Positions 1 through 64,000 of a stretch of 64,000 bases of DNA are shown one piece after another. Below the pieces are notes generated by a model. The model saw nothing but the letters and a program-made list of their open reading frames with translations. It was not told the DNA's origin and did not search any database. The stretch lies in the NCBI GenBank assembly GCA_963724765.1, contig CAVRVY010000001.1:256001-320000 (forward strand), written 5' to 3'. Positions within the stretch are counted from its first letter, which is position 1, and each line of letters opens with the position of its first letter. The position numbers and the translations under genes are program-made. The DNA comes from an uncultured delta proteobacterium. Lineage in GTDB: Bacteria > Desulfobacterota > Binatia > Binatales > Binataceae.

Positions 1-274
1 CGTGATTGCAACCATCGGCCTGCTTCTCATAATAGCCGGGCAGATTCCGTTCCTGGTGAACTTTTTCGTTAGCATGTTCCGCGGCAAACGGGCTGAAGCG
101 AATCCGTGGCATGCCAACACGCTTGAATGGGCTACGGACTCCCCGCCACCGCATGAGAATTTCCATACCATTCCGACGGTCACGCGCGGACCATATGACT
201 ATAGCGTGCCCGGGATGGAACAGGATTGGGCTCCGCAGAATGCAGAACCGGTGACCATCGCCGCGCGGAATTGA
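1..274 (+). CDS. ctaD: Cytochrome c oxidase subunit I, C-terminal part (truncated by window edge)
   Basis: C-terminal signature NPWHANTLEWATDSPPPHENF...P.V...PYDY; followed by subunit III/IV genes. Confidence 0.9.
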   Translation, partial: VIATIGLLLIIAGQIPFLVNFFVSMFRGKRAEANPWHANTLEWATDSPPPHENFHTIPTVTRGPYDYSVPGMEQDWAPQNAEPVTIAARN

Positions 275-335
275 GGCGGCGTGCGATACTTTTACGCAAA
301 GCCCGTGTGACAACAGCCAGGTAGACATAACGATC

Positions 336-950
336 ATGGCAAACTCAGCCGTCGAAATCGTTCATCCTCTGCACGTGGACCAAAGCACTTTCGAGATCGG
401 CAAGCTTGGAATGTGGGTCTTCCTTGCCGGGGAAACGATGCTCTTCGGCGGGCTTATGGGTTGCTATACCTTGTTGATGATCGGCCGGGGAGGCTGGGGA
501 GCGGCCGGTGCGAATGTCGCTTGGCGCCTGGGAGGCATCAACACTCTGGTTCTGTTCACCAGCAGTCTGATTGCTGCGCTCGCGCAAGGTGCCGCGCGAG
601 ATCGGGATTCAGCCGGTGTGAAGCGTTATCTGGGCGCCACCGCGGCCCTCGGTGTGCTCTTTTTGATAATCAAGGCCTTCGAGTACGCCAGCGATTTTCG
701 CGAGGGTTTCACGCCGGTCGCGGGTCTTTTCTGGAGCTTCTACTACCTGATGACCGGGCTGCACGTGCTCCATCTGCTGGCTGGCGTCGTGGTTATCGTC
801 GGGCTGCTTCTGTGGATTAGCCCGCGCACTCCCAGCGCCTTGGTAGAGCGCAAGCTCAAATATGTGTGCCTCTATTGGTATTTCGTCGAGACGGTCTGGG
901 TTTTCCTGTTTGCGCTCGTCTATTTGACCCCCAGCCTTGGAGTAGGATGA
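336..950 (+). CDS. Cytochrome c oxidase subunit III family protein
   Basis: KLGMWVFLAGETMLFGGL, NTLVLFTSS, FYYLMTGLHVLH, LYWYFVETVW motifs. Confidence 0.9.
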   Translation: MANSAVEIVHPLHVDQSTFEIGKLGMWVFLAGETMLFGGLMGCYTLLMIGRGGWGAAGANVAWRLGGINTLVLFTSSLIAALAQGAARDRDSAGVKRYLGATAALGVLFLIIKAFEYASDFREGFTPVAGLFWSFYYLMTGLHVLHLLAGVVVIVGLLLWISPRTPSALVERKLKYVCLYWYFVETVWVFLFALVYLTPSLGVG

Positions 951-1246
951 GCACTTCGATGGAACAAACCAAACAAACCGATTTCGCGGCCGCAGACCCC
1001 CTGAAGACCTGGGGATTGCTAGTCGTTCTGTTGCTGGTTGGCGCCTTGGCAGTGGCGCTGGGCCTGCCTCGAGGCCTGGCGCTGTGGGTCATCTTTGCCG
1101 CCGCGATCGCAGAGGCCTATGTTATCGGCCGTTACTATATGCGCCTGAGATCCGAAGACGTGCTGATATACATCCTGGCATTGCTGCCGGTGGCGCTGGT
1201 CATCGTTCTCGCATTCGTGCTTGTTCCGGACATCGTGAGGCCTTAA
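947..1246 (+). CDS. Cytochrome c oxidase subunit IV family small membrane protein
   Basis: ATGA overlap with the upstream stop; three hydrophobic helices with YYMRLR motif. Confidence 0.75.
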   Translation: MSTSMEQTKQTDFAAADPLKTWGLLVVLLLVGALAVALGLPRGLALWVIFAAAIAEAYVIGRYYMRLRSEDVLIYILALLPVALVIVLAFVLVPDIVRP

Positions 1247-1263
1247 GCGGGAGGGTTGACACT

Positions 1264-1902
1264 TTGGCTGCGGCAATTCCGCTTCGTTCAGTCCAGAGTC
1301 CAAAACGCCGTGCCGCCTTTGGCGGTGGCAGCGGTTCTGGTCCCATTGGGTCGCCAAGGAAAGCCGATCCGACGCTGGGCGTGCTGATCTTCATTGGCTC
1401 CGAGGTGATGCTGTTCGCTGGATTGATCAGCGCATTGCTGGTCTCACGCGCGTCGGCGGCATTTTGGCCGCCCTTAAACCAGCCCCGGCTCCCAGTCGCG
1501 ATGACGGGACTCAACACCGGCCTTCTTGTCCTGAGCGGGTTTACGATGTGGAGAGTGGTGCGGCTGCTGCGTCAGCATGACAGCAGGCGGGCGGCGCGCT
1601 GGATGACCGTGACATTCTTGCTCGGCGCCATGTTCCTCGCGATTCAGGGCAGTGAGTGGGCGCGGCTCATTCACTTCGGGCTGACGATGACCTCGAGTGT
1701 GTATGGAGGGATGTTCTATCTGATCGTGGGCGCCCATGCGCTTCATCTCGTTGCGGCGCTGGCTGTGCTGTCCTTCGTGACGGCGCGGGTCTGGCGCGGG
1801 CGCTACGAGTCGGATCTCCGCGGCATTGTGGCGTGTTCGGTCTATTGGTCGTTCGTGGTGGTTCTCTGGCCGATACTTTATGCGCTGGTTTACTTCGGTT
1901 AG
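1264..1902 (+). CDS. Second cytochrome c oxidase subunit III family protein
   Basis: LGVLIFIGSEVMLFAGL, LNTGLLVLSG, FYLIVGAHALH, YWSFVVVLW; TTG start inferred after GGGAGG. Confidence 0.85.
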   Translation: MAAAIPLRSVQSPKRRAAFGGGSGSGPIGSPRKADPTLGVLIFIGSEVMLFAGLISALLVSRASAAFWPPLNQPRLPVAMTGLNTGLLVLSGFTMWRVVRLLRQHDSRRAARWMTVTFLLGAMFLAIQGSEWARLIHFGLTMTSSVYGGMFYLIVGAHALHLVAALAVLSFVTARVWRGRYESDLRGIVACSVYWSFVVVLWPILYALVYFG

Positions 1903-2209
1903 CGTCGGCGTCTCCGCGACTGCCGCCAGCCTGTTCTGGGCGCCCGGGGCCTACGCATGCCCGCTGTGTTTCGCGTCCTCGGGACCCGGCGTTTTGCGCG
2001 CCTATCTTGTGAGCGCGTTTTTCATGATAGGCCTCGCCTGGGCGGTGATCGGGGGGATATGGCTATATGCCGCCCGTACGTACTCAGAAGCCGCCGAACC
2101 AGGAGATGCAATCACACGCGTTGAAGCTCCTTGGATTCAGAGTGCCGCTGTCGATAACTGCGAGACGGAACAACTTAAGCCTGGTGTGATTCGGAGGAGG
2201 ACGAGATGA
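1880..2209 (+). CDS. Small exported/membrane protein with CPxC motif (oxidase-cluster associated)
   Basis: Signal-like N-terminus ending AYA-CPLCF, then one TM helix; coupled to its neighbours. Confidence 0.6.
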   Translation: MRWFTSVSVGVSATAASLFWAPGAYACPLCFASSGPGVLRAYLVSAFFMIGLAWAVIGGIWLYAARTYSEAAEPGDAITRVEAPWIQSAAVDNCETEQLKPGVIRRRTR

Positions 2210-2595
2210 CGAAGCTGCATTTACTTGGCGCGGGTTTGCTCGTGGCTGGGGCATTTATGGTGGCCGCCGTGAGACCGGCGTCCGCGGAGACCGTAACGGT
2301 CCAGATGTTCGACACGCCGGCAAAATTCGTTCCGGACCCCGTAAAGGTTAAGGTCGGCGATACCATAAAATGGGTGAACAAGGGCGAGACAGTTCACACC
2401 GCTACTACGGACCCGTCCACGGCGCCCGACCCAAGCTGGGCGTCGGTGCCGAAGGGGGCGGAGACGTTCGACTCGGGTTATCTGAACGCGGGGGAGGATT
2501 GGAGCTACACGTTTAAGGTTCCCGGGGTTTATCACTACTTCTGCACGACGCACGTAAAGGAAGGGATGAAAGGCGAAATCGACGTCGGGCAATAG
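2206..2595 (+). CDS. Plastocyanin/azurin-family blue copper protein
   Basis: Signal peptide; VKVGDTIKWVN, VHTAT and YFCTTHVKEGMKG type 1 copper ligands (H, C, H, M). Confidence 0.9.
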   Translation: MTKLHLLGAGLLVAGAFMVAAVRPASAETVTVQMFDTPAKFVPDPVKVKVGDTIKWVNKGETVHTATTDPSTAPDPSWASVPKGAETFDSGYLNAGEDWSYTFKVPGVYHYFCTTHVKEGMKGEIDVGQ

Positions 2596-2684
2596 CCCGC
2601 ATTCACCGGTTGTTTCGCTTCAAAGCGCGAGCTCCGGCTACGCGCGGTCTCGGCAGCCTGCAAGGTTTTCAGGGGGAGAGGCGA

Positions 2685-4283
2685 ATGAAGCGTCTAAATC
2701 ATCTTCTGGTCGCGGGCCTCGTGCTCTCGATCGCGCTGACGATGATCCCGCTGCGAAGCGGACGCGCGGATGAGTCATCGATCTCGAAGTCAACTTCCCC
2801 TTCTGATGATTCGGCGCCAAGCTCAGCGGCCGATCCAGCCAAGAGAAAGGCAGGCACGTACGAGCGGTTGCTTCGCGAGATCGATACGGAGCGCAGGCAT
2901 GAGGAGGAGGAAGAGCGCAAGCATGAGGAGGACGAGGCAGCGGAGCGCAAGCGTATTGAGGAACTGGAAAGGGAAGTCAGGGCGCTTCAGGAAAGCAAGC
3001 AGCAGCTCGCAACCCAAACGAACGAAAACCAGACGCAACTCGCTACCGTCCAGAAAACCATAAATTCCCAGCTCGGGCCCCTCGGTTTTGGCGATCGCAT
3101 AAACGCTTTTCTCGGCCAGCATAACTTCACGATGGTCGGAGACGCTTCCGTTGGGTACTACTACTCTCGTCAAGCGGGAACCAACGATCCGGTACTGGAG
3201 TTTCAAGTCAATCCGATGCTTAAAGTCGCCGATTGGCTTCAGTTTTACAGCGCTTTCGGCGCGGTAGCCGGCCCGGGCGGAATTTCCGACATGGGTCCAA
3301 CGCTTGCTAACATGCAGATCTTTCCGTTCGGGCACGAGTTTCCTCTGGAGCTGGTCGCCGGACTATTCGACATGCCCTTCGGCGACTTTTACGAGAACCA
3401 GGGCCCGCCTTGGGTTAATCCGTTCGTAACCGCGCCGCTGCTTTACGGCGCGGAAGCGATCGAGCCACCCGCCTCGCTGGGGTTGCAGGCTCGCAGTGGG
3501 ATCCAGTGGGGCGCTCTGGGCCAGGACGTTGACGCCACTGTGTGGGTGGACTCAGGCCCGAGTTTCGAATCGACGGCGGGTGTCATCGGCACGCCGGTAA
3601 TCGGTGAAATCCTGAACCCGCTTACCGGAACTAACATCGCCACCAACGGCAAGGGTTTCGGCGGTCGCTTCAGGCTGTTCCCAATACCGATCGATGCGAA
3701 TCTTGGACGCTTGGAGCTGGAGGCATCGACCTACAATGGCAAGTGGCTGGACGGGCTCTGGTACAATTCTTGGGGAGTGGGATATGCCTATCGCGTCGGA
3801 CCGTTCCGCACTCGAGGCGAGTGGGCGCAGACCTACCGCCAAATGCCCAGTCTTACGGGAGCGGCTGCGTATCCCGGTTGCTGCGGGCATGAGAACCGGG
3901 AAGGCTGGTATACAATGTTGGGTTACTTCCTATACGGAATTCCACATCCGTACCTCGGCGACTGGCTCGAGCCGAGATTCGACAAGACTGAATTCCTGGT
4001 GCGCTACTCCGGCGTGAACCAGCCCGCCGTCCTCACTAACGACATCGCGACTGAGCCAGTCCAGGGCTTCAGCGGATCGCCGTCGATCTACAGCCCGCAT
4101 GCACGCGAAGTAGCGCTGGCACTCGACTACTGGTTTCAGCCCAATATTGTCTGGCAGAACGAGGTTGACTTTGAACTGCCGCGAGCCGGTGGGACATTCT
4201 ACACCCTTGGTGCGCCGGCGAGCCCGGTGGGTGCCACCCCGAACGATGTCACGCTACTGACTCAATTGACAATTGGTTTCTGA
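2685..4283 (+). CDS. Putative outer-membrane beta-barrel (porin-like) protein with N-terminal coiled coil
   Basis: Signal peptide, E/R-rich coiled coil, aromatic-rich amphipathic strands, C-terminal Phe (QLTIGF). Confidence 0.7.
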   Translation: MKRLNHLLVAGLVLSIALTMIPLRSGRADESSISKSTSPSDDSAPSSAADPAKRKAGTYERLLREIDTERRHEEEEERKHEEDEAAERKRIEELEREVRALQESKQQLATQTNENQTQLATVQKTINSQLGPLGFGDRINAFLGQHNFTMVGDASVGYYYSRQAGTNDPVLEFQVNPMLKVADWLQFYSAFGAVAGPGGISDMGPTLANMQIFPFGHEFPLELVAGLFDMPFGDFYENQGPPWVNPFVTAPLLYGAEAIEPPASLGLQARSGIQWGALGQDVDATVWVDSGPSFESTAGVIGTPVIGEILNPLTGTNIATNGKGFGGRFRLFPIPIDANLGRLELEASTYNGKWLDGLWYNSWGVGYAYRVGPFRTRGEWAQTYRQMPSLTGAAAYPGCCGHENREGWYTMLGYFLYGIPHPYLGDWLEPRFDKTEFLVRYSGVNQPAVLTNDIATEPVQGFSGSPSIYSPHAREVALALDYWFQPNIVWQNEVDFELPRAGGTFYTLGAPASPVGATPNDVTLLTQLTIGF

Positions 4284-4304
4284 GCCAGGAAAAGGCCGAC
4301 GCCA

Positions 4305-4670
4305 ATGAAATTACCGATCGCTAAAGCCGCAATGATTTCGATGCTGCTGTTGGCCGGGGCCGTCGGCGCGCGCGCGGCGGATTCAGGGGCGCCCGCTGCA
4401 GCGAGCAACAACGCGCAGAAACCGGCTGATCCCCCGAAAGCGGCGAACCAGTATGGCGCCACAGATGAACAACAGCGGCAGCATCTTGAGCTATTTCGCG
4501 AAGGGCAGGCGTTGTGGCCGATCTATTGTAATCACTGTCACAATGCCCGAAATCCGGCCGAGTTTGCTCCGTATCAGTGGGATCAGATCATGATGCATAT
4601 GCGCACGATGGAGAACCTGCCGCCTCATGATCAAGATGCCATCCTGGAATATCTAAAGACGGCACGTTGA
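4305..4670 (+). CDS. Periplasmic monoheme cytochrome c
   Basis: Signal peptide; CNHCH heme-binding motif; downstream HM (WDQIMMHM). Confidence 0.85.
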   Translation: MKLPIAKAAMISMLLLAGAVGARAADSGAPAAASNNAQKPADPPKAANQYGATDEQQRQHLELFREGQALWPIYCNHCHNARNPAEFAPYQWDQIMMHMRTMENLPPHDQDAILEYLKTAR

Positions 4671-4739
4671 GGAGAGTTCCAAAACCCTCCAGCGTCGGAA
4701 CGATTGGCATCGCTCACTCGAGGGAGCGGCGAAACTGGG

Positions 4740-5669
4740 ATGTTTTCCCAGCGCGTCAACATGAAAGCCACGGCGATAGAAGAGGTAGCTCTGCGTGCCG
4801 CGCCATCGGTGGGCGAATACGCAACCGCCTATTTCGAATTGGCAAAGCCGCGCGTGCTCACGATGGTGCTTATCACCACGCTTGCGGGCTTCTACATGGG
4901 AAGCGGCGAGCAATTCGGGTTCGCGCAGGCGCTGAAGCTTGGCATTGGTACCGCATTGGCGGCCGGCGGAACGCTGGCGCTGAACGAATATACCGAGCGC
5001 GGCACGGACGCCCGGATGGAGCGGACGCGCCATCGGCCGCTGCCCTCGGGCCGCCTACGGCCGATCGAAGCGCTGATTTTCGGTGTCGTTACCGCCGTCG
5101 CCGGAATTTTCTATCTCTGGGTGGAAGTTAACCCGCTGAGCGCAATAGTTACCGGCGCGATAGCCGCGCTTTATCTGGGTGCATACACCCCGATGAAACG
5201 AATCACCTGGCTCTGCCACCTGATCGGCGCGGTTCCCGGCGCGCTGCCACCTGTGATCGGCTGGGCGGCGGCGCGCAACGGCCTGGGCGGCGAGCCGCTG
5301 GTGCTTTTCGCCATCATGTTCCTGTGGCAGGTGCCGCATTCGCTCTCGATCGCGCGGCTTTATCAGCGCGACTACGCGCGCGCCGGTATCCGCATGTTGC
5401 CGCAGCCCGGTCGCTACGGCGATCCCGCAAATTCACTGATGATCGCGGCCGCCGCGGCGCTGCTCGTGGTGGGGATGCTGCCCGCGCTGATGAGGTTCGC
5501 GGGACTTTTATATCTGCCGGTCGCCATTGTGCTTGGGGTGGTGATGCTATTTCAATGCGTAGGGCTTGTGGCGGGCGGCGCCACGGTTGGCGCGGCGCAG
5601 CGGGTCATGAAGCTCTCGCTCTTGTACCTCCCGGCCGTGCTGTTGGTGATGGTTCTCGACAAGCTCTGA
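4740..5669 (+). CDS. cyoE: Protoheme IX farnesyltransferase (heme o synthase)
   Basis: ELAKPRV, DARMERTRHRPLPSGR, GAVPGALPPVIGWAA, FLWQVPH motifs. Confidence 0.95.
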   Translation: MFSQRVNMKATAIEEVALRAAPSVGEYATAYFELAKPRVLTMVLITTLAGFYMGSGEQFGFAQALKLGIGTALAAGGTLALNEYTERGTDARMERTRHRPLPSGRLRPIEALIFGVVTAVAGIFYLWVEVNPLSAIVTGAIAALYLGAYTPMKRITWLCHLIGAVPGALPPVIGWAAARNGLGGEPLVLFAIMFLWQVPHSLSIARLYQRDYARAGIRMLPQPGRYGDPANSLMIAAAAALLVVGMLPALMRFAGLLYLPVAIVLGVVMLFQCVGLVAGGATVGAAQRVMKLSLLYLPAVLLVMVLDKL

Positions 5670-5709
5670 CCCGGATAAACGTTGAGCTACAGCTGCAAGC
5701 TGGTACAGA

Positions 5710-6493
5710 GTGAACCGCTTAGGGGTTCCCTATTCGAAGCCGTTTCGCCCGTATCTGCATTCTGTTTTGCCGGCAGCTGTGGCTACCGCTTGCGCTTTTT
5801 ATAGTCTTTAACGCCCTGTGCGCGCTGGTATATGGACAACTCGAGGGGCTGCGTTGGCAGGACGCCGTTTTCTGGATCGTTCACCCCTATTCAATAGACT
5901 ACCGCACGGTCCGAAACGCGACGAAGTTTTTCTCCTTGTTCGTATACTTCGGCGTCTTTGCTCTTCAGATCTGGATCGCCGAGCGGGTTCTGCTCACGAT
6001 CTTCAGCCAACAGGGTAGGGAGGCCTGGAAGTTCATGATCAACGAGGTCAGCATCGAAGGGCTCCGCGACCATTTCATCGTATGTGGCTATGGTCAGGTC
6101 GGCCGGACCGTCGTCGAGCAGCTCAATCGGCTGGAGATTCCCTTTGTGCTCATCGAGACAAACGAAGGGCTCTGCAAGGAGCTCCTGAAAGAAGGAACCT
6201 TTGTCATCCAGGGCGATGCCAAGCGGCATGATGTGTTAAAGATGGCGGGCATCGCCCGGGCTCGCGGTATCTGCATCGTGATAGATAACGACGCCGACAA
6301 CCTCTACATCACCGTGACGACAAGATCGCTCAATCCGAACGTAAAGATCATCACCCGGGCTGGCCAGCAGCGCTACGCCGAAGCGATACGGAACTCCGGC
6401 GCTGATGAAGTGATCATACCGGAATACGAAGGCGGTCTGATGGCAGGAAGAATGATCGAAAAGTACTATCCTGTTCGTCCGACGCTCGACTGA
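5710..6493 (+). pseudogene. Potassium channel / TrkA-N (RCK) domain protein with an apparent frameshift near 5770
   Basis: HFIVCGYGQVG and QGDA RCK motifs in ORF 5936-6493; the same frame is open upstream with TM segments but has no start codon; GTG at 5710 is in another frame. Confidence 0.7.
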
Positions 6494-6599
6494 CGCGTTC
6501 TTCTGATTTGTGAAACCGCAGTGGAACTTACTATGTGCATCGGGCCCGCACTGTGTTTCGGCGTTGACAGAATACTAATGGAGATTGGAGTGAACCCCC

Positions 6600-7421
6600 T
6601 TGATGTCTTCTGAAAGCAAAACGCGCGCGCGTTTCTATCGCGCGGCTATGGAGTTCTCCGAAGTCGCCGAGCGCAAGCGCAAGTGGACGCTCTTCGACGA
6701 CATACCGTGGGAGAAGATCGACACATCGCGCAACACTCCCAAACGCGCGACCTGCATCGAGACCTTCTGCGCTGAGGAACTATACCTCCCCGACTACGCA
6801 TCGCATGGATCGCACATGACGCGATCGGTGTTCGGCCTCGCATGGTTCCTAGCGCGGTGGAGTTTCGAGGAATCGCGTCACGGGCTCGTCTTCCGCGAAT
6901 ACCTGATCCGATCGGGGATGCGATCGGAACGTGAATTCGAGATGGTCGAGGACACGGTATCCGCGAAGTCGTGGGTGCCGCCTTTTTCGACAATCAGACA
7001 GATGGCCTGCTACGGCGCGCTCCAGGAAGGCGCCACCTACCTCGCCTACAAGGCGCAGAAAGACAAGGCCGAAGCTGAAGGCGACGATGTGCTAACCGCG
7101 ATCTTCTCGGTGATCGGCATCGATGAAGCCGCGCACGCCGGCTTCTATCGCAAGGTAATCGGAATCCAAATGGACGACGATCGCACCGCCACCATCGTTG
7201 ATTTCGCGCACGTGCTCGCCAACTTCAAAATGCCGGGAGACGGACTCATCGCGGGTTACCATGAGCGGCTGCAGACGGGCGGCGGCGGCGTCAGCCCGCG
7301 CCAGTTCATGGAGCACGTGGTGCTGCCGACGCTGCGCAGCCTGGGAATCAGCAGAAGCGAATTGAAGTCGGCGCAAGCGCAGGATCGAATGGCCACCGAA
7401 GCGGCGCTGCTCCTGAGCTGA
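6600..7421 (+). CDS. Acyl-ACP desaturase-like ferritin-fold diiron protein
   Basis: WSFEESRHG, LQEGAT and DEAAHAGFY diiron ExxH motifs; FKMPG. Confidence 0.85.
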   Translation: MMSSESKTRARFYRAAMEFSEVAERKRKWTLFDDIPWEKIDTSRNTPKRATCIETFCAEELYLPDYASHGSHMTRSVFGLAWFLARWSFEESRHGLVFREYLIRSGMRSEREFEMVEDTVSAKSWVPPFSTIRQMACYGALQEGATYLAYKAQKDKAEAEGDDVLTAIFSVIGIDEAAHAGFYRKVIGIQMDDDRTATIVDFAHVLANFKMPGDGLIAGYHERLQTGGGGVSPRQFMEHVVLPTLRSLGISRSELKSAQAQDRMATEAALLLS

Positions 7422-7643
7422 TGGGCGCTAACCGGGCGGGTACAACAATCTCAAGGGCGAAAGCCCTAAGAAACCGGCGTGACCTTGACTTGCGGGCGAT
7501 GGTTGAGCCGAAACACTCGGCGCGTGAAGGAGTCTTTCGGCCGAGGTTACCGGTGGACCAATGCGAAGAGCGTCGGCGACGCGGGAGTTGCAAATCGTGC
7601 GCGGATGCACCGTTAACCGCGTGCATGAGGGAGGAACTCAGTC

Positions 7644-8086
7644 ATGGCCGTCAGCGTAAAGAAAGCCATTCTGTGGCGCAGGGAGGTCGAAGACAACCAC
7701 CCCGGGATGCTCGCCAATACCCTCCAACCACTTTCCGAAGCAGGCGCCGACCTGCAAGTGGTCATGGCCTATCGCTACCCGGGCGACCAGAACAAGGCCG
7801 CTATCGAGCTGCATCCGGTTTCCGGTAAGAAGTCCGCAGCAGCGGCGCAAACAGCGGGGCTCGCCCCCTCCGTCCATCTCCACCCTGCTGGTCGAAGGCG
7901 ACAATCGGCCGGGGCGGGGCCACGCGATCGCCAAAGCGGTCGGCGATGCGGGGGATCAACATGAGCTTCGTGATGGCGTTGGTGGTGGGCCGAAGGTACT
8001 CGGTGCTGCTCGGCTTCGAGAACGAGGCTGACGCAAGCAAGGCCGCAACCCTAATCAAAAGAGCCATGGCGAGTGGCAGGAAGTAG
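7644..8086 (+). pseudogene. Tandem ACT-domain protein with a +1 frameshift near 7870
   Basis: EDNHPGMLANTLQPLSEAGADL; after the shift LLVEGDNRPGRGHAIAKAVGDAGINMSF, ending at TAG 8084-8086; RBS GAGGAGG. Confidence 0.75.
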
Positions 8087-8205
8087 TCCCGCGCGTTCGG
8101 GGGAGCGAGGGAGTTCAGTAGATTGTTGCGGCTGGCGCAAGTCCTGTGGGTCGTGATCACTCCGTCCGGCCATCATCAGCGTCTCGTAATACTGAGAGTT
8201 CGAAT

Positions 8206-8228
8206 CGGGAGTATATACTTAACGCAAT
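8206..8228 (+). repeat. Left terminal inverted repeat of the IS1595 element
   Basis: Matches the reverse complement of 14424-14446 at 22/23 nt. Confidence 0.92.
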
Positions 8229-8749
8229 TTCTCGGCCTGACCGTTTTCCCTGACGCCCGCTTCGGATCGATTGGATTCTCTGGGAAAGCGCATGTAAACC
8301 CCGTGCTGTGTTATAGACCCAATGAAAGGGGCTTGATGTTTGAACACAAATCGGAAGATATCCGACAGGCGAGCCTTCAGAATGTCGGCCATTAGAGTCT
8401 TGTTCATGTTGCCGGAAGAAAAGGAGAATTGCTGAATTGCGTGCTTTTTGATCTGGTCAAGTTCCAGGGGCGTGTAGCGTTGCGCTTTATCCTTGGTCAA
8501 TATAATCCAGCATCGTTCTCCGACGAAAGGTAACCAAATTTCGTCATCAACACCTTCTGGGAATTTATCGCGAGGGAAATGGGCGAGATGCCTTTCGTAG
8601 TGAAGGCCCGCAGAATCTAGGACGTCATGAATGGGTCGGCAATCGCTGAAATTTTCGTCTAGATAATAGACGCTCGCATCACGCTGCCGCTGCCGCGCAC
8701 TGAGCTTCCCATCTGACTGCTTCTTCGATCTCTTTTGGCGTCCGCCCAT
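8219..8749 (-). CDS. VapC45-like PIN-domain toxin
   Basis: YYLDENF, DDEIWLPFVGERCWIILTKD PIN acidic motifs; overlaps the 3' end of the DUF433 gene. Confidence 0.82.
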   Translation of the reverse strand: MGGRQKRSKKQSDGKLSARQRQRDASVYYLDENFSDCRPIHDVLDSAGLHYERHLAHFPRDKFPEGVDDEIWLPFVGERCWIILTKDKAQRYTPLELDQIKKHAIQQFSFSSGNMNKTLMADILKARLSDIFRFVFKHQAPFIGSITQHGVYMRFPRESNRSEAGVRENGQAEKLR

Positions 8750-9389
8750 ACTCCTCTGCTAGGTCTTGGATGGATTCCCGCGCATTAAAGCGGGCGGCTA
8801 CCACGGCAGTAGCTATACCAGTGCGGTCGATAACCGAACGACCAAAAGCAATCGTCGGAGCTATGGAAATAATTTTCGGCTCATCTGTATTGATGTTGTA
8901 CACAAAAGGAAAAAACTTGCCGCCGGTCGCAGTCCATTTAATTCTCTGTAGATAAGTGTCTAAAACTTCTTTCATGATGATTTGACCGCCGTGCGTAAGA
9001 TTGATGATTACCTCATTCGTAGTAGCAATAAATAGGTTCATGCCATCCGTGCTAAGAGACGGCTCTAAGAGGGGATGTGGGGATGGTTGGATTTTGGCTA
9101 GCATTTCTAATGACTTACGCACCGCTAAAATCTGCATTTCGTGTGTTGTTCGAAGAGATTGCAGCACGTGACACTCCAGCAAATTTAAAAAAGAGAGTGT
9201 CGGCGGCTCATAGGTCGGTAGTGTTATCAGGGCGGTCGCGGGCGCGGACTTTTTTCCGATAGCCCAATACCGCAAGGTTTGATAGGGAACGCGGGCATAC
9301 CGCGCTGCGACCGCGAGACTATACGCCGGTGCGTCCAAGATTGGATGCTCCCCGTCGAACGGGCGCTTGAAAATTGACCTTGCCTCCAC
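8679..9389 (-). CDS. DUF433-domain antitoxin (VapB45-like)
   Basis: N-terminal HTH (AARYARVPYQTLRYW), LSFLNLLE, C-terminal PTIAFGRSVIDRTGIAT...GRTPKEIEEAVRWE. Confidence 0.88.
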   Translation of the reverse strand: MEARSIFKRPFDGEHPILDAPAYSLAVAARYARVPYQTLRYWAIGKKSAPATALITLPTYEPPTLSFLNLLECHVLQSLRTTHEMQILAVRKSLEMLAKIQPSPHPLLEPSLSTDGMNLFIATTNEVIINLTHGGQIIMKEVLDTYLQRIKWTATGGKFFPFVYNINTDEPKIISIAPTIAFGRSVIDRTGIATAVVAARFNARESIQDLAEEYGRTPKEIEEAVRWEAQCAAAAA

Positions 9390-9408
9390 AGCCCTGATTG
9401 TATATCAT
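9380..9408 (+). promoter_or_regulatory. Putative sigma70 promoter for the tRNA-like gene
   Basis: TTGCCT (9380-9385), 17-bp spacer, TATCAT (9403-9408). Confidence 0.4.
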
Positions 9409-9447
9409 TCTTCCCCTTCATTCAGTCAACCAAACCTTTATCGTTTT

Positions 9448-9535
9448 CGCGGCGTGCCGGAAATTGGCAGACGGACCGGTCTTGGATGTCGGCGGGCATA
9501 GTCTCGTGCGGGTTCGACTCCCGCCGCCGCGACCA
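9448..9535 (+). tRNA. Atypical tRNA: UGG (Pro) anticodon on a class II, Leu-like body with a long variable arm
   Basis: Acceptor CGCGGCG/CGCCGCG + ACCA; D arm CCG-GAAATTGGCAGA-CGG; anticodon stem CCGGT/GTCGG with loop CT-TGG-AT; 15-nt variable region; T arm GCGGG-TTCGACT-CCCGC. Confidence 0.9.
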
Positions 9536-9543
9536 TTTTTTAC

Positions 9544-9572
9544 TTGACACAAGTATCATGATAGAGTAGAGT
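9544..9572 (+). promoter_or_regulatory. Sigma70 promoter of the transposase (probably a leaderless transcript)
   Basis: TTGACA (9544-9549), 17 bp, TAGAGT (9567-9572), 6 nt, ATG 9579; no Shine-Dalgarno sequence. Confidence 0.7.
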
Positions 9573-9578
9573 TACATC

Positions 9579-10610
9579 ATGGCAAAGGGGCAAAGAAAAG
9601 CGGGGTCTGATAAGTCGGCCATCGTGGCCGCGCTGCCAAAGGCCTGCGCTGATGAACCAGCGGCGGTCGAGTTCATCGAATCATTGCGGTGGGGCGTGAC
9701 GGGCCCGTGCTGCCTGCATTGCGGCGACACCGATGTTTACAAAATGACAGACCGCAAGACTGGCCAGCGCAACAGGCGCTTTCTGTGGAAGTGTAACGGC
9801 TGCCAGAAGCAATACACCGTTCGCGTTGGCACCGTGATGGAAGATAGCCGAATTCCGCTGCGCCATTGGGCATACGCGCTGTGGAAATCCTGTTCATCGA
9901 AGAAGGGCGTCAGCGCGTTGCAGATCAAGCGCGAGACCGGACTGACCTATAAATCGGCGCTGTTCATGATGCATCGCATCCGCTTCGGTATGGCCGAAGA
10001 TTGGACCGGGCAACCCAAGCTGAGCGGGACCGTGGAAGCCGATGAAACCTACGTCGGCGGCAAGCCGCGAAACAAGCATCCGCAAGGGCGACCGGGACCA
10101 CGAAAGGGTTGGCAGGATAAAAAGACTGCGGTGGCCGCATTAGTTGAGCGTGGTGGCAAGATCCGCTCATTCGTCACTGTGAACGTGACTGCCGCGAACG
10201 TGGGTAAGATTCTCCAAGAGAACGTAACAACGGATTCGCACCTGATGACTGACAGCTCTCCGATCTACCGCAGCGGAATCGGAAAGCCATTTGCGAGCCA
10301 CGGCATGACCGACCATTCCAAGGGCGAGTACGCGAAGCCGGATGGCACACACAGCAATACGGTTGAATCCGCCTTCTCATTGCTCAAGCGCGGCATCTAT
10401 GGAACTTTCCACAACGTCAGCCGCAAACATTTGCATCGTTACGTCGCCGAGTTTGATTTCCGCTGGAACGCGCGAAAAGTGGACGATGGCGAGCGATTGG
10501 CGCGCGCGATCCGAAGCGCGGAAGGTAAGCGGCTGCGGTACAAGGAACCATTGGCGACTTTGCCTCCGACCCCCGCACAAGGCAGACCATTTGAAACATT
10601 GCGCGGATAA
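9579..10610 (+). CDS. IS1595-family DDE transposase
   Basis: Zn ribbon CLHCG...CNGC, KKGVSALQIKRE HTH, VEADETY, MTDSSPIY, HSNTVES, YVAEFDFRWN. Confidence 0.95.
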   Translation: MAKGQRKAGSDKSAIVAALPKACADEPAAVEFIESLRWGVTGPCCLHCGDTDVYKMTDRKTGQRNRRFLWKCNGCQKQYTVRVGTVMEDSRIPLRHWAYALWKSCSSKKGVSALQIKRETGLTYKSALFMMHRIRFGMAEDWTGQPKLSGTVEADETYVGGKPRNKHPQGRPGPRKGWQDKKTAVAALVERGGKIRSFVTVNVTAANVGKILQENVTTDSHLMTDSSPIYRSGIGKPFASHGMTDHSKGEYAKPDGTHSNTVESAFSLLKRGIYGTFHNVSRKHLHRYVAEFDFRWNARKVDDGERLARAIRSAEGKRLRYKEPLATLPPTPAQGRPFETLRG

Positions 10611-10627
10611 GCTGTCGAGCCAACAGG

Positions 10628-13600
10628 ATGAGTAAGACAATCGACCAAGGCAAAGAAGAAATTGCGGCGCTCTGCCGATACTTCACTACTAACCGGCGGG
10701 AGTTTAACCCCGGAGCCAAAGAAGCCCACATCCGTCAAACATTGATCGACCCTTTCTTTGAAGCCCTAGGCTGGGATGTCCGTAACAAGACAATGGCTGC
10801 GCCTCAGTACCGGGAAGTCATTCCCGAGGACAGCCTAGACGTGGAAGGGCAACAAAAGGCCCCGGATTATACCTTCCGCGTCGGCACCTTGCCGAAGTTT
10901 TACGTCGAAGCCAAGAAGTGCGGTGTCAATATCGGTGCGGACTCGGGTCCGGCCTTCCAGCTTCGTCGATATGGATGGAGCGCCAAACTCGGGTTGTCCG
11001 TTCTCACCAACTTTGAGGAACTCGCCATTTACGATTGCACCGCCCGCCCGCGTCAGAGCGACAAAGCGAGCAATGCGAGAATCCAGTTCTTCCGCTACGA
11101 CGAATATCCCGACCGTTGGCGTGAATTGTGGGACCTGTTTTCCCGCGAAGCGGTCTGGTCCGGGGCGTTTGACCAGTACGTCGCGTCCAAGCGGAAACGT
11201 GGTACGTCCGAAGTAGATGCGGAGTTTTTGAAAGAAATGGAGAGCTGGCGGCTCGCGCTGGCCGGAAATATCGCCCTTCGAAACAAAAACCTGTCTTTGG
11301 ACGATCTGAACGCTGCAGTGCAACTCACGATTGACAGGGTGGTATTCCTTCGCATGGCGGAAGACCGAGGGCTAGAGCCTTACGAGCAACTTCTGAAGCT
11401 CTGCGAACGGCCCGGCATTTACCCGCGCTTCATTCGCGGTATATGCCGCAGGGCTGACCAAAAGTACAACTCTGGGCTGTTCCATTTCCAGAAGGAAAGC
11501 GGGGTATCCGAAGACCCCGACCGGATCACGCCGAAGCTGGCGACGGATGACAAGATTTTCAAGCCGATCCTTGAAAGCCTGTATTTCTCCCACGGCTCGC
11601 CCTATCACTTCGGTGTTCTACCCGTCGAAATCCTTGGAACCGTCTATGAACGGTTCTTGGGCAAGGTGATCCGGTTAACGGCAGGCCACCACGCAAGGAT
11701 TGAAGAAAAACCTGAAGTGCGCAAAGCCGGTGGCGTCTACTACACACCAGCTTACATTGTCGATTACATCGTCAAGCACACCGTCGCCGCGCAGATTGAA
11801 GGGCGAAGTCCCACACAACTGGCCGGGGAAAAGGACAGAGCGCCTTTCCGTGTCTTGGACATGGCTTGCGGAAGTGGATCGTTCCTGTTGAGTGCCTATC
11901 GGTGCCTTCTGGACTACTGCCTGAATTGGTACATCGAACACAAGCCGGACAACTTTAGGAAGGCCGTTTACAAGGACCCCCGCAACGGTCAATGGAGACT
12001 CAAGATAGAGGAAAAGAAACGGATTCTTACGACGCATATCTTCGGCGTGGACATCGACCTTCAGGCCGTGGAAGTATCTAAGCTGTCTCTGTTGCTGAAG
12101 GTGTTGGAAGGCGAAACGGATCAGAGTCTGTCTTTGAGCCAGCTTCCCTTTGGCGACCGCGCCCTGCCTAATCTGGCAGACAACATTAAGTGCGGCAATT
12201 CTCTAATCGGCCCGGATTATTTCACCGACAAGCTGTTTCTCGACCCCGAGGAAATGAAGCGGGTCAATCCGCTTGACTGGAAACAGCGCTTCCCCGATAC
12301 GATAAAGAGTGGAGGCTTTGATTGTATCATCGGCAACCCGCCGTACCTAAAAATTGAACATATTGTCGAAGGTGACCGGAAATATTTTTCGCTAGGCTTC
12401 GCCTCCTTCATGAAGAGATACGACACCTACGGGCTATTCGTCGAGCGTTCGCTTGTCCTTCTCAAGCCAAAGGGCCTGTTCGGCATGATTATTCCTTCGA
12501 CGATTTTGAACAACCTTAGCTTCAGCCAGCTTCGTAAGATGCTGGTCGAATTAACGTCCATCTCTTCGATAGTCAATTTGGGCGGAAAGGTCTTCCAAGG
12601 AGTAAACAACGATACCGTCATCTTGACTTTCGCAAAGGGAAAGGACCCCGTCGGCACAACGCAGATTCTCGACGTGCAGAAGTATGGTGGCGGGTTGGCA
12701 ACAGCGGCAGCTATCGGTACGAAGGATTTGTCTCGCGCGGCGGCGCCCCCGCAATATGTGTTTGAACTACGCATGTCGAAGGCGGCAGACTCCATCCTCG
12801 CTAAAATGCGCAGCGGCGGTCTGGCTCTTGGTGAAATCTGCTCATGCTTTCAAGGCTTCGTTACTGGGGGGAATGATGCCTACATTGTGGACTCAAAAAG
12901 TATCCGCGACGAAAACCTCGAAAAAGAGGTGTGCAAACCCGCTGTCTTTGGCGACCAAGTGTCCCGCTACGGCAGGCCGAGCCCCCAAGGATTCGTCATT
13001 TACCTGACCAGAGACAGCAATCTGGATGAATTTCCCAACATTAAGGCAAGGCTTGAACCTCACAAGGCCAACCTCAAAACGAAGCGAGAAGTGAAACTAG
13101 GAAGGCAGCCGTGGTACTCGCTGCACTGGCCTCGCGTTCAAGAAAATTTTGAACGTTCCCCGAAGATTTTGGTACAAGCAATAAGAAACTTAGCATTGAA
13201 AAGACGGATAATCGCCACGCTGGACTCTCGAGGTCTCTACGCCGATCACACGCTTAACGTGCTGTACACGGAGCATCAAGAATATGACATTATATTCGTG
13301 CTGGGTATTCTGAATTCCGCGCTTGTGAATTTCCTGTTCTCGAAGAAGTATATCGACATCAACATCAAAGGCGTGTATCTTACCGAGGCCCCCATTCCCA
13401 GAATTAACTTCTCTGCTCCTGCCGACAGAAAACGCCATGACCAAATGGTAACGCTGGTTAATTCGATACTCGGATTGCACAACGAAGTGGCCGAGACGAA
13501 GTCCGCCGCACAAAAGGCCATCCTTCAGCGCCAGATTGATTCGACGGACGCCGAGATCGACCGGCTCGTATATGATCTGTACGGCCTGACGGCTGAAGAG

Positions 13601-13657
13601 ATCGCGACAGTGGAAGGAGCAACCGCGAGCGTCAACCGAGTGAGCGTCCAAGAATGA
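10628..13657 (+). CDS. Type IIG (Eco57I-like) restriction endonuclease-N6-adenine methyltransferase fusion
   Basis: N-terminal PDY...VEAKK nuclease motif, GVYYTP, VLDMACGSGSFL (motif I), IIGNPPY (motif IV), TaqI-C-like TRD and EIDRLVYDLYGLT tail. Confidence 0.92.
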   Translation: MSKTIDQGKEEIAALCRYFTTNRREFNPGAKEAHIRQTLIDPFFEALGWDVRNKTMAAPQYREVIPEDSLDVEGQQKAPDYTFRVGTLPKFYVEAKKCGVNIGADSGPAFQLRRYGWSAKLGLSVLTNFEELAIYDCTARPRQSDKASNARIQFFRYDEYPDRWRELWDLFSREAVWSGAFDQYVASKRKRGTSEVDAEFLKEMESWRLALAGNIALRNKNLSLDDLNAAVQLTIDRVVFLRMAEDRGLEPYEQLLKLCERPGIYPRFIRGICRRADQKYNSGLFHFQKESGVSEDPDRITPKLATDDKIFKPILESLYFSHGSPYHFGVLPVEILGTVYERFLGKVIRLTAGHHARIEEKPEVRKAGGVYYTPAYIVDYIVKHTVAAQIEGRSPTQLAGEKDRAPFRVLDMACGSGSFLLSAYRCLLDYCLNWYIEHKPDNFRKAVYKDPRNGQWRLKIEEKKRILTTHIFGVDIDLQAVEVSKLSLLLKVLEGETDQSLSLSQLPFGDRALPNLADNIKCGNSLIGPDYFTDKLFLDPEEMKRVNPLDWKQRFPDTIKSGGFDCIIGNPPYLKIEHIVEGDRKYFSLGFASFMKRYDTYGLFVERSLVLLKPKGLFGMIIPSTILNNLSFSQLRKMLVELTSISSIVNLGGKVFQGVNNDTVILTFAKGKDPVGTTQILDVQKYGGGLATAAAIGTKDLSRAAAPPQYVFELRMSKAADSILAKMRSGGLALGEICSCFQGFVTGGNDAYIVDSKSIRDENLEKEVCKPAVFGDQVSRYGRPSPQGFVIYLTRDSNLDEFPNIKARLEPHKANLKTKREVKLGRQPWYSLHWPRVQENFERSPKILVQAIRNLALKRRIIATLDSRGLYADHTLNVLYTEHQEYDIIFVLGILNSALVNFLFSKKYIDINIKGVYLTEAPIPRINFSAPADRKRHDQMVTLVNSILGLHNEVAETKSAAQKAILQRQIDSTDAEIDRLVYDLYGLTAEEIATVEGATASVNRVSVQE

Positions 13658-13806
13658 CCAAGAAGCAGAAGACCGAGCGAAAGCCTCCCGGCCCCGCACC
13701 CGAAGTGCTGAAAATCGAGGGCGACTGGAAAGACGCCATGAAACAGCTGATTTCCAAGAAGCGCCCAGTCGGTGGTCGGCCCAAGATCGAAAAGAAACGC
13801 GGCTGA
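13654..13806 (+). CDS. Small basic hypothetical protein (50 aa, not in the ORF track)
   Basis: ATGA overlap with the RM stop; MTKKQKTERKPPGPAPEVLKIEGDWKDAMKQLISKKRP... Confidence 0.6.
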   Translation: MTKKQKTERKPPGPAPEVLKIEGDWKDAMKQLISKKRPVGGRPKIEKKRG

Positions 13807-13837
13807 ACGATCGTCCCCAACACAGGAGGCACGAACG

Positions 13838-14011
13838 ATGGCCAAGGTAGCCTCGTATCATACGAACTCGATGGAGTATCCGCCCAGCCACCGGAACGTT
13901 TACCACGATCACGACGATTGCCCATATGGGAAGCGCATTAAGCCACAACACCTCATTCGCAACTCGACCGGGGGCAAGCCGCGCTGCGATGAGTGCATCA
14001 AGCTGGGCTAA
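13838..14011 (+). CDS. Small His/Cys-rich putative zinc-binding protein (57 aa)
   Basis: RBS AGGAGG; VYHDHDDC...RCDEC. Confidence 0.7.
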   Translation: MAKVASYHTNSMEYPPSHRNVYHDHDDCPYGKRIKPQHLIRNSTGGKPRCDECIKLG

Positions 14012-14373
14012 TTGCGTGCTCTAAATACGATTTCCCAATGCGGTCCGTTCGGCTCGTTGCCGTCCAGTATGGACCAGATGCGCCGCAGGAACAGGATCGG
14101 CAGCCCGTAGGCTAGGCAGACACCGACAGCGCGCCAGCCCGCTTCGGGCGTTCCGTAAAACCTGACGCTCGGCTCTGGGTAGGAGTGCCCCGGGCCGCCT
14201 TCGCAGGACTCGAACGTTTCGATCCCTTCGGCTTGGAGCCGTTCGACGGCTTTGCGGATGCCGGGATCTAGCCCTCGAAGGTCGCCGTTCAGCCATGCCG
14301 GTGGATGCTGATCTGTAGGCAGCGGCGACGCTTTCCAAAGCTTACCGCGTTTCGATTTCTTGTTTTTCGACAT
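14008..14373 (-). CDS. Hypothetical protein with a LDPGI...GIETFESCEG motif
   Basis: 121-aa ORF just inside the right end of the element, converging on the small Zn protein. Confidence 0.7.
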   Translation of the reverse strand: MSKNKKSKRGKLWKASPLPTDQHPPAWLNGDLRGLDPGIRKAVERLQAEGIETFESCEGGPGHSYPEPSVRFYGTPEAGWRAVGVCLAYGLPILFLRRIWSILDGNEPNGPHWEIVFRARN

Positions 14374-14423
14374 CGGAGATTCAATTAGGCCGACTTAACG
14401 ATGTATTAGTGAGACTTTCGGGG

Positions 14424-14446
14424 ATTGCGTTAAGTACATACTCCCG
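14424..14446 (-). repeat. Right terminal inverted repeat of the IS1595 element
   Basis: attgcgttaagtacatactcccg, followed by the target duplication GTTAGAAT (14447-14454). Confidence 0.92.
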
Positions 14447-15090
14447 GTTAGAATTCATCCCGCTCCGCCACGCAGTCCCAGATTTGATGATTCTCCGGGC
14501 ATAACCGCAAAAAGCGCGCGTGTGGGGGGGGCGATGCGCCCGCCCACCGACACCGGAGAGAGCTCAGATGTCGAATTATGCCGCGTCGCTTCGATTTTCT
14601 CTCTGTAGGCGAGGAATTCGGTGCCGATGCCCTGGGTGAACACATTACACGATAGAAATCTGCGGACATCGCGAGCGGTGAATTTCATGACGCCAAGCGC
14701 CCTGCGCGGGCATCCGCGCATGGATTTGCAGCTGCGGCCGCTTGCCGCAACTGAGGCAACAGCAGCTAATGGCGAAGAGTGACGACTTCCAGTTCCGGGT
14801 CCACCCGGTTCCGGAGCCGGCAGGTCAGCAAAAGAACCGATCGCAGACATGAGCGCGGTGGAGTCCCGCCAGAAGCCGGGACTGGCGTGCAATCAGTTGG
14901 ACAGGTCGGAAATTCGGCGCATCCTTGCTCAGGGAGAGCTCGTTCGAACGTGTTTATAGGAAGCCGTATACGCCTCGAGGATTCGGCGCAGGCGCAATTC
15001 GCCGAACACGGTGAAGTGATGCAGGCACTCTCGGTTACATTTAGGTAACAAAGCAACCTTCCTCAAAGGAGAGGACACGCATATGCCCCT

Positions 15091-15360
15091 GAAAAGAGCG
15101 AGGTCATCCGACTCATCCAAGAAGCCATCGATATCCGCAAAGATACGCTGCACTCTCACACCACAAGGCCAGAAGAACCAAATCAAAAGAGGCAAAAGCG
15201 GGCGAAGGGTCCAAGAAGTGGATATTCAAATCAAGACTGAGGACGTTGATCTCTTCGATGTCGATGAAGATGGGAATCTATCCTTCACGCTCGCCATCAC
15301 ACAACTCGACGACATACCCGAAAAGAGCGAGGTCATCCGACTCGTCCAAGAAGCCATCGA
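15091..15360 (+). repeat. 41-bp direct repeat pair (15091-15131 and 15320-15360)
   Basis: GAAAAGAGCGAGGTCATCCGACTC(A/G)TCCAAGAAGCCATCGA, 40/41 identical. Confidence 0.9.
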
Positions 15361-15413
15361 AAAAAAGAAGAGTACGACGGCGCTGCAGTCGCGGGACGAC
15401 GAGTAGCTTCGCC

Positions 15414-15845
15414 ATGCTCGCAGGACAACTCGCACTCATTGCCGCCGCGCTGTTTGCCGGAGCGGCCGTCTACATAAACGTCGCGGAACAACCCGCCCGC
15501 CTAGATCTCGGCGATGGCGCGCTCCTGACCGAATGGAAATCCGCCTATAAGCGTGGCTTTGCCATGCAGGCACCGTTGGTCCTCGTCGGGTTTCTCTTGG
15601 GTTTAATGGCGTGGTGGCAGATGAAAGATTGGCGCTGGTTTTTCGGCGCTGTTGCCCTTGCTGCCAACTGGCCCTACACGCTCTTCGCCATCATGCCGAC
15701 CAACAACCAGCTCAAGGCCATTAACTCGGCGAGTGCAGGATCGACGAGCCGCACGCTAGTTGAAAAATGGGGCAGGTTGCACGCCGTACGTTCCGTGCTC
15801 GGCTTTGCCGCGACGCTCATTTTCCTTTGGGCGTCGATGAGCTGA
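15414..15845 (+). CDS. DUF1772 / anthrone oxygenase-family membrane protein
   Basis: LFAGAAVYINVAEQPAR, ANWPYTLFAIMPTN, WGRLHAVRS. Confidence 0.85.
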   Translation: MLAGQLALIAAALFAGAAVYINVAEQPARLDLGDGALLTEWKSAYKRGFAMQAPLVLVGFLLGLMAWWQMKDWRWFFGAVALAANWPYTLFAIMPTNNQLKAINSASAGSTSRTLVEKWGRLHAVRSVLGFAATLIFLWASMS

Positions 15846-16152
15846 ACCCCTCACGATTTTGCGACGCACCGTCAGGCGAAGGGGCGGCTTCTGACCGTGC
15901 TCAGGAGGAATCGACGACATCAATCCCGAACTCGCGCACTTCGGCCTCCGAGCGTCTCGGGAAAAGCTCGAAGTCGGGCCGACGAAATTTCTCCCATCGC
16001 GTCGACCGGATGGATTCGCGTAAAGCCGAGCCGGCGCCTGCACGAGCAGGAGCTAATTCAGGAACGCAACCACCGCGCGTTCTAGTAGCCCACCCGCAAC
16101 CTTCCGTCACACTGGACGAAGTTTTCGGTAGCCACAGGCAGTCAATAACCTG

Positions 16153-18408
16153 TTACACTAGCGGCGGCAGCGGCTCTTCCGAAACGAAGCGGGTAAGGAT
16201 GTTTTGAATCATTCGCGAGCAGTTGTTGTGGTAATTATTGTGTGAAAGGCTGCCGCAAAAAGCGATTGAGCTGACCGAAAAGACTGCACCGCCATTGGAC
16301 GTTGTATAATACACGATGTCGCCCCGCACTCTGGCGGACTGAGTGCCGCTCACTCCCGGTGTGTTGAAATACATCTCTTCAAGCACTTCGAGGTAGACAT
16401 CAGTATGCTTTTCTGAGGAAGCGAGCAGGAGCGCATGGGGCGGCGTGCCGAGCTCGGTGTCGTAGATATCCAGCTCGAGTCCGGCCGCACCACCGCCGAC
16501 CAAGCCGAAATTTCCCAGGAGCTCGTTGGCCCCAATGCCTTCAAAGATAAAGGCCACGCGGGGATCAAAGCTGTCCGGCATTCGCCGGTAATACGACGAA
16601 ACGTCAAAACCTTCGGCGACGAATCCGGTGCCTGCGATCTTTTGCGGCGCCCGTCCGCGATGGCGCCACAGGGTGCCGTATTCGCCGGTGAAGCTCAGAT
16701 GGCGTTCGCCGGGCTTCGCTTTCCAGGCTTGCGAGCCGTTTTCCTTGCGTACCTCGATGATGTTGGGGTCGCTGGGATGATAGGCGATTATCCAGTAAAA
16801 GCCGTTAGCCCCCATATAGATAAAGCGGCCACCACTGCGCTGATATGTCTGGAGCGCGTCCAGCATCGACCCAGAGTAGTACTCCGGATGCGAACCGGTC
16901 AGCACGGCCTTGTAGGGCTTGAGCAGATCGGGGCCCTCGTAGTTTAGGTCCTGGTCGGTTATCACGTCGAAATCGAACCCTTTTTCGGTAAGCCAATCGA
17001 CGAGATGTAGGTCGGCATTGAACTGCCAGAGCGAGGGTGACAGCCAGTGGCGGTACTTGGGCCGCATGTTGAGGATCGGGCGCAGGCGCGATGAGTAAGC
17101 GACCCCGCTGCCGTCGGAATGGGTGTCGTAGGTGGAGAGGCCATATTCCCGATGTTGCGCGAGAAAAAGGTCCTGGCGTTGCATAACCGGGTTGCGCGCG
17201 ATCATGAGCTGGGCGACGCTCGAGTTGGTGGTCAGATGGTCATTGGCATAAGCCATGTAGGAGGCGGTCGGAGCCAGCAGCGCGATCCGCGACTCCTTCC
17301 CGCGCAGCGGCCGCACGTAGAAGGGGATATAATCCTCCTCGTCGCCGGCGCGCAGCCGTGCCGCGTAAATCCCGCTCTTGAGCTCGACCGGTACTAGCAG
17401 CTCGAAATCGGTTTCCCACCCGGCATCGTGTAGGTCATCGTCGTGGAAATGAATCGCGCTGTACTGTTCGGGAGCATGGATGAAGTTTTGCTCTTCGGAG
17501 GTCCAATTGTAGCCGGTCACCGCTCGGGTAGGCTGGTTGATCAGAGTGCCGTGCAGCCCGTTGAAGGAAAGATCGGTGAAGCCGCGACTGGCAATCCCCT
17601 GGCGCGAAATGCCGGCGGCAAAGTCCCAGCCAGCGATTAGATCGACGGGCTTGGGACTGTCCATAGCCTCGCGCTGCAGCGGATGCCGAGCTAAAAGGGG
17701 CCGGTCGATCTTGCCATTGTACTTGCCGCCGACCTTGAGCCGCGATCCCGTCGCGTGCTCAAGCCAACCACCGATCAACAGCGGTGCGCTGTTGGCGCCC
17801 AGCGGGCCGATCGAAATGGCTTTTTCAACCGCGGCCGGCGCGGCGTCACTCGGAGCGAGCATCGCACAGCGGCCGCTCATCGCTTCTGCGATCGGTTCCT
17901 GGCTGACCGTCATGCGGCCGGCGTGCAACGAGGCGCTGACGAAGTACCAACTGCCGGCTATCAGCGGCTTGCTCGAACTGAGTCTTTCGATCTTGCCCGA
18001 GCCATCGGCCAGCCACAGTGCCGCGCATCCCGATTCGTCGATCATCAATCCGTAGCCCAGGTTCTGTGCAGAATCCCACTTGGTGATAATTCCCTGCGCT
18101 CCCTTCCCGGGAGTCGTGGGACATATCATCGCGTGGAGAGCGAAACTGTCAAGATTTTGCAGGGCCGCGCTGTCGGGCACCAGGCCGTATGAGCCGGCGT
18201 GAATCTCCTGCTTGCGCGCCGGGTACTTGCCGCTTGCCGCAGTTTTTACCGGCTGCTCCTTGAAGCCAGGGCCAGCTGGGTTGGTGTCGCCATGGATCAG
18301 CCGAACGATTTCAACGTCGTAGTAGGGGTGATCCTCGACGCTGACCATGAACTTAATCCGTTCTCCGGGGAAAACACTGAGCTTGTCACAATAGCCGACA
18401 ATTTCCAC
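16153..18408 (-). CDS. N,N-dimethylformamidase large (beta) subunit family protein
   Basis: IVGYCDKLSV, IVRLIHGDTNPAGPGFKE, AIHFHDDDL, SYMAYAN, TGSHPEYYS. Confidence 0.9.
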   Translation of the reverse strand: MEIVGYCDKLSVFPGERIKFMVSVEDHPYYDVEIVRLIHGDTNPAGPGFKEQPVKTAASGKYPARKQEIHAGSYGLVPDSAALQNLDSFALHAMICPTTPGKGAQGIITKWDSAQNLGYGLMIDESGCAALWLADGSGKIERLSSSKPLIAGSWYFVSASLHAGRMTVSQEPIAEAMSGRCAMLAPSDAAPAAVEKAISIGPLGANSAPLLIGGWLEHATGSRLKVGGKYNGKIDRPLLARHPLQREAMDSPKPVDLIAGWDFAAGISRQGIASRGFTDLSFNGLHGTLINQPTRAVTGYNWTSEEQNFIHAPEQYSAIHFHDDDLHDAGWETDFELLVPVELKSGIYAARLRAGDEEDYIPFYVRPLRGKESRIALLAPTASYMAYANDHLTTNSSVAQLMIARNPVMQRQDLFLAQHREYGLSTYDTHSDGSGVAYSSRLRPILNMRPKYRHWLSPSLWQFNADLHLVDWLTEKGFDFDVITDQDLNYEGPDLLKPYKAVLTGSHPEYYSGSMLDALQTYQRSGGRFIYMGANGFYWIIAYHPSDPNIIEVRKENGSQAWKAKPGERHLSFTGEYGTLWRHRGRAPQKIAGTGFVAEGFDVSSYYRRMPDSFDPRVAFIFEGIGANELLGNFGLVGGGAAGLELDIYDTELGTPPHALLLASSEKHTDVYLEVLEEMYFNTPGVSGTQSARVRGDIVYYTTSNGGAVFSVSSIAFCGSLSHNNYHNNCSRMIQNILTRFVSEEPLPPLV

Positions 18409-18453
18409 GCGAAAATCTCCTTCCCAGCGGGGACACCGCGCCCGCGTGCCGCT

Positions 18454-18807
18454 TCAGATGCAGCCCAAATCGGCGAGCCGTTTGAGGAACACTCCATGCT
18501 CGGCCGCCTCCCGCGAGGCGAAACTCGCACTTTCGTCGATCGTCGGCGGTTCTCCGCGGACGCCCGAGAGGCGGGCGATGCGCCACTCCTGGTGGGGTTT
18601 GGTACAAACTAGGATGTACTTGCCGGCAGTTCGGAGGCCATAGCGCCGTAGATAAATCAGCAACCGTTCCAGCGCGTCGCTATGGATTCCGATCGGGTTG
18701 CGCTTATGTTCTTCGATAATTTCGTCGCTGATCAGCGGTTTGATCGTGTCGGCTAGAATCCGCGCATCGATCTCGCCATAGGCTGCATCGGCCTTAGAAG
18801 TTGTCAC
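18454..18807 (-). CDS. N,N-dimethylformamidase small (alpha) subunit-like protein
   Basis: IEEHKRNPIGIHSDALERLLIYLRR...AEHGVFLKR; directly upstream of the large subunit. Confidence 0.8.
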   Translation of the reverse strand: MTTSKADAAYGEIDARILADTIKPLISDEIIEEHKRNPIGIHSDALERLLIYLRRYGLRTAGKYILVCTKPHQEWRIARLSGVRGEPPTIDESASFASREAAEHGVFLKRLADLGCI

Positions 18808-18877
18808 CTTCGTTATCTCCCATGGTGCTTCGAGTCAGCGCCGCGCCGCTCATCCGATTGCGCAACAGCGGCGGCTT

Positions 18878-19771
18878 TCATTCATCGACGTAGTTCTCGG
18901 CGATCTCGCGGTGGGTCGTGAACCACACGTCGGGTTTACACTGCATGTATTGGATGATGTCCTCGAAGCACTTGAGCCGCATCCCACGACCCGTGCACTG
19001 CGGATGCTGGCAGGTGGTGTACACGCCGCCCGGTATGTTTTCGTACATGTAATTGAAATGGCCGAGCCAGACCTCTTTGACCTTCTCCGGGCTCGACAGC
19101 GGCGCCGAACCATACCAGCCGTTATTCGGGTCCAGGTAGTAAGACATGAATTCATAGTGAGGAAAATCGTCGAGGTCCCACATGAATGGGATCTCGACGA
19201 TCTTCGAGGCGTTCCCGTACTTGATATCGTAGGGCTCCTCGAATTGGTATTTGTCGCCAACCCGCAGGCGATATGGGACGAAGTCGCTGCCCTGCATCGA
19301 GCTGTCGTAGAGATAGCCCTCTTCGAGCAGAAGTTGGGGCATGTCCGCGCCGTAGTCGACAATTGGCGAGCGGAACCCCGTCGGACGCGTTCCCGTGACC
19401 TTTTCGATGGCGTCGAGCTGCTGGCGCAGATAGCCGCGCATCTCCTCCACGCTGGTATTGGTTCCCAGCAGCCCGACTTCCTTGGGCTGGTGATACATGC
19501 CGTGAGAGCCGATGTCGTGACCACGCGTCACGATCTCTTTGGTCTCGCTGGGATGATGAAGCGCAGTGTGCCCGGGCACGTAGAACGTTCCTTTGATTTT
19601 GTATTTGTCCAAAAGATCAAGGATCCGCCTGAGCCCCTCTACCCCGAACTCACCGCGCGACAGCGGGTTCATGGTGTGAAATTTAAAACAGCCCAACCAT
19701 AGGCTGGTTATGTCCACATCGAACGAGAAACAGACCGCAAACCTCTTGCCACCGGGCATTTTGACTGCCAT
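18878..19771 (-). CDS. Polysaccharide deacetylase (CE4, PuuE/PgdA-like)
   Basis: FSFDVD, GTFYVPG, GHDIGSHGMYH, GFRSP, YLYDSS. Confidence 0.88.
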   Translation of the reverse strand: MAVKMPGGKRFAVCFSFDVDITSLWLGCFKFHTMNPLSRGEFGVEGLRRILDLLDKYKIKGTFYVPGHTALHHPSETKEIVTRGHDIGSHGMYHQPKEVGLLGTNTSVEEMRGYLRQQLDAIEKVTGTRPTGFRSPIVDYGADMPQLLLEEGYLYDSSMQGSDFVPYRLRVGDKYQFEEPYDIKYGNASKIVEIPFMWDLDDFPHYEFMSYYLDPNNGWYGSAPLSSPEKVKEVWLGHFNYMYENIPGGVYTTCQHPQCTGRGMRLKCFEDIIQYMQCKPDVWFTTHREIAENYVDE

Positions 19772-20029
19772 CTGGAGTATCCTCCTCCACGTGGTAGGGT
19801 TACCGCTTGCAACGAACGAATCGCGTTGAGGCGCTCATTAGCGCTTTCGGAATTTTTTTAAAGCGCTGAGATAGTACAACGCCTAATTTCTCAGCCACTG
19901 GCCTGTTCTTTAATTAGACACGCTCGCTGCCGTCCGCCTACGCCGACTACAGAATGTGCCTAGCACAAAACATCGAAACTCCGCAAACTAATAGTTAAAA
20001 AAATTGCCTACGGATAAACTTCCGGTGAG

Positions 20030-20520
20030 GCGGGCGACCCAGCCCCGTGCGCAAGGTCGCTGCCGTGATTGGTTGGAATCCGGTTGCGGTCATGTATACG
20101 GCCTCTTGGATGGAGCTCAATGCGTTCCGGGCCAGGATGGAACTCCGGGGCAGCTTCTCCTGATCAGGCGAACGGGCTTAGTGCCCTGAGGGTTCGACAG
20201 GTTTGTAAAGGTGCCGGTCCGACCGGTTCGCCATCAGCTTGGCAGACAACCTTCGCAACTCCTTGGCAGGGTTTTCCCGGCGCGCCCCTTCAGGCGGCTG
20301 GGACGCGGTAATCCTCGCTGCGCGCGAGCAGCGCCGATAGCACGCGTGCGTTCTTATTGGCTAATGCCACTGCTGCGATATTGGTGCCGCGCCGTTCCCT
20401 GAACGCGCCGATCCAACGGCTGCGTGGATCGCGCTTGGCGGCAGGCGAAGCGCAGCGTCGCGCGCGCCTGTGGATCAGCCAGGTGCTGTAGATAGCGGGT
20501 CGCTCCACGCTTACTGATAC
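20030..20520 (-). mobile_element. IS110-family (IS1111-type) remnant: transposase 3' end plus downstream non-coding region
   Basis: RRGTNIAAVALANKNARVLSALL C-terminal motif ending at 20290, followed by about 250 nt of non-coding sequence. Confidence 0.75.
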
Positions 20521-20544
20521 CGAGTAGTACGCTGCGCCCGGCGC

Positions 20545-20773
20545 TCGAGTGCTGCCGCGGTATGGTGGTGTTCGACGAAGCGCAGTTGGGTGGTGTTCTG
20601 AAGAATTACGCTTCGTATTACAACCAGGTCCGGACGCATCTCTTATTGGACAAGAATGCGCCGGACTTTCCGGACTTTCGGCGCCCGCAGAAGCTCGGCC
20701 TCATCGCAGCCATCTCAATTCTGGGTGGGCTGCATCACTAATATGTCAGGGTTTAGGTTTTGACTAAGCACAG
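20545..20773 (+). pseudogene. Integrase-core-domain transposase C-terminal remnant
   Basis: LKNYASYYNQVRTHL...DKNAP...ILGGLHH*YVRV, with frameshifts and stops. Confidence 0.7.
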
Positions 20774-20775
20774 CG

Positions 20776-21410
20776 ATGTCGCGCTCGGGCGTTAGCTGTC
20801 TCTGCTGTGGCCTGCCCTCGATGAGTCGAGAGGATCTTCGGCTCGAAGGCGAAGCCGGACGCCTCGGAATGATTATGACAGCGGTTGTGGTCGATGGTGC
20901 AGGCGGGAAGGAATACCGGCTGCCGATCGACGATGAGATTCGCTCGGCGGCGGAAGCCGAGAATGAAATCGCCCGCGTTTTCACGAACGTTCCCTTCTGG
21001 GATTCCAAATGAGCGAATACCTGAAGGTGGCAGCCGTACTGGTGGCGGCTCACCATTCACCGTCCACCTATTCGGGCTGACGAGATGGCGCGATCTCTTC
21101 ACGCCTCGCCAACTCTTTGCGCTTGGCACGCTTCTGAAGTACACGCGTAGCGCGACTGTAAGCGTCGGCGGATCGCCTGACTGGACTGAAGGAATTTCGA
21201 GCTATTTGGCTTGCGGTTTGGATCGACTACTCGACTTCAGCAACGTGAACACCTAATGGAAGATAGACGCTTCGACAATTAATCACTCCTTCGTCAGATT
21301 TGCACTCCCTATCATTTGAGATTTCGCCGAAGGAAATACAATCGGCGATACTGCTGGTTCATATAAAATGTGCCTTGAACGAGTGGTCACCGGACTCGAG
21401 GTAGGTGCCT
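20776..21410 (+). pseudogene. DUF1156-type adenine methyltransferase internal fragment
   Basis: CLCCG...GRLG.IMTAVVVDG..GKEYR, FGLTRWRDLFTPRQL, FVRFALPII*DFAEGN; frameshift and in-frame stops. Confidence 0.7.
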
Positions 21411-21581
21411 CTTCCTTTCGAGGAGGAACCTCGAAAGTGTTGCGCCAGTCAGCGATTGCGCCGCTTTCGCAATGCGTCACCAGTTGCGGCAACAAGAAGA
21501 AATTGCCCGTGCCGCAAAGCGACAGGACGGTCCACGCGGAATCACGGGAGGCATCTAAAGCTGAAATTCGCGACAGCTCAA

Positions 21582-22568
21582 TCAGAGTTTCGTGGCGGAT
21601 GAAACTGATTGAGCCCGCCCCACCGTGGGCGTTTGCTGCGGAGGGACCGCCGATTTGCTGACCTCGGCTTGCATCATCTCAATAAAAAGTCTGGCTTGGA
21701 GAGAAAGAAGCTTCTTTCGGCGCACTACCACCCCATACGCTCGGTTCGGAAAGTACTGCCCCATTGGCGCAATATGAAGATTCTCTCTGCCCGTCAGGCA
21801 GATGGCGGTAACAATCGATACGCCCAGGTTCTGCTCAACATACTTCTTTATCACTTCCCAGCCACCAGCCTCAAAAAGAACGCGGCACTCCAAGTCATGC
21901 TGAGCAAAGACCGTCTTGACCAGGCGCCAGGTGTTGAGGTGACGAGGCGGAAGAATCAGCCCGTGCGGGCTAATGTCGCGCAGTGTCGGTTTGGAGAGGG
22001 AGGCTAACGGATGCTCACGGGCGGTTATTAGCATTTTTGGATAGGTAAAGAGAGGCCGAAAAGAGATGTCGTCAGGTATCTCGATCATGGAACCGATTCC
22101 AAAATCAAAATCATCTGCCCGCAGCATCGCGATGCCATCGAGTCCGGTGACGTTGTGGAGACGAAAACGGATCTCTGGATACTTAGTAGAGAAGCGTTTT
22201 ACAAACTGTGGCAGCAGATAGAGCAACGTAGATTCTGCTGCCGCAATATCGAGTTCACCGCGATTCGCCATGCCCCGCAACTCGGCGAAGGTCCTAGGCA
22301 GTGCCTCTATCTGCTCAATCAGTGGCAGTGCCAGATCGAGCAGCATTTTTCCTTCCGACGTGAGTCTGATTCCCGTCCCACGGCGCCTGAAAAGTGTCGT
22401 TCCGAGCCCCCGCTCCAGTCCTCGGATTCGGAGCGAGACCGAAGGCTGTGTAAGCGATATCCGTTCGGCCGCCTTCGTGATGCTGCCCGTCAGGGCGGCA
22501 TAACAGAACCCCCTCAACTGTTGGACAAGATTACCCTTGCCGTTCGCGGAAAAGTACTGCGCGCTCAT
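21582..22568 (-). CDS. LysR-family transcriptional regulator (CysB/Cbl-like)
   Basis: GSITKAAERISLTQPSVSLRIRGLE HTH; IKKYVEQNLGVSIV. Confidence 0.92.
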   Translation of the reverse strand: MSAQYFSANGKGNLVQQLRGFCYAALTGSITKAAERISLTQPSVSLRIRGLERGLGTTLFRRRGTGIRLTSEGKMLLDLALPLIEQIEALPRTFAELRGMANRGELDIAAAESTLLYLLPQFVKRFSTKYPEIRFRLHNVTGLDGIAMLRADDFDFGIGSMIEIPDDISFRPLFTYPKMLITAREHPLASLSKPTLRDISPHGLILPPRHLNTWRLVKTVFAQHDLECRVLFEAGGWEVIKKYVEQNLGVSIVTAICLTGRENLHIAPMGQYFPNRAYGVVVRRKKLLSLQARLFIEMMQAEVSKSAVPPQQTPTVGRAQSVSSATKL

Positions 22569-22930
22569 AAGCTCAATTTATATCATGCATAAGTTTCATT
22601 GTCTTGGCAAATGGTTGTCAATAGTGCTGTCTTGAGAGGACCTGAGGTGCGAAATCTGAAACCGCTTAGATAATGACGGGACCACCAGTTCTGCCAAAGC
22701 CAGAGACCCGACAAGAGGGGAAAACGCCCATGCTTGGCAAGTTTGTCACAGGAGTTGTTTCAACGTCCTGTTGGGAGCTCCAGGGATGTGATCGACAAAA
22801 TGCGTCGGCTAACAAACTACGACACGGGCGTCCACCTCCAAAAAAAGGCCCTCTAAAAAACTCGACGAGATCGTTGCTCGCGCAACCAAAAAAGAACGGA
22901 GGTTACGTAAACATTTTGGGGGATTCGAAA

Positions 22931-23197
22931 ATGAAGAATTTAAAGGCAGCTTTTATCTTGCTCGTTGCTCTCGCTGTCGTGAGCCTGAATGGCGGTCTGG
23001 GTATGGCTGGCGGGGACGGGAGCTCGGGGAACCCAAACTGCGAGGTCGCTGCGACAGTTGGTATCGAACAACTGGTTGCTGACTATTACGGCGAGGTGAG
23101 GCTGACTTCGGAGGGTTGGAAGTTCGAGCTGTGGGAGCCGACCGAGGACGAGCCATCGGAAATCCCGGGCTGTTTAGCGAACAACCAGAATCCCTGA
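22931..23197 (+). CDS. Small exported hypothetical protein
   Basis: RBS GGGGG; signal peptide MKNLKAAFILLVALAVV; two Cys. Confidence 0.55.
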   Translation: MKNLKAAFILLVALAVVSLNGGLGMAGGDGSSGNPNCEVAATVGIEQLVADYYGEVRLTSEGWKFELWEPTEDEPSEIPGCLANNQNP

Positions 23198-23369
23198 GAT
23201 GTGAAAATTAGTACTTCATCCGACCGTGAAGTGAGGTCGCCCGGTGTCGGATTTGAGTAGTGTATGAGGATATACACCATTGCTGTCGGGCGCGTTCGCT
23301 TAGCAAGACGTGATCAAACCGCCAGTAGTGAAAAAATAACATTATAAAACGCTTGGGGGACGGATAGAT

Positions 23370-24026
23370 ATGAAAGACTTAAAACTGCTCTTTCTCTCGT
23401 TGCTTGCAGTCGCTGCTTTTGTCCTGACTAGCGGTCTGGCTCGGGCTGGAGGACATCAAGCGCCAATCAATCCGGTTAAAACGTGCGGCGTGGGCCCGAC
23501 GGACGACATCGTCGCGATTGATCAGCTATGGGATGCTTACGCACACAACCTAGATTCTGGCGATGCGAAGGGTGTGGCAAACCTGTTTACCCACGACGGT
23601 GGTTATATCCTACTGTACAACAATCGTGTGACTCAGACGTTGGTCCCTATGGGATACAGCCCTACCACGACCGGCAACGGGACCAGCGGTACTCCTGGCG
23701 GTGGATGCACGGCGCTGGGCTACAACGCGATTGTTAACTTCCTAACCAATATCGGTCTAGGCAACGATTACCCACGGGCACAACTTTCGCATCATATCGT
23801 TACTAGCAAGTGCATCGACGTGCAAGGTAATCAGGCTACCATGACGGCCTACTGGAATGGACTCACGGGTCCTAACGACGAAGTATCCCCTCCCACCACA
23901 ACTACGACGGTGTCTGACGGCGGTCAATACGACAATACCTACGTGAAAGTTAACGGAGTCTGGAAGGCTGACCAGAATCGGGTCATCTTCGATACGAATA
24001 TCGTTGATTATCCTTGTCTGAACTAA
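23370..24026 (+). CDS. Exported SnoaL/NTF2-like protein
   Basis: Signal peptide; IDQLWDAYAHNLDSGD...LFTHDG, HHIVT, GQYDNTYVKVNGVWK. Confidence 0.8.
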   Translation: MKDLKLLFLSLLAVAAFVLTSGLARAGGHQAPINPVKTCGVGPTDDIVAIDQLWDAYAHNLDSGDAKGVANLFTHDGGYILLYNNRVTQTLVPMGYSPTTTGNGTSGTPGGGCTALGYNAIVNFLTNIGLGNDYPRAQLSHHIVTSKCIDVQGNQATMTAYWNGLTGPNDEVSPPTTTTTVSDGGQYDNTYVKVNGVWKADQNRVIFDTNIVDYPCLN

Positions 24027-24040
24027 TTAAGTAGTACTGC

Positions 24041-24078
24041 GAGCCCGAAGTGCGGAGTCCGACTCCGCACCTCGGGTC
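24041..24078 (+). terminator. Strong stem-loop after the SnoaL-like gene
   Basis: CCCGAAGTGCGGAGT-CCG-ACTCCGCACCTCGGG inverted repeat; no clear U tract. Confidence 0.55.
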
Positions 24079-24199
24079 AGACCTCAAAATCCAAGGTCTC
24101 TTTTGAACGACGATCGATCCCGCTGCTAGCTCGGGCTTGGAACAGGGACCGCCTTTTGGGTTTAAGTGTGTCCTCCTTGTCTGACGGAACCGCACCGTG

Positions 24200-24614
24200 G
24201 AGCGCTCCGGACACGCGCAGGAAGCTTTTACAGGGGCCGGCGGGAAAAGGGTTTGGTTGCGACCAACTGGCGGAGATGCAAAAGATCATCGACGCCGAGA
24301 AGAGTGACCTCTTCGATGTGCTGGCCCATGTTGCCTATGCACTGCCGCCGCTGACACGCGAGGAGCGCGCTACCAGGGCCAAGGTCGTTATCAGCACCCA
24401 CTTCAACAGGAAGCAGCGGGTCTTCCTCGACTTCGTGCTGTCGCATTATGTGAGCGTCGGGGTGGATGAACTCGACCAGGAAAAGCTGACGCCGCTGCTC
24501 CACCTGAAATACCACAACTCCATTGCCGACGCGGTGGCTGATCTCGGAAGGCCCGAAGAGATCAGCAAGGTTTTCGCTGGCTTCCAAAGGTTTCTGTATC
24601 AGGAGGCCGCGTAG
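24200..24614 (+). pseudogene. Type I restriction R subunit (EcoEI R C-terminal) fragment
   Basis: PDTRRKLL...QKIIDAEKSDLFDVLAHVAY...FLDFVLSHYV..GVDELD; N-terminal part missing. Confidence 0.8.
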
Positions 24615-24852
24615 CTGCGTCTCGACGTCCTGTGCGGCCTGCTCGGCGGGCGATTATCTACTCCGGCCCGGCGGGACGACCCAGACGCGAAACTTCGGCA
24701 TTGTGCTGGAACTGAAGCCGCCGTATCTGGCGCGCGTGTGCTCGTGACTGCGGGTTGCCACTCACTCAGGTACCTTCAGGTAACATCCAAGCGTAGAACT
24801 AATCCGGACGGAGGAACCGACCCGGAATAGCCATAGACCCTAGGGGGGGGCG

Positions 24853-25113
24853 TTGGTTGTTTCGGGTGTTTTCATTTTGGAGGACGAAGGCTTGATCAGC
24901 GCGCAGCGACTTTTATCGGCAACAGACGTCACGCGGGTCTGCGGGATCTCCCGGACGGCGCTCTCAAAGATGCGACTCAGAGGCGATGGTCCGCCCTCGA
25001 CGAAGGTCGGCAGCGTAGCCATCACCCCACTCGACAAGTTCCTAGACTGGATTAGTCGGGAACTCAGCCGGGTATCGCGGCCTCGTTGGCTCCGGAAGCT
25101 AGCCAGGTGGTAG
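24853..25113 (+). CDS. AlpA/excisionase-like HTH protein (possibly degenerate)
   Basis: RLLSATDVTRVCGISRTALSKMRLRGDGPP..KVG. Confidence 0.6.
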   Translation: MVVSGVFILEDEGLISAQRLLSATDVTRVCGISRTALSKMRLRGDGPPSTKVGSVAITPLDKFLDWISRELSRVSRPRWLRKLARW

Positions 25114-25630
25114 GCGATGGTCGTCGCATTATATCTGGAAGGGCGTATCGCGCTGGTTCATCTATTCGCCCAGCAAGTTCGGCTATTCGGCCTTCAGCCG
25201 GGACGACGCGATTCAGGAAGCCCACTTAATGTGCGGCGACGATCTCCGGCTAGTTCCGGGCACCGCGTCGGGAGTTTCCAATGCAACCTAATCAGCCCGT
25301 GGCGCGGCTTTTCCGTCTTGGGGACGGCCAGCACTGGCCGTCGTCGATGGCCACTATGGATGCGCTCGCGCCAACGCGGCGCGAAGCCTTAGACCTAATC
25401 CGCGCCGAGCTGATGATCGACATCGAGGTATAGTCGGGGACGGCCTAATTTCCATGCCCGGACTTGGTTCATGTGCGATTGAGAACCGAGCGCGGACGCC
25501 GGAGCGGCGATATACACACGCGAATGCGGCTGCCGTGGGCCTACTGGATCCGGCAGAAGAGGCGGAGATCGACCGACTTGCAGCGAACGACGGCTGACGC
25601 AAATAGATAAAGCCGAAAAGGAGAAGTTCA

Positions 25631-26311
25631 GTGGACCGAGAACATTACGCACAGTTGACCGACGAAAGGCCGGTGCCGCATGCCCCGCTGCCGACATCCG
25701 GCTCCGAGATGCTGCGGCCGGACCAATGGAATCAAGAACAAGCGCTACGCGATCAGATGCGTGCCGTTGATTCCGAGGTGATAAAAGAGGCGGACGACAC
25801 GGCTGAGGCGCTGCGTATGCGGGAGCAGGCTGCCGAGTTAGGCGTCCGAGAGATCGCGTGGAAGTCGGCGATCAAGGGTGCAGCGCAAGGTCGCAACCGG
25901 GCCACGTGCTTAGCCAACAAGATGATCGCTGACTACGAACGGCGAATTGTCCCCACCAAAGAGGCCGAGGGCCTAACTGGTTTGCGGCGACTGATCGAGG
26001 AGATCGAGGCCGGACAACATGCCGCGATCGATACGATGATGCTGGCCCGGAACCAAGAGGATATGGAAACCGCCGCCGCTAACGAGGCGGCACCGCAAGC
26101 TGACGTAAACCGGGGAGCGCGCGGGATGTCCGATCGCCAGGCCTACGACTGGTTGGTTGAGCGCGGCTTAAGGCTGCGCTTGCGCAAGGGTGTGATCGAG
26201 GTCGCGCCCAAGGACGCGGCTACCTTCCGGGAAAGGGCGATGGTCAGGCTCCATCGCGAGGGGCTGACGGGATTGCTTCAGCAAATGGCAGACTTTGGGC
26301 CGGTCGATTGA
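25631..26311 (+). CDS. Hypothetical protein of the integrative element remnant
   Basis: RBS AAGGAG and GTG start; 226-aa helical ORF. Confidence 0.6.
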   Translation: MDREHYAQLTDERPVPHAPLPTSGSEMLRPDQWNQEQALRDQMRAVDSEVIKEADDTAEALRMREQAAELGVREIAWKSAIKGAAQGRNRATCLANKMIADYERRIVPTKEAEGLTGLRRLIEEIEAGQHAAIDTMMLARNQEDMETAAANEAAPQADVNRGARGMSDRQAYDWLVERGLRLRLRKGVIEVAPKDAATFRERAMVRLHREGLTGLLQQMADFGPVD

Positions 26312-26342
26312 CCGGTCCCATTGGGCGGCGGGTACAGGATCC

Positions 26343-26786
26343 ATGAATAGACCTCGAATATTGCTTGTCGCGCTTGCGGTTCAGCTTCTCACGCTAGGCA
26401 AGGCGCACGCGCAGTATGCGTATGTCACACACCCCAACATGTTGGTCAAACAAGGTGCAACCACCGCAGTGTTACCTGGAAATCCGTTCCGTGCCTTCGT
26501 CTACTGTGTAATCGCGAGCCCCGGTAAGGGTCAGTCGCTTGCGCCTTCAGTCGTGACAATGGGCGACGCTACAAGAGGCGTGGCCGTACAGTATCCCGAT
26601 CGCCCACCGCAGCTTTGGGGGAGTACTGGCGAGATCTGGGTCTTCTCGGATCAAGTCGCCCTGATTTCCTGCACCGAGCTTGCTATTCCTCCATACCGAA
26701 CGCGGCAGCGGCGAAAGCTTGGTCGGACCTCGGAAACCGCACCGTCACCGGATATACAAACCGGACACGCCGAAAAAGCTCAATGA
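26343..26786 (+). CDS. Hypothetical exported protein
   Basis: Signal peptide MNRPRILLVALAVQLLTLGKAHA. Confidence 0.5.
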   Translation: MNRPRILLVALAVQLLTLGKAHAQYAYVTHPNMLVKQGATTAVLPGNPFRAFVYCVIASPGKGQSLAPSVVTMGDATRGVAVQYPDRPPQLWGSTGEIWVFSDQVALISCTELAIPPYRTRQRRKLGRTSETAPSPDIQTGHAEKAQ

Positions 26787-27127
26787 ACTCAATGCTTTTT
26801 TGACTACCAGTGCCCAGTGCGCGAACGGCCGGAACCCATCAGCGAAGCCCGGCCCGGAAGGCCGAAGGGAAGTCGCACGGGAGCCCGGCACGTCGTGGCG
26901 GACCCCGGCGTCGGCGGGCAACGGGGCCGAAACCGGGACAGCGTACGACCCAGGCGACGCGGCGCGCACGCGGCGGTTTCCGGGGCACAGTATATGAATC
27001 TGCCGCTGACCAAGGTCGCTCGCCAGACCTCCGAGGCCGTCAAGCGTCGCACGCGCGGCGTTCAGGCGCTGACGATCAAGCTTAGGACGATCGCGCCGTG
27101 GCTCTCCGAAAGCGACCTTCCGAGCAC

Positions 27128-27575
27128 GATCGTGGGTGCCGCGCCCGCAGCGCCGCGCCAGTCGGCCGCGAGCGCCTGAATGAACGAGCCGTGCGCGAAC
27201 AGGATCTTGTCGCCGGTTATCTTTGCCCGGAGCATCGGCGAGCATTCGACAATGCGGGCGGCCATCGTGAAGATTCGGTCGGTCGACTGCTGAATCCGAG
27301 CTGATGACGTAGCCTTCGGCGTAACGCCCGCCGAGGCAGAGGACCGCCCAGAGCCCGACGAGGGCGCTGAACGTGCGCTTGCCGCTTTTTTTTGATGCAG
27401 GAGTACAAATACGTCCTGAACGGCAGGTCGCCGTTGGCTTTCAGCACCATGTGATCGAGGAACGCATCCTCGGCCGGAAGTAGAACGAACAGCTTCCCGG
27501 TCTCCGGGTTGACGCATTGCTCCCGTATAAACGCACCGGGGCCGCGTCGGTAGCGCGCGAACTTGGTGTTGCTTT
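27128..27575 (-). pseudogene. Phage terminase large subunit N-terminal fragment (frameshifted)
   Basis: FIREQCVNPETGKLFVLLPAEDAFL...YSCIKK/SGK Walker A-like segment; QSTDRIFTMAARIVECSPML...IQALAADWRGAAGAAPTI. Confidence 0.55.
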
Positions 27576-27599
27576 GGTCGTTGCCCAAGCTGTGCGGCA

Positions 27600-28230
27600 A
27601 TCGTGGCCTGCGATGGCGGCTGGCTGCGCCGGAGATCGAACGGAGCGTGGTGATCGCTGTCCGGCAGATCCTGAAGGACCAAGTGGCTATCAGCACGGTT
27701 CTGCAGGAGGGTGGCATTTCGACCACGGAGCTAGCCTCCTCACTTAAGGTTGTTGAGGACTGCTGCGTACAGCTCGAGTCCCACCCTGAAATCGCAACAA
27801 CCATTTCGGAGGCGATCAAGCGGGTCGAGCTGAGTAAGGACGGAATTCAGCTAACTTTCAACCTCGCGCCGCTGATTTTCCACCAGATCATTCCTTCCGG
27901 TGCGGGGCTTGCAATCACTTGGTTAGTACCGCTGCAGATCAAGCGTCGCGGCGTGGCGTTGCGGTTGGTACTGAAGGGCGAGGCGATTGCGGTGCAGAGG
28001 ACCGACCCAGCTCTCCTCAAAGCCATTTCCCGCGCGCATCCGTGGTTCGCCGAGCTCATATCAGGACGCGTGGCATCCACCATCGAGCTTGCTAAGCGAG
28101 AACGCCTAAACGACAGCTATGTCCGCCGTCTGGTGCGATTGGCTTTCCTGTCACCCACGATCATCGAAGCAATTTGCACTGGTTAACAACCGGCTGACCT
28201 TACCGCGCAAAACTTGACGCGCGTTGCCGA
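27600..28230 (+). pseudogene. Large serine recombinase C-terminal remnant
   Basis: RLAAPEIERSV, VPLQIKRRGVALRLVL, DPALLKAISRAH, RLAFLSPTIIEAICTG*QPADLT. Confidence 0.75.
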
Positions 28231-28543
28231 TGTCCCTCTCGGCTGGCACTCTCCTTAATCAAACATCCGATTTTCCAGCTTTTCGAACCGCGACTTATTC
28301 TGCCCTCATTACCACCTCATCTATCTCTGAGGTACTGAATCCCCACCGGGAGCATGCAAATCGTATCGAAACCGCTCGACTCATCACCTGGCACCGAGCG
28401 AATTCGAAACAAAGAGAAATTTCGCCAGTCGCGGCGTGATGGGAGTAATGTGGATTTCTCCGGTCCGGTGTCCCACGTCGAACCGCCGTACACACGGACA
28501 ATTCCAGCAATTCTCCGGAGATTCTTAGAAATCGGGGACTCGT

Positions 28544-28574
28544 TGGCGGAGCGAATGGGATTCGAACTATCGGT
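28544..28574 (-). other. tRNA 3'-end fragment (Ser-like), probable att-site relic
   Basis: Minus strand reads ACCGATAGTTCGAATCCCATTCGCTCCGCCA; lies downstream of the recombinase remnant. Confidence 0.65.
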
Positions 28575-28742
28575 TATCTCTCTAGACATATCGCTTTGCT
28601 CTCCGACATCGCAGGCTCAACTGCGTAAAGCCCATCGATACCGCAACGATCACAATGGGTATTTACGCACCACTTGGTTGTGACCGCCAGGCCGCCTGAC
28701 AGACGCCCATGCATGCTCACCTTTCTCATGCCCACAGAAAGC

Positions 28743-29789
28743 TCACGGGGCCTTGGACGCTCGAGTAGTCCGGCTCCAGCGAACGGTCTGAAAATTGTAC
28801 GCTGTGTTCTCGACCGCCTCTCTCAGTACTCCCCAGTAGGTGTGAGTCAGATGAGCGGCATCGCGAAAGCCTGGTTTTGAAACCAGGACAGCGTGGAGTT
28901 CGGGAAGGCGATAGAAGGGAACGCTCGGATAGAAGTGGTGCTCGATATGATAGTTAACGTTCTTTGGCGCAACGAATATACGCTCCATCAAGGTGACACT
29001 CGTTGTGCGCGTATGCCCATATATATTGTAGCTGTCAGGTATGGCAGAATGTTCCGCGATACTGCGCAGACGAAGGATCACGACTAGCCACGTAAACATC
29101 GGGACAAGCCAATACTGAATAAAGAACTTTAGTGCGCCATCCCAAAATAGCACGAGAGCCACTGCAAGGTAGAATCCATATCGCATAACGATGATTCCTC
29201 TGCTTACGCTTGTGTCTTTCGACGTGACGGTGCGGACAAGCCTGAGAAAGGTAATAGCACCGAGCCCGGACAAATCGCGAAGCAGCAACGATGCGAGTTC
29301 GCTGGGACGCTTCGGAAAGACCCAGTCAGGGTCAGTCTGTTTGCGAGCCCAATCGGGATCCTGGTCCGTATTCAGGTAACGATGATGTGAAAAATGGTTA
29401 AGACGGTAAGCTCTCGCCGAAATTAGGCAGGGCCATGCCAAAAGTATCTCAGTCGCCCAATCATTAAATCGTCTATTTCGAAACAACCGATAGTGGACAC
29501 CGTCGTGCATCAAGATCAAAAGTGCGTGTTGCCTGGCTCCGAGAAATGCTACAGCAAGCAGATACAGAAACGGATTCCAGAGCCTTTCGCAGAAGTAGAT
29601 CGTGCCCAGAACGAGTGTCCACTCTGCACTGATGTGTAGGCAGCTCAACCAGGCATTGATCTCGGACAATTTTCCTATTTCTTCCTTGGAGAGCCTGATA
29701 GGCACGTCGCTAGCGAATGCGTCAGAAGCGCGGCTTCGGCCTCTCGATTGGTTTACCAATTCAACTGTCATATTCTTCCCCTCGACCAT
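28743..29789 (-). CDS. Membrane fatty acid desaturase
   Basis: His boxes HDGVH, HFSHH, AEH and YHIEHH. Confidence 0.92.
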   Translation of the reverse strand: MVEGKNMTVELVNQSRGRSRASDAFASDVPIRLSKEEIGKLSEINAWLSCLHISAEWTLVLGTIYFCERLWNPFLYLLAVAFLGARQHALLILMHDGVHYRLFRNRRFNDWATEILLAWPCLISARAYRLNHFSHHRYLNTDQDPDWARKQTDPDWVFPKRPSELASLLLRDLSGLGAITFLRLVRTVTSKDTSVSRGIIVMRYGFYLAVALVLFWDGALKFFIQYWLVPMFTWLVVILRLRSIAEHSAIPDSYNIYGHTRTTSVTLMERIFVAPKNVNYHIEHHFYPSVPFYRLPELHAVLVSKPGFRDAAHLTHTYWGVLREAVENTAYNFQTVRWSRTTRASKAP

Positions 29790-29890
29790 TGCTCAATCAA
29801 TTGCGTGGTAGTTGATTGAGCGCACATAGCATATTTGCTGTAACGCAACACACGAGACTGACACAGCTATGACTCCGCGACGGTGTGGCG

Positions 29891-30607
29891 CTACGCTAGT
29901 CCGCTGGCATTGTCACCGCCGTGTGCAACAGCGAGAAACCTCGCAGCTTGCTCGACCGGTGGAAGTGCAGGACGAAACGAACTAGGCCTCAGCCGAACAG
30001 AATTCATGAATCGGACTACGCGATGACTGTCCAAGGCTTCGACGCTAAGGCCGGCGACACCCATGATCAGTTTTTGCAGCGGCTTACCTTCCAAAATCAC
30101 CGGCCACACCAATGGTCTGGCTCCTTCGAGGGTTTCCACGTATGGATATTCGACCGGCTCACCCACCTTGACGAATCCCATCGCGGCATAGAATCCCATG
30201 TGGTCGGATGACCCGACGGCCAAATAGGCAAGAACCGTGCAGGCCTGAAGCCGAACAACCTGAATCGCAGCGCCATGCCATGCACGCATCCCCGCACCCC
30301 TGGAGAGTGACCAATGATCACTGCACTCCAGCACCGATCGAGGGTGCAAATGGCCGAGGTCCGGTTTCGAGCAGCTTTGGGGAAAAGTCTCAAGGTTATG
30401 CATCGCAATGCCTGCGATCATTCGTTCTGCTGGATCTTCTTCGTGTTCGAACACCGCGTAGAGGTTCGCCGCCTCGAGACGGGCTCTGTTATCGTTCCGC
30501 AAGCCGCATACTTCTTTATAAAGTCCCCCGTGCCTGGCGCGAGCCTCCGCTACGCGTTCCGCAAAAATCCCGCGCTCAACCCTTGTCGTCAGTAGGCGCA
30601 TTTCCAT
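29891..30607 (-). CDS. Hypothetical protein, probable GNAT-fold acyltransferase (LuxI/N-acyl amino acid synthase-like)
   Basis: RBS AAGGAG before ATG 30607; VLECSDHWS and GFYAAMGFVKVGEP resemble GNAT motifs. Confidence 0.55.
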   Translation of the reverse strand: MEMRLLTTRVERGIFAERVAEARARHGGLYKEVCGLRNDNRARLEAANLYAVFEHEEDPAERMIAGIAMHNLETFPQSCSKPDLGHLHPRSVLECSDHWSLSRGAGMRAWHGAAIQVVRLQACTVLAYLAVGSSDHMGFYAAMGFVKVGEPVEYPYVETLEGARPLVWPVILEGKPLQKLIMGVAGLSVEALDSHRVVRFMNSVRLRPSSFRPALPPVEQAARFLAVAHGGDNASGLA

Positions 30608-31678
30608 CGCAATCTCCTTGTGAATGACTGAATGTTTTCTTGGCAAGAGCCCCCGACTGCCAAAGTGCCCATGGCGGGGCGCGCACCTGAGCAAACCACC
30701 GTCCGCTAACAGGACGGCGGTCACCAGGCATCGAACGAACAGGCGCGCCAGAGTCTCCAGTGAACTCGGCACAACGGGCGAGTGAAGTAGGCGTTAATCG
30801 CCGAGGAGGGTCGCCGCTTGTGTGCTGTCTCGCGTCTTCGATCGGCTTGTTCGCCGGCGTACGCCGCGCTTTATGCGCATCGTCGCTGCGGGAGGAGAAG
30901 TGGCCAAGTCGGCACATAGGCCTATCCGTCGTGGAAGGATATTTCATGAGGCCGCCCCCAGATACCCGGGGAGCGCATCCTGATTGTTCGAGGCAGTGGC
31001 GCATCGCCTTTTAGTCGTGCCAATCGAGATCGAATAGCAACTGGACTACTCCTGTTCCAGCGACGGCCGACGCGAGGCACCAGCGCAGGTGACTCTGAGG
31101 GCGATCCTCTTTGTGCCTCCTCTTTGTCCTCGGCGCGTGCGGCTATAGTCACTACAGCAACAACAGATGTTGAGTCGGGATAGAGGCGTAATCAGCCGAT
31201 TGCATCCTCGATTGAGTATTAGCGCGCGCTCCGAATACCCTTTGGTCGCTATCCAGCGAACGGGATCCCGCGAAGGCCGGGACTACTTCATCTAGCCCTA
31301 CTCGCGCTGGGCACGTTGCACGCCCCGGCACTTGGGATGAGATTAGCTCGGAATCGAATGGCGACGACCGAAACAGCTTGATCGTCACCAGACAGTGGCG
31401 TAAAAGGGAGACGGGGCAACAATGTACTGATAGTCGAGTGCGCCTCGACCGTGTTGATTGCGCCCGAGCGTTGCGGTCGACGCCCAATGAAGCGCTCCTT
31501 GTCCGGTCTGCAAATCTCTACGTCTCAGGTCAATCACGACCCGGCGCTTTGTTGACAGACAGTCAGCTTTTGCTGTCTATTAGCTTAGGCCGCCAAGAAA
31601 TGGCAAGGGCCTCTGCTGTCAGAGCTGTAACCAGGGATTTGACGTGATGATGGGAGCAGCGTATTTGTTCTAAGCGAC

Positions 31679-32500
31679 GTGGTGTGGCTTATGGGTGGCA
31701 ATAAACGCATCTCAACGCTGGAAGGATTGATAGCCGACATTTTGGCATCAATTGGTAACGCTTCACGTCGGCAATCCGCTACGTTCGGGAGCGCCATTGA
31801 AGAGATCAGATCTTTATCGGAAAGCGACTATGGTCCCGCCCTCCGCAGGTCCTTCAGCCGCTGCGAGATTCAGGAAATAGTCGCAGAGGCGAGACGGCGG
31901 GTATGGCAGCATCTAAATCGCGAGCCAGTGAAGATCGGTCCCCCTCAAGAATTCACAAGTCGGTGGTCCAACCTTGGTGTTGACTTCCGGCTAGCCAGCA
32001 TATCGTCGCCGCGAGGGCTAGCGCTTCTGGGCTTCTATGTGAGGAAAGCTCCTGGTTCCGGACGCCCGCTCATCTGCGTAAACACGGCCCATCACCCTGT
32101 CGCAGTGGCAACCGGCTTTTCTCATGAAATGGGGCATCACGTGACCGCGGATATTTTTGGTTCGCGCAAGGAGCCTGCCCGATTTTTGCTTTACACTGGC
32201 TATGCTGAGCATCTAGACGATCCTGTGGAACTCGCCGCCGACATTCTAGTGAGTCTTGGTGTGTTTCCCGCGAAGACCGCTCGAACACTTCTTGGCAAGC
32301 CCGAGAAGAGCAAACGGACTAAACGCGGGAGCCAGGAATCTGCTGGGCCATCGTTTGCGAAAGTGCTCAATTATTTCGACGGTCGTTATGACCTCGCCTT
32401 CGAAACGCATCTCCCGCCTGGGAAGAAGCTACAGTACCTAGCCGGAGTGCTTCACTATGCTCAATTGCGACGGGCGTTGTTAGACGAATACGGCTTATGA
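31679..32500 (+). CDS. ImmA/IrrE-like metallopeptidase-domain protein
   Basis: LICVNTAHHPVAVATGFSHEMGHH (HExxH) and downstream ELAAD. Confidence 0.7.
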   Translation: MVWLMGGNKRISTLEGLIADILASIGNASRRQSATFGSAIEEIRSLSESDYGPALRRSFSRCEIQEIVAEARRRVWQHLNREPVKIGPPQEFTSRWSNLGVDFRLASISSPRGLALLGFYVRKAPGSGRPLICVNTAHHPVAVATGFSHEMGHHVTADIFGSRKEPARFLLYTGYAEHLDDPVELAADILVSLGVFPAKTARTLLGKPEKSKRTKRGSQESAGPSFAKVLNYFDGRYDLAFETHLPPGKKLQYLAGVLHYAQLRRALLDEYGL

Positions 32501-32931
32501 AATCAAAAGAGACGCTGGGGGAGATAATAAAGCGGCGCCGCCAGACACTGGCCCTGACACAGCGTGAGCTGGCAGGTATGTTGGGCGTTAAAGCGAGCCA
32601 CGTTGCTTACCTCGAGAGTGGAAGGCGAAGGCCATCGCTCGCACTGCTCAAACATCTTGCTGATGTGCTTGACTTAGATCGGCAACAAATTTTCTTCCTC
32701 GCGCATCCTGAGGCAAAATCGCTGTTGACCACACCTAACTCCCCACCCGCGGCGGATCCGGCTAAATCTTGGGAACGATTCATAAGCGACCGTGTTCTGC
32801 GAGCGCGACATCACATCACACCTCGCGAGATCCAGGCCCTGAAACACCTGAGTCTGCTAGGGTACGTCCTCACGCAGCGCGAGTTCTTAGCCGTTTTGAG
32901 TCTGATCCGACAACCTGAAAACGGTTCTTAG
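32497..32931 (+). CDS. XRE-family HTH regulator
   Basis: LGEIIKRRR..LTQRELAGMLGVKASHVAYLESGRRRPS; ATGA coupling to the upstream gene. Confidence 0.9.
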   Translation: MKSKETLGEIIKRRRQTLALTQRELAGMLGVKASHVAYLESGRRRPSLALLKHLADVLDLDRQQIFFLAHPEAKSLLTTPNSPPAADPAKSWERFISDRVLRARHHITPREIQALKHLSLLGYVLTQREFLAVLSLIRQPENGS

Positions 32932-32959
32932 GTTATCTTCTTTCGCGCCTTATTGGAGA

Positions 32960-33230
32960 CGCTCGACGGTTGATCAGGTATGTCATGGCGACGATACTCT
33001 GGGCCCGAGCAGAAGATATGCCAGGTCGGGGAAGGCGTACCCGTCTTCGCATTATGTACTTGGCGGCCGTAGTCCGGCTGATCTCGATGCCGAGCTTGAG
33101 AAGCTCGCCGTGAATCCGAGGCGCGCCCCAGAGCGAGTTGGCGCTACCTTTCTCACGAATGAGCTTGCGAACTTCGCCATCAACCGATGGACGTCCGGAC
33201 CTCGAGCGCCAACGCCGAGACTTCGGGGAG
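32960..33230 (-). pseudogene. Integrase-core transposase N-terminal remnant
   Basis: WRSRSGRPSVDGEVRKLIRE..ANSLWGAPRIHGELLKLGIEISRTTAAKY. Confidence 0.75.
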
Positions 33231-33429
33231 CATGTTGTTGCACATAGCTTTCCCGTGAAGTGAGCTCTCGGGCTGCTTTCCTCCAGCAGCGACAAGCCAA
33301 TCGTCGGGTCACACCCCGCAATATTTTGCTTTACTCGTCCGCTAGGCCAAGTATCTCTGCCTTGGTCGCTCGGCGGTAGCTTCGTGGTGTCTGCAGCGAG
33401 ACGGGCAGATTCACGGCGCGGCAAAGACT

Positions 33430-33555
33430 GGCGGCGAGCCCGAGCTCCAGCGCAACGTGGTTATTGCGGTGCTGCTAATTGCCGACCTCGATAACGTTCA
33501 CCCGCCGCGAAATGTAGTCCGAGCGGGCCAGCTCCAGCACCAACGTCTTGTTGCG
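33430..33555 (-). pseudogene. IS21 IstB ATPase fragment
   Basis: NKTLVLELARSDYISRRVNVIEVGN, followed by a decayed Walker A region and HVALELGLAA. Confidence 0.6.
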
Positions 33556-34052
33556 CGAGGGACAGCGAAGTAGCTGTCGAGACTCTTCACGCTGAAAACT
33601 TCCTCTGGCCTGTTTGCTAACGTGGGCTGAAGCCACCTGCTCCTCTCTGCACGCGGTCAAAGCGGTTTGTGGCTATCACAATTGAACCTTTCTGCAACAA
33701 CGCATGATAGCCTTTGTTAGGTTATTCTTATTTCTTATTGTTTAATCCTCTCTTCAATCAAACATCTCCAGCGATTTTCGTTTTGCTATAGCAAACTTAT
33801 ACAAGACGCGGAAATCGAGGCGTCTTTTCAAGGCCAACGTTACGGCGCTGCGTTCGCATTGCCCAGCTGGGCGACAGCCGGCTCCTGGGGTTCGACCATC
33901 GCAAGCCCCTCCGCCGCTGTTCCACAGCGCGGAACTGTCTATAAAAAATCGCAGGACAGGCACAGGGTTTTCCGGAAGTCGTCATTAATGTTATATGACA
34001 CTATAGAAGTGTTACGATTGTTGAGTATTGCTCTTGCTAGCATTGAGTTAGC

Positions 34053-34070
34053 AACTGTTAACTAACAGTT
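34053..34070. promoter_or_regulatory. Perfect 8-2-8 palindrome, candidate operator
   Basis: AACTGTTA-AC-TAACAGTT in the AT-rich region upstream of 34134. Confidence 0.45.
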
Positions 34071-34133
34071 AGCGGTTTTTCTCCACCGTCTCCTGAGAGA
34101 CCACGAATTCGTTGAGCCCGAAGGGAGGTCAAG

Positions 34134-34355
34134 GTGAACAACGACTTAGTCGATGTTTGTTTGATCGGTGACGCTGCAACCGTGGCCGCGATCTGCGACG
34201 AACTCAGTTCCAGCGGGAGTCTATTGGTTTGCAATGGCTGCCGAGACATCGAGGCGCTGATTACCGGGGTCCTTGTGATCGAACACGATGAGGAGGCATG
34301 GGCGCTATGCGGCGCATGCATACGAAAGCTACCCATCGAAGGAGCTATCGTATGA
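34134..34355 (+). CDS. Small CxxC...CxxC putative zinc-binding protein
   Basis: RBS GGGAGG and GTG start; CNGC and CGAC. Confidence 0.6.
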   Translation: MNNDLVDVCLIGDAATVAAICDELSSSGSLLVCNGCRDIEALITGVLVIEHDEEAWALCGACIRKLPIEGAIV

Positions 34356-34709
34356 GCGGCGAGAAGCGTGTCGACAATTCCCGGTTGCGCAGGCCCCAGT
34401 CCATTCTTAGACTCTCGCGCGCGGAATTGCGTTGAAAGTACAGAGGGACGGGCGGGAGCAAGGGGGCTCGATGCTGCTGTGGCCTTTAGCATCCAGCCGG
34501 ATTGGCCCGTTCAACTCCTGCCAGAAGGGCCTACCGAAAGCTTAGATTCCTCAACCCAGGTCTCCTTTTGAGTGCGCAACGGTGGGGACGCAGAAGGTGC
34601 GCCAGCGACACTTGTAAATGCGACCACTACAGCTAATAGCGCCGACGAGACTTTTTGTTCTCTTCTCGTCGTGGTCGCTGAGCGACGTCGCGCCGAGTAA
34701 ATCAGAATC

Positions 34710-34919
34710 CTAGTGGTTCATTTCCAGTTTCGATCGCCAGATGTCGATCGTCTCGATGTTGAACCGCCAGTCGCTGCCAATCCGGAAAGCTGGAATCTCT
34801 CGGCGCTTGAGCAGCCGATAAATGGTAGAGGGATGTACGTGCAAATAGCGCGATACTTCCTCCAGCGTCATCACTTTAGCCGGTCGCGTCTCTAATGCAT
34901 CGTCTCTCTTGTCAATCAT
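34710..34919 (-). CDS. Excisionase-family (HTH_17) DNA-binding protein
   Basis: VMTLEEVSRYLHVHPSTIYRLLKRREIPAFRIGSDWRF. Confidence 0.88.
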   Translation of the reverse strand: MIDKRDDALETRPAKVMTLEEVSRYLHVHPSTIYRLLKRREIPAFRIGSDWRFNIETIDIWRSKLEMNH

Positions 34920-35576
34920 AACGGTCTGTTGGTCCGCAGTAAATCGAGCGTTGCGTTTGGCACGGGGCGCAACTCCGTCCCGCTGATAGAATTCTCGGAT
35001 ACCTATATACCCTGGATTGCATGGTTCGTCATTGCACCCATCGTATAAGAGCAGATGACAATCAAAAGCAACCCTAGGTTTGCGCCTGCACAACAGGAAG
35101 TTAGCAGAAATCCACTCTTAGTCAAGTGCGTGTACTCGAAGCCAGTATCAGAGTGATCGCGCGCAGCACGATTTCTCCCCCGCTGTCCGAAACGCGAGAC
35201 CTGATAAGGCCTAGCATCCGTACTTGCCTTTTTTCCCAACCCGGAGCATCGAGGACGCCTATAAGGCTAGGATCGATGAGGCGTGCGACATAACGAAGCG
35301 CCTTCGCGTGGAGATGGGCGCGTAAACAGAGAACCGTGGGAGCGGAAAATAGGCAAGACGTTCACGCGGGCCGAGCGCGCCGATTGGAGGGAAATCGATT
35401 ACAGAACTCCGAGTCCCTCGTCTTGAAACTGTGCTCCGCAAGGTGCGCGCGTTCGCGACCGCGTCCGCGAGCACTGACTATGGGGATTTGCTCCAGCGCA
35501 TCCGAGGCGAGGATGCCGGCATTGCCGACGCCTGGTTGTTCGTTCCAAGCCGTTCAGCGAGTGCTCCTCGTGTCGC

Positions 35577-37085
35577 TTAGCGGTGTACCTGCTCCAGGTT
35601 GGAGGGGTCGAACAACTTGGTGGCCCGACCCATCACGACATCGGGGGATCCGCGGCCAAAGGTGAGGAAAAGCGTGGAGCGATGGTTTTGCACGTCGATC
35701 GTCTGACCGCCTTGGATGATGGTTACGTGTGTGCCGCGGTTAATATTGCTCCACGGCGTAAGGTCCTCGCTCCAGTTCGACACGTAGACGAGCACTCGCC
35801 ACAGCTTGGCGTGATGATCGAAAGCCAGCTCCATCCACGGCGTCCAGTTCTCGGCGTCCCAAAACATAATGACATCGCCATAAGGGTTGGCGGGATTATT
35901 GGGAGTGCGCTCCACTACGGCGAAGCGCCGCAGCGACCAGACATCGTCGGGAACGTTGCCGTTGGGACCGTAAGTGTGCATGTCGGTATGCGCCGAATCC
36001 ATGACGGAGACCATGTCTCTCCAACCCAGGAACTTCCAATTCCAGTCCAGCACATGACCCGAAAAACTGTAGAAGTCGTTCAAGGTCTCGTCGGTGCCCA
36101 TGAAAGAATCGGACTTCTCTTCGGCCGAGAAGCGCCGTACCCGTCGAGTGGTGGGATCATAGATCCAGCTATCGTCGGCATGATGAAAATCGGCGTAACG
36201 ATACGTGATGAAGACCTGGCCTCGCAGATCGTAAGGAGTTATGAAGCCGCTGAACTCCTTCCAGAAAAATGCCTTGGCGTTGGGGATGTCGAGCACCCCA
36301 CCTTTATCCGCGGCCTGGGCCAGATGGGTGAAATAGAGCCGCTGATATAAAGAGCTGAACGTGCGTCGCACCGTGCCGCCGCCCTGGACATACGGACCTA
36401 CGTTGGGAGGAAGCTTGGTTTGCAGATGGATTCCGGAGAGCCATTGCTCCGGCGGCATCTGCAGGGCGGAGTCTGTCGTCAGATCATGGGTCCCGCCAAA
36501 ATACAGCGGCACGTATACGGTGGAGGCGTCGAACTCGCCATAGTTCTGCCAGCGTAACTCGAAGTTCCAGGCTGCCTTGAGGCCGGAGGCCGGGTCGGAA
36601 GGATTCAGCGTAGCATTGGAGAATGGCTGCCCGCAGATGTGATTGGTCAAGGTGCCGTCCGGAGCGAGTCGCACCTGGGCTTGGTATCGCTCCGCGCAAT
36701 TCATGTAATCCTGGCGCGGCTGATGACTGCGGACCGCCACGATCTTCATCTTGAAGGAAGGAAAGTTCAGTTGCTCCAGGTAGCCCGGGGGCACGAATGG
36801 CCGTAAGCGTTCGAGATCCGCCGCGCTTAGCACGTCGCCCGCCTTGAAGTCCGGCGGTGCGGCAGGGCGAGCATCGAGCCACTTGCCGACGTCGGCTCGA
36901 CTGATGTCCTGCGCTTGCGCGCTGGCCGCGGGCCAACACAGCACCAGGCTCGATACGAGGAGCAAGGCGAGCCGCCAACCGACCCTGGAGGAATCCCCTG
37001 ATGCAGCCCTCGCGGCTCCTCGTGTACGCTCGGACTCAGCAAAGAAAGCCATTCCGCGGTAACCTCCATCATCAGAGGCAGGCAA
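35577..37085 (-). CDS. DUF1329 domain exported protein
   Basis: Signal peptide; DPASGLKAAWNF, DDSWIYDPTTRRVRRFS, WKFLG. Confidence 0.82.
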   Translation of the reverse strand: MPASDDGGYRGMAFFAESERTRGAARAASGDSSRVGWRLALLLVSSLVLCWPAASAQAQDISRADVGKWLDARPAAPPDFKAGDVLSAADLERLRPFVPPGYLEQLNFPSFKMKIVAVRSHQPRQDYMNCAERYQAQVRLAPDGTLTNHICGQPFSNATLNPSDPASGLKAAWNFELRWQNYGEFDASTVYVPLYFGGTHDLTTDSALQMPPEQWLSGIHLQTKLPPNVGPYVQGGGTVRRTFSSLYQRLYFTHLAQAADKGGVLDIPNAKAFFWKEFSGFITPYDLRGQVFITYRYADFHHADDSWIYDPTTRRVRRFSAEEKSDSFMGTDETLNDFYSFSGHVLDWNWKFLGWRDMVSVMDSAHTDMHTYGPNGNVPDDVWSLRRFAVVERTPNNPANPYGDVIMFWDAENWTPWMELAFDHHAKLWRVLVYVSNWSEDLTPWSNINRGTHVTIIQGGQTIDVQNHRSTLFLTFGRGSPDVVMGRATKLFDPSNLEQVHR

Positions 37086-37960
37086 TTACTTCGCCGGCCC
37101 TTGGCGCGCGACAGTTTGTGTCCATCACTTCCGCCCGCGTGTTCAAAGATCCGTCCTGCGAACGCTGCCGTGGTTCAAGGCCCGCGAACGTCGTGGCAGG
37201 GTTGAGGCGGGAGTGCCGTACCTTGCGTTCGGGATTGAAGCAGAGCTGTACTAAATCTTCAAATGAAGACGTGCTTGGTTCCATAACAAAACAGGCGAGT
37301 GCGATCGCATCAGCTCTCGACGCCCGATCGCATACTCTGCATCCGGTTGGCCCGGGAGAAATCGCGACCCGAGCGGCGGCTAGCCGGGCCCAACGCAGCG
37401 ATGCTCACCCATTCCTACCGGGATGGCTTATGTCGCAGAAGCCTACCAGGTCAGTCTCGCCAACGAATTTGCTGTCAACGAGACCACGATTTCCAACTTC
37501 GACTGCACACGGCTCCGGAGATCGTGAAGCTTGTGCGCGCGGCAGGTTTCCGCGTCCATCGAGTCGATGCTGATTTTATGGAGAACCAGTCCGTCACTGC
37601 GGACACACGATTCGCGCAGGTCCTGGCAACCCCGATGCCCCATCCGCCGGCGTCGCTTTCGGTGTCTCTTGTTTGAGTCCGAGGATTGGGGCATCTCGAC
37701 TCGGAAGTTGTTAGTCGAGGAATTGAAAGATGTCAGCTTCGGAGGTTGTTCTTTGTAGAACAGGATCGCGCGATAGGACTGGCGAGCGCTAAACAAGGAG
37801 TCATCGATCTGGTTGCCATGAATTCGTTTAAGTTGAAGAAGACAAAACGTTTCGTAGCGATGAGAAAAGTAGTGAATGTTTTCTGGCTGCCTATCTCTCT
37901 ATAGACTCCTCGAAAGCAAACCGGGGATGGGAACGAAAACGCGCTGACGTTGCTACCCCG

Positions 37961-37994
37961 GACGCCTGGTATCAGAGGACGCCTGGTATCAGAG
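37961..37994 (+). repeat. Perfect 17-bp tandem duplication upstream of the sulfatase
   Basis: GACGCCTGGTATCAGAG x2. Confidence 0.9.
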
Positions 37995-38084
37995 CCGGTG
38001 CGGTTCCAAATCGCGCACTCAAAGCATCTAAAGGAAATTGTTCGCTCGCCCGTAAGGCAACAGCAGACCAAAGGAATCGGAACG

Positions 38085-39838
38085 ATGGCAAAAACGCCGA
38101 GGACCAGTGCACTCGAGGGTGGCCCCGTCCCGTCCGGCACTCCGAACAGTGAGCAAACGCCAGACCCGAACGGCGCTGGTTCGGTCAATTCGATCTCGCG
38201 TCGTCAGTTGCTGCAGATGGGAACCGGTCTCGCCGTGGCGATCTATGCTGGATCGCAGAACGCAGCAGTTTTGGCTGCAAGCGCTCCGAGTGATACAGCC
38301 ACGCCCGCAAGATTGCCTGAATCGTCCAGGACGCCGAAGGCGCCGAACATTATTGTGCTGATGACCGATCAGGAGCGTCATCACATGCATTGGCCCCCCA
38401 CGTGGACCGCGAAGAATTTGCCGTCGCTGCAACGGCTCAAGCGCAATGGACTATATTTCAAGCGCGCCTATACGGCAGCAACACAGTGTTCACCTTCCCG
38501 CGCGCTGATGCTGAGCGGCCATTTCGCGCCAATGAATCGCGTGAGCCAGACTTTCATATGGCCAGGGCTGCAAGAAAAGAAACGTCTCGCAAACATCGCC
38601 TCCCTACTCAAGGAAAAGGCTGGTTACGAGGTGGTCTGGAAGGGCAAGTGGCATCTGAGCTTTGCGGCCAATGCCGCCCCCGGTAATGGCGGCAAAGATT
38701 GGCGCCCGGCAGACATCAAGGTTATGGAGGAACGGTATGGCTGGTCCGGGTGGAATCCACCAGATGCCGGCGATTCGATGACGCGCTGGGTGAAAGACGA
38801 GTTCGGCACGTATGACGGCCTGGCAGCGCTCGGTGGTGGCGACCCGAACAATGACGGGCGCTATGTTAACGGTGTTGACGCTTCCGACCGAGGCCAGACG
38901 GCCGGCGTCGGCGGTGAAAGCACCGTCGAGTTTCTGAAGAATCGGGCGCCCAAATTGAGCAGCCCGTTTTGCTTGTTTGTGTCGTTGGTCAATCCCCACG
39001 ACGTTGGGGTCTTTCCAGGTGGCTGGCAGCTGGCCGGATATCAGCGCAAAGCTTTCGCTAATATGGGTATCGAGCTGCCGCCCAACTACGCCGACGATCT
39101 TTCGCGAAAGCCCAAGGTTCAGAAAGCGGCGCGCGACAGCTACGACAAGTCCGCACCGCTGAATAGCCAACAGTTATTAAATGAGTACGTTAATTTTTAC
39201 GCCTATCTTCACACCGTAGTCGACAAACACATCGCCACCGTGCTCGATACGCTTGAGGAAACCGGGATGATGGACAATACCATCATTCTTCGACTGGCCG
39301 ATCATGGCGAAGGCGGCTTGTCGCACGGCATGCGCGAGAAAGCCTACACAGTTTACGAGGAGATGATTCACATCCCCTTGATCGTCCACAACCCGAAACT
39401 TTACCCGGAGCCGCGCGAGACCGAAGCTTTATATAATCACCTCGATCTCTTACCCACAATTTTAGATCTGGCCGGTATTGCCAACCCAAACTCCTTTGCG
39501 ATTGGCAAGAGCATGGTGCCGGTCATAAAAGCTCCGGCAACGCAGTGCAGGATCACTTACTTTTCTCCTTTGACGACCGCTTTTATCTCCCTTCCGACTT
39601 CCCGGGCGGTCACTTACGGGCGATCGTGGAGGACGACTGGACCTACGCGGTCTATTTCGGCCTGGATGGGAGTGGACTCGACTATGAGCTCTACAACAGA
39701 AAGACCGATCCAGGGCAACTCGACAACCTGCTCTTCGACACGCCCGCTCCCGATCTGAAAACAGAATGGACGCGACTGCATCGAATCCTGACGAATCGGT
39801 TAGTCGAGACCAGCAATTTGCCGAGCACATTCGTTTGA
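38085..39838 (+). pseudogene. Tat-exported sulfatase with a frameshift near 39540
   Basis: SRRQLL Tat motif, PNIIVLMTDQ, CSPSR, GKWH, ADHG; the C-terminus continues in ORF 39545-39838. Confidence 0.85.
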
Positions 39839-39903
39839 CCGTTTGAACCACTGATGCCTCCTGATCGCTCGTAAAAAAAACCGCCCAAATTGCGGACATT
39901 AAA

Positions 39904-40923
39904 ATGATGAACTCAAATGACGATGCTGGACGGAAGATCGATGTGCACGCACATTACCTGCCGCCCGGCTACGCTGATGAGCTTCGCAAGGCCGGCCTGA
40001 CGCATCCCGATGGTATGCCTGACTATCCTCAATGGAGCCCACAGCTCGCATTGCAGAAGTACGACGAATTCGGCATCGAGACTGCGATGCTTTCCATCTC
40101 GTCGCCCGGTGTCCACTACGGTGATGACGCGGCGGCGCGACGCCTTGCACGGGAGGTCAACGAGGCGGGAGCCGAATAAGTGATCAAATATCCGAGGCGC
40201 TTCGGCTTGTTCGCGGCTCTGCCGATGCCCGACGTGGGCGGCTCAATGGAGGAAATCGCTTATGCTCTGGACGTTCTTCACGCCGACGGTATCGGTCTGA
40301 AGACGAACGCTCATGGCATCTATCTAGGTGATCCGCGGTTTGATCCGATCTTCCAGGAACTTAATCGGCGCAAGACAGTGATATTCGTCCATCCCACCTC
40401 ACCATCGTGCTGGCAGGCTTGCGCGCTCGGTTATCCCCGGCCTTTGATCGAGTTTCCGTTCGATACCGCTCGCGCGGTAACCAGCCTGATCTTTACTGGG
40501 ACAATGGAACGATGCCCGGACTTGCGCATTATCGTTTCGCATAATGGGGGTGTAGTCCCGTTTCTAGCCGACCGGATCACGAAGCTGGACAATCTGCTGA
40601 AACTGAGCCAGCCAGGCGGGAAGGACGCAATTTCATATATGCGTCGTCTGTACTACGACACGGCGATGGCGGGCTCGAAACACAGTCTTTCCTCGCTAGT
40701 TCAGTTAACTGATGTTTCGCACATCCTCTATGGCAGCGATTGGCCGTGGTACCCGCAAGCGCAGGTGCAGAAAACCAATCAAGAGTTGGAGGGCAGCGCT
40801 TTTTTTTCCGACCAGCAACAACGTGCGATCTATCGAGAAAATGCACGCGACCTTCTGCCTGCGGTAATCTCGCGCTCGGCTGCGACACACTCTCCACGAA
40901 GTCGTGCGAAAGACCAGGGGTAA
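39904..40923 (+). pseudogene. Amidohydrolase_2 family (decarboxylase-like) protein split by an in-frame TAA at 40177
   Basis: IDVHAH in the first ORF; FVHP, SHNGG, YYDTA and LYGSDWP in the second ORF in the same frame. Confidence 0.85.
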
Positions 40924-41219
40924 AATGGTTTCCTACTCGGTTCCGTTGCTGGCCACAGCAACCCTCTTAGTGACGCCGGATGGGCGCTATCTTTTGTGTT
41001 CTAGATGAAAGAGGGCTTCTACATGATCGTGAACGGCGAAGAGGCCGGCGCCAGCAGCGTTCGGTTCTGGATTTTCCGCCGCGCGCCAAAACGCTGAACG
41101 GCAAGGAGCATCTGTGAATCCGAGCCATTCCCCAGCCACACGCCTGGAAAGCGGCGGCGGGATACCTATCTCTATTCGGCGATTGGCTCTATGACGATCT
41201 GGAGGACGCGGCATGCACC

Positions 41220-42110
41220 CTAGTTCTTGTTGTTCCGCGGGCGCTCCTTCGATCGCGGCCGGGGACGGGCCACGCCCGGAGCCGGCGGCGTGCTGATCGC
41301 GGCTGGCGCGCCCGGTGTCGCGAACGAAAGGTCGCTCCACGACTGCTCTGTCTTGATGAACGCATCGGGAGTAACACTCACTTTGCCGCGGAACGGCCAG
41401 TCGAGAGCGATGATCAGCACGACGATCAGCGCCAGCGAAGTCGAAACCGCCGTTGTGGTTATGACGTGCATACGGAAGTTGTGAAATCCGAAGAGATAGG
41501 TGTAGCCGGTCGTGATCGCCCCGCCGATGAAGATGACCCACCAGATCACTTCCGGGATGTGCCCCTGCACGGCTGAAATCCGGCTGCTCCGCGCGCTGTA
41601 GAGCATGTTCAGAGTCTTGAGCAGCTCAGCCTCGATAACGCCCTCGCCAAGATTGGAAGGATGCATCGTGACGATCGCGCTGTGAATCCTGCGAAGCGGT
41701 TCCCATCCCTTGTTGGGTATCTTTCCCGTTTGCTGTACCGGCCATTCCTGGTCAATGACGGTATTCGTATACTGCCGGATATCGGAGCGTATCTCCTGGC
41801 CCATTGCTGCCGGCAGTCCCTGCGTGTCGCGGTAGATACTGCCGACGCAATCCGCCTCGCTGTCCACGATAGCTTCGGACTGTGAGAAGGATTCCCACGT
41901 AGCAATGGCGATGAAGGCGAGCAGGACCGCGTAGGTGACGCTGATGACCGCGACCGTGAAGCCGGTTAGCTCATTGTGAGCGCGCCGCACTTCGATGTGC
42001 AGCAGGCGATGAAATACGACGAGCCCGATGCATGCGGCTGCGTCCAGCGCGATTACCACGACCGTTCCCCATAACCAAGTCGGTGTGCTGTAGATCCAAT
42101 CGAGTATCAC
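41220..42110 (-). CDS. DUF4239 (bestrophin-like) membrane protein
   Basis: YAVLLAFIAIATWE, ALDWPFRG. Confidence 0.8.
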   Translation of the reverse strand: MILDWIYSTPTWLWGTVVVIALDAAACIGLVVFHRLLHIEVRRAHNELTGFTVAVISVTYAVLLAFIAIATWESFSQSEAIVDSEADCVGSIYRDTQGLPAAMGQEIRSDIRQYTNTVIDQEWPVQQTGKIPNKGWEPLRRIHSAIVTMHPSNLGEGVIEAELLKTLNMLYSARSSRISAVQGHIPEVIWWVIFIGGAITTGYTYLFGFHNFRMHVITTTAVSTSLALIVVLIIALDWPFRGKVSVTPDAFIKTEQSWSDLSFATPGAPAAISTPPAPGVARPRPRSKERPRNNKN

Positions 42111-42930
42111 GCCCGCTCCATCGCAATTCGTGTTTACCTCAATAGCTTCCGCGCTTCGGCTATATCGATCCGCCCTCTTTCGCCTGGGCTCCTGAGCGGG
42201 CAATCGGCACCTACTTTATCTCTTTGCGATTGCACGGGGCCGTGTTCGCGCGGGCGCTGTATGCGGGGCGGTTTTCGAACGCCCAAGATAGAAAGCTGCG
42301 TTCGAGACTTGTTCGCCACTGAGCAATGGCTCGACGATTTTAGCTCTGGGGACTGCCGCCACCAAGTTTCCGGATTGTGTCTTTGCGGGCTGGTTGTTTA
42401 GGTATGCGTGCATATCGAGGGCTTGGGCGCATCGGACGGGCGCGAAGTCGATGGCGCCCGGAGCCGCCTCGCGCCTCTTTCGAGACATAAAACGTCGTTC
42501 TCCAATTGAGCGCGTCAGCCAACCTGCCAACCACTGCCCGTCAACTGCCGCTTGTCAACCGCCGCTAGGATGTCAACCGGGAGCCGCGGCGCGCGGCGCC
42601 GCGCTTGGATCGGTAGGCGGGCGCGATAACGCGCAACGCAGGCACTGGCGCCCCCCGGAGCGGCGATGGGCGGGCTCGCCGGCGGAATGCGCCGGCGCAA
42701 TCAAAAGCTCCACCAGGGTCAGCAGCAACAGGTCAACCCTCAAGCAGCGGCCAATTCACAGCAAAGCCAATGCAACGTCTAGCATCGGGCGATGGCGGCG
42801 TGCCTCACCGGACGCGGTTACACGGTCAACTGATAGGACCAAGGTCCGATTGGCGAAGCGCATATCTGTCGGATGATATGGCAACGTTCACGCGGTCACC
42901 GAACATCTGCAACCTGACTATCCACGAAGA

Positions 42931-43728
42931 ATGGGGGAGTTAGCGATGAAAAGCAAAATGACGTCACAAAGAAGCGGATTGGCTATGTCGCTGGGACTGC
43001 TGGCAGGGGCCGTCCTTCTGACCAGCGCACTGTTCGCCTGCTCAGCCACCAGTCAGGGTCAGGTTGCGCTGCAACAGCCGACACCGACCGGAGGCAGCGC
43101 TCCGACCGGTGCGGCCCAATTCCTGGGGAGTGACGCTGCGCTGCTTCAGCCCGGGGCCGAGGGCCAGGCCGCCTTTGTGTACATCAACCCCAACGTGCAG
43201 TGGAGCAACTACAAAAAGGTCCTGCTGAAGCCCGTGGAGTTCTGGGACACTCCCAACTCGAGCGTCTCTCCTGACGACCAGAAGATGCTGACCTCGTACT
43301 TTTACAATTCGCTGCAAAAGAACCTGCAGCAGAATTTCACCCTGGTCGATCAGCCGGGGCCCGGAGTGATCACCGTCGCGGTCGCGATTATAAATGCCGA
43401 AGGGGCCACCCCCGGTTTGCGATCGGTCTCCCTGGTCATTCCGCAGGCTCGCATATTGAATTACGCGCAATCGCTTGCGACCGGCCACGCCGCCTTCGCC
43501 GGGTCCGCCGAAGCGGCTTTCAAGGCCACGGATTCGAGCACCGGCATATTGTTGGCGGAGTCGGTGGACAAGCGCGTCGGTGGCATGGCAGTGGCCAACG
43601 CGGCGCAGGTGCAATGGGGCGACGCCGAGGCCGCCATGGACTATTGGTCGCAAAAGATCACGCAGCGCGCGGTCGCGCTGGGAGCGGGTTCTCCCGCGGT
43701 TGGCGCGCAACCTTCGACGAGCAATTAG
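42931..43728 (+). CDS. DUF3313 lipoprotein
   Basis: Lipobox LFAC; YKKVLLKPV, DSSTGILLAESVDKRVG. Confidence 0.82.
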   Translation: MGELAMKSKMTSQRSGLAMSLGLLAGAVLLTSALFACSATSQGQVALQQPTPTGGSAPTGAAQFLGSDAALLQPGAEGQAAFVYINPNVQWSNYKKVLLKPVEFWDTPNSSVSPDDQKMLTSYFYNSLQKNLQQNFTLVDQPGPGVITVAVAIINAEGATPGLRSVSLVIPQARILNYAQSLATGHAAFAGSAEAAFKATDSSTGILLAESVDKRVGGMAVANAAQVQWGDAEAAMDYWSQKITQRAVALGAGSPAVGAQPSTSN

Positions 43729-44003
43729 CCACCGAACTTCGCTTTGCTGGGCGGCCCTTTTACGGCGGTGCATCGGCAGCAGGGAAGGCGAATTCCCGCT
43801 GGTCCCGCTCAGCTTTTGGGAACCTATCCTGCGCGCGCGAACACGGTGGGCCGAGCGAGCGGGACCAAGGTCTTGTAGAACGATCTGGGCTGTCCCGTTA
43901 CATAGGCTACATGAAATAGGTCTCATTCTGGGTCGCAGGCTCTGAGCACGAAGGATTTCACTGCCGCTGCGCTGCGATCCGCTTTTGGAGCGAGGTCAGA
44001 CGG

Positions 44004-44753
44004 GTGCCGTCCCACACAATCTCCCAGGGCAAACTCCCGAGTTCTCCGATTGCGCCATCCCGCAAAACTCCGGAACCCCAGGACTTCCAAACAGCCGAAG
44101 GCTGCGCGACGATCCGAGGTCTCACGGTCGCGGCGATTGAAGACGACGAGCGGATGCGCCACGCGCTCGTCTTTCAGATAGCAACCGCTGGTGTCGAGGT
44201 CGAACCTTATGCCTGCGCGGAGGAGTTTCTGAACGCCGCAAACGCGAAAGACTTCGATTGCATCCTGGTGGACATCAATTTGCCAAGAATGAACGGCTTG
44301 GAACTGCAGGAGGAGCTCAACCGGACAATTCCCTACGCATCGATCGTTTTCATCACCGGTCATGGCGATCTGCCTCTCGGAATGCATGCAATGAGGAAAG
44401 GCGCCGTGGATTTTCTTGAGAAGCCGATCGACGATCAAACACTATTGAGCTCGATTGCCCGCGGTGCCCATCGCTCGCGCAGGCGGCGTGCCGAGCATAA
44501 CCAGCGTATCGAGCTGGAAAAGCGCCACGGCTATCTCACGCCTCGCGAACGCGAAGTCTTCGATCTGATCACCACCGGTTTCCTGAACAAGCAGGTGGGC
44601 GCCGAGCTGGGAACAACTGAAAGGACCGTTAAGGCGCATCGGGAGAAGGTAATGAGCAAAATGGGCGCGGGCTCGCTCGCCGATCTCGTACGTATGGCCT
44701 ACGTCCTTCAGATTCACCCGCTCACGCTCAGGCTGCTCCCCCAAATGACCTGA
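44004..44753 (+). CDS. FixJ/TodT-type response regulator (REC + LuxR HTH)
   Basis: EDD, LVDINLP, FITGHGD, DFLEKP, LTPREREV, TVKAHR; the true start may lie downstream. Confidence 0.92.
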   Translation: MPSHTISQGKLPSSPIAPSRKTPEPQDFQTAEGCATIRGLTVAAIEDDERMRHALVFQIATAGVEVEPYACAEEFLNAANAKDFDCILVDINLPRMNGLELQEELNRTIPYASIVFITGHGDLPLGMHAMRKGAVDFLEKPIDDQTLLSSIARGAHRSRRRRAEHNQRIELEKRHGYLTPREREVFDLITTGFLNKQVGAELGTTERTVKAHREKVMSKMGAGSLADLVRMAYVLQIHPLTLRLLPQMT

Positions 44754-44894
44754 ACAAATAGAAACCGCGCGCAGGGCCGCCGCCGGTTCGTTGGTTAGTT
44801 GGCACGGCCGCGGGCGCCGCGGATCGACCTGACTACCTCACCGGTTAATCAAAGTTCGATAGCTAGGCGCCGAGCAACGGCCCGTGAGGCTCGC

Positions 44895-46241
44895 TCATTG
44901 AACGTGCTTCGATATGCCGGCTTGCTTCCTTTGCGCAAGTGGCAGCGTGAAGGCGAACGTAGTGCCGCGGTCGGGGTTAGGCGCCGTCCATATTCTGCCG
45001 CCGTGGTGCTCGACGATCGATCGGCTTAGGAGCAAGCCCAAACCCATTCCTTCGCGCTTGGTCGTGACAAAAGGCTCGAACAGGCGGCCGGCGACCGATG
45101 GGGCAATGCCCACGCCGTTATCGCAGACGCTTATGCGCACCCATCCGGCCTTCTCCGGGGCGACCGTGATCGCAACCTCGCCCTGGTCGGAGTTGCCTTC
45201 TCTGATCGCGTCGAAGGCGTTGATGAGCAGATTCAAAATGCACTGCTGCAGTTGCACGCGATCTCCGACAACACGTCTTGCGGGAGGCGAAAGGTCGGCT
45301 CGCACCTGGATCTTTCGCAGCGCAGCTTCACCGGCGATCAACTTCACCGCTTCGGATATCAAATCGCCGAGGCCGATCTCGATTTTGCGCTCGGCGTGTC
45401 CCTTGAACAGGAATCGGACCCGCCGAATGATTTCAGCCGTGCGTTTGGTGTCCTCAATTGCATCGCTGACCGCGGCCAGGGCCATAGCGGACTGCGGATT
45501 CTTCTGCGACAGCAGGCGCGTCACACCTCCGAGATTGCTCAGGATTGCGCCCAAAGGCTGATTGATCTCGTGCACGAGCGAGGCGACCAGTTCGCTCATC
45601 ATATTGCGGCGTGAAGCAAGCCTGAGTTCGGTGCGTGCCGCCTGTAGCGCTATTTCCGACTGCTTGCGTTCGATCGCACTGCCAAAGAGCCTCACCGCGA
45701 GCCTGAGTTGGTCGAGCAGTTTCGTCGGCCATTCCCGCGTCGCTCTGAATTTATCGAAACCTGCCGCGCCGATCACCTGGTTGCCGGCCCACATCGGAAT
45801 TACGGCCGAAGCTTTCAGGCCGTAACGCGCAACGAAGTCTCTTGCATCCGTCAGTTCGGCCGGAATTCCGCTCGGCGACGAGAACACGAGCTGATTGCCC
45901 GCCAGGATCCAGTCGGTAGTCGTCTTGAGAAACTTGCGCGGGTCGAAATCCTGAGGCAAGGGAGGAATGTCGGGCCGCTTCCAGGTATGGGTGGTGCGCA
46001 CGGGGGCGGAACGCGAATCACGCTCATAGATGCCGCTGCGGTCCAGGCCCAAGGCCTGACTAATTTTGCCCAACCAAATTTCGATTTCACGGTCGACTTC
46101 ATAAGCTGACGCCCGCGTCATCGACGCCGACAGCTCGTCAACAAGCGATTCGAAACGGTCGATCTCGCGACGCGGCTGAAAGCCGCTCGACGCCCCATCA
46201 CGCATCGGCCGGATGTTCCGTTTGTCGACAAGCGGCGGCAT
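44895..46241 (-). CDS. GAF-domain sensor histidine kinase
   Basis: HEINQPL H-box, NLLINAFDA, DNGVG, FVTTK, GMGLGL. Confidence 0.92.
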   Translation of the reverse strand: MPPLVDKRNIRPMRDGASSGFQPRREIDRFESLVDELSASMTRASAYEVDREIEIWLGKISQALGLDRSGIYERDSRSAPVRTTHTWKRPDIPPLPQDFDPRKFLKTTTDWILAGNQLVFSSPSGIPAELTDARDFVARYGLKASAVIPMWAGNQVIGAAGFDKFRATREWPTKLLDQLRLAVRLFGSAIERKQSEIALQAARTELRLASRRNMMSELVASLVHEINQPLGAILSNLGGVTRLLSQKNPQSAMALAAVSDAIEDTKRTAEIIRRVRFLFKGHAERKIEIGLGDLISEAVKLIAGEAALRKIQVRADLSPPARRVVGDRVQLQQCILNLLINAFDAIREGNSDQGEVAITVAPEKAGWVRISVCDNGVGIAPSVAGRLFEPFVTTKREGMGLGLLLSRSIVEHHGGRIWTAPNPDRGTTFAFTLPLAQRKQAGISKHVQ

Positions 46242-46462
46242 AAACGCTTTTAGGGTTAAAATCCCTTGTGGACCAGCAACAGCATCCGAGATTATGGATT
46301 GACCGAAGGCGCGCGTTCATTTCCAGGCGCATCTTATGGCAAAAGATCGCCTTAGCGCGAGCGTCATGCGTCAACGTTGATGACGCATAACCAATAAGAA
46401 ATGATTGCGGCCTGTGAGTGAAGAATCAGTTTGCGCGGTTTCTGCTGTCTAATGAAGCAAAT

Positions 46463-46840
46463 TCAAGCTTTGCCGAGCGCTTTTCGGATAGCGCGAGTCA
46501 ACTGTTTCTGATCGAATGGCTTGAATAAGGAGGCAATTGGCTCCGCCCTGCGCATGATTTGCGTAGTCTGTTCATCGTCGAGGCCGCTCATCAGAATTGT
46601 AGGCAACTCCCGACCCGTCGCGGCTAAGCCCCGGCAGAGTTCGATCCCGTTCATTCCCGGCATCCAGACGTCCAGCAAGAGGCAGCTGGCGCCGGCCGGA
46701 AACTCGCTGGCCAGCAACTCCTCCGCGCTCTGACAGACCAACACGTTGAATCCCAAAGCCAGCAACTGTGTTCGTAGCGCGCGCCGAATAGACGCGTCGT
46801 CATCTACCACAATTATCGTGGCCCTTGGATTCTTCGACAA
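46463..46840 (-). CDS. Single-domain response regulator
   Basis: VVDDD, LLDVWMPGMNG, FKPF. Confidence 0.9.
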   Translation of the reverse strand: MSKNPRATIIVVDDDASIRRALRTQLLALGFNVLVCQSAEELLASEFPAGASCLLLDVWMPGMNGIELCRGLAATGRELPTILMSGLDDEQTTQIMRRAEPIASLFKPFDQKQLTRAIRKALGKA

Positions 46841-47107
46841 CTAGCGATACCGGCTCGGCGACAGACTTCCCGAATCATCCGCACGATTGCGCGCTACTGG
46901 ATTCTGCGCCGGGCAGCGCCCGGTGGCTATTGTACCAAAGTACAATAGCGCCCCCTTTGTAAACGTAGAAAGCTTAGCGCTGCCAAAACGAGAAAAGTCC
47001 GTCGCCGTCGCGCAAGCGAGGCAATGTGGCGGGGGGAAGTGAGCCCGCACCGGCATTTCAACTGAATTCGAGCTGCGCCGATTCATGCCGCGTAGCAGGG
47101 GAAACAA

Positions 47108-48406
47108 ATGATCGAGAATAAAATTTCGAATCGGACGGCATTGCGTCATGCTCTCCGTCTTCCGTCTGCCTATGCACTGGCAGCCATCATCTTTTTCATA
47201 CCTCAATTGCTGCGGGCGCAAGGCGCCGGCCAGTTCGAGCAACCGCCGACCATAAACGCCACCCAGCTTTTGCCGGAGAGCGCTCTTTCAGGCCCCGGAT
47301 TTCACGTCGAGCAGCAGGTGCCGACCAACGGCGCGATGGGCCAATACACCATCGTCGCCGACGCGTCGGTATTTCAGAACGACGCGGGGACCTATCGGGT
47401 GGAAAGTCTCGATTTGCTGAAGATACGTCTGTCCGAGATACCCGCGATCGCATATCTCGAAAATGTGAGTAAGAGCGGCGTATTCGCCACAGCGCTAGCC
47501 CAAAGCGCAGAACGCCCGGTTGCCGACGCAGCTAATATGGTCATCCATCCGATGGATACGGTTACCGGACTGCCCAGCGGGATTGGGAGTTTTTTTGGCC
47601 GCGTCACTCTCGGAGTGGGACACATAGCTTCGACGGCGTCGAACTCGTTTGGAAGCGGGGCCGCCGCGGGTCAGACCGCCAACGCGACGATGACCGCGCT
47701 GGGCTATGACCAGGTCCGTCGGGATCTGGCGAGAAAGCTGCACGTCGATCCCTACAGTTCCGATCCGATTCTCACCAAGAAACTGAATTCGGTCGCCTGG
47801 GTCATGTTCTCGGCCCGCCTGACGGTCGACGCGGCCATGATGGCAGTCCCCGCCTCGATAATCATTAGTGGCGTGGAGTTCACTAACGACCTGGTCTATC
47901 AGAAACCGAAAGGGGACTTGATTATCTTCGTCCAGGACAAGCTGCGGAATTTTGGCCTGTCGCCGGAAGAGATCGCATCCTTCATTAGCAATTCCGCGAT
48001 CCCGTTGAGTCTGCAGGTTTCCGTGGTCGAAGACCTCAAAGATCTCGGCGACATTCCGGGCCGTCGCGCGGCAGCGGTTGCTCTGGGCAACGTGATGACG
48101 GAGTACCAGGCACGTTTCCTGGCTACTTCCCTGCACATGCTCAATCGATGGGGCCAGCAGAAGAGTCCGATTGCAAAAATCCAGGTTCCCGGGGTGCTGG
48201 TAGCGCGCGATCAGAATGGCACCGTGATAGTGCCCGCGCCGGTCGACTACGTATCGTGGACGCCGCGCATCGCCGCGTTTGTGACGACCCCCGCATTGTT
48301 GGGGTTGCAAAACCGCGTGCTGTGGATTCCCGCCAAGATGACTCCGCTCACCCGTCAGCAGTTGGTGGCTAATGGCTGGTCGATCCACGAAGGCGCGCAG
48401 CCGTAG
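47108..48406 (+). CDS. Exported hypothetical protein
   Basis: 432-aa ORF with signal peptide; LHVDPYSSDPIL motif. Confidence 0.75.
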   Translation: MIENKISNRTALRHALRLPSAYALAAIIFFIPQLLRAQGAGQFEQPPTINATQLLPESALSGPGFHVEQQVPTNGAMGQYTIVADASVFQNDAGTYRVESLDLLKIRLSEIPAIAYLENVSKSGVFATALAQSAERPVADAANMVIHPMDTVTGLPSGIGSFFGRVTLGVGHIASTASNSFGSGAAAGQTANATMTALGYDQVRRDLARKLHVDPYSSDPILTKKLNSVAWVMFSARLTVDAAMMAVPASIIISGVEFTNDLVYQKPKGDLIIFVQDKLRNFGLSPEEIASFISNSAIPLSLQVSVVEDLKDLGDIPGRRAAAVALGNVMTEYQARFLATSLHMLNRWGQQKSPIAKIQVPGVLVARDQNGTVIVPAPVDYVSWTPRIAAFVTTPALLGLQNRVLWIPAKMTPLTRQQLVANGWSIHEGAQP

Positions 48407-48459
48407 CGCATGGTATTCGACAGAGCAGTGCACGGAAGGAAAAAAGAATCGAAGGAGAA

Positions 48460-48645
48460 ATGAATCGCGTGAGCGACAACATCAAAGTCGCCAGCCCGCT
48501 GTCCGTTCTGCTCGCTCAAGAACGCAGACGAATTTCAGTGGGGTGATGCCGAAAACGCGATGAATTATTGGCTAACGAACTTGACCGACGATTGGTGTCC
48601 CTAGGCGCCGGTAGCCAATCGAATCCGCCAGCAGCCAACAACTGA
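48460..48645 (+). pseudogene. Internally deleted DUF3313 paralog
   Basis: RBS AAGGAG + ATG; 3' part QWGDAENAMNYW...LVSLGAGS resembles QWGDAEAAMDYW...AVALGAGS at the end of 42931-43728. Confidence 0.6.
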
Positions 48646-48678
48646 AGAGCGAATGCATAGAGCCAAGGGAAGAGTATC

Positions 48679-50361
48679 GTGATGTATAGCCCGAAAAGCC
48701 AACGGTCCGCGTTCGCGCTCATGCTCGGAGCACTCATGTGTTTGTCGATCGCGCACACGACCTGGGCACAGGACAAGAAGCCTAACATTCTCGTCATCAT
48801 GGGTGACGACGTCGGCTGGTTTAACATCGGTGCCTATCACCGTGGAATCATGTCAGGCAAGACGCCGAACCTCGACAAACTTGCCGCCCAGGGCATGATG
48901 TTCACCGATTACTATGCCGAGGCCAGCTGCACGGCGGGGCGCGCTAATTTCATCACTGGCGAATTGCCAATTCGCACTGGTTTGACAACCGTGGGCCAGG
49001 CGGGTGCAGACGTAGGATTACCGGATCGAGCCGTTACTCTTGCCACCATTCTCAAAGCGCAAGGTTACGAAACAGGACAGTTCGGCAAAAACCATCTCGG
49101 AGATATGAATAAGTACCTGCCGTGCGTACACGGCTTCGACGAATTCTTCGGCTATTTGTACCACCTCGACGCGATGTCTGACCCGTACTGGTTCGACTAC
49201 CCGCAGAGCTGGATCGACAAGACGGGGCCGCGCGATCTGGTGCACTGCTGGGCAGCGGCCACGGATGACTCCACAGTGATGGCGCGCTGGGGCAAGGTTG
49301 GAAAACAGAAGATCGAGGATGAAGGTCCCTTGGCGCCGTTTCCCAACATGAAAGATATGCAGAACTGGCAGGAAGGTCGCAAGGCCAAGTACGACATGGA
49401 GACCTTCGACGACGTGCTGGTGGAACACAGCAAGGGATTCATGGACAAGGCGAAGAAGGACGGCAAGCCGTTCTTCATCTGGCACAACACCACTCGCATG
49501 CATGTCTTTAGCTATATCCCGCCGAAGTACCAGGCGATGATGAACGCTACCAACAACTACAACATCGAAGAGGCCGGCATGGCGCAGATGGACGACAGTG
49601 TCGGCGCGCTCCTGAAGCATATCGAGGATATCGGCGAGGCCGACAATACTATCGTGATCTTCACCACGGACAACGGCGCGGAAGTCTTTACTTGGCCCGA
49701 TGGAGGAATGACGCCTTTCAGAGCGACCAAGGGCACCGTGTTTGAAGGTGGTTTCCGCGTGCCGGCAATTATCCGCTGGCCGGGCCGCGTCAAGCCCGGA
49801 TCAGTGGAGAATGGCATCTTTTCCGGCCTCGACTGGCTACCCACTCTCTCGGCTGCAGCCGGCAATCCCGACGTCGCCGAGCAGCTCCTTAAGGGAGTGA
49901 ACATCGGCGGTCGCGAATACAAGAATCACCTCGACGGCTATAATCAGATGGACGTGCTGACTGGCAAGGGGCCGTCGAAGCGGCACGAGATCTTCTACTT
50001 CGGTGGGCCGCATCTCGGCGCTCTGCGCATCGATGACTTCAAGTTCCAGTTTTTCCAGCAGCCATACGGATGGCCGGGCGAGAAGGTCACGACCGACATG
50101 CCGACCATCGTGAATCTGCGTCAGGATCCGTTCGAGCGCACACCGGCGGTCCGCGGTGAAAGCACGAACGACATGGGCGGGGGATACCTGAATGACTTTT
50201 ATGCGCGCGAGTTCTGGCGGTTCGTGATGGTGCAGCAGTACGTGGGTAAGCTGGCGATGACGGCCGTCGATTATCCTCCGATGCAGGCGCCGGCGTCCTT
50301 CAACCTCCAAGCGATTAAGGAGAAGATCCAGGAAGTGATAAAGGAGCACGAAGGCCAATAG
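48679..50361 (+). CDS. Arylsulfatase
   Basis: KPNILVIMGDD, SCTAGR, GKNHLG, TDNG. Confidence 0.93.
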   Translation: MMYSPKSQRSAFALMLGALMCLSIAHTTWAQDKKPNILVIMGDDVGWFNIGAYHRGIMSGKTPNLDKLAAQGMMFTDYYAEASCTAGRANFITGELPIRTGLTTVGQAGADVGLPDRAVTLATILKAQGYETGQFGKNHLGDMNKYLPCVHGFDEFFGYLYHLDAMSDPYWFDYPQSWIDKTGPRDLVHCWAAATDDSTVMARWGKVGKQKIEDEGPLAPFPNMKDMQNWQEGRKAKYDMETFDDVLVEHSKGFMDKAKKDGKPFFIWHNTTRMHVFSYIPPKYQAMMNATNNYNIEEAGMAQMDDSVGALLKHIEDIGEADNTIVIFTTDNGAEVFTWPDGGMTPFRATKGTVFEGGFRVPAIIRWPGRVKPGSVENGIFSGLDWLPTLSAAAGNPDVAEQLLKGVNIGGREYKNHLDGYNQMDVLTGKGPSKRHEIFYFGGPHLGALRIDDFKFQFFQQPYGWPGEKVTTDMPTIVNLRQDPFERTPAVRGESTNDMGGGYLNDFYAREFWRFVMVQQYVGKLAMTAVDYPPMQAPASFNLQAIKEKIQEVIKEHEGQ

Positions 50362-50440
50362 TCAGTATGCGACACAACGGGCGGCTCTCCAGGGCCGCCC
50401 GTTGCGGCTTCGTCCGAAAAAGATGTCTCAGAAGGAACAA

Positions 50441-52060
50441 ATGCGTATGAATGTGAATAAAATAATGCTGGTTTTTCTGGTGCTCGCCGCATTGGCTCCG
50501 CCAACCGCCGCTCCAGTGCTGGCGCAGCAGAAAAACCCCAACATCATCTTCATCATGGGTGATGATATAGGATGGTCCAACATCGGTGTCTACAACCAGG
50601 GCATCATGGCCGGACGGACGCCGAACCTCGACAAGCTCGCCACGGAGGGTATGCGATTCACCGACTACTACGCCGAAGCGAGCTGCACCGCGGGACGAGC
50701 GAACTTCATCACCGGCGAACTGCCCATCCGCACCGGCCTGACTACTGTCGGTCAGGCAGGTTCGCCGCTCGGGATGCCGGATGAGGCCCCGACTATCGCG
50801 ACCGTGCTGAAGTCGATGGGGTATGCTACCGGCCAGTTCGGCAAGAACCACCTCGGCGACAGGAATCAGTTCCTACCCACGGTGCACGGGTTTGACGAAT
50901 ACTTCGGCTACCTGTACCACCTCGATGCGATGGAGGACCCGTGCCATCGTAATTATCCGCAGGCGCTGAGGGACAGGGTTGGGCCCCGGAACATGATCCA
51001 CGCGTGGGCGACAGACACGGACGATTCAACCGTGCAGCCGCGCTGGGGAAAGATCGGCAAGCAGAAGATAGAAGACGCCGGTCAGCTTTGTCCCGAGCGG
51101 ATGAAAACGGTCGATGACGAAATTTTAGATAAAGCGCTCAAGTTCACAGACAAGGCGAGAAAAGACGGCAAGCCATTTTTTCTGTGGCTCAACCCGACCC
51201 GGATGCACGTCATTACCCATCTCTCGGACAAGTACGAAAACATGCGCACCGCGGAAAATGGCTGGAGCATCGAGGAAGCGGGGATGGCGCAGCTCGACGA
51301 TATCGTCGGCGCGGTGATGAAGTACGTGAAGGACAACGGCCTGGATGACAACACGATCATCGCCTTCAGCACCGACAATGGCGCAGAGAACTTTACCTGG
51401 CCCGATGGCGGACAGACCCCGTTCGCGGGCGGCAAAGGCACGGCTCTTGAAGGCGGCTTTCGCGTACCCGCGATCATTCGCTGGCCGGGCAAGATACCAG
51501 CGGGCAAAGTCGAGAATGGCATCGTTTCCGGGCTCGACTGGTTTCCGACGTTCGCGGCTGCGGCCGGCTATCAAGGTGATATCGCCGCGGATCTCAGGAA
51601 GGGCAAGGATCTTGGCGGGCGCAATTACAAGGTGCACCTCGACGGCTACAACCAGATGGATATGCTGACCGGCAAGGGCCAGTCGAAGCGCCACGAGATT
51701 TTCTACCTCACCGAAACCACGCTAGGTGCGGTGCGGATCGACGACTACAAATACCGCTTCACCGATCAGCCCAACGGCTGGCTTGGAGCCACCGAAAAAG
51801 TCGATTGGCCGATCCTGGTGAATTTACGTCTGGACCCTTATGAGCGAACCGGAATGTACAACGGCAAGGATAATGGATCGATAGCCTACTACAACTGGTT
51901 TGCGTTCGAGTTCTGGCGCTTCGTGTTCGTGCAGCAGGAGGTGGCTCAAGCGGCACAAACCCTGCTCGAGTTTCCGCCGATGCAAAAGGGCGCAAGCTTC
52001 AATATGGCGGCGATTAAGGAACAGCTTCAGAAGGCGGCCGCGTCGCATACCGGCGAATAG
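50441..52060 (+). CDS. Arylsulfatase (paralog of the preceding gene)
   Basis: PNIIFIMGDD, SCTAGR, GKNHLG, TDNG. Confidence 0.93.
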   Translation: MRMNVNKIMLVFLVLAALAPPTAAPVLAQQKNPNIIFIMGDDIGWSNIGVYNQGIMAGRTPNLDKLATEGMRFTDYYAEASCTAGRANFITGELPIRTGLTTVGQAGSPLGMPDEAPTIATVLKSMGYATGQFGKNHLGDRNQFLPTVHGFDEYFGYLYHLDAMEDPCHRNYPQALRDRVGPRNMIHAWATDTDDSTVQPRWGKIGKQKIEDAGQLCPERMKTVDDEILDKALKFTDKARKDGKPFFLWLNPTRMHVITHLSDKYENMRTAENGWSIEEAGMAQLDDIVGAVMKYVKDNGLDDNTIIAFSTDNGAENFTWPDGGQTPFAGGKGTALEGGFRVPAIIRWPGKIPAGKVENGIVSGLDWFPTFAAAAGYQGDIAADLRKGKDLGGRNYKVHLDGYNQMDMLTGKGQSKRHEIFYLTETTLGAVRIDDYKYRFTDQPNGWLGATEKVDWPILVNLRLDPYERTGMYNGKDNGSIAYYNWFAFEFWRFVFVQQEVAQAAQTLLEFPPMQKGASFNMAAIKEQLQKAAASHTGE

Positions 52061-52107
52061 GCAGATGGATTTGTCAAAGAGACGCCGAAGTCACTGAGGG
52101 AGGGAAT

Positions 52108-52965
52108 TTGACGAAAACGACGGCATCCGAAAGGAGAATTCCGTCAGATGAAGCGCGCGGCCCCGAATTCATCCGGGGCCGCGCACGGAAATGGTGGGAG
52201 CGACCGAAGCGAAAGTTGGTAACCGTAACGCTCGGCGCCCTGATGCTGGGCGCAGGACTCGCACGCGCCGACAATGTTGGGTTGCCGCTGCCGCCAGATG
52301 ATCGGCAAATAATCACCGCCAAGCTTGGTCCCATAGTAGGCAAAGGATTGCCCAGTAAGCCTATCGAGGACGTTTCCGTCTACTTCCCCCTTCAGGAAAA
52401 GGCGGCACATTACCGAGTCACGGCTGGCCCCAACGCCGGAAACACGCAAGAGCTTGGCCTCGCGAAGGTCAGACGCCCAGGCGGAAGGTCGGCCTGGCGG
52501 TTTCAGTTCTCGCCCTCGCTTGCGGGGTTCATCCATCTGACACCACAGGGCGATCTCATGGTGCCCGCCGTGACCGACACGAGTGAGGGCGTGGTGGTCA
52601 TTACAACGCCCGCCAACCCATTCGTACTCAAAGGCATGAAGCCTGGCGAGACGCGGTCTTATTCGCAACAGGTCTCGGTGATCGAACTCGACGATCCAGC
52701 GGACCAGGAATATTCGGGATCATTGAACGGCACCTATACTTACGTGGGCACTTACCAGGTGACAGTACCGGCCGGCACCTTCGAGGCGGTGCTGCTCCGT
52801 CTCAGGTGCAAGGGCAAGGTTGGTCCGGCTCAGACGCACGACACTGCATATTACTTCTTTGCGCCAGGCAAGGGGGTGGTCGCCATGATTAGCCAGGAGG
52901 ATGCGACAGCGTTCTGGATCATTCATATCGACACCACAGCCGGGAAGGTGCTCATCAAGAATTGA
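52108..52965 (+). CDS. Exported hypothetical protein
   Basis: Signal-like segment; VTVPAGTFEA...YFFAPGKGVV beta-rich motif. Confidence 0.7.
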   Translation: MTKTTASERRIPSDEARGPEFIRGRARKWWERPKRKLVTVTLGALMLGAGLARADNVGLPLPPDDRQIITAKLGPIVGKGLPSKPIEDVSVYFPLQEKAAHYRVTAGPNAGNTQELGLAKVRRPGGRSAWRFQFSPSLAGFIHLTPQGDLMVPAVTDTSEGVVVITTPANPFVLKGMKPGETRSYSQQVSVIELDDPADQEYSGSLNGTYTYVGTYQVTVPAGTFEAVLLRLRCKGKVGPAQTHDTAYYFFAPGKGVVAMISQEDATAFWIIHIDTTAGKVLIKN

Positions 52966-53023
52966 AGCGGCGTTGTAATACATACGAACTGGTGACACGG
53001 GCGCTGATGAGGCTGGGTGCTAA

Positions 53024-53896
53024 ATGACGATCCGACACCCTAGTACACTTTGGTTAATCGCTTTCGCGCTTCTCGTGATGGTGAGCAGGGCGCGCGGTCA
53101 AAGTCTCACGGCCGGCCCAGCGAACGGTGAATCCGAGGAAGATCTGTTGGCGCGCGAAGTCGACGACCCGACTGCGATTCTCACCCAGCTTAAACTTCAG
53201 GATCTATATACTCCGAAGAATTTCCAGACCACTGCGCAGACCAACACGGTGCAGCTGCGGCCGGTTCTACCGATTGAGTCGTTCTCGCTCTTTCCCTTCA
53301 AGCAAATCGTCCGGCCGACCTTCGAAGTACAGACTCTGGCCACTTCGCGAGGCAGTTCAACCATCACTGAATTCGCCGACATGCAGCTTTTCGATTTGTT
53401 CCTCTCCAACTGGCCCAACCCTAAAGTGACCGGATTCGGCTGGGGCATCGGACCGACTTTCGTGTTCCCCACGGGAAGAGACCCCAAAGCGGGTGATCAC
53501 GCCTGGGAGGTTGGACCCGCAGCCGCCGCCGCTTACCGGGGTATTCCACGCTTGATGGTGGGTTTTCTGTTTCAGAACCCCATCTCGTTCGCGTACACGA
53601 ATTCCTCAGCCACCCCTCAAACCGAGTTGGAATTTCAGCCGCTCATATCCTACACGCTCGGCCGCGGCTGGTACGTGAAATCCGCGGATTCCACGTGGAC
53701 CGTCAAGTGGCGGCACGGCAGTTCCACCACGATTCCCGTCAGCTTTGGCTTGGGGCGGGTATGGAAGTGCGAGGGGCCTGAGCTCAATACCTGGGTGTCC
53801 GGCGAATGGTCGGCCTACCGGCAGTATACAAATATCACCCCGATGTACACCGTACGGTTCGGCGCGACCCTTTTATTACCGCATCTTCAGTTCTAA
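53024..53896 (+). CDS. Putative outer-membrane beta-barrel (neuromedin-U-like/transporter family)
   Basis: Signal peptide; WGIGPTFVFPT, FQPLISY, IPVSFGLGRV; C-terminal Phe. Confidence 0.7.
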   Translation: MTIRHPSTLWLIAFALLVMVSRARGQSLTAGPANGESEEDLLAREVDDPTAILTQLKLQDLYTPKNFQTTAQTNTVQLRPVLPIESFSLFPFKQIVRPTFEVQTLATSRGSSTITEFADMQLFDLFLSNWPNPKVTGFGWGIGPTFVFPTGRDPKAGDHAWEVGPAAAAAYRGIPRLMVGFLFQNPISFAYTNSSATPQTELEFQPLISYTLGRGWYVKSADSTWTVKWRHGSSTTIPVSFGLGRVWKCEGPELNTWVSGEWSAYRQYTNITPMYTVRFGATLLLPHLQF

Positions 53897-53911
53897 GCGG
53901 CGATTAGCCTC

Positions 53912-54586
53912 GTGTACAACGAACCGATCGCCGACCCCGCGCTCATCGCCTGTCTGCATTGCGACCTGCTGCAGCGGCTGCCGGAGCTGGCGCCGGGCGC
54001 GTCGGCGCGCTGTCCGCGCTGCGACAAGGAGCTGTGGCGGCGACGCGAGGACTCGCTCAATCGGACGCTCGCGCTTGCGCTGGGAGCGGCGCTGCTCTAC
54101 GCGGTCGCAAACTCAGTACCGATGCTGGGTCTCACGATCGTCGGGCGCGCGGCTTCGACCACCGTCATCGGAGGCGCCGAGCATCTCTGGAGCAATGGAC
54201 AGCAGCTGGTGGCGGCGCTAGTGCTGCTGACAGCGGTCATCGCGCCGGCCCTGCAGATTGGCTTCATGTTGGCAATCGTGCTGGGCGCCCATCGCCAACG
54301 CCCGCCGCGATGGGTAGGCACGCTGCTGCGCCATCACCCGGCCACCCGGACCTGGAGCATGATCGAGGTCATGATGCTGGGCGTGCTGGTCGCCCTGGTC
54401 AAGATTGCGGATTACGCGACGGTGATTCCGGGAATCGCTCTGTTCGTGCTCTGGGTGCTGGTTTTCCTGCTCGCCGGGATGCAGGCGAGTTTCGATTCCC
54501 GTGAGGTGTGGGAAAGGATCCAGTGGGCGGAGGACGGGGCGCGCCGCCGCGCCGTGGGCGGGCGAAGGGCCGAGGCGACGTCATGA
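53912..54586 (+). CDS. pqiA: Paraquat-inducible protein A, N-terminal half
   Basis: CLHCD...CPRC, WSMIEVMMLGVLVALVK. Confidence 0.9.
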   Translation: MYNEPIADPALIACLHCDLLQRLPELAPGASARCPRCDKELWRRREDSLNRTLALALGAALLYAVANSVPMLGLTIVGRAASTTVIGGAEHLWSNGQQLVAALVLLTAVIAPALQIGFMLAIVLGAHRQRPPRWVGTLLRHHPATRTWSMIEVMMLGVLVALVKIADYATVIPGIALFVLWVLVFLLAGMQASFDSREVWERIQWAEDGARRRAVGGRRAEATS

Positions 54587-55224
54587 GTCCGGCCGCTCCG
54601 ACCGCCATGCAACAAGGCCTACAGAGCTGCGAGACTTGCGGCCTGCTGTCACGCCCCGCGCCCGGCGAGCAGGAGGGGCGCTGCCCGCGTTGCGACGAGG
54701 ATCTCAGCTTTCGCAAAACGGCCAGCTTTCAGCGCACGTGGGCCTTCCTGATCGCCGCCGCGGTCTGTTACATCCCGGCCAACGTCCTGCCGGTGTTGAC
54801 CACGACCACGGCCGCCGGCGCCGAGTCCGACACTATCATGCAGGGCGTGGTGTTGCTGTGGTCGCCGACGGGATGGCCGCTGTCGCTGATCGTGCTCATT
54901 GCGAGCATCATGATCCCGAGCGCGAAGATTCTGGCGCTGGCATACCTGCTGATCACCTCACAGCGCGGGTCGATCAAGAACAACGAGCAGCGGGTTCGCC
55001 TCTACCGGATGGTCGAGTTCATCGGGCGCTGGTCGATGGTTGACGTGTTTGTCGACACCTTTACCGCCGCGCTGATCCAACTCCAGCCGCTGATGTCGGT
55101 CGAGCCGGGGCCCGGCCTTTTCTTCTTCGCCGCGGTGGTGGTGCTGACGATGCTCGCGGTCGAGTCCTTCGATCCGCGGCTGATCTGGGATGCAACAAGT
55201 TCCAAAGAGGTTCTATATGCCTGA
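54583..55224 (+). CDS. pqiA: Paraquat-inducible protein A, C-terminal half
   Basis: CETC...CPRC, YIPANVLP, GRWSMVDVFV, FDPRLIWD. Confidence 0.9.
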   Translation: MSPAAPTAMQQGLQSCETCGLLSRPAPGEQEGRCPRCDEDLSFRKTASFQRTWAFLIAAAVCYIPANVLPVLTTTTAAGAESDTIMQGVVLLWSPTGWPLSLIVLIASIMIPSAKILALAYLLITSQRGSIKNNEQRVRLYRMVEFIGRWSMVDVFVDTFTAALIQLQPLMSVEPGPGLFFFAAVVVLTMLAVESFDPRLIWDATSSKEVLYA

Positions 55225-56806
55225 TCGCGATCCACCGATTCCTTCAGTTCCTGACTCGAAGGCCGTGCCCAGGAAGAGCACCCGGCTCTCCCTGGTCTGG
55301 TTCATCCCCATTCTTGCGGCGGCGCTTGGGATATGGGTGGGCGTGACCCGGATTCGCAGCGAAGGCCCGAAGATCACGATCGTGTTTCAGTCGGCCGAGG
55401 GGCTCGAGGCCGGCAAAACCAAGATCAACTACAGGGGCGTCGATATTGGCGTTCTGAGCACGATCCGGCTGTCGGAGGATCATCAGCGCGTGATAGCCAC
55501 CGCGCAGATGACGCCGCGGACCGAGGATTTTTTGCTCGAAGACACGAAGTTCTGGGTGGTGCGGCCGCGAATCTCGGGCGCCAACGTGACGGGGCTGGGC
55601 ACGCTCATCTCCGGGGCTTTCATCGGAATTGAAATCGGCAGTTCGAAGGAGCCGAAACGCGACTTCGTGGCGCTCGAGACGCCGCCGGTAATAACCGGCA
55701 ACGCGCCCGGACGGTTCTTCGTGTTGAAGACCTCCGACCTGGGTTCGCTGGACACCGGCACGCCGCTGTTTTTCCGGCGGCTGCAGGTCGGCCAGGTTGC
55801 GTCATACGTCCTGGACAAGGACGGCAAGTTCTTCACGCTGAAAGTTTTCGTGCGATCGCCCTACGACCAGTACGTAACCGCGAACACTCGTTTCTGGCAG
55901 GCGAGCGGAATCGACGTGTCGCTTTCCGCCAACGGCCTTAGCGTGCAGACCCAGTCACTGTTGTCGATCCTTATCGGCGGCATCGCGTTCGAAACGCCTG
56001 CCACCGGTGCGGTCCTGCCTGTAGCCGAAGCGAACACTCTATTCCCCCTGTTCGGTGATAGGGCGCAGGCCTTCAGGCCAGCCGCGCGTAGCCCTCAGAC
56101 TTATAGGCTCATCTTCAAGGACTCGGTCCGCGGGCTCGCGCCCGGCGCGCCGGTCGAGTTCCGCGGCATCCCAATCGGCGAGGTCGCGGACATTCGGGCG
56201 CAAATCGACCTGAAGACTTTCCAGTTCTCGGTGCCGGTGACTATCCGCCTCGATCCGCAGAGGCTTGGGGTCAAGGTCATCGAGGGCGCTTCCGGCGCGG
56301 ATCTCGAGCGGATGCGCAGGCGGCTTATCGATGCCCTGGTGGCCCACGGGGCCCGTGCGCAATTGCGAACCGGGAACTTGCTGACCGGCTCCGCGTTCAT
56401 AGCGATCGACTTTTTTCCGGGTGCGCCGCCGACGACGGTGGACTGGTCGCAGTCGCCGCCGGAGGTGCCGACCATTCCCGGGCAGCTTCAGGTGATGGAG
56501 ACCAAGGTCACGGACATCATCAACAAGCTCGATAAGATGCCGCTCCAGGAGATCGGCGACGATCTGCATACGGTCCTGGGCAACCTCGATCTCACGCTCA
56601 CCAGCGCGCGTGGCACGCTGGTGAGCGCACGGGGCACGCTCACCAACGCCGGCAACCTTACCGAGTCGAATTCGCCGCAGCTCCAGCAGCTCGGCAGCAC
56701 GTTGCAGGAGGTGAGCCGCGCAGCTCGCGCGTTGCGCGTGCTCGCAGACTATCTCGAGCGTCATCCCGAGGCGCTCCTGCGCGGCAAACAGGGGGAGGCG
56801 AAGTGA
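55217..56806 (+). CDS. pqiB: PqiB multi-MCE (MlaD) domain protein
   Basis: AEGLEAGKT, SVRGLAPGAPVEFRGI, LADYLERHPEALLRGK. Confidence 0.92.
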   Translation: MPDRDPPIPSVPDSKAVPRKSTRLSLVWFIPILAAALGIWVGVTRIRSEGPKITIVFQSAEGLEAGKTKINYRGVDIGVLSTIRLSEDHQRVIATAQMTPRTEDFLLEDTKFWVVRPRISGANVTGLGTLISGAFIGIEIGSSKEPKRDFVALETPPVITGNAPGRFFVLKTSDLGSLDTGTPLFFRRLQVGQVASYVLDKDGKFFTLKVFVRSPYDQYVTANTRFWQASGIDVSLSANGLSVQTQSLLSILIGGIAFETPATGAVLPVAEANTLFPLFGDRAQAFRPAARSPQTYRLIFKDSVRGLAPGAPVEFRGIPIGEVADIRAQIDLKTFQFSVPVTIRLDPQRLGVKVIEGASGADLERMRRRLIDALVAHGARAQLRTGNLLTGSAFIAIDFFPGAPPTTVDWSQSPPEVPTIPGQLQVMETKVTDIINKLDKMPLQEIGDDLHTVLGNLDLTLTSARGTLVSARGTLTNAGNLTESNSPQLQQLGSTLQEVSRAARALRVLADYLERHPEALLRGKQGEAK

Positions 56807-57402
56807 TTACACCGCGCATTGCGCATCTGATGGTCTCGCTCGCGTTGGTCGTGGCGGCAGCATCCGGATGCGGCACAACGGCGCCGGCGCGATTCTACAC
56901 GCTTGACGTTACCGCGGTCGCCGACGGCGCGGCGCCCGTGCGCGACGCGATCATGGTCGGCCCGGTCTCGGTTCCGGCCGCGGTCGATCGGTCGGAATTC
57001 GTGGTCCAGACCGCGCCCAACCGCGTCGATGTCGACGAGTTCAACCGCTGGGCCGCCCCGCTCGGCGACGCTATCGCCCAGGTCGTCGCCGGCGACCTGG
57101 TCAAGCTGCTGGGCACCCCAAACGTGGCCGCGGCGCCGCTGGCGGACTTCGACGCGGCCTATCGCGTCACTATCGACGTGCAGCGCTTCGATTCGGTTCC
57201 CGGCCAGACGGCGCTACTCGACGCGTTGTGGACCGTGCGCAGGACCACAGGCGGAGAGACGCGCTCGGGCCGTACGACTGCCTCTGAGGCCGTACAGGGG
57301 AACAGCTTCGACGCGCTGGCCGCCGCCCATAGCCGCGCGTTGGCGAGATTGAGTGGTGATATCGCCGGAGCGATCCGGGCGGAAGCCGAGGATCGGCCGT
57401 AG
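56803..57402 (+). CDS. pqiC: PqiC lipoprotein
   Basis: Lipobox ASGC; RFYTL, VGPVSVP, NRWAAPL. Confidence 0.88.
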   Translation: MITPRIAHLMVSLALVVAAASGCGTTAPARFYTLDVTAVADGAAPVRDAIMVGPVSVPAAVDRSEFVVQTAPNRVDVDEFNRWAAPLGDAIAQVVAGDLVKLLGTPNVAAAPLADFDAAYRVTIDVQRFDSVPGQTALLDALWTVRRTTGGETRSGRTTASEAVQGNSFDALAAAHSRALARLSGDIAGAIRAEAEDRP

Positions 57403-57440
57403 CCGGCGGATTACCCGGCGATCGGCCAGAGGACAGCGTT

Positions 57441-58229
57441 TTGCAAAAATTGCGGGAAGCTCTTCGCCGTCATCTAGCGCCGCGCAGGCACAGCGTCCTG
57501 CTCGTGGCGCTCGTGGCGGCATTCGCCGTGCGTCCATTGATTGGCGACATCGGGGCCGGCTCCGCCATATTCAGTATAGCCTTGGTGTTCTTGCTACTCG
57601 TGGCTCTCTACAACATCAACGTCGATGAGTTGATGGGCGAAAGAGGACGGCTGCTGGTCCAGAGCAGGAGGCGGCGGATCCTGGGATGGGCTCTCGCCAC
57701 GGTCGCCGCATCGGAACGAGTGCTCATCATCTTCGTGCCGAGCTCCGAGCTCGATTTGGCGGGTTCGATTTCTTGGCTGTTGTTTGTCTTGTTTGTCACC
57801 TTGAGCGAGTTACGTAGCGTGCTGAAGCAAAGAGAGATCACCGGCGAAACCATCTGCATGGCGGTATCGGTCTACCTCTTGCTCGGCTTCAGTTGGGCGT
57901 TCCTTTACAGCATCATCTTCCAATTGCATCCAGAATCCTTTGCGGGCATCGTGTCCGCCAAGCCCGGCCATCCAAACGAGATTCTGCACATCTTTCCGGT
58001 TCTCGGCTACTTCAGCCTGACCACGCTCTCGACCATCGGCTTCGGCGATATCACTCCGGTAAGTCTGCAAGCTCGTTATGCGGCGGTTGCGGAAGGTATT
58101 ACGGGTCAGTTCTACCTGGCGATCCTGGTCGCGCGATTAGTGGGGATGCAGATGAGCCAGGCGGTTGCCGGTCCGCATCGAGAAATTCAAACTATCAAAT
58201 CCGACGAACAATCGGTAAAAAAGGATTGA
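57441..58229 (+). CDS. Potassium channel family (two-TM pore) protein
   Basis: YFSLTTLSTIGFGDITP selectivity filter. Confidence 0.88.
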   Translation: MQKLREALRRHLAPRRHSVLLVALVAAFAVRPLIGDIGAGSAIFSIALVFLLLVALYNINVDELMGERGRLLVQSRRRRILGWALATVAASERVLIIFVPSSELDLAGSISWLLFVLFVTLSELRSVLKQREITGETICMAVSVYLLLGFSWAFLYSIIFQLHPESFAGIVSAKPGHPNEILHIFPVLGYFSLTTLSTIGFGDITPVSLQARYAAVAEGITGQFYLAILVARLVGMQMSQAVAGPHREIQTIKSDEQSVKKD

Positions 58230-58314
58230 CTATTTCGGGTACCCGCTCCGAGGGCTGACTAATGACCTGCAAACCATTACGCAAAGCCGGGGCGCTCTTT
58301 TTGCGCTAGGGGTC

Positions 58315-59139
58315 ATGCTATCGATCATGGGCCCGGCGGCACATCTCGCTCAGGCTCAAACACCCGAGGTCGTGGCCGAAGAAAAACTCATCAAAGATTT
58401 CACCGATCCTCTCACAACGCTGCCTCAGATTTCTCTAAAGGACGTGTTCACGCCGGCGAATTTCGGCACTCACGTTCAGACCAATCAGGTCATTCTGAGA
58501 CCGATCATTCCCCGGCTACCGCGATTCTCACTGTTCCCTCTCGTCCAGCTGATCCGTCCGACCTTTTCGCTGGTTACGGTTCCAAGCGCCAGGGGTGGCA
58601 CCCGCACCGAATTCGGCGATATGCAATTGTTCGATTTGGCAGTATTACCCTGGCCGAGCGAAAAAGCAGATTTGAAGATCGGACTAGGCCCAATGTTTGT
58701 GTTTCCGACCGCGAGTTCCGGGAGTGCCGGCCAGGGCGCATGGCAGGCCGGCCCGGCGATAGGAGCGGTTTACACAGGCATTCCATGGCTCGTGATGGGG
58801 TTCCTGTTCCAGAACCCAATTTCGTTCGCTTACACCTCGCCCAAGCGACCACCTCAGAACACACTGGAATTTCAGCCGGTTCTGGCGCTGCATTTGTGGG
58901 AAGGCTGGTACTTGCGATCCGCCGAGGCGACCTGGTCTTACGGCTGGCGTCATCATTCGCCGACCATTTTGCCGCTGAGTCTGGGAATCGGAGATGTGAT
59001 AGTTCGTCCGGGTTTGCCGCCGCTCAACTTTTATGTGACCGGGCAATGGACGGTGTATCGGCAATTTGCGCCGATCGCGCCGCAGACCGGCGTCAACTTC
59101 GGCTTGATTGTAGCGTTTCCGGAATTCAGAAAATGGTGA
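58315..59139 (+). CDS. Putative outer-membrane beta-barrel, paralog of 53024-53896
   Basis: Shared DP...L.Q, GP.FVFPT, FLFQNPISFAYT and LEFQP motifs. Confidence 0.7.
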   Translation: MLSIMGPAAHLAQAQTPEVVAEEKLIKDFTDPLTTLPQISLKDVFTPANFGTHVQTNQVILRPIIPRLPRFSLFPLVQLIRPTFSLVTVPSARGGTRTEFGDMQLFDLAVLPWPSEKADLKIGLGPMFVFPTASSGSAGQGAWQAGPAIGAVYTGIPWLVMGFLFQNPISFAYTSPKRPPQNTLEFQPVLALHLWEGWYLRSAEATWSYGWRHHSPTILPLSLGIGDVIVRPGLPPLNFYVTGQWTVYRQFAPIAPQTGVNFGLIVAFPEFRKW

Positions 59140-59179
59140 ATCTCGCGAGGATAGTCAGCGAGCGCGTCCGGGGACGGCC

Positions 59180-59974
59180 GTGGTCTCATCTCGCGCAGAC
59201 ATGGAGAGAACAATCGTGAGCCCGATGGCAATCAGCTGGACCATCTTCGCCTGCGTCTTTGGCGGAGCTCTGTTAGGCATGCTTCTTCGCCAGATCGTGC
59301 CCGCGCATCACCTGGATACCGATTCCAAAGATGTGGTGAAACTCGGGATGGCTCTGATCGCGACGATGACCGCTCTGGTGCTCGGCCTGTTGATCGCGTC
59401 GGCGAAAAGTTCCTTCGACGTTCAGAGGGGCGAATTCACCCAGCTGTCCGCCAACATCATCGAACTCGATCGCCTCCTGGCCCGCTATGGACCGGAGACC
59501 AAAGAAGCCCGTGACGTGCTGCGCCGTACTGCCCTCTCACTGGATCGCAATTGGTCCGCGAGCACGACTCGATCGGAGAAACTGGACTCTCACGAGATGA
59601 GAGCCGGGGGCGCAAGTTTCTACGAAAAGATTCAGGGTCTCGCACCGCGCAGCGACTTCCAGCGGGCAATTCAGGGACAAGCACTGCAGATAGCGCTCGA
59701 TCTGGGACGAATGCGTTCGCTGCTGCTGGAGCAGGCTGGAAGCTCCGTCCCGGCGCCGTTTTTGGTGGTGATGGTTTTCTGGCTCGCCATCATCTTCACG
59801 AGTTTCGGCCTGTTCTCGCCCCTCAACGCAACCGTGGTTACTACTCTATTCCTCTGCGCGCTTTCGGTTTCGGGCGCGATCTTCCTGATCCTGGAACTGG
59901 ACAGTCCTTTCGCTGGGCTGATGCAGATCTCCGACGCCCCGCTCCGCAACGCCCTCGCCATTCTCAGCCACTAG
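59180..59974 (+). CDS. DUF4239-like membrane protein
   Basis: LIATMTALVLGLLIASAK, ILELDSPFAG. Confidence 0.8.
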   Translation: MVSSRADMERTIVSPMAISWTIFACVFGGALLGMLLRQIVPAHHLDTDSKDVVKLGMALIATMTALVLGLLIASAKSSFDVQRGEFTQLSANIIELDRLLARYGPETKEARDVLRRTALSLDRNWSASTTRSEKLDSHEMRAGGASFYEKIQGLAPRSDFQRAIQGQALQIALDLGRMRSLLLEQAGSSVPAPFLVVMVFWLAIIFTSFGLFSPLNATVVTTLFLCALSVSGAIFLILELDSPFAGLMQISDAPLRNALAILSH

Positions 59975-60130
59975 CCCGGCGGACGCCGGCCTTCGGCGAA
60001 TGCTGGATATTGATCCAAAGTACAATATCAACCCCAACCCCGTGTGTTAGACGATCGGGCTGAGATGCGAACCCAATTGGGATCGCGGGCAGTCCAATGA
60101 GCTCTCCGAAAGCAAACCGACACGGAGCAA

Positions 60131-60949
60131 ATGGAGATGAGCCGTAAATTGTTCGTAACGCGTTGCCTGACGGCGCTGGCGACAATGATCATCGTCTCGA
60201 ACGTGGCAACCACGGCCGAGCCCGCTCCTGAAAACCAGCCGCGGGCCGCGACCAGGCAGGAGGAGCCCGGCAGCCAGGTCGATCCGCAGGCCCAGCAAAT
60301 CCTGCGTAGAGCATGCACGGCGCTGGCCGAATCCGACGCTTTCACTTTCCATGCGGAAATCAACTTCGACCGCGTGATGCCGTCACAGGTGAAGCTTCAA
60401 TTCGCGGGCGCGTCGGACTATGCGGTTCGCAGACCCAACGAACTGGCGGTTGACTACGAAAGCGATCTCGGAGCCAAGCGCCTCTGGTACAACGGCAAGA
60501 CCCTGACGATTTTCGACGCTCCCAGCATGACCTACGCGAGCACGCCGGTGCCGTCTTCGATCGACGGGATGCTGGATAGCGTTGCCGAAATGCACAACCT
60601 TACGATTCCACTGGCCGATCTGGCGCTGAGCAATCCGTGTGAACATCTGAGCAAGCGGATTCTTTTCGGCAGTTATGTCGGCATTGGTGACGTAGCAGGC
60701 GTTGCCTGCGATCACCTGGCTTTCGCGCAAAGCAACGTCGACTGGCAGATTTGGATCCAGCGTTCGGGTAAGCCCTTGCCGCGCAAAATCGTGATCAACT
60801 ACCGCACGACGCCCGGTCTGCCGCAGTACGTCGCGGTGATTTCCGACTGGAAGTTCCCAGGGACGATTTCGAGAGCCCGCTTTTCTGTCCAGATTCCAAA
60901 GAAAGCTGTGCGGATAAGGATCGTCGATGTGAAGGAGCCGCATCCATGA
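60131..60949 (+). CDS. DUF2092 periplasmic protein
   Basis: VRRPNEL, CDHLAF...VDWQIWI...PLPRKIVI. Confidence 0.82.
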   Translation: MEMSRKLFVTRCLTALATMIIVSNVATTAEPAPENQPRAATRQEEPGSQVDPQAQQILRRACTALAESDAFTFHAEINFDRVMPSQVKLQFAGASDYAVRRPNELAVDYESDLGAKRLWYNGKTLTIFDAPSMTYASTPVPSSIDGMLDSVAEMHNLTIPLADLALSNPCEHLSKRILFGSYVGIGDVAGVACDHLAFAQSNVDWQIWIQRSGKPLPRKIVINYRTTPGLPQYVAVISDWKFPGTISRARFSVQIPKKAVRIRIVDVKEPHP

Positions 60950-61998
60950 ACAGTGCAAGAGTTCATTTGACTAGCGGCCGATCGGTCGCCCGCATCGCTA
61001 TGGTGATTCTCAGCATCGCGCTCGCGAGCGCTCCCGAAGCGCTCGCATGGGGCGGCGGAAGGTTTGGCGGAGGCGGCGGAGGTGGATATCACCCTAGCGG
61101 GGGCGCCGGATATCACTCGAGCGGCGGCGGATCCTTCGGCAGTGACGGATTCCACGGCGGAAGCGTCAGCCATGCCAACAGCTATTCTCAGTCGAGCTCC
61201 CATTCCTACGGAAGTTCTCAGTCGCAGTCCGGCTATCATCCATCCGGAAGTTCTCAGTCGGCATCCGGGTATCATCCGTCCGGTAGTGCGCAGTCCGAGT
61301 ATCATCCCTCCGGCAGTTCCCAATCGGCAAGCAGTTCCTCGTACAACCCCGCGCAGCAACAGAGTCAGCGGCAGCAGTCCGCGCTTCAAGGTCAGCAGCA
61401 GAAGGAGACCTCCCAGCAGGCGCAGATGAACACGGCCAGCCAGGCGCACCAGAGCACGCTGAACACGGAGAGCTACGAACATACGAGCACGATGAACGAG
61501 GCTAACCAGGTGAACACCAACCGGATGAACACCGCGACCTCCATGCAAACCTCGCAACATAATTACAACAATAACAACTACAGCAACGGTAACTACAGCA
61601 ACGGCAACTACAACAACAGTGGCTACCATAGCAATGGCAATCCCTACGGAGGTTGTTGCTGGGGCAGTTCCAACAGCGGCAGCTCGGGAAGTAACGTTGG
61701 TGCGGCCCTGGGCGGCATGGCCGTAGGAGCGATGGTGGCGTCGCTGCCCAGGGAGGCCGCTCCGGTTTATGCTCCCGGTCCGACGCCGTACTACTATTCC
61801 AACGGCGGTTTCGTAGCGCCGGCTCAAGCGGGCGGTTACCAAGTAGTGGCCCCCCCTGCCGGCGCGATGGTGCCTTCACCGCCGTCGGGCGCACATCAGA
61901 CCACGGTAAACGGCGTCACATACTATGTGTCGGGGTCGACGTACTACGAACCTGTTTTCAGCAACGGCGAGGTCGTCTACAGAGTCGCGCAACCCTGA
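60946..61998 (+). CDS. Exported low-complexity G/S/H/Q/N-rich protein with a C-terminal Tyr-rich domain
   Basis: Signal peptide, GYHPSG repeats, Q/N tracts, YQVVAPPAGA...YYVSGSTYYEP. Confidence 0.7.
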   Translation: MNSARVHLTSGRSVARIAMVILSIALASAPEALAWGGGRFGGGGGGGYHPSGGAGYHSSGGGSFGSDGFHGGSVSHANSYSQSSSHSYGSSQSQSGYHPSGSSQSASGYHPSGSAQSEYHPSGSSQSASSSSYNPAQQQSQRQQSALQGQQQKETSQQAQMNTASQAHQSTLNTESYEHTSTMNEANQVNTNRMNTATSMQTSQHNYNNNNYSNGNYSNGNYNNSGYHSNGNPYGGCCWGSSNSGSSGSNVGAALGGMAVGAMVASLPREAAPVYAPGPTPYYYSNGGFVAPAQAGGYQVVAPPAGAMVPSPPSGAHQTTVNGVTYYVSGSTYYEPVFSNGEVVYRVAQP

Positions 61999-62107
61999 CA
62001 ATCGACCCTCTCTTGGTAGCCACAAGGGAGATTCGACCAAGATCCGATAGACACCTCTCGGGGCTTCGCCAAGCTGACTTCGTCAAGTTGAGGGCAGGGG
62101 TGACATC

Positions 62108-64000
62108 ATGAAGGCTGGACAGCATATTCGACGCAGCTTATCACTGGGTATGGTATTGACGATGGCCGGGTTAATGATGGCCAGCGTCGCACTCGCCCAG
62201 CAAATCACCGGTGTGCCTGGTTCGCCCAGCGCGATCGTGACGCTTGAGGGAAGACAACTCCCGCCGCCTCCGTTGCCGTTCGGCGGTGTAATCAAGGAAA
62301 GCTACCTGGATTCGAAGCCATACTGGCCGCCGCGCGTGGTGCCGCCCAAGGGCGCACCTAATATTCTCCTCATTATGACCGACGACCAGGGTTACGGCGT
62401 TTCGAGCACCTTCGGCGGCGTCATTCCAACGCCCGCGCTGGATCGCATCGCCAAGGCGGGATTACGTTACACGCAGTTCCATTCCACTGCGTTGTGCTCG
62501 CCCACCCGCGCCGCGCTCATTACGGGGCGCAATCATCACTCGGTCGGCTTCGGCGTGATCGGCGAGCTGTCCACGGGTTATCCGGGCTATGACTCCATTA
62601 TCGGGCCGGAAAACGCCACCATCGGCACGATCCTCCGCGACAACGGTTACGCCACCTCGTGGTTTGGCAAGAACCACAACACACCGAGCTTTCAATACAG
62701 CGTCGCCGGGCCCTTCGACCAATGGCCGGTCGGGATGGGCTTCCAGTATTTCTACGGGTTCATGGGCGGTGAGACCGACCAATGGACGCCTTATCTTTTT
62801 CGCAATACGACTCCGGTGTTTCCATGGATCGGCAAGCCCGGTTACAACCTCACCACTGACCTGGCGGATGACGCGATCGCGCATATGCGCGAATTGAACG
62901 CGTCTGCACCTGACAAGCCTTTCTTCGTCTATTACGTGCCCGGTGGCACCCACTCGCCGCACCAGCCGACCAAGGAATGGATCGACAAGTTCAAAGGCAA
63001 GTTCGACATGGGCTATGAAAAGTTGCGCGAGGAGATTTTCGCCAACCAGAAACGGCTCGGCGTGATCCCCGCGAACACCCAGCTCACCCCGTGGCCCGAC
63101 GGGCAGGCCGCGTATGCCGGCGCAAAGCTACCGAGGTGGAACTCGCTATCACTCGTACAAAAGAAACTGTACGCGCGTGAGGTGGAGGTGTTCGCGGGTT
63201 ACGCCGCCTATACCGACCATGAGATTGGCCGGGTGATTCAAGAAGTCCAGGACGAGGGCAAACTCGACAACACGCTCATCATCTATATTTGCGGCGACAA
63301 TGGCACCAGTGCCGAAGGCACTCTGTACGGAACCTTCAATCAGCTCACCGCCTACAATGGCATTCTGGACGCTTTCATGCCATTGCAATTACTGCACTAT
63401 GCAGACTGGGGCTCGGATAAGACTTATCCACATATGGCAGTGCAATGGGCGTGGGCGTTCGACACTCCGTTCAAATGGACCAAGCAGGTGGCGTCGCATT
63501 TCGGCGGCACGCGTCAGGGACTGGCTATAAGCTGGCCCGGACATATTAATGATGCAGGGGGCATCCGCACGCAGTTCCACCACGTCATTGATATCGTGCC
63601 GACGATCCTCGAAGCCACGGGTATCAGGGCGCCCGAGGAGGTCAACGGCATCAAGCAGAAGCCGATCGAGGGCGTGAGCATGGCCTACACGTTTGACAAG
63701 GCGAATGCCAATGCTCCGTCGAAGCGCAACACGCAGTATTTCGAATTGGCCGGCAACCGCGGGATTTACCACGACGGGTGGATGGCCAACACGACTCCGC
63801 CCATGCCGGTGTGGAACCTGGCAACGGGCAAGCTGCCCGACCTCATCACCGGCTACAAGTGGGAGCTTTACAACATCGCCGAAGACTACTCGCAATCCAA
63901 CGACCTCGCCGCGAAGATGCCTGACAAGCTAAAAGAAATGCAGGCGTTGTTCATGACAGAGGCGGCGAAATACAACGTCTTCCCTTTGGATAACCGGGCC
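62108..64000 (+). CDS. Arylsulfatase (AtsA-like), truncated by window end
   Basis: Read from ATG 62108: PNILLIMTDDQG, LCSPTRAAL, GKNH, GDNG; absent from the ORF track because there is no stop in the window. Confidence 0.9.
   Translation, partial: MKAGQHIRRSLSLGMVLTMAGLMMASVALAQQITGVPGSPSAIVTLEGRQLPPPPLPFGGVIKESYLDSKPYWPPRVVPPKGAPNILLIMTDDQGYGVSSTFGGVIPTPALDRIAKAGLRYTQFHSTALCSPTRAALITGRNHHSVGFGVIGELSTGYPGYDSIIGPENATIGTILRDNGYATSWFGKNHNTPSFQYSVAGPFDQWPVGMGFQYFYGFMGGETDQWTPYLFRNTTPVFPWIGKPGYNLTTDLADDAIAHMRELNASAPDKPFFVYYVPGGTHSPHQPTKEWIDKFKGKFDMGYEKLREEIFANQKRLGVIPANTQLTPWPDGQAAYAGAKLPRWNSLSLVQKKLYAREVEVFAGYAAYTDHEIGRVIQEVQDEGKLDNTLIIYICGDNGTSAEGTLYGTFNQLTAYNGILDAFMPLQLLHYADWGSDKTYPHMAVQWAWAFDTPFKWTKQVASHFGGTRQGLAISWPGHINDAGGIRTQFHHVIDIVPTILEATGIRAPEEVNGIKQKPIEGVSMAYTFDKANANAPSKRNTQYFELAGNRGIYHDGWMANTTPPMPVWNLATGKLPDLITGYKWELYNIAEDYSQSNDLAAKMPDKLKEMQALFMTEAAKYNVFPLDNRA

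Follow-up and report, generated by a model that had tools for sequence, protein, structure and literature searches.

An IS1595-family transporter element with a Leu-like, mostly proline-anticodon tRNA in its core that may misread the genetic code

Positions 8206-14446 of the window (the whole 64,000-nucleotide stretch of Binataceae DNA analysed here) form a complete 6,241-bp transporter insertion sequence (tIS) of the IS1595 family. Alongside the transposase the element holds a class II tRNA that, to judge from related elements, is part of its core set and has relatives in many soil bacteria. The body of this tRNA resembles tRNA-Leu and its anticodon is in most members that of proline, so that it is not an ordinary tRNA and may misread the genetic code. 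The reading preferred here, held at slightly less than even confidence, is that of an intact single-copy IS1595 tIS divided into core and cargo, in which the tRNA is most likely charged by LeuRS and reads CCN codons. Within this transposase clade the core comprises the transposase and its inverted repeats (IRs) together with a basic protein of 50 residues and a class II tRNA whose anticodon is not one for leucine.

Element boundaries, transposase and target site

The terminal inverted repeats of the element, at 8206-8228 (+ strand; CGGGAGTATATACTTAACGCAAT) and 14424-14446 (- strand), pair with one another and are identical at 22/23 positions. They are flanked by an 8-bp target site duplication (TSD), GTTCGAAT at 8198-8205 and GTTAGAAT at 14447-14454, matching at 7/8 positions. 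A first-pass annotation of the same DNA had described 23-bp repeats, an 8-bp duplication with one mismatch and a complete, cargo-bearing IS1595-family element with intact internal reading frames. All of this holds: the transposase, restriction-modification (RM), PIN_10 and HTH_66/DUF433 frames are open, and elements of this design are already a known kind. That annotation also suggested looking for further copies, and none exists in the 5.4-Mb genome. The element is single-copy, its IR pattern occurring at only these two sites, and the reversed pattern, used as a control, gave 0 matches.

The core gene encodes an IS1595-family transposase of 343 residues (9579-10610, + strand) with an N-terminal zinc ribbon (Pfam PF12760, E 1e-08, residues 25-78) and a DDE_Tnp_IS1595 catalytic domain (PF12762, E 1.4e-37), and it scores 186 bits against NCBIfam NF033547 (cut-off 75). 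Upstream of it, at 9544-9572 (+ strand), lies a promoter-like site (TTGACA-17-TAGAGT, 10/12) defined by consensus match only. No sign of a need for recoding was found in the transposase genes. The closest related transposases share 70-87% identity and come from Binataceae-type metagenome-assembled genomes (MAGs), 87% being the maximum among the relatives fetched; plasmid-borne IS1595 transposases reach at most 45%. The nearest ISfinder groups are probably ISNha5 or ISNwi1.

IRs of the same family (CGGRAnTATrTACTT...) bound 16 other elements, 17 with the present one. The duplications of these 17 match at 8/8 positions in 14 cases, 7/8 in two and 6/8 in one, and their targets are AT-rich, mutually unrelated 8-mers. 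The DDE transposase presumably binds the 23-bp terminal repeats and inserts the element with an 8-bp staggered cut. The IS1595 family is characterised in the accessible portion of PMC8101967 by a zinc ribbon and DDE transposase, by IRs with an 8-bp TSD and by passenger genes inside the IRs, and an N-terminal ribbon is present in all IS1595 groups except IS1016; the present element has each of these features. The term tIS is restricted to the IS1595 and IS66 families in the available part of the TnCentral preprint, and it suits an element with an RM enzyme, a DUF433/PIN_10 pair and an ORF of 121 residues between its IRs and with cargo that varies among relatives. What sets the present element apart from such tIS is a tRNA gene and a 50-residue protein conserved together with the transposase. 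Neither is mentioned for IS1595 elements in the literature searched.

Outside the right end, at 14447-14680 (+ strand), is a repeat headed by a fragment resembling the 3' end of tRNA-Ser, with copies elsewhere in the genome and in relatives. The five copies that reach the first base of this repeat (C1:674593 and C3:132473 in the same genome, and L029, L033 and L037) all read ...GA GTTCGAAT YNNNNNCGCTCCGCCA..., with one GTTCGAAT only, and act as paralogous empty sites that support the element boundaries; three further copies begin further in and are uninformative on this point. An empty site had been proposed as the decisive comparison. It is provided by these paralogous targets (5/5), but not by an orthologous one, as none was found in 40 relatives; in G004 and G014 the flanking genes are on one contig but ~67 kb and 345 kb apart. 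The copy at C1:674593 adjoins a real tRNA-Ser(GCU), and a large serine recombinase gene is its neighbour. Several flanking genes had been described as broken, which is only loosely right: repeated fragments make up the flanks as a mosaic, as would fit the end of a decayed integrative element. On this reading the insertion went into the T-loop-like segment of a tRNA-Ser 3'-end copy that borders such an element.

Variable cargo

To the left of the core, on the - strand, are an ORF of 236 residues (8679-9389) with a DUF433 domain (E 7e-07) and an HTH_66 match under the Pfam cut-off, a putative antitoxin-like partner, and an ORF of 176 residues (8219-8749) matching the PIN-like family PIN_10 (Pfam PF18478, E 4.4e-09). 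The true start of the latter is uncertain because of a 71-nt overlap with the ORF upstream, and it has no PADLOC or NCBIfam match. This pair had been called VapBC-like. A toxin-antitoxin-like pair is indeed present; however, the downstream partner matches PIN_10, the upstream HTH_66/DUF433 protein does not have a VapB-type fold, and PADLOC does not match the pair. A VapB-type antitoxin with VapC is probably not what is encoded.

To the right of the transposase lies a type IIG RM enzyme of 1009 residues (10628-13657, + strand; Pfam and PADLOC), as the first-pass annotation had it. The single polypeptide carries nuclease, gamma-class N6-methyltransferase and TaqI-like specificity domains (in order, HSDR_N, Eco57I/N6_Mtase and TaqI_C) and matches PADLOC REase_MTase_IIG over residues 9-994 of 1009 (E 9e-188). 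It is the sole part of the element recognised as defence by PADLOC, a check which that annotation had recommended. Two smaller ORFs are also present. One, of 79 residues (13772-14011, + strand), is an open frame only, overlapping the end of the 50-residue ORF and belonging to no family in Pfam, NCBIfam or PADLOC. The other encodes a conserved hypothetical protein of 121 residues (14008-14373, - strand) with 623 homologous clusters, none of them named, and no Pfam match.

The cargo differs in each related element compared, and the PIN_10, HTH_66/DUF433, 79-residue and 121-residue ORFs were not found in the 46 genome-collection loci. The RM enzyme, the DUF433/PIN_10 pair and the 121-residue ORF are, on this comparison, variable cargo; the left-hand pair and the right-hand RM enzyme and 121-residue ORF are swapped between elements, and the cargo probably stabilises or defends its carrier. 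The description of the whole as a compact defence/addiction module applies to the cargo alone.

The core tRNA and the 50-residue protein

The tRNA gene (9448-9535, + strand; identified by ARAGORN and by family covariation) specifies 88 nt, with a 7-bp acceptor stem (C1-G72), A73, an encoded CCA, a 3-bp D stem, the anticodon loop CUUGGAU (anticodon UGG) and a long variable arm (variable region ~15 nt with a 4-bp stem). A promoter-like site, again a consensus match only, occurs 40 nt upstream (9380-9408, + strand; TTGCCT-17-TATCAT, 9/12), and no conserved upstream region was detected among seven elements. As a single sequence the window tRNA folds no better than shuffles (z = -0.26), and it lies under the Rfam gathering thresholds, its best clan match being tmRNA ends at 24.8 bits (gathering 47), with the tRNA model lower and suppressed. 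Across the family, 20/24 pairs change on both sides and 98.6% of cells are paired; values as high are attained by 0/500 shuffles, and pairing amounts to 40-49% in slid controls. Together with the 7-nt anticodon loop and the T-loop consensus, this covariation supports an elongator-tRNA cloverleaf. The molecule is a folded RNA kept by selection.

Related loci were fetched from genomes (46, L048-L093) and metagenomes (80), and the odd tRNA adjoins the transposase in 52/126 of them, in several phyla and beside transposases down to ~43% identity. A model of the element tRNA family, R1, scores above 65 bits in 19/46 genome loci and at least 61.6 bits in 33/80 metagenome loci; ARAGORN reports a long "tRNA-Pro" in 16/46 genome loci. 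The nine further IS1595 loci of the element's own genome yield no score above 65 bits. Where a full transposase match is accompanied by at least 1.5 kb on each side, the tRNA is present in 29/53 loci and missing from 24. It lies within the IRs of 14/17 delimited elements, including the minimal L053 (2,205 bp) and L158 (2,449 bp), and is missing from three, among them L049, which at 87% identity is the closest relative. Transposition can therefore proceed without the tRNA.

The anticodon class tracks the transposase clade. The 12 UGC rows are confined to a single 16-row clade (support 100) and the clade of the window, also of 16 rows, has 13 UGG rows, both in a quick tree; the tRNA and transposase correlate in a Mantel test (r = 0.36; 0/999 permutations as high). 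The tRNA is, by these comparisons, co-inherited with the transposase. The term "tRNA passenger" in the first-pass annotation, with its implication of a chance acquisition or decaying pseudogene picked up once, does not describe a tRNA kept with a transposase clade across phyla and also in cargo-free minimal elements. Its absence from L049 and its low Rfam score could be taken in favour of such an acquisition, but the distribution among transposases of such divergence, the compensatory changes and the clade-specific anticodon classes contradict it and make it highly improbable.

A structured RNA encoded beside a transposase, with a hypervariable variable arm (13-42 nt), could also be imagined as a guide that steers the transposase to its targets or ends. 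IS110 bridge RNA and IS200/IS605 omega RNA are element-encoded RNAs, and they too are structured non-coding RNAs whose genes lie inside an insertion sequence next to the transposase. Unlike these, the present RNA forms a complete tRNA cloverleaf, the enzyme is an ordinary DDE transposase and the AT-rich targets are unspecific. The longest complementarity of the anticodon and variable arms to the IRs, flanks or start of the transposase gene does not exceed chance in 12/13 elements, the match in the thirteenth being same-sense identity; the 17 duplications are unrelated 8-mers, and the tRNA-less L049, L122 and L120 still have perfect TSDs. A guide function is thus scarcely probable.

The other conserved accessory, overlooked in the first-pass annotation, is a Lys/Arg-rich protein of 50 residues (13654-13806, + strand; motif GP.PE.LKIEG.WK.A...KK.P..GWPK), the start of which overlaps the RM stop. 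It was found in 58/126 related loci (tblastn and HMM) and matches no Pfam, NCBIfam or PADLOC family. There are 932 database clusters, the best 120 of which are all unnamed or "hypothetical". It represents a new, very common and unnamed IS-associated family.

Aminoacylation and decoding

Host tRNA genes, typed separately, were scored with R1. The window copy gives 79.4 bits and the five host tRNA-Leu genes 73.6-79.1 bits, followed by tRNA-Ser (43.5-56.6) and tRNA-Pro (39.4-56.0); the pattern is alike in three other hosts, in which the matches carry no amino-acid typing. The class II form, 3-bp D stem, Leu-type D arm and A73 (51/53 tRNAs) are those of tRNA-Leu. The anticodon is not, since a tRNA-Leu would have NAG or YAA and the family has UGG (33, including the window copy), UGC (12), AGG (6) and UUA (1), with no Leu, Ser or Tyr anticodon among 53 tRNAs. 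The anticodon loop has 7 nt in 52/53, position 37 is a purine in 52/52 and C33 replaces U33 in 8/52.

We infer that the tRNA is expressed, charged and used in decoding, perhaps to the benefit of the element. It would be transcribed, processed like a tRNA (CCA being encoded) and aminoacylated. The most likely enzyme is LeuRS, because the molecule agrees with host tRNA-Leu in its D, variable and T arms and in A73, and because LeuRS ignores the anticodon, as stated in the consulted part of PMC11028032. A LeuRS substrate reading CCN proline codons would be a naturally mobile missense tRNA. According to the same part of that paper, yeast grows much more poorly when it has tRNA-Leu variants whose anticodon is that of Pro or Ala. 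Constitutive Pro-to-Leu misreading would be expected to burden the host.

The end of the molecule suggests a second synthetase. ProRS recognises G35, G36, A73 and C1-G72, the last a hallmark of bacterial tRNA-Pro. The window copy has an NGG anticodon, A73 and C1-G72, so that its C1-G72/A73 end and G35-G36 could also admit ProRS, and its stem (CGCGGCG) is close to that of host tRNA-Pro (CGGGGCG). The presence of C1-G72 in 12/53 tRNAs (the window copy and 11 others) fits proline charging, and hence no mistranslation. The molecule would then be a class II-shaped but genuine tRNA-Pro that decodes CCN correctly as an extra or nuclease-resistant supply for the host, and the invariance of G35-G36 in 39/39 Pro-type members agrees with this. 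However, 28 of these 39 have G1-C72 and only 11 C1-G72, the body scores as tRNA-Leu rather than as the class I, short-variable-loop tRNA-Pro, and UUA occurs in the family. The classical AlaRS rule requires G3:U70, which is found in 0/53 tRNAs, and the 12 UGC members would under that rule have no cognate charging. A harmless spare tRNA would also leave the complete lack of Leu anticodons unexplained. Proline charging is thus a possible but unlikely account.

Positions relative to neighbouring genes raise the question of whether the RNA acts outside decoding. In at least nine Ala-type loci it lies 30-55 nt upstream of the 50-residue ORF on the same strand, and in the clade of the window the transposase follows it at a distance of 44-145 nt. 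The RNA might serve as a sponge or decoy that occupies anticodon nucleases or modification enzymes, as an uncharged A-site ligand that triggers the stringent response, or as a module through which RNase P/Z processes the adjacent mRNA or by which that mRNA is stabilised, perhaps together with the 50-residue protein. The C33 members would suit such roles, as would irregular soil tRNAs near toxin-antitoxin and transposon genes that, in the portion of PMC5389517 available, are charged yet unused in E. coli translation. Against this, the family retains the whole set of tRNA features (acceptor stem, A73, 7-nt anticodon loop, purine 37 and T loop), and within a clade positions 35-36 of the anticodon do not vary. 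Three different arrangements of the tRNA and its neighbouring genes occur, and among 53 loci the tRNA occurs without the 50-residue protein in 10 and the protein without the tRNA in 13. A function of this kind seems rather doubtful.

Returning to LeuRS charging, a more speculative and itself unlikely extension is that this widespread IS1595 subgroup is a vehicle for Leu-charged, mismatched class II tRNAs (Pro, Ala and ochre anticodons) that misread abundant GC-rich codons. The 50-residue protein would be the partner of the tRNA, for example as antidote or in delivery, and the two would make up a device resembling an RNA toxin, with a role in addiction, stress or anti-phage defence. Were this so, it would be the first known transposon to have a mistranslating tRNA among its core genes and to spread it.

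Insertion sequences by definition carry only what movement needs, and transporter IS add cargo. A tRNA linked to the transposase over phylum-scale distances, with an anticodon that never fits its body, belongs to neither category. If charged with leucine, it would constitute natural, horizontally mobile Pro-to-Leu misreading in soil bacteria (Ala-to-Leu in the sister clade). This would bear on natural genetic-code stability, on where the "irregular tRNAs" of soil metagenomes come from and on MAG annotation, in which such genes appear as tRNA-Pro or tRNA-Ala. If charged with proline, it would be a previously undescribed class II tRNA-Pro.

Other odd tRNAs offer partial parallels. The allo-tRNAs and irregular tRNA polycistrons likewise have anticodons at odds with their identity and are known from bacteria of soil and peat, where their genes neighbour toxin-antitoxin or transposon-related genes, as described in the part of Mukai et al. 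2017 (PMC5389517) consulted, but the allo-tRNAs are Ser-like with a 12-bp acceptor branch divided into 8/4 or 9/3 acceptor/T stems, whereas the element tRNAs are Leu-like with A73 and stems of 7/5 (7 and 5 bp in both family consensus and window copy). The terms UGG, LeuRS, tRNALeu and IS1595 do not occur in the text of that paper, supplements aside. A Leu class II body with a foreign anticodon is also a property of the tRNA-Leu variants of Davey-Young et al. 2024 (PMC11028032), in the available part of which the Pro and Ala anticodons rank with those that impair yeast growth most.

Nematode V-arm tRNAs are charged with leucine. Both these and the tRNA-Leu variants are eukaryotic, or rare or engineered, whereas the element tRNA is conserved, bacterial and IS-borne. 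Phages, integrative and conjugative elements and plasmids are also mobile elements that bring their own tRNAs, but these are mostly cognate and the elements large, whereas here a single, non-cognate-looking tRNA is found on an insertion sequence as small as 2.2 kb, a size that together with standard tRNA assays makes either charging reading directly testable.

Element boundaries and insertion site

The element spans window positions 8206 to 14446, and both of its ends are well defined. The 23-bp terminal inverted repeats (IRs) reported in the first-pass annotation are present, with arms at 8206-8228 and 14424-14446 that are complementary at 22 of 23 positions, and the octamers flanking them, GTTCGAAT and GTTAGAAT, match at seven of eight positions, which agrees with the single-mismatch target duplication also described there. 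Across the four contigs of the host genome (5.4 Mb), the IR pattern is found nowhere else (a reversed-pattern control gave no match). No further copies of the element were found in that genome, and its 15 other IS1595-family matches are only 32-41% identical.

The sequence to the right of the element (14447-14680) is a repeat with many copies in the host genome and in relatives, and its first 24 bases resemble a tRNA-Ser 3' end. Five copies extend to the first base of the repeat, and every one of them reads GA-GTTCGAAT-YNNNNNCGCTCCGCCA, with a single GTTCGAAT; among them is a genuine tRNA-Ser(GCU) gene (host contig C1:674570-674661). Three more copies begin later and carry no information on the junction. 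Since the copies with a single GTTCGAAT are paralogous empty sites, they fix the boundaries of the element at 8206 and 14446. The orthologous empty site that had been anticipated in relatives was not found in the 40 examined, in which the flanking genes are not adjacent and the flanks are not syntenic.

The repeat, about 234 bp long and headed by this mimic of a tRNA-Ser 3' end, is also found at C1:674361-674661 and in three of the fetched loci (L029, L033 and L037). At the real tRNA-Ser(GCU), the neighbouring copy is next to genes for a large serine recombinase (598 aa) and a DUF2924 protein, and the site that the IS1595 element occupies therefore resembles the end of an integrative element that has decayed. 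The arrangement suggests that a serine-recombinase element has integrated at tRNA-Ser and decayed there repeatedly.

In four DNA sequencing runs from four studies (soil, peat and sediment), short contigs match parts of the element without differences, namely the toxin-antitoxin (TA) pair, the stretch from the tRNA to the transposase, the restriction-modification (RM) gene and a 121-aa ORF. None of these short contigs contains a joint spanning the element, and the parts that they do not cover are uninformative. The 121-aa ORF region is matched without differences by Logan contigs from three runs, each of a different study (X1, X2 and X3), and in each the match ends at 14389, 57 nt before the end of the IR, with unlike sequence beyond. 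Because all three diverge at the same position, it may be that the right-hand block is also present in another context, or that the right end of the element in the window is a deletion derivative.

Gene content and related elements

On the left side of the element, a 176-aa PIN_10 ORF and a 236-aa HTH_66/DUF433 ORF lie side by side on the minus strand and overlap by 71 nt. The remaining genes are an 88-nt tRNA-like gene (9448-9535), the IS1595 transposase (343 aa, with a Zn ribbon and a DDE domain), a type IIG RM enzyme of 1009 aa, a 50-aa ORF (13654-13806) whose ATG overlaps the RM stop codon, and a 121-aa ORF on the minus strand (14008-14373); a further 79-aa ORF is unsupported. The 121-aa protein belongs to a large and well-conserved family of 623 clusters, many of them 70-80% identical over the core, for which neither a name nor a Pfam domain was found. 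As for the proposed role of the element in defence, PADLOC recognizes the RM enzyme over nearly its whole length (E 9e-188) and none of the other genes.

A scan of 185,579 species genomes for related transposases yielded 46 loci. The closest, at 70-87% identity, come from metagenome-assembled genomes of Candidatus Binataceae and 'delta proteobacterium', and those at 43-55% identity from Planctomycetota, Verrucomicrobiota, Acidobacteriota and Myxococcota. A metagenome scan with the transposase alignment gave at least 579 relatives, from which 80 loci were kept. At the DNA level, the stretch comprising the tRNA and transposase is matched in six of 60 related genomes, all of the same taxonomic family and at no more than 75% identity. 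The distribution of the element family is patchy. Plasmid-borne transposases are at most 45% identical, and both the tRNA and the 50-aa ORF are missing from the two examined (loci L175 and L176).

Seventeen elements, including the one in the window, could be delimited. They range from 2,205 to 7,622 bp, share the IR family CGGRAnTATrTACTT, and are flanked by 8-bp duplications that match at eight of eight positions in 14 cases, seven in two and six in one. Their targets are mutually unrelated AT-rich octamers, and the insertion into a T loop seen here therefore does not reflect a habit of targeting tRNAs. Two elements, at L054 4979-7433 (2,455 bp) and L095 1904-6226 (4,323 bp), have the same duplication, GATTCTTC, which may represent a shared target or a coincidence.

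The cargo varies among these loci. Apart from L075, in which a 26-aa fragment of the RM enzyme lies next to a remnant transposase, the cargo proteins of the window element were not found in the 46 genome-collection loci. Others carry an N6_N4 methyltransferase-Mrr fusion (L048), a methyltransferase and an unknown ORF (L049), a SmaI-like nuclease (L076), a PIN protein (L057), DUF6941 and DUF2442 proteins (L060 and L061), or an Asp-protease/SEC-C protein (L065 and L066). In three elements, a conserved ORF of 240-276 aa (40-45% identity, no Pfam family) is located directly upstream of the transposase (L049 5147-5962, L056 5135-5965 and L050 829-1548), and is possibly another accessory gene. Carriage of cargo is a known IS1595 trait, described for transporter insertion sequences ('tIS') in a TnCentral preprint; traits of the family are given in PMC8101967. 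The element is real, and as a tIS it is ordinary, as is the part of it concerned with transposition.

A class II tRNA kept with the transposase

ARAGORN reads the tRNA in the window as tRNA-Pro(UGG), yet its length of 88 nt, its 3-bp D stem and its long variable arm give it a class II shape. The host genome also holds a normal 75-nt tRNA-Pro(UGG). Rfam matches it best to both ends of tmRNA (24.8 bits, under the gathering threshold), and folding of this single sequence was uninformative (z = -0.26). Long 'tRNA-Pro' genes were called in 16 of the 46 genome loci, and 15 of them align as a cloverleaf with a 4-bp variable-arm stem, in which 98.6% of paired cells are complementary and 20 of 24 pairs show changes on both sides; none of 500 shuffles reached the observed values, and slid controls pair at 40-49%.

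A covariance model built on this family (R1) exceeds 65 bits in 19 of the 46 genome loci and reaches 61.6 bits or more in 33 of the 80 metagenome loci, where ARAGORN confirms the calls; it exceeds 65 bits at none of nine loci around other IS1595 copies in the host genome. Of the 53 loci where the transposase is matched over its full length and each flank extends for at least 1.5 kb, 29 have the tRNA. The first-pass annotation had treated it as a passenger. That description does not hold for the family, in which the tRNA lies inside the IRs of 14 of the 17 delimited elements (the exceptions being L049, L122 and L120), including minimal ones without recognizable cargo (L053, at 2,205 bp, L054, L051 and L158). 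No conserved promoter was found upstream of the tRNA in seven elements.

The tRNA is also co-inherited with the transposase. In a quick maximum-likelihood tree of 104 transposases, all 12 elements with a UGC anticodon fall in one clade of 16 (support 100), the other four having flanks too short to judge. The clade of 16 that includes the window element (support 100) has 13 with UGG, two that could not be assigned and one without a tRNA, and four of six AGG elements make up a Pyrinomonadales clade. Similarity of the tRNAs is correlated with that of the transposases (Mantel r = 0.36, a value reached in none of 999 permutations).

Some departures from the family form were seen. In L057 (8488-8597, minus strand) the anticodon loop carries an insert of about 29 nt, giving a loop of 32 nt. 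In L058 (5493-5582, minus strand), a 90-nt tRNA with anticodon CAA precedes the transposase by about 400 nt, and its acceptor stem and G73 resemble those of tRNA-Ser in the host genome of the window element. A short UGG tRNA of 71-74 nt adjoins the transposase in L059 (6967-7040, minus strand).

Proposed charging and decoding, and the 50-aa protein

Scored with R1 in its own host, the window copy (79.4 bits) is followed by five tRNA-Leu genes (73.6-79.1), with tRNA-Ser (43.5-56.6) and tRNA-Pro (39.4-56.0) well below. In three other hosts, the element tRNA is again on top, followed by five or six untyped matches at 73-83 bits. Across 53 family tRNAs, A73 is present in 51, the anticodon loop has 7 nt in 52, and position 37 is a purine in 52 of 52. 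The anticodons are UGG (33), UGC (12), AGG (6) and UUA (1); a Leu, Ser or Tyr anticodon occurs in none of the 53. Selection clearly acts on the tRNA fold and on keeping a non-Leu anticodon.

The anticodon is not read by LeuRS, AlaRS or SerRS according to PMC11028032, which also places yeast tRNA-Leu variants with Pro or Ala anticodons among the most harmful, and A73 is named as a LeuRS determinant in PMC2377443. Because LeuRS ignores the anticodon and A73 is one of its determinants, we favour a reading, predicted from sequence, in which the element tRNA is charged by LeuRS and would then read CCN codons. For the window copy, charging by ProRS is a serious alternative. The identity elements of ProRS are C1-G72, A73 and G35-G36, and all are present in this copy, which combines Leu-like D, variable and T arms with an acceptor stem like that of the host tRNA-Pro; C1-G72 is found in 12 of the 53 family tRNAs. 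Under the classical AlaRS rule, G3:U70, the UGC clade cannot be cognate, this pair being absent from all 53.

Two roles for the tRNA were rejected. Recoding of the transposase would place Pro (or Ala, in the UGC clade) where relatives conserve Leu, and there is no such column; conserved Leu, Pro and Ala columns are common to the transposases, with only weak candidate cases (window residue 324 and residue 216). Complementarity compatible with a guide RNA is at chance level.

Whole-element comparison identified the 50-aa ORF as the conserved stretch after the RM genes. An HMM detects it in 58 of 126 loci, all from the same half of the tree as the window element, and it is present in minimal elements and in elements without the tRNA. 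In at least nine UGC-type loci it lies 30-55 nt downstream of the tRNA on the same strand. The protein has 932 database clusters, of which the best 120 listed are all unnamed or 'hypothetical', and no named family was found in Pfam, NCBIfam, PADLOC or the ESM Atlas. In the 53 loci whose flanks are adequate, the ORF and the tRNA occur together in 19, the ORF alone in 13, the tRNA alone in 10 and neither in 11.

The closest parallel to the tRNA is provided by the allo-tRNAs and irregular tRNA polycistrons of soil bacteria, described in the vicinity of TA or transposon genes (PMC5389517, reviewed in PMC7609411). The stems of the allo-tRNAs, as described there, are 8/4 or 9/3 and their features Ser-like, whereas the element family is 7/5 and Leu-like, and allo-tRNA membership was rejected on the stem lengths. 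No published link between IS1595 and a tRNA was found in the literature searched. What is new here is the conserved, mismatched tRNA together with the small protein, with prior cataloguing possible.

Six related loci have a second tRNA-like gene in tandem with or near the class II tRNA, reminiscent of the irregular polycistrons of Mukai et al. as described: L052 5675-5749, L096 3754-3826, L101 5003-5077, L103 2265-2339, L104 5494-5580 and L108 1325-1416, called by ARAGORN as Ala(CGC), Gly(ACC), Thr(CGU), Ala(GGC), Ile(UAU) and 'Stop'(UUA). The host genome itself has a 91-nt 'tRNA-Cys(GCA)' whose variable arm is long and whose acceptor stem seems to be 8 bp (C4:64275-64365), and a tRNA-Ser-like gene of 95 nt that has a malformed anticodon loop and lies next to a 74-nt 'SeC(UCA)' call (C1:1040721-1040913).

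Follow-up and report, generated by a model that had tools for sequence, protein, structure and literature searches.

The gene at positions 9448-9535 (+ strand) of the window, by which we mean the whole 64,000-nt stretch of DNA analyzed here, encodes a class II tRNA that combines a leucine-type body with a UGG anticodon. This raises the question of which amino acid such a tRNA would carry, and of what use it might be to the transposon in which it lies. We addressed this question from the gene itself, from the element around it, and from its relatives in other genomes.

The tRNA gene and its host genome

The gene was called tRNA-Pro(tgg) by ARAGORN, and its identification as a tRNA is also supported by the Rfam tRNA model (RF00005), by a covariance model of its own family and by covariation among its relatives (see below). 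The Rfam model gave it 41.6 bits in E-value mode, relative to a gathering score of 29, which places it within that family; it was absent from the fast gathering-mode scan of the whole window but recovered in E-value mode. The original prediction had described an intact 88-nt cloverleaf, and all of the details that it listed were present in the sequence, in agreement with ARAGORN and Rfam. The acceptor stem (CGCGGCG/CGCCGCG) begins with C1:G72, and the 3' end consists of A73 followed by an encoded CCA. The D arm has a three-pair stem and a Leu-like loop (GAAATTGGCAGA), the T arm is perfect, and the variable region is 15 nt long (CGGGCATAGTCTCGT). In the anticodon arm (stem CCGGU/GUCGG, loop CUUGGAU), two G.U pairs (G30.U40 and U31.G39) adjoin the loop, in which we read the TGG anticodon at 9483-9485 and A37 at 9486. 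The acceptor/T arrangement, in this gene as in its family, is 7/5, that of a canonical cloverleaf.

Judged by the features of bacterial tRNA-Leu, this body has A14, A15:U48 and G18G19, as well as A73, the tRNA-Leu discriminator, but its UGG anticodon is not a leucine anticodon (NAG or YAA). Judged as a tRNA-Pro, it has an NGG anticodon (G35, G36) and the acceptor combination of C1:G72 with A73, but it departs from a class I body in its 15-nt variable region, where a short loop would be expected, and in A15:U48, where host tRNA-Pro has G15:C48; it also has A37 in place of G37, the m1G37 site. The TGG anticodon is not an assembly slip, as it is covered by contigs from two metagenome runs, one (X7) spanning 9430-9676 with 0 differences to the window and the other (X2) spanning 9459-9710 with 1 difference at an unlisted position, although one of the two could be the window's own source. 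TAG, the anticodon of an ordinary tRNA-Leu, was what homologs or reads might have shown at this position if the original prediction had been wrong; instead, homologs carry NGG and the covering contigs support TGG.

A consensus scan of positions 9250-9650 found 3 promoter-like sites, relative to 0.2 expected from shuffled sequences. One of these, TTGCCT-17-TATCAT at 9380-9408 (+ strand; 9/12 matches), lies upstream of the tRNA gene as a putative promoter. The 22 public sequencing runs listed as matching this locus included no RNA run, which says nothing on expression. An inverted repeat between 9314-9340, within the DUF433 ORF described below, and the anticodon/variable arm was attributed to chance (score 30; shuffles 21.4 +/- 3.8, maximum 38).

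The host genome (5.4 Mb in 4 contigs, 62% G+C) yielded 59 ARAGORN tRNA calls, several of which, elsewhere in the genome, are doubtful. ARAGORN found five tRNA-Leu genes, and the housekeeping tRNA-Pro genes (anticodons GGG, CGG and UGG) are class I, 75-78 nt long, with G15 (G15:C48). A long-arm tRNA-Pro, which as the normal housekeeping form would have counted against the original prediction, is thus not the housekeeping form in this host. No other class II NGG tRNA was found by ARAGORN in the whole genome, and the window tRNA is an extra gene beyond the host's ordinary tRNA-Pro set. The host ProRS scored 571 bits with TIGR00408, over the cut-off, and 57 bits with TIGR00409, under the cut-off, and is of the archaeal/eukaryote-like type.

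Plain pairwise identity of the window tRNA to host tRNAs (tRNA-Leu 69-74%, one tRNA-Ser 73%, tRNA-Pro(GGG) 69%) did not discriminate between them, and covariance-model scores were therefore used in its place. With the covariance model R1, which was built from 15 members of the family described below, the window tRNA scored 79 bits, the five host tRNA-Leu 73.4-78.9, four tRNA-Ser 43.5-56.9, and three tRNA-Pro 39.4-55.8; as R1 was built from the family itself, this likeness to tRNA-Leu is one of resemblance, not of charging.

The IS1595-family transposon around the tRNA

The window tRNA sits inside an IS1595-family transposon of 6.2 kb (8206-14446), and the original prediction that it is carried by a transposon was borne out by the terminal inverted repeats and the flanking 8-bp repeats. 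The left terminal inverted repeat occupies 8206-8228 (+ strand), with the left copy of the target-site duplication (8 bp, GTTCGAAT) abutting it at 8198-8205, and the right terminal inverted repeat occupies 14424-14446 (- strand), followed at 14447-14454 by the right copy of the duplication (GTTAGAAT, a 7/8 match to GTTCGAAT). The whole inverted repeat is 33 nt long, with 8196-8228 pairing with 14424-14456, and its core, GGGAGTAT(A/G)TACTTAACGCAA, is conserved at the ends of related elements from other genomes, which measure 1.7-5.2 kb and are flanked by 8-bp target duplications (exact, for example, at locus L015). The DDE_Tnp_IS1595 domain with its zinc ribbon, the terminal inverted repeats and the 8-bp duplication (7/8 in the window) place the element in the IS1595 family, whose known insertion sequences with passenger genes show the same features (the zinc ribbon lies at the N terminus of the transposase).

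The transposase itself (ISXO2-like, 343 aa) is encoded at 9579-10610 (+ strand; Pfam DDE_Tnp_IS1595, E 1.4e-37; Zn_ribbon_IS1595, E 1e-8). On the left of the tRNA, and on the opposite strand, lie two cargo ORFs, one at 8219-8749 with a PIN-like nuclease domain (PIN_10, Pfam PF18478, E 4.4e-9) that would be a putative toxin, and one at 8679-9389 with DUF433 (PF04255, E 7.2e-7) and an HTH_66 match (PF21321, E 9.6e-4, below its cut-off), encoding a putative partner of the PIN protein that would act as its antitoxin or regulator. On the right, the element carries a Type IIG restriction-modification enzyme of the Eco57I/MmeI-like kind at 10628-13657 (+ strand; 1009 aa; Pfam Eco57I, E 3e-35), in which N6_Mtase, HSDR_N, MmeI_Mtase and TaqI_C domains were also found. 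Restriction-modification genes are the usual cargo in the Binatia clade of these elements, accompanied in the window element by the toxin-antitoxin pair. The restriction-modification gene is followed by a small basic, proline-rich ORF of 50 aa (13654-13806, + strand), which is conserved: tblastn (E below 1e-5) recovered it at 17 of the related loci as well as in the window itself, intact in most, and it belongs to the backbone of these elements. Neither this ORF nor a 121-aa ORF at 14008-14373 had a Pfam family, and the cargo on the left of the minimal elements likewise gave no match; no synthetase domain was found by Pfam among the element cargo ORFs scanned.

Between the tRNA and the transposase gene lies a second promoter-like site, TTGACA-17-TAGAGT (9544-9572, + strand; 10/12 matches in the consensus scan), a putative transposase promoter that would yield a leaderless or near-leaderless transposase mRNA. 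Its -35 region falls in what remains of the inverted repeat's inner half (TACTTGACACAA). This relic block is also kept in locus L002, and in minimal elements its place, just before the transposase gene, is occupied by the left inverted repeat.

We searched 41 genomes, including the host, for an empty site with the flanks 7600-8205 and 14447-15050, and nowhere were these flanks adjacent; the right flank of the element is itself repeated, with 10 matches in the host genome. There was no second copy of the element in the host genome, where a 1.4-kb query matched itself alone, and the 15 other IS1595-type transposase matches there were at 32-41% identity. An unpublished genome (G033) also came up in that comparison, but none of our claims draws on it.

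Relatives of the tRNA and their shared features

When 61 related genomes were searched at the DNA level, a single full-length relative of the tRNA came to light, at locus L002 (genome G019). This tRNA is 83 nt long, class II, with a UGG anticodon and G37, and lies approximately 49 nt upstream of an IS1595 transposase; relative to it, the window tRNA shows compensatory changes in the anticodon stem and the variable arm. A search of 185,579 species genomes with the transposase then yielded 46 loci, in Binatia and 'Deltaproteobacteria' MAGs, Acidobacteriota, Planctomycetota, Verrucomicrobiota and others. At these loci, tRNAs were found by ARAGORN and by R1, and L002 and L038, which are identical in sequence, were counted once.

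Seventeen of the 27 elements with an uninterrupted transposase had a full class II NGG tRNA within 3 kb, and another four (L019, L020, L021 and L026) had some other tRNA-like gene. As no tRNA was present within the 3-kb flanks of the remaining 6/27 (L011, L017, L031, L032, L033 and L045), the tRNA is not needed for transposition. Two elements with broken transposases (L018 and L025) also carry a class II tRNA, and two heavily decayed elements (L036 and L051) have only tRNA remnants, which are quite unlike the full members. The tRNA lies within the inverted repeats in one of two arrangements: upstream of the transposase gene and on its strand, which is the arrangement in the window, or just downstream and on the opposite strand. 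Class II NGG tRNAs occur on both major branches of the transposase tree, with the AGG anticodon confined to its acidobacterial clade. We consider the link between this tRNA and the transposase family to be strong.

The tRNA was also sought without reference to the transposase, by scanning the same 185,579 species genomes with a pattern that consisted of a Leu-type D arm, six free bases, and YYNGGR. The pattern occurred in at least 120 stretches; among the 80 loci listed, 58 pattern sites matched R1 and 49 were accepted as full-length members, two of them duplicates of earlier loci. An IS1595-family transposase was present in the same locus (8 kb or less) for 31 of the 49, and the neighbors of the remaining members included an IS1-like DDE protein, a resolvase, SRAP and unknown genes. 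This census added Terriglobia, Gemmatimonadota, Chloroflexota, Myxococcota and several Alphaproteobacteria to the hosts. In viral contigs, the pattern was found in 25 stretches, 13 of which were class II NGG tRNAs according to ARAGORN, with a transposase at 9 loci, and one viral member (L198) lies within an array of irregular tRNAs on a 327-kb contig.

The resulting set of 66 non-duplicate members comprised 19 found through the transposase and 47 found by the pattern. The anticodon was UGG in 57, AGG in 7, GGG in 1 and CGG in 1, but because the 47 had been preselected for GG at positions 35-36, the conservation of the anticodon rests on the 19 transposase-found members, which were collected with no condition on the anticodon (UGG in 15, AGG in 4). 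All 66 members have a 7-nt anticodon loop, 64 have A73 and 65 have U48, and A14, A15, G35 and G36 are invariant in the 15-sequence alignment. Most members have canonical T loops (TTCRANY), with odd T loops in two acidobacterial members. CCA follows A73 in 22/66 members and is the commonest 3-nt tail. Other positions differ among members: position 37 is A in 45 and G in 21, position 33 is U in 51 and C in 15, and the variable region is 13-19 nt long in 47 members and 28-33 nt in 19. These features show that the body of the family as a whole is of the Leu type with a Pro anticodon, which agrees with the original prediction of a Leu-type body with a Pro anticodon, since A73, A15:U48 and NGG are found family-wide. 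In L016 the anticodon loop (CTTGGGA) is one base, at position 35, from that of the host tRNA-Leu(UAG) (CTTAGGA). The gene in the window had, however, been taken for a one-off chimera, and it is instead one member of a large conserved family.

The acceptor end sets a part of the family apart. Pair 1:72 is G:C in 51 members, C:G in 12 and G:U in 3, and C1:G72 is found mostly in the Binatia clade and in a few others. In two members from Binatia, L010 (CGGGGCG) and L014 (CGGGGTG), the whole acceptor stem equals that of a host tRNA-Pro. The window copy belongs to a sub-lineage whose acceptor end became Pro-like (C1:G72 with A73). The proposal that the gene is a chimera with a Pro acceptor end is consequently true of the window copy but does not define the family, as 51/66 members have the Leu-like G1:C72. 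Similarly, of the features expected to be co-conserved near IS1595 transposases, NGG and the long arm were, but C1:G72 (12/66) was not.

Compensatory changes were observed in 20/24 pairs of the 15-member alignment. Paired cells made up 98.3%, relative to 68.8% in shuffles and 40-49% when the partners were slid, and 0/500 shuffles reached the observed values; the choice of members for being tRNA-like favors pairing, but not compensatory change at homologous positions. The tRNA strand is marked as the functional strand by 17 G.U cells. These results argue that the family's tRNA fold is real and selected. The covariation, together with conservation across phyla, also upholds the view that the window gene is not in simple decay.

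This evidence bears directly on the least probable explanation of the locus, namely that it is a tRNA-Leu pseudogene in decay whose anticodon mutated by chance, or that the tRNA finder made a false call, which we consider scarcely credible: the doubtful ARAGORN calls elsewhere in the host genome lend it some color, but cross-phyla conservation, compensatory changes and a fixed NGG all contradict it, and the real remnants beside broken transposases (L036 and L051) look quite different.

Charging, possible use, and comparison with known tRNAs

Bacterial LeuRS reads A73 and the D-loop/tertiary core of its tRNA and ignores the anticodon. ProRS reads G35 and G36, and ProRS of the bacterial type also reads G72 and A73. 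What is invariant in the family is the Leu set plus G35 and G36, and on this basis we propose that the tRNA may be a working CCN adaptor that is charged by LeuRS, causing Pro-to-Leu missense, and that is a recurrent cargo of IS1595 elements, with a window copy that may also suit ProRS. We estimate the probability of this reading at roughly 45%. According to this proposal, the tRNA would be transcribed from its own putative promoter and then processed like any tRNA; LeuRS, reading the body and not the anticodon, would charge it; and the Leu-charged tRNA would read CCN codons, inserting Leu at Pro codons at a low, tolerated level. In the window sub-lineage, C1:G72/A73 together with G35/G36 may permit charging by the host's anticodon-driven, archaeal-type ProRS, which would produce a mixed Leu/Pro adaptor. 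For the transposon the benefit might be one of maintenance, stress or addiction, with the tRNA joining the restriction-modification and toxin-antitoxin genes as cargo. That the tRNA is transcribed, charged, used in decoding and of benefit to the transposon is what we infer for the family from its genes. The original prediction had offered dual charging, proneness to frameshifting, a decoy role and an RNA partner of the transposon as possible functions.

The canonical T loops of most members fit ribosomal use. That class II tRNAs with foreign anticodons are charged according to their body is indicated by two precedents: an engineered tRNA-Leu(UGG) that strongly reduced growth in yeast (PMC11028032), and class II allo-tRNAs of Ser identity with Leu anticodons, which inserted Ser at Leu codons in E. 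coli and were lethal when induced (PMC5389517). Several points count against charging with Leu. Pro-to-Leu substitution is expected to be harmful, so that a conserved gene with this effect needs some benefit. The presence of C33 in place of the near-universal U33 (15/66), together with the odd T loops, may reflect a weakened or non-decoding use. C1:G72, in the window copy and 11 others, points to ProRS and not LeuRS. Finally, a tRNA that mistranslates is difficult to account for in viral contigs, yet some members occur there, one of them as part of an array of tRNAs.

Extended to the elements as a whole, the Leu-charged adaptor suggests a wider and more tentative picture, which we regard as possible: that IS1595 transposons of soil, peat and freshwater bacteria of many phyla carry, as their most constant cargo, a Leu-charged tRNA that reads Pro codons. 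This would be a mobile change in the reading of the code, used as a dosed stress or addiction device alongside the restriction-modification and toxin-antitoxin cargo, or as a mutator-like booster, with the C1:G72 lineages perhaps evolving towards a harmless, Pro-charged form.

The invariance of G35 and G36 is equally what would be seen if the tRNA were a proline tRNA in function, charged only by ProRS although its class II body is derived from Leu, and serving as a spare CCN decoder that perhaps escapes a tRNA nuclease directed at the ordinary tRNA-Pro or tRNA-Leu, such as the neighboring PIN toxin. At its acceptor end the window copy carries the complete Pro signature (C1:G72 and A73), the match of the L010 and L014 acceptor stems to host tRNA-Pro stems points the same way, the host ProRS is of the anticodon-driven type, all four Pro anticodons are present in the family, and a spare decoder is compatible with the presence of members in viral contigs. 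We nevertheless find this explanation somewhat unlikely, as G1:C72 is present in 51/66 members, the Leu-type A15:U48 has been kept (U48 in 65/66) where host tRNA-Pro has G15:C48, and A37 replaces G37 in 45/66. ProRS is a class II synthetase, and as these enzymes approach their tRNA on the side of the variable loop, the 13-33-nt arm would likely obstruct it. The PIN-domain gene is 700 nt from the tRNA in the window, but PIN genes are not constant neighbors of the tRNA in other elements. Class II UGG tRNAs in yeast, moreover, were charged by the synthetase of their body, to an extent that harmed growth (PMC11028032).

Another explanation takes the product to be a tRNA-shaped RNA that acts outside translation, whether by partnering or regulating the transposase or the small basic protein, as a processing or insulating signal, or as a decoy. 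Its link to a backbone of transposase and small ORF would suit such a role, as would C33 in 15/66 members and the 28-33-nt arms of 19/66, which are longer than the 15-19-nt variable regions of host tRNA-Ser and tRNA-Sec. Most members, though not the window copy, also have a GC-rich hairpin directly 5' of the tRNA (mean MFE -22.5 vs about -15 kcal/mol; Wilcoxon p about 1e-6, n=64), and Mukai et al. proposed roles of this kind for some irregular tRNAs close to transposable elements or to toxin-antitoxin systems (PMC5389517). However, there is no obvious reason why a role outside translation would preserve NGG at exactly 34-36 of a 7-nt loop, or A73, the encoded CCA and canonical D and T loops, and the tRNA has no fixed position or orientation with respect to the transposase gene. 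Nor can the variable arm serve as a guide for the element ends, since it differs freely among members whose inverted repeats are almost unchanged. We judge this explanation unlikely.

A requirement of the element for its own tRNA, in which CCN would mean Leu in the transposase and the tRNA would be needed to read it, is suggested by the co-occurrence of tRNA and transposase only, and is very improbable, since the transposase is no different in kind where an element lacks the tRNA. When 27 transposases were aligned, there were 0 Leu-majority columns with a minority of Pro, and the columns containing Pro mixed mostly with A, R, G and S; the small ORF had no preferred Pro codon.

Natural tRNAs in which body and anticodon disagree are rare, and they bear on changes in the genetic code and on the tolerance or exploitation of mistranslation. 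The nearest known are the allo-tRNAs of Mukai et al. (2017), which occur naturally in soil bacteria (Acidobacteria among them) and are class II tRNAs with an anticodon that mismatches the identity of the body; they are often near toxin-antitoxin or transposon-related genes, and some mistranslate and are toxic in E. coli (PMC5389517). A location near toxin-antitoxin systems and a transposon-related ORF is likewise reported for them (PMC5389517, PMC7609411). The allo-tRNAs, however, combine an 8/4 or 9/3 acceptor/T arrangement with a Sec-like D arm and with serine identity and G73 (PMC5389517), whereas the present family has a 7/5 arrangement, Leu-type A73 and A15:U48, a Pro anticodon, and a place as defined cargo of IS1595 elements, and so lies outside that group. 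The tRNA-ProX/ProRSx pair of Streptomyces is also a natural bacterial family with a mismatch of identity and anticodon that involves proline identity, but it has a Pro body, a foreign anticodon (Ala or Thr) and a dedicated second ProRS (PMC10404621). The present family is the reverse of this, with a Leu body and a Pro anticodon, a transposon as its vehicle and no synthetase gene in the element, and does not belong with tRNA-ProX.

The engineered tRNA-Leu(UGG) and tRNA-Ser(UGG) of yeast share with this family a class II body, an anticodon-blind synthetase and a Pro anticodon, and insert Leu or Ser at Pro codons (PMC11028032, PMC6827378). They are laboratory constructs in a eukaryote that strongly inhibit growth; the present family, in contrast, is natural, conserved, mobile and bacterial. 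Our own comparison extends to one further case, by analogy only. The mutA and mutC alleles of E. coli are missense suppressors in tRNA-Gly genes, in which a change of anticodon leads to low-level missense and a cell-wide mutator phenotype. They are spontaneous chromosomal mutants of a class I tRNA and are not mobile.

In the literature available as full text, which did not cover supplementary files, we found no description of a tRNA gene carried by IS1595 elements; nor did the same full texts contain a natural Leu-type tRNA with a Pro anticodon, and supplementary files may list more irregular tRNAs. The family thus appears to be undescribed: tRNAs whose identity and anticodon disagree are known as a kind, and what appears new is the combination of a Leu body and a Pro anticodon on a canonical cloverleaf, tied to a transposon that passes from one phylum to another. 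Charging with Leu, if it occurs, would make this the first case known to us of a transposable element with a code-altering adaptor, and mistranslation that is natural and spreads horizontally could then be tested directly in this system. Charging with Pro would instead show that a class II tRNA is acceptable to ProRS and that tRNA identity can be rebuilt upon a scaffold of foreign origin. In both cases, the family provides natural scaffolds for tRNA engineering, with variable arms of 13 to 33 nt, and it serves as a warning for annotation, as the name 'tRNA-Pro' given from the anticodon alone can mislead.

Irregular tRNAs beyond the NGG family

A second type of mismatch between tRNA identity and anticodon is carried by the same vehicle, the IS1595 transposons. 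At L020, a locus in a Myxococcota MAG, the IS1595 element that spans 2027 to 5631 contains a class II tRNA of Ser type (2495-2582, reverse strand; acceptor stem GGAGAGG, G73 and CCA) whose anticodon, CAA, is that of leucine. In two further loci, the class II NGG tRNA forms a tandem pair with a class I tRNA-like gene that has a serine anticodon (GCU or ACU) without the serine-type body, the two being separated by 4-5 nt. This gene is upstream of the NGG tRNA in L086 (5611-5685, forward strand) and downstream of it in L198, from a viral contig (8567-8640, forward strand), and both arrangements are reminiscent of the irregular-tRNA polycistrons of Mukai et al. (PMC5389517).

Irregular tRNAs were also observed outside the window in G000, the genome that holds it. 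On its contig C4, a 91-nt tRNA with the cysteine anticodon GCA (64275-64365, reverse strand) has an acceptor stem of 8 bp and a long variable arm, and resembles the Sec-like selC* tRNA-Cys or the allo-tRNA class. On contig C1, a 74-nt gene called 'SeC(tca)' by ARAGORN (1040840-1040913, reverse strand) adjoins a class II tRNA that is Ser-like and has a malformed anticodon arm (1040721-1040815, reverse strand); this may be a further pair of irregular tRNAs, or a pseudogene.

Variation within the NGG family and upstream of it

Within the class II NGG family itself, a subfamily of approximately 100-nt tRNAs (L013, L014, L030, L034 and 15 loci found by the tRNA pattern) is distinguished by variable regions 28-33 nt long, which fold as long two-part hairpins; the corresponding regions in tRNA-Ser and tRNA-Sec of the host are shorter (15-19 nt). 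Two members, in L019 (5490-5597, reverse strand) and L087 (3044-3150, forward strand), contain 24-25 additional bases within the anticodon loop, which in L087 are able to pair with the anticodon region. These additions could have arisen by insertion or through decay, or could be an intron-like piece.

When the 60 nt upstream of the tRNA were examined, most family members had a GC-rich hairpin 0-25 nt 5' of the tRNA (examples are L010, L048, L091 and L133), with a mean MFE of -22.5 kcal/mol as compared with approximately -15 kcal/mol in control stretches (Wilcoxon p ~1e-6, n=64). The window copy has no such hairpin (MFE -3.4).

Other features of the window transposon and its surroundings

A candidate transposase promoter containing an inverted-repeat relic was located at 9541-9572 of the window and at 1455-1490 of the related locus L002. 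Its predicted -35 box lies within this relic, which derives from the terminal inverted repeat's inner half (TACTTGAC(A/G)CAA), and mRNA from this predicted promoter would be leaderless. This suggests that binding of the transposase at the site could provide autoregulation.

The element backbone also contains a conserved, basic and proline-rich ORF of approximately 50 aa (window 13654-13806, forward strand; L015 4201-4359, L013 4434-4592 and others) with the motif PGPxPExLKIEGDWKDA...KKRPxGGWPK, for which a Pfam search returned no family. In the minimal elements this ORF and the tRNA are divergently oriented with approximately 100 nt between them, and its product might be a tRNA regulator or tRNA binder.

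Directly after the window transposase gene, the site of the tRNA in other elements, a reverse-strand stretch within the start of the restriction-modification ORF (10694-10733) weakly resembles, in inverted orientation, the portion of the tRNA from anticodon to T arm (score 32 versus 21.3 +/- 3.8 for shuffles, maximum 34). This stretch may be left over from a second tRNA copy, or the resemblance may be due to chance.

Immediately to the right of the transposon, the DNA at 14447-14680 is repetitive: G000 contains 10 matches to it, and one of these copies (C1:674361-674593) abuts the 3' end of a tRNA-Ser(GCU); the transposon may therefore be nested in another mobile or att-like region.
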